Sequence record: DRR723986_16857
Direction: 5' to 3' (one strand)
Length of the DNA stretch: 20,000 nt
Part shown: in pieces, positions 1 to 20,000 of the stretch
How the letters are laid out: every line of letters begins with the position of its first letter
Position numbering within the stretch: the first letter of the stretch is position 1
Made by a program: the position numbers and the translations under genes
The notes under the pieces: generated by a model
What the model was told of the DNA's origin: nothing
Databases searched by the model: none
The model's input: only the letters and a program-made list of their open reading frames with translations

Positions 1-331
1 ACAGTTGCAAAATTTCCAAGCTACGTCCAGGTCAGCTCTGTCGATCACCGTTTGTGCCGTTGTGAAAAGGAGCGTGCTTTCTAGCTCGCAACTTGCATTT
101 GCCAGCCTTCCCCCCAAGGGCGGCACAAGGGGTGAACGCTAGCATTCGCGCCCGACGTACTAAGGGCATTGATAGAACCCTTCACACGGCAAAATGGCCA
201 TTCCTGCTTGCAAATGGCGAGGGTTCGTAAAACCCACAAAAACAAGGAGAACCAAGTTGACCCAATGCCTGCTCCACAGGGAAAATTTAGTGATCTGCAC
301 GTGTGAAACCGGGGATGCGGTTCAGGGTTAA

Positions 332-337
332 AAGGAG
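332..337 (+). promoter_or_regulatory. Shine-Dalgarno sequence of the CsrA-REC gene (also an ANGGA CsrA-type motif)
   Basis: AAGGAG 7 nt upstream of GTG 345. Confidence 0.7.
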
Positions 338-344
338 TGCTACG

Positions 345-1064
345 GTGCTTGTACTATCTCGAAAAGTCGGTGAAGCAATAGCTTTCCCTGCTCTGGATAT
401 CACGGTCAGAATTGCGCAAGTCAATGGAAAGTGCATTTCGCTAGGGATCGATGCGCCGAAAGATGTGCGGGTGCTGAGGCAAGAGCTTGTGCCGCACCTA
501 GAGAAAACCTGCAAGGCGACGCTGGGGAATGTGCCGCACGAGTTGCGAAACAAGCTGAACACGATTGGGCTGGCACTGCATGTTCTGCTGCAACAAATGG
601 AACGCCAATTAGGGGCCGACGAAGCGCTTGTCCAGAGCGCGCTGGATGCATTTCACTCAATCAATGCACTGTTGACCGAAAAGAGCACTCGCCCCAAGAA
701 GGTGCTCTTGGTTGAAGACAATCAAAATGAGTCTAGTCTCCTGGCCGCTCTGTTGCGTCAGGCCGGAATCGACGTCGCTACGATGCGCAGCGGGGAAGCC
801 GCGATAGACTATCTCCGCAGTGAGTCTCAGACGCCCAGCGTTGTTTTGTTAGACATGAAAATGCCAGGCATGGGCGGCGCGAAGACGTTGGAAATCATCC
901 GGAAGAACAAGCGGTTTCGAGATTTGCGGGTCTTCGGAGTTAGCGGAACGTCTGCAGAGGATGCTGGCGTCACCGTCGGGGCCCGTGGTGCGAATCGCTG
1001 GTTCATGAAGCCAGTTGCACCAGACAAGCTGCTTGAATCGATCAATCGAGACATTGCTGCCTAA
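345..1064 (+). CDS. CsrA-domain / DHp(HisKA-like) / receiver (REC) fusion protein, about 239 aa
   Basis: Part of ORF 303..1064. Start reassigned to GTG at 345 because AAGGAG (332-337) lies 7 nt upstream and the N-terminus then reads MLVLSRKVGEAI...LGIDAPKDVRVLRQEL, matching the CsrA pattern MLILTRR.GE.L...IGV.APK.V.VHREE. The middle has HELRNKLNTI (HisKA H-box-like). The C-terminus is a REC domain: VLLVED, LLDMKMPGMGG, VSG, FMKP. Confidence 0.9.
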   Translation: MLVLSRKVGEAIAFPALDITVRIAQVNGKCISLGIDAPKDVRVLRQELVPHLEKTCKATLGNVPHELRNKLNTIGLALHVLLQQMERQLGADEALVQSALDAFHSINALLTEKSTRPKKVLLVEDNQNESSLLAALLRQAGIDVATMRSGEAAIDYLRSESQTPSVVLLDMKMPGMGGAKTLEIIRKNKRFRDLRVFGVSGTSAEDAGVTVGARGANRWFMKPVAPDKLLESINRDIAA

Positions 1065-1097
1065 CGCGGCGCTCCAGGTAAAGCTGTTTGACTTGAA

Positions 1098-3251
1098 CTA
1101 GGGATGGTGTTGAGGTGTCAAGTGAGAAGGCAGCTCCGAGGCGCTGACGACAACAATCGGCTCTGAAGGGGCACGACTGCTGGTTGCTTCTTCGGCCAGC
1201 AGAAGCTCGACCGTAAAGACAGATCCCCGACCTTCGGCGCCAGCATCCACCCAAATCTTTCCATCGAAGCGTTCAATGATTCTCTTGCAAATGGCCAGGC
1301 CAATTCCGTTTCCGGTGTACTCGCCGCGGCCATGCAATCGTTTGAAGATTCCAAAGACGCGTTGGCGGTAGGCGGGGTCGATACCGATGCCGTTGTCAGC
1401 GAATTTGATTTGCAATCGATCGCCAGCAGCGTGCGACGATATCCGAATTTCGGGCTCGCCAGTGCAATACTTGATGGCGTTGGATATCAGGTTACTGAAC
1501 ACTTGCGTCAGTTGGAATTGATCAGCCATGACGAATGGCAGGTCGTCGAAGTGCACTTTAGCACCCGATGATTCAATCGTTAGTTCAAGATCATTGAGCG
1601 CATCGTCAAGCGAGGCTGCAGCGTTTGTGACGGTCGCCAGATTTCCATCTGATTCGACTCGCGAGAATGCAAGTAGGTCTTGGATGAGTGTTCGCATGCG
1701 TTGGGCGGCGTCGACGATGTGTTCCATAAACATCTGGCCATCTTCCGTAACCTGTCCACGCACCTCCTCACGCAGCAGGTTCGCAAATGAAAGTGTCTTG
1801 CGAAGTGGTTCTTGCAGGTCATGCGATGCGATGTACGCGAACTGGGCAAGTTCTTCATTGCTCCGCTCCAGTTCGGTGTTGGTTCTTCTAAGCTGTTGTT
1901 CCGCTTCGATACGTTCGGAGATATCGACGTGAACACCGATCATGTGAGTTGGCGAACCCTCAGACCATTTCGTGACGCGACCTCTGGAGAGAATCCAGCG
2001 GTAGCTGCCATCTTTGTGTCTCAGACGAAACGTAACGTCGTATACTGGCGTGTTGCCCGAGAAACATTCTTCGACGGCAGTCTGGGTTTCGGTGCGATCG
2101 TCGGGATGCAGTCGTGCTATGAACGTATCGTAGGAGTCGAAAGCCGTCACCTCACCGACTTGGGCGGACAACTCCTCGGAAACGTAGACTGTGTTTTCGA
2201 TCACGTCCCAGCTCCACAGGCCAATGTTCCCGCCGGTAAGTGCTAATTGCAATCGATCCTTAGTAAGCTGCAATTCGTCGCGGGATACTGTGGTTTCCGA
2301 TAGGTCTTGGAGCATGCGGTTGAACGAAAATGCCAACTGCTGAAATTCGACTGGTCCGTTTACTGTTAGTCGCTGCGAAAGGCCCTTCTGATCCTCGATG
2401 CGGCCAATCTGGGCAATCATGCTGGCAAGCGGGTTTGTGATCAGGCGTGAGCAGTAAAGGATTGTGCCGCCCAGGGCTGCGAAGCTGCAGAGGAACATGA
2501 AGACCAGGAACATGTCAGTGCTTCGAAGCGCCGCGAAGGCTGTGGCACGCAATTCTCCTTGCTGCAATACCAGCTCCACGGGCCCTTGCGTGCTCGAATC
2601 GGCGACCAGCCAATCGTGGGCGTTATTCTCGGATGGTCTGTCACTGTAGAGCAACACTCCGTCTTGATAAACCTGCAAGCGTTTTGATTGATCTGAATTG
2701 CGGAACCGATGAAGGAACTCATGCGTATCATATTTGGCCGCCAGTACACCCTCTGTGCTGGCATTGTTCGACGAACGAAACCGAATCGGGCAGGCGACCA
2801 GAATCGATTGACCGGTGACTTCTGCAACGGTGCGCCCCTCAGAGAGGGCATCCATATGTGGACCGATATCAATTGAAACGGTACCAGAGTTCGAAGCCAG
2901 GGGGCGGCCAGCGTAGTCGAACATCGCAATGCTACGAAACGCTGAATTTGGCAGCCGCAGTGTTCGGAAGAATGGAGGCAATTGCGTTCGACGTTGCTCG
3001 CGGCTAATCAACGCTTGGACAATCATATGGTTGTCTGCAAGTGCGCGAACGTAATCGACCAAGTCGTCGAGTTCACGTGCAACTTGGCCAGCAGTGAGCG
3101 CACTGGCCATGCGGATTCTGGTTTCAGCCTGATGCTCAAGGACTCGGGCAGCGAAGAATCGCGAGGCGAGTAACAGTACAAGCAACGCCAGCGCAGTCGC
3201 CGGAACTACTCGACGAAGTATTAGCCCTCCAACGGTTCGCCCTTTGGTCAT
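1098..3251 (-). CDS. Membrane sensor histidine kinase (TM - periplasmic Cache-like - TM - HAMP - PAS/PAC - HisKA - HATPase), with a bacteriophytochrome/COG4251-type transmitter core
   Basis: Two hydrophobic segments. HAMP: ITNPLASM...EFQQLAFSFNRML. PAS_3-like: IGLWSWD...LHPDDR...FRLRHKDGSYRWILSRG...GVHVDISER. H-box: FAYIASHDLQEPLR. N-box: QVFSNLISNAIKY. G1: DNGIGI. F: VFGIFKRL. G2: GNGIGLAIC. The Cache assignment is inference from size and position. Confidence 0.95.
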   Translation of the reverse strand: MTKGRTVGGLILRRVVPATALALLVLLLASRFFAARVLEHQAETRIRMASALTAGQVARELDDLVDYVRALADNHMIVQALISREQRRTQLPPFFRTLRLPNSAFRSIAMFDYAGRPLASNSGTVSIDIGPHMDALSEGRTVAEVTGQSILVACPIRFRSSNNASTEGVLAAKYDTHEFLHRFRNSDQSKRLQVYQDGVLLYSDRPSENNAHDWLVADSSTQGPVELVLQQGELRATAFAALRSTDMFLVFMFLCSFAALGGTILYCSRLITNPLASMIAQIGRIEDQKGLSQRLTVNGPVEFQQLAFSFNRMLQDLSETTVSRDELQLTKDRLQLALTGGNIGLWSWDVIENTVYVSEELSAQVGEVTAFDSYDTFIARLHPDDRTETQTAVEECFSGNTPVYDVTFRLRHKDGSYRWILSRGRVTKWSEGSPTHMIGVHVDISERIEAEQQLRRTNTELERSNEELAQFAYIASHDLQEPLRKTLSFANLLREEVRGQVTEDGQMFMEHIVDAAQRMRTLIQDLLAFSRVESDGNLATVTNAAASLDDALNDLELTIESSGAKVHFDDLPFVMADQFQLTQVFSNLISNAIKYCTGEPEIRISSHAAGDRLQIKFADNGIGIDPAYRQRVFGIFKRLHGRGEYTGNGIGLAICKRIIERFDGKIWVDAGAEGRGSVFTVELLLAEEATSSRAPSEPIVVVSASELPSHLTPQHHP

Positions 3252-4660
3252 TGCACCCGGCCCTCAGTGGCGTTGATTGGCAGTGGGCTCACTATTTGCT
3301 TGGAAGGTACTGCCATTCCGTCGGCTGTAAATCGCATCAGGCGGAAGTCGGTGACGTCTAGGGCATCGTGGTCCGCAGGCGAGAATGGCTGGTGATACTG
3401 CTTGACGACGCCCTCGTGGAATTGAAGCTGCTCCAATGCGAGCCGTACTTCCGGACGATTCAGCGAGTTGCAGTTGCGTACTGCTGCGGCGAGCAATTGC
3501 ACAAGATCGTAGGCGTGTGCTGTACCGAAGGGCGCAGAGATACGTTTAGTCTCTTGAGTGCCGTATTTGTCGCAGTACTGTTGGCCTAGCAGGATGGCTT
3601 CGGGGCGGTCATTTTCAAAGAAAGTAAACGTTTGTAGGAATCGGAGGTCAACTTTCTTAAGTGCATTCTGCGTCGATTCTTGGAATTCGCCGCCGAGGAT
3701 TCCCCAGTGCGAGAAGAACGGAATTCTGTCTTCGTCTGGCAGTGAGGCCATTTCTTTGACCGCGGCCGCCCCTTCGGGAGAGTTTGCGACCAAAATAACA
3801 GCTTCAGTCTCGGCTAGACGCAAGTGTTCAAGCTGGTCGGCAAACGAGCGATGGTTCCAGTCGAACCAGGCGGTTGCTGAAGGCGTTAGTCCGCGTTCCG
3901 CTAACGCGCTGTGGATTGCTTTTTCATTCGATTTTCCCCAACCGGTCTGTTCTAGCAGCATGCCGATTCGATCAAATCCACACTTCACAGCACTATCGAC
4001 CAAGAACTCGCCCGCATATTCATCTCTGACTGAGACGCGAAAGACAAAATTGGGAGAGTAGCCATTGGTGACGACTGGCGTTCCTGCTGCCCAGGGTCCT
4101 AGGTAGATAAGCTCGTGTTGATGAATGACGGGGAGTTCTTCGATGGCAACCGGGGTGTGCACTCCGCCGACAACCGCGAGCGTATTGGGCAGCTCAGCGA
4201 ACATCTCGATGTTATCGATCCCCCGTCGAGGATTCCCGTGGTGGTCACGAACGATGATTTCCACCGGCCGTCCCAGCAGCCCTCCGCGGCGATTGATATC
4301 TTCAACTGCTAATTCAACACCGCGCAAAATCGAACGACCGCCGGTCGCAGAATTGTGTGAAAAATCGGCGTCGACGCCTAAAATAACGCTGCCCGGATCT
4401 GGCCGCTGCGTTGCAGAAGATATGTTGGACTTCGATGGATTTTGCGGTGTGACTTTGGTAAGCCGTACTGCGTGCCGCTTTGGCACCGAAGCAGAAGTTT
4501 GCTCATGCGATCGGAGCTTGTCCTGAGCGAATCTCTGGCCACATCCAGATAGAAGGATCAAGGAGCAGGCAGCGAACAGAAGGCCTGAAAGCGGTGCCAC
4601 TTGCCCAATCAAGTAGCCCGGCACGGGCGTGGACTTGGATGGGAGGTTTGAAGCATTCAT
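3248..4660 (-). CDS. Type 1 periplasmic solute-binding protein (LivJ/Peripla_BP_6-like), probable lipoprotein
   Basis: Family motifs GVELAVEDINRRGGLLGRPVEIIVRD, AVVGGVHT, FVFRVS and AHAYDLVQLLAAAV. A hydrophobic stretch ends in the lipobox-like LSGC (Cys40 at 4541-4543). The stop overlaps the kinase start (ATGA). The exact start is uncertain. Confidence 0.88.
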   Translation of the reverse strand: MNASNLPSKSTPVPGYLIGQVAPLSGLLFAACSLILLSGCGQRFAQDKLRSHEQTSASVPKRHAVRLTKVTPQNPSKSNISSATQRPDPGSVILGVDADFSHNSATGGRSILRGVELAVEDINRRGGLLGRPVEIIVRDHHGNPRRGIDNIEMFAELPNTLAVVGGVHTPVAIEELPVIHQHELIYLGPWAAGTPVVTNGYSPNFVFRVSVRDEYAGEFLVDSAVKCGFDRIGMLLEQTGWGKSNEKAIHSALAERGLTPSATAWFDWNHRSFADQLEHLRLAETEAVILVANSPEGAAAVKEMASLPDEDRIPFFSHWGILGGEFQESTQNALKKVDLRFLQTFTFFENDRPEAILLGQQYCDKYGTQETKRISAPFGTAHAYDLVQLLAAAVRNCNSLNRPEVRLALEQLQFHEGVVKQYHQPFSPADHDALDVTDFRLMRFTADGMAVPSKQIVSPLPINATEGRVQ

Positions 4661-4957
4661 CGTGCAACCAGGCGACTACCGATGCGATCCAGCGATTCGC
4701 TTCCGGAGCACTGCGGCATACCGCTGACTAGGGGGTTGGTAATGTGGCGTGACAGCGAAGGTCGTAGATTTACTCGGAAGCATAGCCCGCCAAATGCCAG
4801 CGAATGCTCAAATTTCCTACCCCCTACGGAGGGATTGCTTCCACATGCGCCGATTTTGTCACCGCGACACAGCTCCAGAGACTGGACTCGTACGGAAAAT
4901 AGTAAAGCACGACGTGTTTGCGTCGGGTGAAGTGATTCGATAGGCGGAAGTGCTGCA

Positions 4958-5371
4958 ATGAGTGATCAGAAGATCTTGATAGTTGATGATGACAGCGCGG
5001 ACCGCTTCCTGCTTCGTCGTCTACTGACGCGAGCTGGAGTCTCGGCTGAATTCGAAGAATGCCTCGACGGTGAACTGGCTCTCGAGTACTTCAGAGCGAC
5101 GGCGGAAGATTCCCTACCAGATCTGGTGCTGCTGGACATCAATATGCCCAGAATGAACGGGATCGAGTTCCTGCAGCACTATGCAGAACTCCTGAAGGAG
5201 TCGCCGCAGCGGAGCGTACCGATCATTGCTATGCTGACTTCTGTATCGCGAAGCGACGAAGAGCAGTGTTTGTCTTACGACTTCGTGGTAGGTCAAGCTA
5301 CGAAACTGCACGAGAAGACAGATTTGCTGGTCGAACAAATCCGCCAAGTCATCGGCGACGAACTTAAGTAG
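4958..5371 (+). CDS. Single-domain response regulator (CheY/Rcp1-like)
   Basis: ILIVDDD, DGELALEY, LPDLVLLDINMPRMNGIEFL and MLTS are present, as is the conserved Lys (ATKL). There is no output domain. Confidence 0.93.
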   Translation: MSDQKILIVDDDSADRFLLRRLLTRAGVSAEFEECLDGELALEYFRATAEDSLPDLVLLDINMPRMNGIEFLQHYAELLKESPQRSVPIIAMLTSVSRSDEEQCLSYDFVVGQATKLHEKTDLLVEQIRQVIGDELK

Positions 5372-5392
5372 CAGTTGAGCCCGAAGGAGCTT

Positions 5393-7186
5393 TTACTGCG
5401 AATCTTTTGCGGCCGCTGGTGGTGTTTCGACTTCGATGTGCAGTTCGTGCAACTGTTTGGTCTCCACGTCGCCAGGCGCACCGGTCATTAGGTCCATCGC
5501 GCGTTGGGTTTTCGGGAATGCGATGCAGTCGCGGATGTTGTCCAGCCCGCCGAAGATCATGACGACACGATCAATTCCCAGGGCAATCCCGCCATGCGGA
5601 GGCGCGCCGTATCGTAGCGCATCAAGCAAGAAACCGAATCGATCTTCGGCCATCTCTGGTGTAATGCCTAGCAAATCAAAAACGGTTTGTTGGGTTTCAG
5701 GATCATGGATCCGAGTCGTCCCACCGCCGGCCTCATAGCCGTTGATCACCAAGTCGTAGGCCTGTGCCCTGCACTTCTCCGGATTCGACGTTAACAACTC
5801 AAGGTCTTGGGGACGCGGTGCAGTGAACGGATGGTGCATCGCAACCCATCGATCCTCTTCTTCGTCCTTTTCGAACATCGGGAACTCAACAACCCAGGAG
5901 AAGTGTAGCTCGTTGGGGTCATAAAGCTTAAGTTCTGCAGCAAGGCGACGCCGTAAGCCATTGAGTCCGCGGCATGTCACTAGCCAAGAATCGGCAAGCA
6001 AGAGTAACAAGTCGCCAGGCTTGGCATCGAACTTCTGCGCGAAGCCGTCTAGAACGGGTTGTTCTAGGTTCTTGCTGATTGGCGACCAGAGCGACCCATC
6101 CTCTTCGACGCGGAACCAAGCAAGTCCTTTGGCTCCGAAGTCATTCTTCATGTACTCGGTTAACTCATCGATGCGTCGACGTGAAAACTCTTCCGCCCGC
6201 CCGTCGACTTTAATGCCGCGGACAAAACCACCGCCGTCGACCGCTCCGCGGAATACGCGAAACTCCGTCTGCTTGGCAAGGTCGCTGCAGTCGACAATTT
6301 CCATGCCGTACCGGAGATCTGGGCAGTCGCTGCCAAACCGACGCATGGCTTCGTCATAAGTCATACGTGGCAAAGGCGTCTGTATGTCCAGGTCTCGCAG
6401 GTCCTTGGCCAGCTTCGTTACCAGACCATCAATCATGCTCATCACATCGTCGGCATCGACGAAGGACATCTCCATGTCCAACTGCGTGAACTCTGGCTGA
6501 CGATCGGCCCGCAGATCTTCGTCTCGGAAGCACCGGGCGACTTGGACATATCGGTCGAAGCCAGCGACCATCAAGATTTGTTTGTACAACTGCGGCGACT
6601 GCGGCAGAGCAAAGAATTGCCCCCAGTGGACGCGGCTGGGCACCAGGTAGTCGCGTGCACCTTCGGGTGTACTTCTGCCAAGGATGGGGGTTTCGACATC
6701 GACGAATTTATTGTCCGCAAAGTAGTCCCGCATCAACTTGATGATCTGACTACGTAGAACCATCGTGGATTGCATCGACTCGCGTCGTAGGTCGATGAAT
6801 CGATGCCGCAGTCGCAGGTCTTCCCCGGGGAGCTCTTCTTGGTTTGGGAAAAACGGCGGCGTCTTGCAACGGTTCAGCAGTTCGACGTTTGTGGCGCGAA
6901 TTTCTATCTCGCCGGTCGGCAGTTTCGAGTTGTCTTTTCCGACCAAGCGGAGGCTCACGACTCCTTCGATTTTTGCAACGTCTTCGCTGCGCAGACGCTT
7001 GGCGACCTCAAGGTTCTCTGCGCCACAGTCGGGATTTACCACGACTTGAGTCTTGCCGTAGCGGTCGCGCAGGTCCAGAAAAATCGTCCCTCCGTGGTCG
7101 CGGGATTTGTCCACCCAACCGCAAAGTGTCACAACTTCATCGACATTGGAGCTGCGGAGTTCACCGCAGGTGTGCGAGCGTAGCAA
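5393..7186 (-). CDS. aspS: Aspartate--tRNA(Asp/Asn) ligase, likely non-discriminating
   Basis: RSHTCGELR, RDHGG, STPEGARDYLVPSR, ALPQSPQLYKQ, motif 2 RCFRDEDLRADRQPEFTQLD, motif 3 GAPPHGGIALGIDR and IAFPKT. TTG start. Confidence 0.98.
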   Translation of the reverse strand: MLRSHTCGELRSSNVDEVVTLCGWVDKSRDHGGTIFLDLRDRYGKTQVVVNPDCGAENLEVAKRLRSEDVAKIEGVVSLRLVGKDNSKLPTGEIEIRATNVELLNRCKTPPFFPNQEELPGEDLRLRHRFIDLRRESMQSTMVLRSQIIKLMRDYFADNKFVDVETPILGRSTPEGARDYLVPSRVHWGQFFALPQSPQLYKQILMVAGFDRYVQVARCFRDEDLRADRQPEFTQLDMEMSFVDADDVMSMIDGLVTKLAKDLRDLDIQTPLPRMTYDEAMRRFGSDCPDLRYGMEIVDCSDLAKQTEFRVFRGAVDGGGFVRGIKVDGRAEEFSRRRIDELTEYMKNDFGAKGLAWFRVEEDGSLWSPISKNLEQPVLDGFAQKFDAKPGDLLLLLADSWLVTCRGLNGLRRRLAAELKLYDPNELHFSWVVEFPMFEKDEEEDRWVAMHHPFTAPRPQDLELLTSNPEKCRAQAYDLVINGYEAGGGTTRIHDPETQQTVFDLLGITPEMAEDRFGFLLDALRYGAPPHGGIALGIDRVVMIFGGLDNIRDCIAFPKTQRAMDLMTGAPGDVETKQLHELHIEVETPPAAAKDSQ

Positions 7187-7394
7187 GGTACTAGTTCCGT
7201 AAATGTTTCGTTCGAGTTTAGCGTGGGGCCGAGGCCTCGCCGGCTCATCGCTTCAGCAATGCACGTCTGAAACGATCGACCGTTGAGCCCTGTTTCGCCC
7301 GGGGCCTGCAAGCAGGTGTGGAAATCGCATTCCTCAGAAAGCTTTGCTCTCGGAGGGGCGAAAGTGAATGGCGTGACGCGAGCAATCGAGCCCA

Positions 7395-7400
7395 ATTCTA
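7395..7400 (-). promoter_or_regulatory. Candidate sigma70-type -10 element (TAGAAT) for aspS
   Basis: ATTCTA on + reads TAGAAT on -, about 210 nt upstream of the aspS start. The only -35 candidate is poor (TAGCCG, 16-nt spacer). Confidence 0.35.
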
Positions 7401-7568
7401 GTGAGACGAGCGCAATCGGCTAGTACTTGTAGCAGAACGCAAGATTGGCCGGACTGGCGGCAGAGCAAGCTTGAAAGCAAGTCTGGTGCAAGGTAACTGC
7501 AGCAGACTGTGTCCGGTTAGCAGAATTTGCAGTGAGCACAATGAATTGGAGACTAGGAAGAACTGAGT

Positions 7569-8864
7569 CTATGAGGACTGCTTCCGCCGTTTAGCATTGA
7601 ATTCCGCTGCGGCAGGAGGAGCTGCACCGGATGCTGGGACGGGTTCTCCCAGTTGCTTCTTTATTTGAAGCTCGAGAGCGTCAATCTCTTTCATCAGTTC
7701 GGACTGCTCGCCCTCGGGGAGCCTGCTTGGCGAAGCTGGCGCAGTTCCAGGCCGAGCTGCCTGCGTGGCGTCGCCTTGTGCAGGAGGGCGACTTTGAGGG
7801 ATTAATTGCTGAGCACCTCCCGGAACCGGCTGGGGACGTACCGCAGCGGGAGTGGAGTGCATTTGCCTACCGGGTGCGGACGCTGAAGTCTGGACGCCAG
7901 CCCCAGTCGAGCCCGTTTGGTGTGCAACGGCTGGAACAACTCGATTCTGCAACAACGCGGCAAATCCGAATAACTCTTGTATAAGCGGCAGTTCTCGCTC
8001 GCTGATCGCTGGCGACCGAGCGGGGCCATGGGCGGTGACGGCGTAGCGAATCAACGGCGGATCTGAGGTGCCATCGGTTTGCAAGTACTTGCGGATCTGC
8101 TCCAGATTTCGCTCGGTGATCTGGGACGCTTTTTCGCCATAAGGGTGGATCAACTGCAAATCTGTCTTGGTGCGGTATCCGTGACAAGCCGCCTGGGAGC
8201 ACCGATTCTTGAGGATTGGCTGAATTGTCCGCGTGAATTCTCGCAAGACTGCTGGAGAGCTCGCTACCGAATCTGCCGTTGCCGAAGCTGGCTGGACGGC
8301 TTCAGAGTCAACTTCTTTCGGTGTTCTTTGGGCTAAGCGTGTTGGTTTAGGCGGTTCAGCGATGCCAAGGAATCTGCGAAAGCCTTCATCGTCGAGCATC
8401 CCTTCCTTCAGCTCGATTCCCAGTTGTCGCACGCTCGGATGCTTGGGGTGCAGGTCGGAGACGATGGTGTAGTGCTCGATGGCTTGTGAAATTAGGCCAT
8501 GCTGGATGCACCATCGCGACATCTGGAAGTGGTCTCCGGCTCCCCAGTGAATCACGCGGTTGGCTCGATAGTCGTAGACTTCCTCGATCGTTTCGCCTAT
8601 GAACAGCACTTGTTGCTTGGGCACCCACAGGCTCGAACGTTCGGCGAGACGCACTTCATAGCGGGCTCCGTCCTCGATGACCTGCCCTTTTTGAACGCGT
8701 TCACTGCCATTGGAGGCACGGACAAGGACAAAGGAGGTGCCCTCGCCCGACATGCCGTTGGCGCGTACCGCGGCTGAATCGCCCGTTGAAGCGGTTTGCG
8801 ATAGCGCAGGAGTGACTGCGGCGGTCCAGAGTAGTAACGCTTTGGCTATGTTTTTGCAGTTCAT
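7569..8864 (-). CDS. Secreted hypothetical protein with a CX4CH putative heme-binding motif and a Pro/Ala/Gln-rich tail
   Basis: 431-aa ORF. Signal-peptide-like N-terminus (MNCKNIAKALLLWTAAVTPALS-Q), a helical TPR-like stretch (HFQMSRWCIQHGLISQAIEHY) and FTRTIQPILKNRCSQAACHG. Confidence 0.8.
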   Translation of the reverse strand: MNCKNIAKALLLWTAAVTPALSQTASTGDSAAVRANGMSGEGTSFVLVRASNGSERVQKGQVIEDGARYEVRLAERSSLWVPKQQVLFIGETIEEVYDYRANRVIHWGAGDHFQMSRWCIQHGLISQAIEHYTIVSDLHPKHPSVRQLGIELKEGMLDDEGFRRFLGIAEPPKPTRLAQRTPKEVDSEAVQPASATADSVASSPAVLREFTRTIQPILKNRCSQAACHGYRTKTDLQLIHPYGEKASQITERNLEQIRKYLQTDGTSDPPLIRYAVTAHGPARSPAISERELPLIQELFGFAALLQNRVVPAVAHQTGSTGAGVQTSASAPGRQMHSTPAAVRPQPVPGGAQQLIPQSRPPAQGDATQAARPGTAPASPSRLPEGEQSELMKEIDALELQIKKQLGEPVPASGAAPPAAAEFNAKRRKQSS

Positions 8865-9055
8865 GGGGCTGACAGTAGGTTCTGTGAGCCTCGTGAGTCA
8901 AGATCAGCCGCTTTGAAGGGCATTTTCGCGATTCCATTGCTTAGGTCGCGATATTAAAGCTCGCCATAGTCAAGTTCCCGCCTAAGCAATGGCGACTGGC
9001 AGCTTCGTGAAGATTCGGCAGGATTGAGCGCGGGAGCGACTAAGGCAAACTAAGA

Positions 9056-9361
9056 ATGACCGATCCAACCTCCAAAGAAGAACTCCGCGTGATTTTCGAA
9101 GGCCGCGTCCAGGGCGTTGGTTTTCGCGCAACCGTGCACGAGCTCGCCGACGAGTTTGACGTCAGCGGATGGGTTGCTAACGCGGGTGACGGCACAGTTC
9201 ACATGACGGCCCAAGGGGCTCCGAAGGAACTTCGGCAGTTCATTGAGCGGATTCTCGAGGTTCGCAGGCGCTACGTGGTGAACCATCGTCAGCAGTGGCA
9301 AAGGGAAACGGTGAAGATGCGAGGCTTCGAAATCCGTCCTGACATCATGAATTGCCGATAA
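9056..9361 (+). CDS. acyP: Acylphosphatase
   Basis: Signature GRVQGVGFR and GWVANAGDGTV (catalytic Arg and Asn). 101 aa. Confidence 0.92.
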   Translation: MTDPTSKEELRVIFEGRVQGVGFRATVHELADEFDVSGWVANAGDGTVHMTAQGAPKELRQFIERILEVRRRYVVNHRQQWQRETVKMRGFEIRPDIMNCR

Positions 9362-9540
9362 TTCAACCGCTTTTCCGGCGGCAGTCGCTACTGAATACTT
9401 TTGGGCATAATCTCGGCAGGAGAGGCAAACTTTCGATGGGATGGCTGCGTACCACTGGGACGTAGATATGCGCTGACGTGGAACTGACAGTGAACCACCG
9501 CTCAGCTTCGTTTGACCCAACCATTTACTGAGTTCCATCG

Positions 9541-11307
9541 ATGGTCCCTACGCTGCTGAGTCTTCCGATTGGTCAAGCTGCACAAGTCAAGCAGTGGTGG
9601 GTTACCGCTTGGCTCACTCCGGTATGGTTCTTGGCCGTCGGCGTGGCGATGGGCCTTGTGATGTTGGCCGCGTTCACCCTGGTCTTCCGTCTGCTATCGT
9701 CTACTCCTCTGGAGAAGCTTTCTCGAGGACCGATGGGGCACGTCGTGGCGGCGATCCTGACGGCCGCAATAACTGGCGGCATTATCGCCTGCCTGCCCGA
9801 AGGTTTCTTCGGAAAGACAGATCTTCAAGAGCCGTTGCTACTCACGATTGCTCTGGCCCTATGCTGCGGGATTATTGGCTGGAGTATCGTCTTCTGCTCT
9901 GGCAAGCAGGCCGCCAACGACTCGATCCGAACGCTCACCGATGGTGCCGCCGGATATCTTGTCACTGCAGCGGGCATCGTGGTCGTCATCGGCGCGGTGA
10001 TCTGGGGCCTCAGCTCTGTTTCCAATCGAAAAATAGTCGAAGAGCCGTTAGCCGCCTTCAGCAGTATTCCAAAGCTGTTTACTACCGGCATTGAAGAGGT
10101 TGTCCTCAAGGTTCCTGCAGCGACCGGCGACGAAGCGAAATTTGAGAAGCAGGAACTCAACATTGATTTCGAGCTTTTGACGGAGCTGGAAATCACCAGT
10201 GATGTCGATGTGCTATTGGCTGACGCCGGTGAGAGCACTCAGCTTAATCGCGTGCCCGTTGATGTGCTTGCCGGCGAATCGATCGTTTGGCGAAACACCC
10301 AGCGTATCGAAGACTTGCCAATTCCGTACGAAGATGGCACGGACCTCTACATTCAGAACAAAGAAATCTACGAAGCGAACGTCACCGTCAGGACTCTAAC
10401 ACGCCCGCCGGTACCGCAGGCGACGTCGTTCTTGCTCACCGCGATCATGGTCACTTTGGTTGGTTTGAGCATTCTCCTGCAGCAAGCAGTAGCACCCCGA
10501 GTATCAGCGGTTGCTCATGCGACGCTCAAAAACGAGCTGGCTCAACCATTGTTCTTGGTTCTGATGTTGCTCGGTCTGGTCGCGATTTTGTTGTTCGAAT
10601 TCTTGTCGTTCAATACTTTTGGCGAAGATATCAAGCTGCTTAAGGATTGTGGAATCACAACAATCATGTTGCTGGCAGCCTTCCAGGGGATTTGGTCTGC
10701 GAGCAGTTCGATCAGCGAAGAGATCGAGGGAAAAACGGCACTGACCGTCTTGAGCAAGCCCATTCACCGCCGCAGCTTCATTATCGGTAAATTCATGGGC
10801 ATCTTTTGGGTGCTATGCCTGATGTTCGTGGTTCTCGGTCTGATCGAGATGTTCGCCGTGGCCTACAAGCCACTTTACGAAGCACGTGAGGCCTCTGAAG
10901 AAGCTCCCGTGTGGCAGCTTTGTCACCTGGAAATGTTCAGTACCGTCCCAGGGCTTCTCATGGCTTTGATGCAAGCTGTCGTGCTGACTGCCATTAGTGT
11001 AGCCCTAGCTACGCGTCTCCCGCAGTTGGCAAACCTTGCCGTATGCTTCGCCATCTACGTGATCGGCAACCTGACAACCTCGCTCGTTAGCAGTACCCAG
11101 GAAGGTTTCGAGATCGTTAAGTTCGTTGCACAATTGGTTGCGACGATCATCCCAATCCTCGAACACTTCTCGATGCAAGCAGCCATTGATGCGGGGAATT
11201 CGATTACGTTCTCGTTGCTGTCCGGTAGCCTGATCTACTGCTTGCTGTACGTCCTGCTGAGCATGTTCCTTGCTCTGTTGATGTTCGAGGATCGGGACCT
11301 AGCGTAG
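9541..11307 (+). CDS. ABC-2-type transporter permease-like membrane protein with an N-terminal extension
   Basis: The C-terminal half has the ABC-2 permease pattern (AVAHATLKNE...ISEEIEGKTALTVLSKPIHRRSFIIGKFMG...LMFEDRDL). The N-terminal half has about 4 TM segments and an acidic soluble domain of about 130 aa. Confidence 0.82.
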   Translation: MVPTLLSLPIGQAAQVKQWWVTAWLTPVWFLAVGVAMGLVMLAAFTLVFRLLSSTPLEKLSRGPMGHVVAAILTAAITGGIIACLPEGFFGKTDLQEPLLLTIALALCCGIIGWSIVFCSGKQAANDSIRTLTDGAAGYLVTAAGIVVVIGAVIWGLSSVSNRKIVEEPLAAFSSIPKLFTTGIEEVVLKVPAATGDEAKFEKQELNIDFELLTELEITSDVDVLLADAGESTQLNRVPVDVLAGESIVWRNTQRIEDLPIPYEDGTDLYIQNKEIYEANVTVRTLTRPPVPQATSFLLTAIMVTLVGLSILLQQAVAPRVSAVAHATLKNELAQPLFLVLMLLGLVAILLFEFLSFNTFGEDIKLLKDCGITTIMLLAAFQGIWSASSSISEEIEGKTALTVLSKPIHRRSFIIGKFMGIFWVLCLMFVVLGLIEMFAVAYKPLYEAREASEEAPVWQLCHLEMFSTVPGLLMALMQAVVLTAISVALATRLPQLANLAVCFAIYVIGNLTTSLVSSTQEGFEIVKFVAQLVATIIPILEHFSMQAAIDAGNSITFSLLSGSLIYCLLYVLLSMFLALLMFEDRDLA

Positions 11308-11355
11308 ATCCTTCGATCTACCGCAGAAGACTCTTGCCCAGAAAGCCAGATCACG

Positions 11356-11649
11356 ATGCCGATTGAGCTGCTTCAGATTCCTGACATGCACTTCTCAATT
11401 TGGATGGCGATTGGATTCAGTTTGGCTTTCTTGGTTGGTTACCAGCTACTGCTATTGTTCTATTGCCTCGGCAGGGCCGTGGATCCTTGGCCGGCTATTT
11501 CGGACGATGAATTCCTGCGGCGGTGCAGTCCTGGGACGCGACGGGAAACCGCGCTCAAAGTCCGAAAGATCATCTCTGAGCAACTCGGTGTGGAATACTA
11601 CCGAATTTACCCCGAGCACCATTTTCGCCACGACTTAGGCTGCGACTAG
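11356..11649 (+). CDS. Small membrane-anchored hypothetical protein with a truncated acyl-carrier-protein-like C-terminus
   Basis: 97-aa ORF filling the intergenic gap. One TM segment, then KVRKIISEQLGV....IYPEHHFRHDLGCD, which resembles ACP helix I plus loop. The start is uncertain (several Met). Confidence 0.6.
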   Translation: MPIELLQIPDMHFSIWMAIGFSLAFLVGYQLLLLFYCLGRAVDPWPAISDDEFLRRCSPGTRRETALKVRKIISEQLGVEYYRIYPEHHFRHDLGCD

Positions 11650-11785
11650 TCCGCTGGCCGGATGGTAGAGGCGGCGCTAATGCATCTGCAACTCCGCTCC
11701 CAGCGCTGATCTCGTACCCGCTATAGGCATCCGCGGCAGCCTGGCTCAAAATAGAGACGCCTGCTCAGCGAAGTGAGCAGCCTGA

Positions 11786-16311
<4,526 letters not shown>

Positions 16312-16387
16312 TGCTCCGCCCAGGGAACCATTGCTTTGGCGGAATTACAAGCGATGGTGATGCTAAGGCCGTTCAATGAAGCAAATG

Positions 16388-16777
16388 CTAGGAAGTGACA
16401 CGGACCATTGCTCGTGCTCTCGCTAACGCCTTGTCGCGAGCAGCCTGACTATCCGGCTTGTCAGCAGGCATGTTCTGCGCTTCCGTTAGGGCAGTGTTAG
16501 CATCGGAACTCTTGATTTCCGAGCGACTGACCAACCTGTCGGTCAGAACACTAACGGTCTCTCCGGAGACCTGAACAAAACCGCCTTCGATAAAGTATTC
16601 CTTGTTGCTACCAGCTTCCGCGATACGCAACACGCCAAATCCAAGTCGTCCGACCATTGGGCTGTGGCCGGGCAGGATACCGAGTTCACCATCGAACAGG
16701 GGCACGGTCACGCTCTTTGTCGTCACGTCGAGTTCGGTTCGTTCCGGAGTAACGACCATGCAACGTAGTTCGCTCAT
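16388..16777 (-). CDS. atpC: F1 ATP synthase epsilon subunit
   Basis: VVTPER, GELGILPGHSP and FIEGGFVQV, with C-terminal helices. Lies directly after atpD. Confidence 0.96.
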   Translation of the reverse strand: MSELRCMVVTPERTELDVTTKSVTVPLFDGELGILPGHSPMVGRLGFGVLRIAEAGSNKEYFIEGGFVQVSGETVSVLTDRLVSRSEIKSSDANTALTEAQNMPADKPDSQAARDKALARARAMVRVTS

Positions 16778-16843
16778 ACTTCAGGGCTCTAGCCCACTCC
16801 CGATTGCAGTCGTCGCGACCTTTGGGTGGCCGCAAGTTCGTGT

Positions 16844-16874
16844 CGTTTTGATGATGTGACGTTTTGACGATGTG
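16844..16874. repeat. Two-copy direct repeat with a 16-nt period (CGTTTTGAYGATGTG)
   Basis: cgttttgatgatgtg (16844-16858) and cgttttgacgatgtg (16860-16874) are 14/15 identical. Confidence 0.8.
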
Positions 16875-16932
16875 TTCATTGGGACCGGCTGTCCAAACTG
16901 TAGCTGGTCTGCCGGTCGAAAAGCGAAGTCGA

Positions 16933-18387
<1,455 letters not shown>

Positions 18388-18432
18388 TTAAATCCTCGAA
18401 TGGATCTTTGCGATAATTGTTTTTTAGTATTC

Positions 18433-18449
18433 GAGCTCTGCGAGAGCTC
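18433..18449 (-). other. Stem-loop in the atpG-atpD spacer (possible mRNA-stabilising or processing hairpin)
   Basis: GAGCTCT-gcg-AGAGCTC inverted repeat. On the transcribed (-) strand it is followed by an A-rich tract rather than a U-rich one, so it is not a canonical terminator for the operon. Confidence 0.4.
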
Positions 18450-18463
18450 AATGAAAGGTGGGC

Positions 18464-19342
18464 TTAGCCTTCGAGGGCTTCTACGCCACCGATAATTTCC
18501 ATGATTTCCTGAGTGATCTTCGATTGCCGTGCACGGTTGAACGTCATCGACAATTGCTTGATGATCTCGCCGGCGTTCTCGGTCGCACTCTTCATTGCGA
18601 TCATTCGAGCGATTTGTTCGCTAACCGCTGCATCGAGGAAACACTTGAACAGCTTCACGCGGAAGCTGGCTGGCACGACCTCTTCGAGAATGGATTCTGC
18701 CGAAGGCAGGAACTCAAAGTCTTGGTTCGTTTCGCTAGCTTCTGCTTCAGCATCGGCAGTCGGGCTCGAGAACGGCAATAGCGTCTCGACGACTGCTTCC
18801 TGACGAGCGGCAGAAATGAAGCGAGTGAACGCGACATCCAAGCGATCAATTTTGCCAGAGATGAAATCTTCCATCAGCCGATCGGCGATAATGGCGACTT
18901 CTTCAAAAGCGGGTTCGTCTTCAAAATTTGTGTAGGTCTGATCGATCGGAACGTTGCGGAACTTCATTGCTGAAATACCGCGTTTTCCACTGATTTCAAA
19001 GTTGACGTTGCTGCTGCCAGACAACTCGTTGAGTCGAATCGTAGCGGCGCGTGTGACAGAGCCGTTGTAGCCACCGCACAGCCCCCGGTTGCTGGTCAGC
19101 ATAAGAACGGTTGCATTCTCGACATTGGGGCGTTCTGCGAGCAGTGGGTGTGAAACCTCAAGCCCCGCAGCAGCGAGATCGCGAACAATCTGTGTGATGC
19201 GTTCCGTGTAATCATTCGCCGCAGCAGCCCGATCCATCGCCTTCTTGAAGCGAGCGGTCGCAATCAGCTCCATCGTTCGCGTAATCTTTCGAATGTTGCG
19301 AACGCTCTTGCGGCGTTTGTCGAGTTCTCTGATGTTGGCCAT
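18464..19342 (-). CDS. atpG: F1 ATP synthase gamma subunit
   Basis: KITRTMELIA, TSNRGLCGGYN, SEQIARMIAMKSATENA and NRARQSKITQEIMEIIGG. Confidence 0.98.
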   Translation of the reverse strand: MANIRELDKRRKSVRNIRKITRTMELIATARFKKAMDRAAAANDYTERITQIVRDLAAAGLEVSHPLLAERPNVENATVLMLTSNRGLCGGYNGSVTRAATIRLNELSGSSNVNFEISGKRGISAMKFRNVPIDQTYTNFEDEPAFEEVAIIADRLMEDFISGKIDRLDVAFTRFISAARQEAVVETLLPFSSPTADAEAEASETNQDFEFLPSAESILEEVVPASFRVKLFKCFLDAAVSEQIARMIAMKSATENAGEIIKQLSMTFNRARQSKITQEIMEIIGGVEALEG

Positions 19343-19485
19343 TGATGTGCCTAACTATCGGTGCAAATTGTCGGGTTGTCTATCTCGGGCGATCACCGGT
19401 GAACATCGTTGTGTCCTCCAGGCGGGGCCGAGTTGAACTGCCGGGCGCGAAAAGGTCGCCCGTGCAGTAGCTGGTTCAACCAACC

Positions 19486-20000
19486 TTAGGCTGGTTTGTA
19501 ACCCTTCTTGAATTCTTCAATCGCTGCCTTGATGCCAGACTCAACTTCATCGGTCAAGTCTTGAGCTTCATCGAGCTTCTTTAGCACGTCTTCCTTGCGA
19601 TCGTGCATGAACTCACGCAGCTTGGCTTCGAAATCGGCGATGTTCTCAACAGGCACGTCATCCATCAAACCACGGGTAGCAGCGTAAATGGAGACAACTT
19701 GATCGGTCACGCTCAACGGTTGGTAAAGCGGTTGCTTGAGGAGTTCAACCATTCGGTAACCCCGATCCAAGCGTGCTTGTGTGGCGGGGTCCAGGTCGGT
19801 ACCGAGCTGAGCAAACGCTTCCAGCTCACGGAACGAAGCCAAGTCAAGCCGCAAACCGCCGGCAACCTTCTTCATCGCCTTAATCTGAGCCGCACCACCC
19901 ACACGCGATACCGAAATACCGGCGTTCATCGCAGGTCGGATACCTTTGAAGAACAAGTCGGGTTGTAGGTAGATCTGACCATCGGTGATCGAAATCACGT
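19486..20000 (-). CDS. atpA: F1 ATP synthase alpha subunit, C-terminal part (truncated by the window edge)
   Basis: [40 protein letters not shown] and VELLKQ. The frame is open to the window end. Confidence 0.98.

Follow-up and report, generated by a model that had tools for sequence, protein, structure and literature searches.

Can a CsrA-type regulator of translation be controlled directly, in cis, by phosphorylation? To our knowledge, control of the CsrA/Rsm proteins characterised so far is always indirect, through decoy RNAs or FliW, and two-component signals reach these proteins only via transcription of the decoy RNAs; nothing in the literature that we searched contradicted this generalisation. 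The question is raised by a gene at positions 345-1064 (+ strand, stop codon included) of the 20,000-nt stretch of DNA DRR723986_16857, which was analysed over its whole length and is called the window below. A reading made from the sequence only had described the product of this gene as a CsrA-like domain joined to a receiver (REC) domain. The results presented here show that the gene is real and has a real three-module architecture, and they make direct phospho-control of the CsrA domain plausible. As judged from its sequence, the protein probably places mRNAs under the direct control of a sensor kinase. On balance we lean towards the reading that it is a phosphorylation-controlled CsrA-type translational regulator, in which a DHp-like hairpin would dimerise and join in the phosphoryl chemistry, and for which an adjacent kinase and its binding protein would provide the input.

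A gene for a three-module protein

The open frame spans positions 303-1064 of the + strand. Translation from the GTG codon at position 345 yields MLVLSRK, the N-terminus common to the members of the family, which indicates that this GTG is the likely start codon and that the gene encodes a protein of 239 aa. A ribosome-binding site that can be read off the sequence, AAAGGAG (331-337, + strand), is located 7 nt 5' of this codon. A weak sigma-70-like promoter match, TTGACC-18-GAAAAT (257-286, + strand), is present 59 nt 5' of the start codon; it is a match to the consensus only, and one such site was found against 0.5 expected from shuffled sequences. The 344-nt leader contains four ANGGA motifs, and the window as a whole contains 122 against an expected 144 +/- 12, that is, without enrichment. 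Folding of region 290-365 (z = -0.30) gave no special structure that would present the Shine-Dalgarno GGA. No known RNA family was matched when the whole window was searched with Rfam, from which we conclude that it contains no recognisable CsrB/RsmZ-like sponge.

The order of the modules in the protein is CsrA domain, helical hairpin with a conserved His-x-x-Arg-Asn, and receiver. The hmmscan check that the sequence-only reading had proposed placed both named domains above their Pfam cut-offs: PF02599 matched residues 1-50 (55.6 bits, cut-off 27, E 5.2e-15) and PF00072 (Response_reg) matched residues 120-233 (72.9 bits, cut-off 30.2, E 2.9e-20), so that the CsrA-like domain and the REC domain, claimed at about 699-1061, are both borne out. 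The claim that one is simply joined to the other did not hold, because a conserved H-box hairpin (residues 65-112) intervenes. The same succession of CsrA strands, a helix (residues 46-60), hairpin and receiver is predicted by an AlphaFold2 model of the monomer, which was based on a 37-row alignment and has a mean pLDDT of 82.5.

A large family of planctomycete proteins

A protein search yielded 1027 matches at E<=1e-3, with a best identity of 66%. The best 120 of these 1027 all contain PF00072 as well as PF02599, are 239-310 aa long and, wherever a source is named, come from planctomycetes (Planctomycetaceae, Pirellulaceae, Thermoguttaceae, Isosphaera, Stieleria). Full-length relatives are encoded at no fewer than 21 loci on contigs sampled as one genome per species; 20 of the 21 loci listed name Planctomycetota lineages and the other one just 'bacterium'. 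When residues 1-118 were used as query, 99 representatives (50% clustering) were retrieved at E<=1e-10. Five two-domain clusters were present among the matches in a protein atlas, the top three having 69, 62 and 109 members and Planctomycetota as the commonest phylum, and the relatives detected in a metagenome scan showed at best 37% identity. The family is large, with hundreds of members, and its lineage-named records are all Planctomycetota. Because of this size, biochemical work on a single member would serve to annotate hundreds of genes. The sequence-only reading had described such fusions as planctomycete database entries lacking experimental work; the spread observed agrees with this description, and no experimental study of any CsrA-receiver fusion was found in the literature searched, which has subscription journals largely outside its scope.

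Five planctomycete genomes (G001-G005, reached via L008, L001, L019, L004 and L021) contain between 8 and 22 CsrA-domain matches each. The nine matches in the genome of Stieleria marina, a cultured species whose strain K23_9 provides the copy at L008, consist of five short frames (76-146 aa) and four frames of 273-319 aa. The occurrence of short and long CsrA-domain frames in one genome indicates that fused copies coexist with stand-alone CsrAs. Some of the expanded CsrA paralogues of G001-G005 are in frames of 197-450 aa and may be other fusions.

Several relatives depart from the common architecture. Three of six short relatives (135-162 aa) run into the receiver and then stop, and the other three may be fragments or genuine short forms. 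P0131, P0188 and P0205 (135-147 aa) comprise the CsrA domain and the hairpin region but lack a receiver, and may represent fragments, frameshifts or a genuine two-module form. Locus L019 contains tandem paralogues of the family (4652-5470 and 5992-6774), of which the upstream copy has Gln for the hairpin His. At L021 the family match is split in two (6001-6264 and 6399-6740) with an offset that is not a multiple of three, and this may reflect a frameshift or a pseudogene.

A conserved helical hairpin between the two domains

The intervening module (residues 65-112; 537-680, + strand) was delineated from the AlphaFold2 model, profile searches and conservation, and has the features of a kinase-less, DHp-like helical hairpin with an H-box-like motif, H65-E-L-R-N69, in which His65 is encoded at 537-539 and Asn69 at 549-551. 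The predicted helices comprise residues 65-86 and 93-112 (pLDDT about 66-74). In a first alignment, of the query and 36 of the best 120 of the 1027 homologues, His65 and Asn69 are the invariant columns between the domains and form part of a motif H-x-[LF]-R-N-[RKQ]-[LI]-[NH]. Conservation was also scored in 201 distinct full-length proteins of 225-330 aa having the family start, taken from the search with the whole protein and from that with residues 1-118, a set that was collected by similarity to the motif-bearing query and is biased towards the motif. His65 is present in 197 of these, Asn69 in 195 and Arg68 in 180, as compared with 195 for the phospho-acceptor Asp170. An acidic residue follows the His (His+1) in only 83 of the 201 members, the 195 Asn being at His+4. 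Of the window protein and 21 sequences from representative genomes, 20 of 22 have the His and 16 of 22 the Asn, the exceptions being the most divergent copies; those without the His are L018 and one L019 copy.

The hairpin was compared with known domains in several ways. Pfam HisKA (PF00512) matched residues 60-109 of the window protein with 14.3 bits (E 0.043), which does not reach the curated cut-off of 26.9; eight of the 37 aligned members gave E<=0.1 (lowest value 1.7e-5), and one of the best 120 of the 1027 homologues carries a precomputed HisKA annotation. A profile built from 88 true kinase DHp domains from related loci, with family members left out, matched 15 of 23 family ORFs (per-sequence E<0.01), and the His of these ORFs falls on the H-box His. 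The match of this profile to the window protein (15.8 bits, E 7e-7) spans both helices and aligns His65 with the H-box His. A profile made from 22 hairpin sequences found no kinase among solved structures, its best match (E 0.022) being a de novo helical protein, and nothing was obtained by tblastn of residues 40-118 against hybrid-kinase loci. In the Pfam scan of 37 members, two weakly matched TPR_19 in place of HisKA and one gave a weak SPOB_a match (E 0.058). The window protein itself gave no Pfam match to Hpt (PF01627) at E<=1 and none to HATPase_c, and its 239 aa leave no room for an ATPase domain. The sequence of the hairpin is weakly similar to that of a HisKA dimerisation/phosphotransfer domain deprived of its ATPase domain; we refer to it as DHp-like and stop short of assigning it to HisKA.

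A study of HisKA kinases (PMC3510030) reports a division of labour: the acid at His+1 is required for kinase but not for phosphatase activity, and the reverse holds for the Thr/Asn at His+4. The pattern observed in the family, in which the kinase residue is lost and the phosphatase residue is kept, fits a DHp domain lacking an ATPase domain.

These results bear on a simpler reading, that of a plain two-component switch in which a kinase phosphorylates Asp170 directly and the hairpin is a dimerising spacer, its His and Asn being structural only. The HisKA score below cut-off, the solved structures without a kinase match and the two TPR_19 matches all speak for it. On the other side, His65 and Asn69 are kept as strongly as the phospho-Asp, and they stand in exact H-box register against true DHp domains.

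Two further observations concern hairpin-like sequences elsewhere. A receiver cluster of 63 proteins (212-aa representative, rank 9 in the protein atlas), 32% of which have HisKA and in which Verrucomicrobiota is the commonest phylum, may contain a kinase-less hairpin-receiver unit without CsrA. The 16 repeats matching the hairpin in P0247, a protein of 2451 aa, were rejected as spurious, since P0247 is an unrelated repetitive coiled-coil protein.

Sensor kinases in the neighbourhood

The gene is convergent with that of a sensor histidine kinase of 717 aa (1098-3251, - strand), the stop codons of the two genes being 33 nt apart. Domain matches give this kinase the organisation dCache-HAMP-PAS-HisKA-HATPase, with no receiver, and it is the likely partner of the CsrA-receiver protein. 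Its start is overlapped by 4 nt by the stop of a gene encoding a periplasmic binding protein (3248-4660, - strand), assigned by a Peripla_BP_6 domain match and having, in its translation, a lipoprotein-like signal (…LLSGC). The Peripla_BP_6 protein is the probable ligand-binding partner of the kinase, and region 1098-4660 (- strand) looks like a binding-protein-dependent sensor kinase operon. Pfam revealed no other receiver protein and no evident downstream regulator in the 20,000-nt window. Elsewhere in the window two ORFs of 431 and 822 aa (7569-8864 and 13843-16311, both - strand) have no Pfam match at E<=0.001; the housekeeping genes around them are aspS (5393-7186), ligA (11801-13846) and those for the ATP synthase beta and gamma subunits (16933-19342).

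When the window kinase was used as query, a kinase was detected within 6 kb in 12 of the 21 listed related loci. In nine of the 21 a kinase is encoded immediately downstream or one gene further on, on either strand, and in the other 12 no kinase is directly adjacent. Eight of the nine adjacent kinases are hybrid and end in a receiver, a count that stands without a baseline for the share of hybrids among planctomycete kinases. Their organisation is PAS-HisKA-HATPase-REC at L001 and L004, DUF4118-HisKA-HATPase-REC at L013, HATPase-REC at L012 and CheB-CheR-PAS-HisKA-HATPase-REC at L007, L011 and L016, and the hybrid kinase at L008 has two receivers. The ninth locus, L018, combines a kinase without a receiver with a family member without the hairpin His. 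The CheB-CheR-PAS-HisKA-HATPase(-REC) kinases are giant fusions directly next to the family members, encoded at 6849-10835 (- strand) of L007, 6824-10960 (- strand) of L011, 7044-11078 (- strand) of L016 and 7517-10804 (+ strand) of L018. At other loci the neighbouring genes are unrelated (PSCyt2/PSD1, PQQ_2, UvrD, a sigma-54 activator, a sulfatase, PNP_UDP_1, or genes without a Pfam match).

Hybrid kinases need a His-phosphotransfer step, and this makes the conserved His hairpin a natural candidate. An Hpt domain was absent from all ten small neighbouring ORFs that were tested. Hpt genes are present in four of the five genomes, none of them near the L001 or L008 loci, and G003 (the L019 genome) is without any match. 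At the window locus the kinase is not hybrid, so that a His relay step is not needed there, which agrees with the plain switch described above; the hybrid nature of eight of the nine adjacent kinases of relatives argues against it. Taking the two kinds of evidence together, we regard a hairpin that is merely a spacer as unlikely.

The receiver and the linker

The receiver comprises residues 119-239 (699-1061, + strand). As the sequence-only reading had stated, its active site is intact: the acidic pair Glu124-Asp125 is encoded at 714-719, the phospho-acceptor Asp170 at 852-854 (gac), Ser200 at 942-944 and Lys222-Pro223 at 1008-1013. In the 201 members D125 is kept in 197, S/T200, like D170, in 195, K222 in 194 and W219 in 198. 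A Foldseek search with the whole model found receivers only, with top TM(target) values of 0.85-0.90, and the pLDDT of this domain is 93-96. The model contains no helix between the strands formed by residues 195-200 and 218-221, a region predicted with a pLDDT of about 95. In place of helix alpha4 the prediction thus has a conserved loop rich in Gly (G201, G212, G215) that leads into W219-F220-x-K222-P223. Such a loss of alpha4 would change the face through which receivers usually act on their outputs.

The linker between CsrA domain and hairpin (residues 51-64; 495-536, + strand) was defined from the alignment and the AlphaFold2 model, and forms in part the C-terminal helix of the CsrA domain (the predicted helix 46-60). 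It is of variable length, with insertions of up to about 60 residues in relatives, and has a pLDDT of 53-62. This variability suggests tethering or occlusion and argues against rigid allosteric coupling.

The best named NCBIfam matches of the receiver include the receivers of the hybrid kinases BarA and LuxQ. Together with a domain order that resembles a hybrid kinase minus its ATPase domain, and with a number of CsrA-domain genes per genome such that stand-alone CsrAs could cover classical regulation, this would suit a reading in which RNA is the input. The CsrA domain would then be a sensor, and binding of RNA would gate phosphotransfer or phosphatase activity of the hairpin, directed at the receiver of the same protein or at others, and the protein would not be a regulator of mRNA. 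If this were true, the RNA pool of the cell would feed a phosphorelay directly, and RNA would be a ligand of a two-component protein. We consider this very improbable: the linker, variable and predicted with low confidence, does not resemble the rigid helices that connect the domains of sensor kinases, the window contains no evident downstream regulator, and no longer family forms having an ATPase domain were found, the last point being weak evidence.

The CsrA domain

In our preferred reading the CsrA domain (residues 1-50; 345-494, + strand) is the output of the protein and would bind RNA. Both elements named by the sequence-only reading, the MLVLSRK strand and the Arg of VLRQEL (Arg45, encoded by agg at 477-479), are present, and L2, L4, R6, K7, R45 and E47 are kept. 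PF02599 was matched by all 37 aligned family members. The NCBIfam CsrA equivalog models scored 50.3 bits, below their cut-off of 73, which indicates that the protein has a CsrA domain but is not orthologous to canonical CsrA. Residues 1-56 align from end to end with CsrA/RsmE chains of known structure (2jpp, E 5e-9; 1t3o, 7yr6, 1vpz and 1y00), an agreement in sequence that is far beyond chance and that contains a single gap, caused by one extra residue in the beta1-beta2 loop (Phe14-Pro15).

The residues of strands beta1 and beta5 that contact RNA, which we take to be L2, L4, R6, R44 and E46 in E. coli numbering, are nearly invariant in the family: L2, R6 and R45 (the equivalent of E. coli R44) are present in 201 of 201 members, E47 in 200 and L4 in 198. 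The His of the VHREE motif is replaced by Leu in the window protein and in 159 of the 201 members. In known CsrA proteins strand beta1, at the N-terminus, carries RNA-contact residues, which accounts for the fusion being C-terminal with the receiver last. In the predicted monomer beta1 and beta5 are unpaired, as expected of a swapped dimer. Predictions of the homodimer fell on either side of the mark of 0.42 (0.45, 0.26 and 0.36) and weigh neither for nor against dimerisation.

Least probable of all is that the CsrA-like domain no longer binds RNA and is a dimerisation or protein-binding module of an ordinary receiver protein: the replaced VHREE His, the extra family residue in the first loop and the lower CsrA-model scores of fused as compared with stand-alone copies in the same genomes (about 52-85 vs about 56-95 bits, sorted by open-frame length) point that way, but a mere dimerisation role would not require the near-invariance of the RNA-contact residues. 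The near-total conservation of RNA-binding and receiver active-site residues suggests purifying selection on both functions.

A model for phosphorylation control of RNA binding

In the model that we favour, the protein would be the last regulator in a two-component pathway or phosphorelay, with a CsrA-type RNA-binding domain as its output. CsrA domains and hairpins would both dimerise, and the resulting dimer would bind GGA-type sites in mRNA leaders. Phosphorylation of Asp170 would change the availability of the RNA-binding faces, and with it the translation or stability of target mRNAs. The hairpin could act as a His acceptor (H2) of the Spo0B/ChpT type, passing phosphate from the receiver of a hybrid kinase to Asp170, or else as a built-in phosphatase for Asp170. 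Input at the window locus would come from the adjacent kinase, which is not hybrid, and from the periplasmic binding lipoprotein co-transcribed with it.

Control of the CsrA domain by phosphorylation in cis fits the conservation of residues and the presence of the adjacent kinase. We regard a plain kinase-to-Asp switch and a pathway that includes a His relay step or a built-in phosphatase as equally likely, because the H-box hairpin is conserved and the adjacent kinases of relatives are mostly hybrid. If the model is true, CsrA domain, receiver and His-bearing helix in one polypeptide would constitute the most direct route known by which an external signal reaches translation, and planctomycetes, with their 8-22 CsrA-domain genes per genome, would gain several signal-specific post-transcriptional switches.

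Comparison with known systems

The novelty of the architecture had been overrated in the sequence-only reading. A 2007 paper (PMC2222644) that cites the 2006 response-regulator classification (Galperin, J Bacteriol 188:4169) lists response regulators whose output domain is CsrA, and the family has hundreds of members. The window gene, with its combination of CsrA and REC, is a new member of this known, uncharacterised class, the architecture of which has been catalogued for about twenty years. The citing passage of PMC2222644 names the two domains only, without a His hairpin, an altered alpha4 or a link to hybrid kinases. What the present analysis adds is the pattern of a lost kinase residue and a kept phosphatase residue in the hairpin, the predicted loss of alpha4 and the count of adjacent hybrid kinases. 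A 2026 survey of >20,000 CsrA homologues (PMC13443453) reports a high prevalence in Planctomycetota; the term 'response regulator' is absent from its text and 'receiver' is used solely for ROC curves. A 2025 review (PMC12471899) includes E. coli CsrA as an 'orphan RR' and contains no data on fusions.

With the CsrA/RsmA/RsmE proteins (PF02599) the window protein shares a CsrA domain at the very N-terminus, in which L2, L4, R6, K/R7, R45 and E47 are kept. Those are stand-alone proteins of 60-70 aa, whereas the window protein is extended C-terminally by the His hairpin and the receiver, and it differs within the domain by the additional Phe14-Pro15 loop residue and the Leu in place of the VHREE His. 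The ANTAR response regulators (AmiR, NasR and EutV type) are likewise receiver-controlled RNA-binding regulators, a parallel drawn in the sequence-only reading and supported at the level of the class by PMC2222644 and PMC12471899, but they have a different RNA-binding fold and act by transcription antitermination and not by binding to ribosome-binding sites; Pfam gave no ANTAR match in the window protein.

Spo0B and ChpT have a kinase-like His hairpin without a working ATPase domain, dimerise into a four-helix bundle and carry phosphate from one receiver to another. The hairpin of the window protein is similarly His-bearing, kinase-like and without an ATPase domain, and would likewise build such a bundle and have a putative role in phosphotransfer. 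It differs in that the receiver presumed to accept its phosphate and an output domain belong to the same protein, and its sequence is nearer to HisKA than to Spo0B. Hybrid kinases (HisKA-HATPase-REC, e.g. BarA/GacS) resemble the window protein in having an H-E-L-R-N H-box and a DHp domain followed by a receiver; in contrast to these, the window protein lacks the ATPase domain and so would not autophosphorylate, and the acid at His+1 is kept in a minority of its family, as given above. BarA/GacS control CsrA/Rsm indirectly, CsrA being several steps downstream of the kinase, whereas in the window protein the CsrA domain is part of the same polypeptide.

Follow-up and report, generated by a model that had tools for sequence, protein, structure and literature searches.

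A CsrA-type protein with a kinase-derived hairpin and a receiver domain, encoded beside a binding-protein-coupled kinase, as a candidate link between extracytoplasmic signals and translation

The organisation of four neighbouring genes in a 20,000-nt stretch of DNA, referred to here as the window, suggests that mRNA translation may be controlled directly by a chemical signal from outside the cell. The first of these genes encodes what may be a phosphorylation-controlled CsrA, composed of an RNA-binding domain, a DHp element that has a phospho-histidine motif and no ATPase domain, and a canonical receiver. The others encode a solute-binding lipoprotein (SBP), a sensor histidine kinase as well as a stand-alone receiver. 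Our best model, held at somewhat less than an even chance, is a relay that would run from the kinase to the small receiver, then to His65 and Asp170 of the fusion protein, and finally to CsrA activity.

Organisation of the locus

The four genes delimited by the initial annotation were confirmed by their open reading frames and domains, and are listed with their main features in Table 1. The convergent arrangement of the fusion and kinase genes and the divergent orientation of the receiver gene relative to the SBP gene can be read directly from the DNA. As originally described, none of the four proteins contains an HTH, cyclase or transporter domain detectable by Pfam; nor was any such domain recognised by Pfam in the other open reading frames of the window that were scanned, three of which have no Pfam match at all. 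A scan of positions 1-5500 for promoters and terminators gave counts at chance level, and terminator-like sites do not exceed chance in the spacer between the convergent stops. Rfam gave zero matches in the window, hence no recognisable CsrB-like RNA. An evident autoregulatory leader of the fusion gene was considered and dropped, since the GGA motifs 5' of the gene (about five in 344 nt, counted by eye) roughly equal the base-composition expectation. An open-ended minus-strand reading frame leaves the window at its left edge, within these 344 nt of visible upstream DNA.

Table 1. Features of the fusion gene and its neighbours (positions in the window; residues refer to the encoded protein)
Feature	Position	Strand	Remarks and basis
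Shine-Dalgarno-like AAGGAG	332-337	+	7 nt ahead of the fusion GTG; sequence inspection
CsrA-DHp-REC fusion gene	345-1064	+	GTG start, 239 aa; ORF and Pfam
CsrA RNA-binding domain	348-494	+	residues 2-50; Pfam PF02599
Predicted HisKA-type DHp helical hairpin, no ATPase domain	522-683	+	residues 60-113; AF2, hhalign
His65 codon, H-box-like motif H-E-L-R-N	537-539	+	conservation, alignment to kinase phospho-His
REC domain	702-1043	+	residues 120-233; Pfam PF00072
Asp170 codon, predicted phospho-acceptor	852-854	+	invariant, 86/86 members
Spacer between the stops of the fusion and kinase genes	1065-1097		33 nt, convergent
Sensor histidine kinase gene	1098-3251	-	717 aa; ORF and Pfam
His477 codon, kinase HisKA	1821-1823	-	
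Peripla_BP_6 (LivJ-type) solute-binding lipoprotein gene	3248-4660	-	470 aa; ORF and Pfam
Divergent intergenic region, SBP-kinase operon / receiver gene	4661-4957		297 nt
Stand-alone receiver gene	4958-5371	+	137 aa, receiver only
Asp60 codon, stand-alone receiver	5135-5137	+	

The SBP matches Peripla_BP_6 (E 2.1e-32) and carries a lipobox ending in Cys40. The kinase consists, in this order, of a weak dCache_1 match, HAMP, PAS_3, HisKA and HATPase_c, with no receiver domain found by Pfam, and its hydrophobic segments at residues 9-39 and 246-268 lie on either side of a loop of approximately 205 residues. The stop of the SBP gene and the start of the kinase gene overlap by 4 nt. In the nearest genome found (G709, whose AspRS is 81% identical), the same operon is present, with an SBP 46% identical to that of the window and the same 4-nt overlap; this is the only SBP orthologue found among 401 genomes, and a kinase gene adjoins it. 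Both the overlap and the conservation of the pair bear out the assignment of the two genes to one transcription unit and, with no ABC transporter gene found near them (Pfam, window ORFs), the SBP and the kinase constitute an SBP-dependent sensor kinase pair by gene criteria.

Domain architecture of the fusion protein

The N-terminal domain of the fusion matches the CsrA family model (PF02599) with 50.7 bits, against a cut-off of 27 (E 1.7e-13), and all 47 aligned members of the fusion family match this model too. In CsrA from E. coli, L2, L4, R6 and R44 are critical for RNA binding. Among the non-redundant members of the fusion family, L2 is kept in 86/86, L4 in 82/86, R6 in 86/86, R45 (which we take to be the equivalent of E. 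coli R44) in 85/86 and E47 in 85/86. CsrA is an obligate dimer; a homodimer prediction for the full fusion gave a median score of 0.28, the mark being 0.42, and weighs neither for nor against a dimer. At the other end of the protein, the receiver matches PF00072 with 72.9 bits (E 2.9e-20), its model retrieves receiver structures in Foldseek at E 1e-9, and the catalytic residues are conserved throughout the family (D125 in 85/86, D170 in 86/86, S/T200 in 85/86, with S200 in the window, and K222 in 85/86).

Between both domains, the AF2 model folds the linker into a helical hairpin (helices 65-86 and 93-113), and the receiver begins about 6 residues past the second helix; Pfam finds no HATPase_c domain in the fusion. 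The linker of the window protein scores 14.3 bits against HisKA (PF00512), below the curated cut-off of 26.9 (E 0.043), and HisKA matches the linker in 13 of the 47 members (E<=1; best 1.7e-5). When a profile of 86 linkers was compared by hhalign with the DHp domains of the neighbouring kinases, they aligned with 94% probability (E 1.4e-7), histidine on histidine. The hairpin and these two comparisons sustain the original designation of the linker as DHp. SPOB_a gave weak matches in 2/47 members (E 0.058). Hpt (PF01627) is neither one of the four families that match the window fusion at E<=1 nor present among the 25 most-matched of the 40 families recorded by Pfam for the 47 members. A PDB profile search with the linker alone returned only insignificant matches to TPR-like or designed helices (best E 0.017) and no kinase or HPt. 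The Foldseek matches of the whole fusion model were all receiver domains, which makes this search uninformative on the linker.

Within the H-box of the linker, His65 is kept in 82/86 members, R at +3 in 77/86 and N at +4 in 77/86; position +1, by contrast, is acidic in no more than 40/86. From these alignments, the linker is supported as a probable DHp homologue that has no ATPase domain and keeps the phospho-histidine motif. In HisKA domains, the +4 residue serves the phosphatase activity and the +1 acid serves the kinase activity, and the combination of a conserved histidine with N at +4 is compatible with a phosphatase role as well as with a transfer role. A DHp-like hairpin could also, as RetS does with GacS, heterodimerise with the neighbouring kinase through its DHp and modulate it while carrying no phosphate. 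The linker profile does resemble the neighbouring kinases in their H-box and first helix, but such a role, which we consider very improbable, leaves the fully conserved active site of the receiver unexplained.

Kinase neighbours and the candidate relay

The fusion belongs to a large family from Planctomycetota, with 5,504 cluster representatives (50% identity) at E<=1e-30, the best 150 of which are essentially full length. More than 1000 homologues were found, the closest being 66% identical, and the top 120 all contain CsrA and REC. A contig search with the fusion protein alone yielded 2 full-length relatives, and none of 543 candidates proved to be a longer protein containing the CsrA and DHp part, which is weak evidence. 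Loci with genomic context were sampled at the level of phylum, order and family, and the fusions in them are at most 45% identical to that of the window.

In a non-redundant set of 32 loci with at least 2 kb on both flanks, counting kinases within 1.2 kb, a histidine kinase adjoins the fusion gene in 18 (16 of them hybrid), and no kinase was found in the remaining 14. Loci with one usable flank have an adjacent kinase in 15/37 cases, all 15 hybrid, and in a replicate set from 40 further genomes a kinase lies beside 30 of the 44 fusion genes, 27 with a hybrid kinase. Within 1.2 kb of the fusion, kinases occur at 0.237 per kb, compared with 0.021 per kb beyond 3 kb. Across the family, kinase adjacency is thus far above chance (about 11-fold). 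A convergent kinase, as in the window, is common (12/33 and 11/30 in two locus sets).

The usual partner, a hybrid kinase of HisKA-HATPase-REC type, appears to have no HPt (Pfam detects an Hpt domain in 0/28 adjacent hybrid kinases), and His65 of the fusion may supply the second histidine that a His-Asp-His-Asp relay would otherwise lack. Five genomes have 4-6 Hpt-domain matches each, and since some of these fall in small ORFs, possibly free-standing genes, the hybrid kinases could be served by a separate HPt; the Hpt census does not discriminate between wiring models. The window would represent a split version, in which the SBP-coupled kinase and the stand-alone receiver take the place of the hybrid kinase; the first receiver and the second histidine required for a His-Asp-His-Asp relay are present and co-located. 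After autophosphorylation on His477, the kinase would hand the phosphoryl group on to Asp60 in the stand-alone receiver, which also has D10/D11, T94 and K116. Next, His65 and, after it, Asp170 of the fusion would receive the group, and phosphorylation of the receiver in the fusion would change the binding of the dimeric CsrA module to GGA-type sites in mRNA. We infer every phosphotransfer step, and likewise the ligand, the RNAs that are targeted and whether the regulation is positive or negative.

Since the window kinase is not hybrid, a second histidine is formally unneeded, and the kinase could phosphorylate Asp170 directly. In such a plain two-component pair the DHp would dimerise, act as a built-in phosphatase, or both, and the small receiver would be a sink or side branch. 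The DHp would stabilise the obligate CsrA dimer, and the preferential retention of the +4 Asn over the +1 acid would, by HisKA genetics, be a phosphatase-type constraint. A direct pair is nevertheless unlikely, as most relatives are associated with HPt-less hybrid kinases that would be unable to reach the terminal receiver without a second histidine, and the near-invariant His65 is unneeded for dimerisation alone.

The relay model draws further on four other loci (L105, L189, L246 and L278) in which a non-hybrid kinase and a single receiver resembling that of the window accompany the fusion. L246 and L278 each have a receiver-less CheB-CheR-PAS-HisKA-HATPase kinase adjoining a single receiver gene, after which comes the fusion gene; in L278 there is also a row on one strand made up of a kinase that matches the window kinase at 5.5e-59, a receiver that matches the window receiver at 1.9e-14, and a fusion. 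In L105 and L189, the fusion is convergent with a receiver-kinase pair. The likeness is limited: identity between the window receiver and the single receivers of these loci is only 34-37%, and their C-terminal motif is lacking in it, and the H-box of the window kinase reads SHDLQEPL, unlike the SHELRNPL type found in the usual partner kinases, both of which weigh against the relay. So does the scattering of the trio across the family tree, with 5 changes for 5 rows. As the trio-associated fusions do not form one clade, a distinct orthologous trio subfamily was rejected.

These genes may also be neighbours without any wiring, a possible though rather doubtful reading in which the SBP-kinase pair is self-contained, its sole output possibly being the small receiver, and the fusion is served by another kinase, such as an upstream hybrid. 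In G709, where neither the fusion nor such a small receiver was found, the SBP-kinase operon occurs alone, and thus the kinase can work without both; synteny with the window breaks exactly at the end of AspRS. Apart from the window's own SBP, no SBP homologue was detected (phmmer E<1e-3) in 95 other fusion loci (85 after dereplication at 90%) or in the 40 loci of a second fusion set, counts that exclude the 66%-identical fusion relatives. In addition, the window fusion is a long branch and weak sister (support 87) of a clade with an upstream divergent hybrid kinase, at gaps of 115-434 nt from the fusion, and the window reaches no further than 344 nt to the left of the gene; the well-flanked loci that have no kinase within 1.2 kb point in the same direction. 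Mere neighbourhood is harder to reconcile with the enrichment of kinases beside fusion genes, with convergent stops so close together, and with the occurrence of the same kinase and receiver types beside the fusion in four other loci, once in a same-strand row. Given the distribution of the SBP, the four genes do not form a conserved unit, and the proposed island is best described as a local assembly of conserved pairs. The complete circuit put forward in the initial annotation therefore holds in its parts (the conserved CsrA-DHp-REC protein, the kinase adjacency of the family, the SBP-kinase operon and the recurring trio) and not as a four-gene unit, and its wiring stays conjectural.

Known counterparts and significance

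CsrA/RsmA is one of the main bacterial post-transcriptional regulators. The CsrA proteins known so far have 60-70 aa, occur as free-standing dimers and are controlled by decoy sRNAs (CsrB, RsmY/Z) or by antagonists such as FliW and CesT. The first 50 residues of the fusion resemble CsrA, RsmA and RsmE in their match to PF02599 and in the residues critical for RNA binding, but here the CsrA domain is covalently joined to DHp and REC. The Gac/Rsm and BarA-UvrY/Csr cascades share with the present proposal that a two-component system ultimately sets CsrA activity. They do so indirectly, through a regulator that activates sRNA genes whose products titrate CsrA, whereas the fusion would provide a direct, covalent link in which DNA binding plays no part.

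Spo0B from Bacillus and ChpT from Caulobacter are, like the hairpin, kinase-derived four-helix-bundle elements with a conserved histidine and no working ATPase, and the hairpin would likewise shuttle phosphate. Each of the two, however, is a protein of its own with a degenerate CA-like domain still in place, whereas the hairpin is joined to its presumed acceptor receiver and effector and has no CA remnant. On the input side, LuxP-LuxQ, TorT-TorS and ChvE-VirA combine, as the window does, an orphan SBP and a membrane kinase with a large extracytoplasmic loop in one operon; the window SBP differs in being of the LivJ/Peripla_BP_6 class and lipid-anchored, and its pairing is read from the genes. 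The ANTAR regulators AmiR, EutV and PdtaR also couple a receiver to an RNA-binding effector with post-transcriptional output. In the fusion, however, the effector is N-terminal and has the CsrA fold, and a DHp with a conserved histidine stands between effector and receiver.

The initial annotation had seen here its best candidate for an undescribed system. The architecture is not wholly new: a 2006 census, as cited in PMC2222644, already gave CsrA as an output domain of response regulators, placing it with ANTAR among the RNA-binding outputs. The family itself is present in catalogues, but a full-text literature search found no study of any member.

We tentatively propose, as a possibility short of probable, that a metabolite recognised by the LivJ-type SBP sets the translation or stability of mRNAs through a self-contained four-step relay with no transcription factor and no decoy sRNA. 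In the same reading, and with equal reserve, a terminal regulator equipped with its own kinase-derived His-phosphotransfer hairpin would gate CsrA directly. To our knowledge, the control of every CsrA/RsmA studied so far is indirect and exerted through decoy RNAs or protein antagonists. The proposed relay, if true, would be the first case in which a two-component system controls a CsrA-type regulator directly, and would show a new way to build HPt function into a regulator. In the fusion family, a kinase DHp seems to have been reused as an in-built phosphotransfer (or phosphatase) element, in a form compact enough to be tested, and the window variant, with its binding-protein-coupled kinase, adds a defined extracytoplasmic input, which makes it a convenient system for reconstitution. 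For the Planctomycetota, in which few regulators have been studied, this reading, if right, would mean that much two-component signalling is sent to the control of translation and not of transcription.

The signalling genes and the fusion protein

The initial annotation described four signalling genes and no DNA-binding output. All four lie exactly where it placed them according to the ORF listing and the Pfam/NCBIfam searches (table below), the stop codons of the fusion and kinase genes are indeed 33 nt apart, and no HTH, cyclase or transporter domain was found by Pfam/NCBIfam in the four proteins. The stop of the solute-binding protein (SBP) gene overlaps the start of the kinase gene by 4 nt. 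The kinase presents a loop of about 205 residues, with a weak dCache_1 match, between hydrophobic segments at residues 9-39 and 246-268, and the domain scan found no receiver domain in it, which makes it non-hybrid. The remaining content includes AspRS, an NAD-dependent DNA ligase, ATP synthase subunits and three large ORFs devoid of Pfam matches. An open-ended ORF of 42 codons (1-126, minus strand, GTG start at 126) leaves the left edge and may be the 5' part of a gene that lies upstream of the fusion gene and is transcribed away from it. Rfam gave no match in the window, and the counts of promoter-like and terminator-like sites over 1-5500 were at chance level.

Features of the window and domains of the fusion protein
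Feature	Position	Strand	Characteristics
CsrA-DHp-REC fusion gene	345-1064	+	239 aa; GTG start, AAGGAG upstream (332-337); ORF listing and Pfam/NCBIfam
CsrA domain of fusion	residues 2-50		50.7 bits (cut-off 27)
Receiver domain of fusion	residues 120-233		72.9 bits
Sensor kinase	1098-3251	-	717 aa; HAMP, PAS_3, HisKA (His477), HATPase_c
SBP	3248-4660	-	470 aa; Peripla_BP_6 (LivJ-type); lipobox ending in Cys40
Receiver-only protein	4958-5371	+	137 aa; D10/D11, D60, T94, K116
Pfam-less ORF	7569-8864	-	431 aa; no match at E<=1e-5; 33% identical orthologue in genome G709
Pfam-less ORF	9541-11307	+	588 aa; no match at E<=1e-5; 67% identical orthologue in genome G709
Pfam-less ORF	13843-16311	-	822 aa; no match at E<=1e-5

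Residue conservation was followed in 86 members, obtained from 96 fusion loci at 90% identity. Within the CsrA domain, L2 and R6 are kept in all 86, R45 and E47 in 85 and L4 in 82; within the receiver, D170 is kept in all 86, and D125, S/T200 and K222 in 85 each. By model score and residue conservation, the effector is a bona fide CsrA domain, and the fusion would act as a response regulator whose output is RNA binding. The linker between both domains keeps H65 in 82 members and R68 and N69 in 77 each, while an acidic residue directly follows the His in 40/86. The AlphaFold2 model built on the family alignment (mean pLDDT 79.9) shows the CsrA strands, a helix (46-60), a helical hairpin (65-86/93-113) and the receiver from 119. 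Pfam HisKA matches the linker in 13/47 members at E<=1 (best 1.7e-5), with the window linker at E 0.043, under the curated cut-off, and a profile of the 86 linkers matches the DHp of 15 neighbouring kinases (94% probability, E 1.4e-7), aligning the linker His on their phospho-accepting His. Hairpin, HisKA matches and profile alignment together point to a kinase-derived DHp, so the CsrA-DHp-REC architecture initially proposed is right, with the qualification that the HisKA match is remote. Pfam found neither HATPase_c nor an Hpt match in the fusion, which is neither a histidine kinase, as the ATPase domain is missing, nor an HPt-family protein. In the ninth-ranked ESM Atlas cluster, whose receiver proteins measure 212 aa and are commonest in Verrucomicrobiota, HisKA is annotated in 32% of members and CsrA is absent; this hints that an ATPase-less DHp-REC module also exists alone.

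Distribution of the fusion family and its neighbouring kinases

A word-indexed search returned 1,027 homologues at E<=1e-3; the best 120 of them all combine CsrA and REC in 239-310 aa, those named come from Planctomycetota, and identity to the window fusion reaches 66%. When 1.84 billion cluster representatives were searched exhaustively with a profile, 5,504 scored E<=1e-30, the best 150 being essentially all full length, and in the ESM Atlas five clusters of at least 50 members combine CsrA with REC, Planctomycetota being their commonest phylum. As lower bounds, with 6-11 candidates scored per genome, the fusion occurs in at least 12 of 401 genomes sampled from the phylum of genome G001, at least 75 of 401 from its order and at least 23 of 251 from the family of genome G332. 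In several genomes, two or three paralogues lie about 1-13 kb apart, on the contigs G526:C18, G677:C3, G789:C3, G612:C1, G718:C1, G532:C13, G597:C2, G406:C79 and G750:C1.

Neighbourhoods were queried with the window kinase, SBP, receiver and AspRS (phmmer against six-frame ORFs of the loci). A first set comprised 85 non-redundant loci besides the window, 16 of which were excluded for short flanks. Of the 32 loci whose two flanks each reach 2 kb or more, 18 have a kinase gene no further than 1.2 kb from the fusion gene (16 hybrid), and so do 15 of the 37 with one usable flank (all hybrid), in a count that overlooks other kinase classes, such as a HisKA_3 kinase in locus L002 seen by Pfam only. 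In these loci, kinase ORFs number 0.237 per kb up to 1.2 kb from the fusion gene and 0.021 per kb at distances above 3 kb. In a replicate of 40 regions from 40 genomes, taken from better-scoring matches of the order and family samples and including one row that duplicates a first-set sequence, 30/44 fusion genes have a kinase (27 hybrid) at no more than 1.2 kb. All relative orientations were found, and the convergent one of the window is common, with 12/33 and 11/30 cases, respectively.

According to Pfam, all 28 adjacent hybrid kinases analysed are built as sensor-HisKA-HATPase_c-Response_reg and none carries an Hpt domain, while their sensor modules are diverse (CheB-CheR-PAS_10, DUF4118, PAS arrays, MASE3). 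The commonest partner, 1,100-1,540 aa long, joins a chemotaxis-adaptation enzyme pair, CheB methylesterase and CheR methyltransferase, to PAS_10, HisKA, HATPase_c and usually a receiver (loci L101, L105, L107, L148, L155, L162, L183, L246 and L278). Other neighbours include, upstream of the fusion and on its strand in L111 (G398:C41, 8929-13222), a KaiC-family ATPase, a PAS kinase, a single receiver and a NarL-type regulator, whereby clock-like KaiC signalling may be linked to the CsrA fusion. Two other RNA-binding proteins are encoded near fusion genes, possibly by coincidence: an S1-repeat protein that weakly matches the CsrA model (L154, 633-2429, plus strand) and an RRM_1 protein (L123, 3992-4516, plus strand).

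Split arrangements and the nearest genome

The window kinase has the H-box SHDLQEPL, versus SHELRNPL in the usual partners, and its best matches among locus ORFs are non-hybrid kinases that have a fusion gene and a single-domain receiver beside them. On one strand, L278 encodes an 801-aa PAS-HisKA-HATPase kinase matching that of the window at 5.5e-59, a receiver of 147 aa matching that of the window at 1.9e-14, and the fusion; in L105 and L189 the fusion gene converges on a receiver-kinase pair. In L246 and L278, moreover, there is a kinase of the form CheB-CheR-PAS_10-HisKA-HATPase without the usual C-terminal receiver; next to it come a single receiver gene and then the fusion, which looks like the standard hybrid partner in split form. 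Of the fusion copies in both loci, one adjoins a hybrid kinase, the other the receiver-less kinase and single receiver. The five single receivers show 34-37% identity to that of the window and have the catalytic residues in common with it; the window receiver is devoid of their C-terminal motif. A FastTree phylogeny of 130 fusion proteins does not bring together the members that belong to a trio of non-hybrid kinase, single receiver and fusion (5 changes in 5 rows), and the window fusion, on a long branch, comes out as weak sister (support 87) to a clade partnered by a hybrid PAS kinase, which lies upstream and is divergently transcribed.

One clear SBP orthologue was found in the 401 order-sample genomes, in G709 (46% identity, E 5.9e-117), which is also the nearest genome found (AspRS 81% identical). 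The gene after this orthologue, again overlapping by 4 nt, encodes a 757-aa HAMP-PAS-HATPase kinase aligning with the window kinase from residue 11 onwards. Scoring all 60 candidates in G709 revealed stand-alone CsrA-like ORFs and receivers and no full-length fusion, nor is there a small-receiver match at E<=1e-8. Around the AspRS gene of G709 (locus L238, G709:C3), synteny with the window is one-sided, covering in conserved order the ORFs at 7569-8864 and 9541-11307, and ends exactly at the AspRS 3' end (window 5372-5392), so the segment with receiver, SBP, kinase and fusion is arranged differently or absent in G709. No SBP homologue was found by phmmer in the other fusion loci of either set.

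Candidate phosphotransfer routes and place among known systems

Links between fusion and kinase, between SBP and kinase, and of the non-hybrid kinase and single receiver with the fusion are supported by these gene-neighbourhood comparisons. Of the island initially proposed as one circuit, the observation stands and the interpretation is upheld in part: pairwise and three-way links recur, but the whole set is not conserved, so that the island is best regarded as modules assembled locally.

As mechanism, we tentatively favour a four-step relay, in which the kinase would autophosphorylate on His477 under modulation by the SBP, the phosphoryl group would pass to Asp60 of the small receiver, which would replace the receiver domain of most relatives' hybrid kinases, then to His65 in the fusion hairpin and lastly to Asp170, altering RNA binding by the CsrA module. 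A role of His65 as second histidine is suggested by its near-invariance, by partner hybrid kinases without HPt, by the existence of split variants and, geometrically, by the receiver being attached beside the His at the usual place of the ATPase domain. Counted against this role are the 4-6 Hpt domains per genome in the five genomes checked and the linker pattern, with +4 Asn kept and +1 acid relaxed, which also fits a built-in phosphatase, the HisKA +4 and +1 positions having known roles on which that reading is based. Direct transfer from the kinase to Asp170, the hairpin being a dimeriser or such a phosphatase, is unlikely, and heterodimerisation through the DHp highly improbable. Two further points weigh against the relay: G709 runs the SBP-kinase pair without a fusion, and the sister clade keeps its kinase at the position of the left flank, which lies beyond the window. 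That fusion and neighbouring kinase are not wired to each other at all is somewhat less probable than the relay.

CsrA is named as an output domain of response regulators in a census, as related in a passage citing it (PMC2222644), and a passage of a 2025 review lists 'CsrA' among RNA-binding regulators, meaning E. coli CsrA (PMC12471899). Full-text literature searches, which leave subscription journals largely outside and in which Planctomycetes matches were judged by title and start of the abstract, returned no study of a CsrA-receiver fusion. CsrA-fusion response regulators are a class catalogued and, by these searches, unstudied, to which the window would add a kinase coupled to a binding protein and a split relay.
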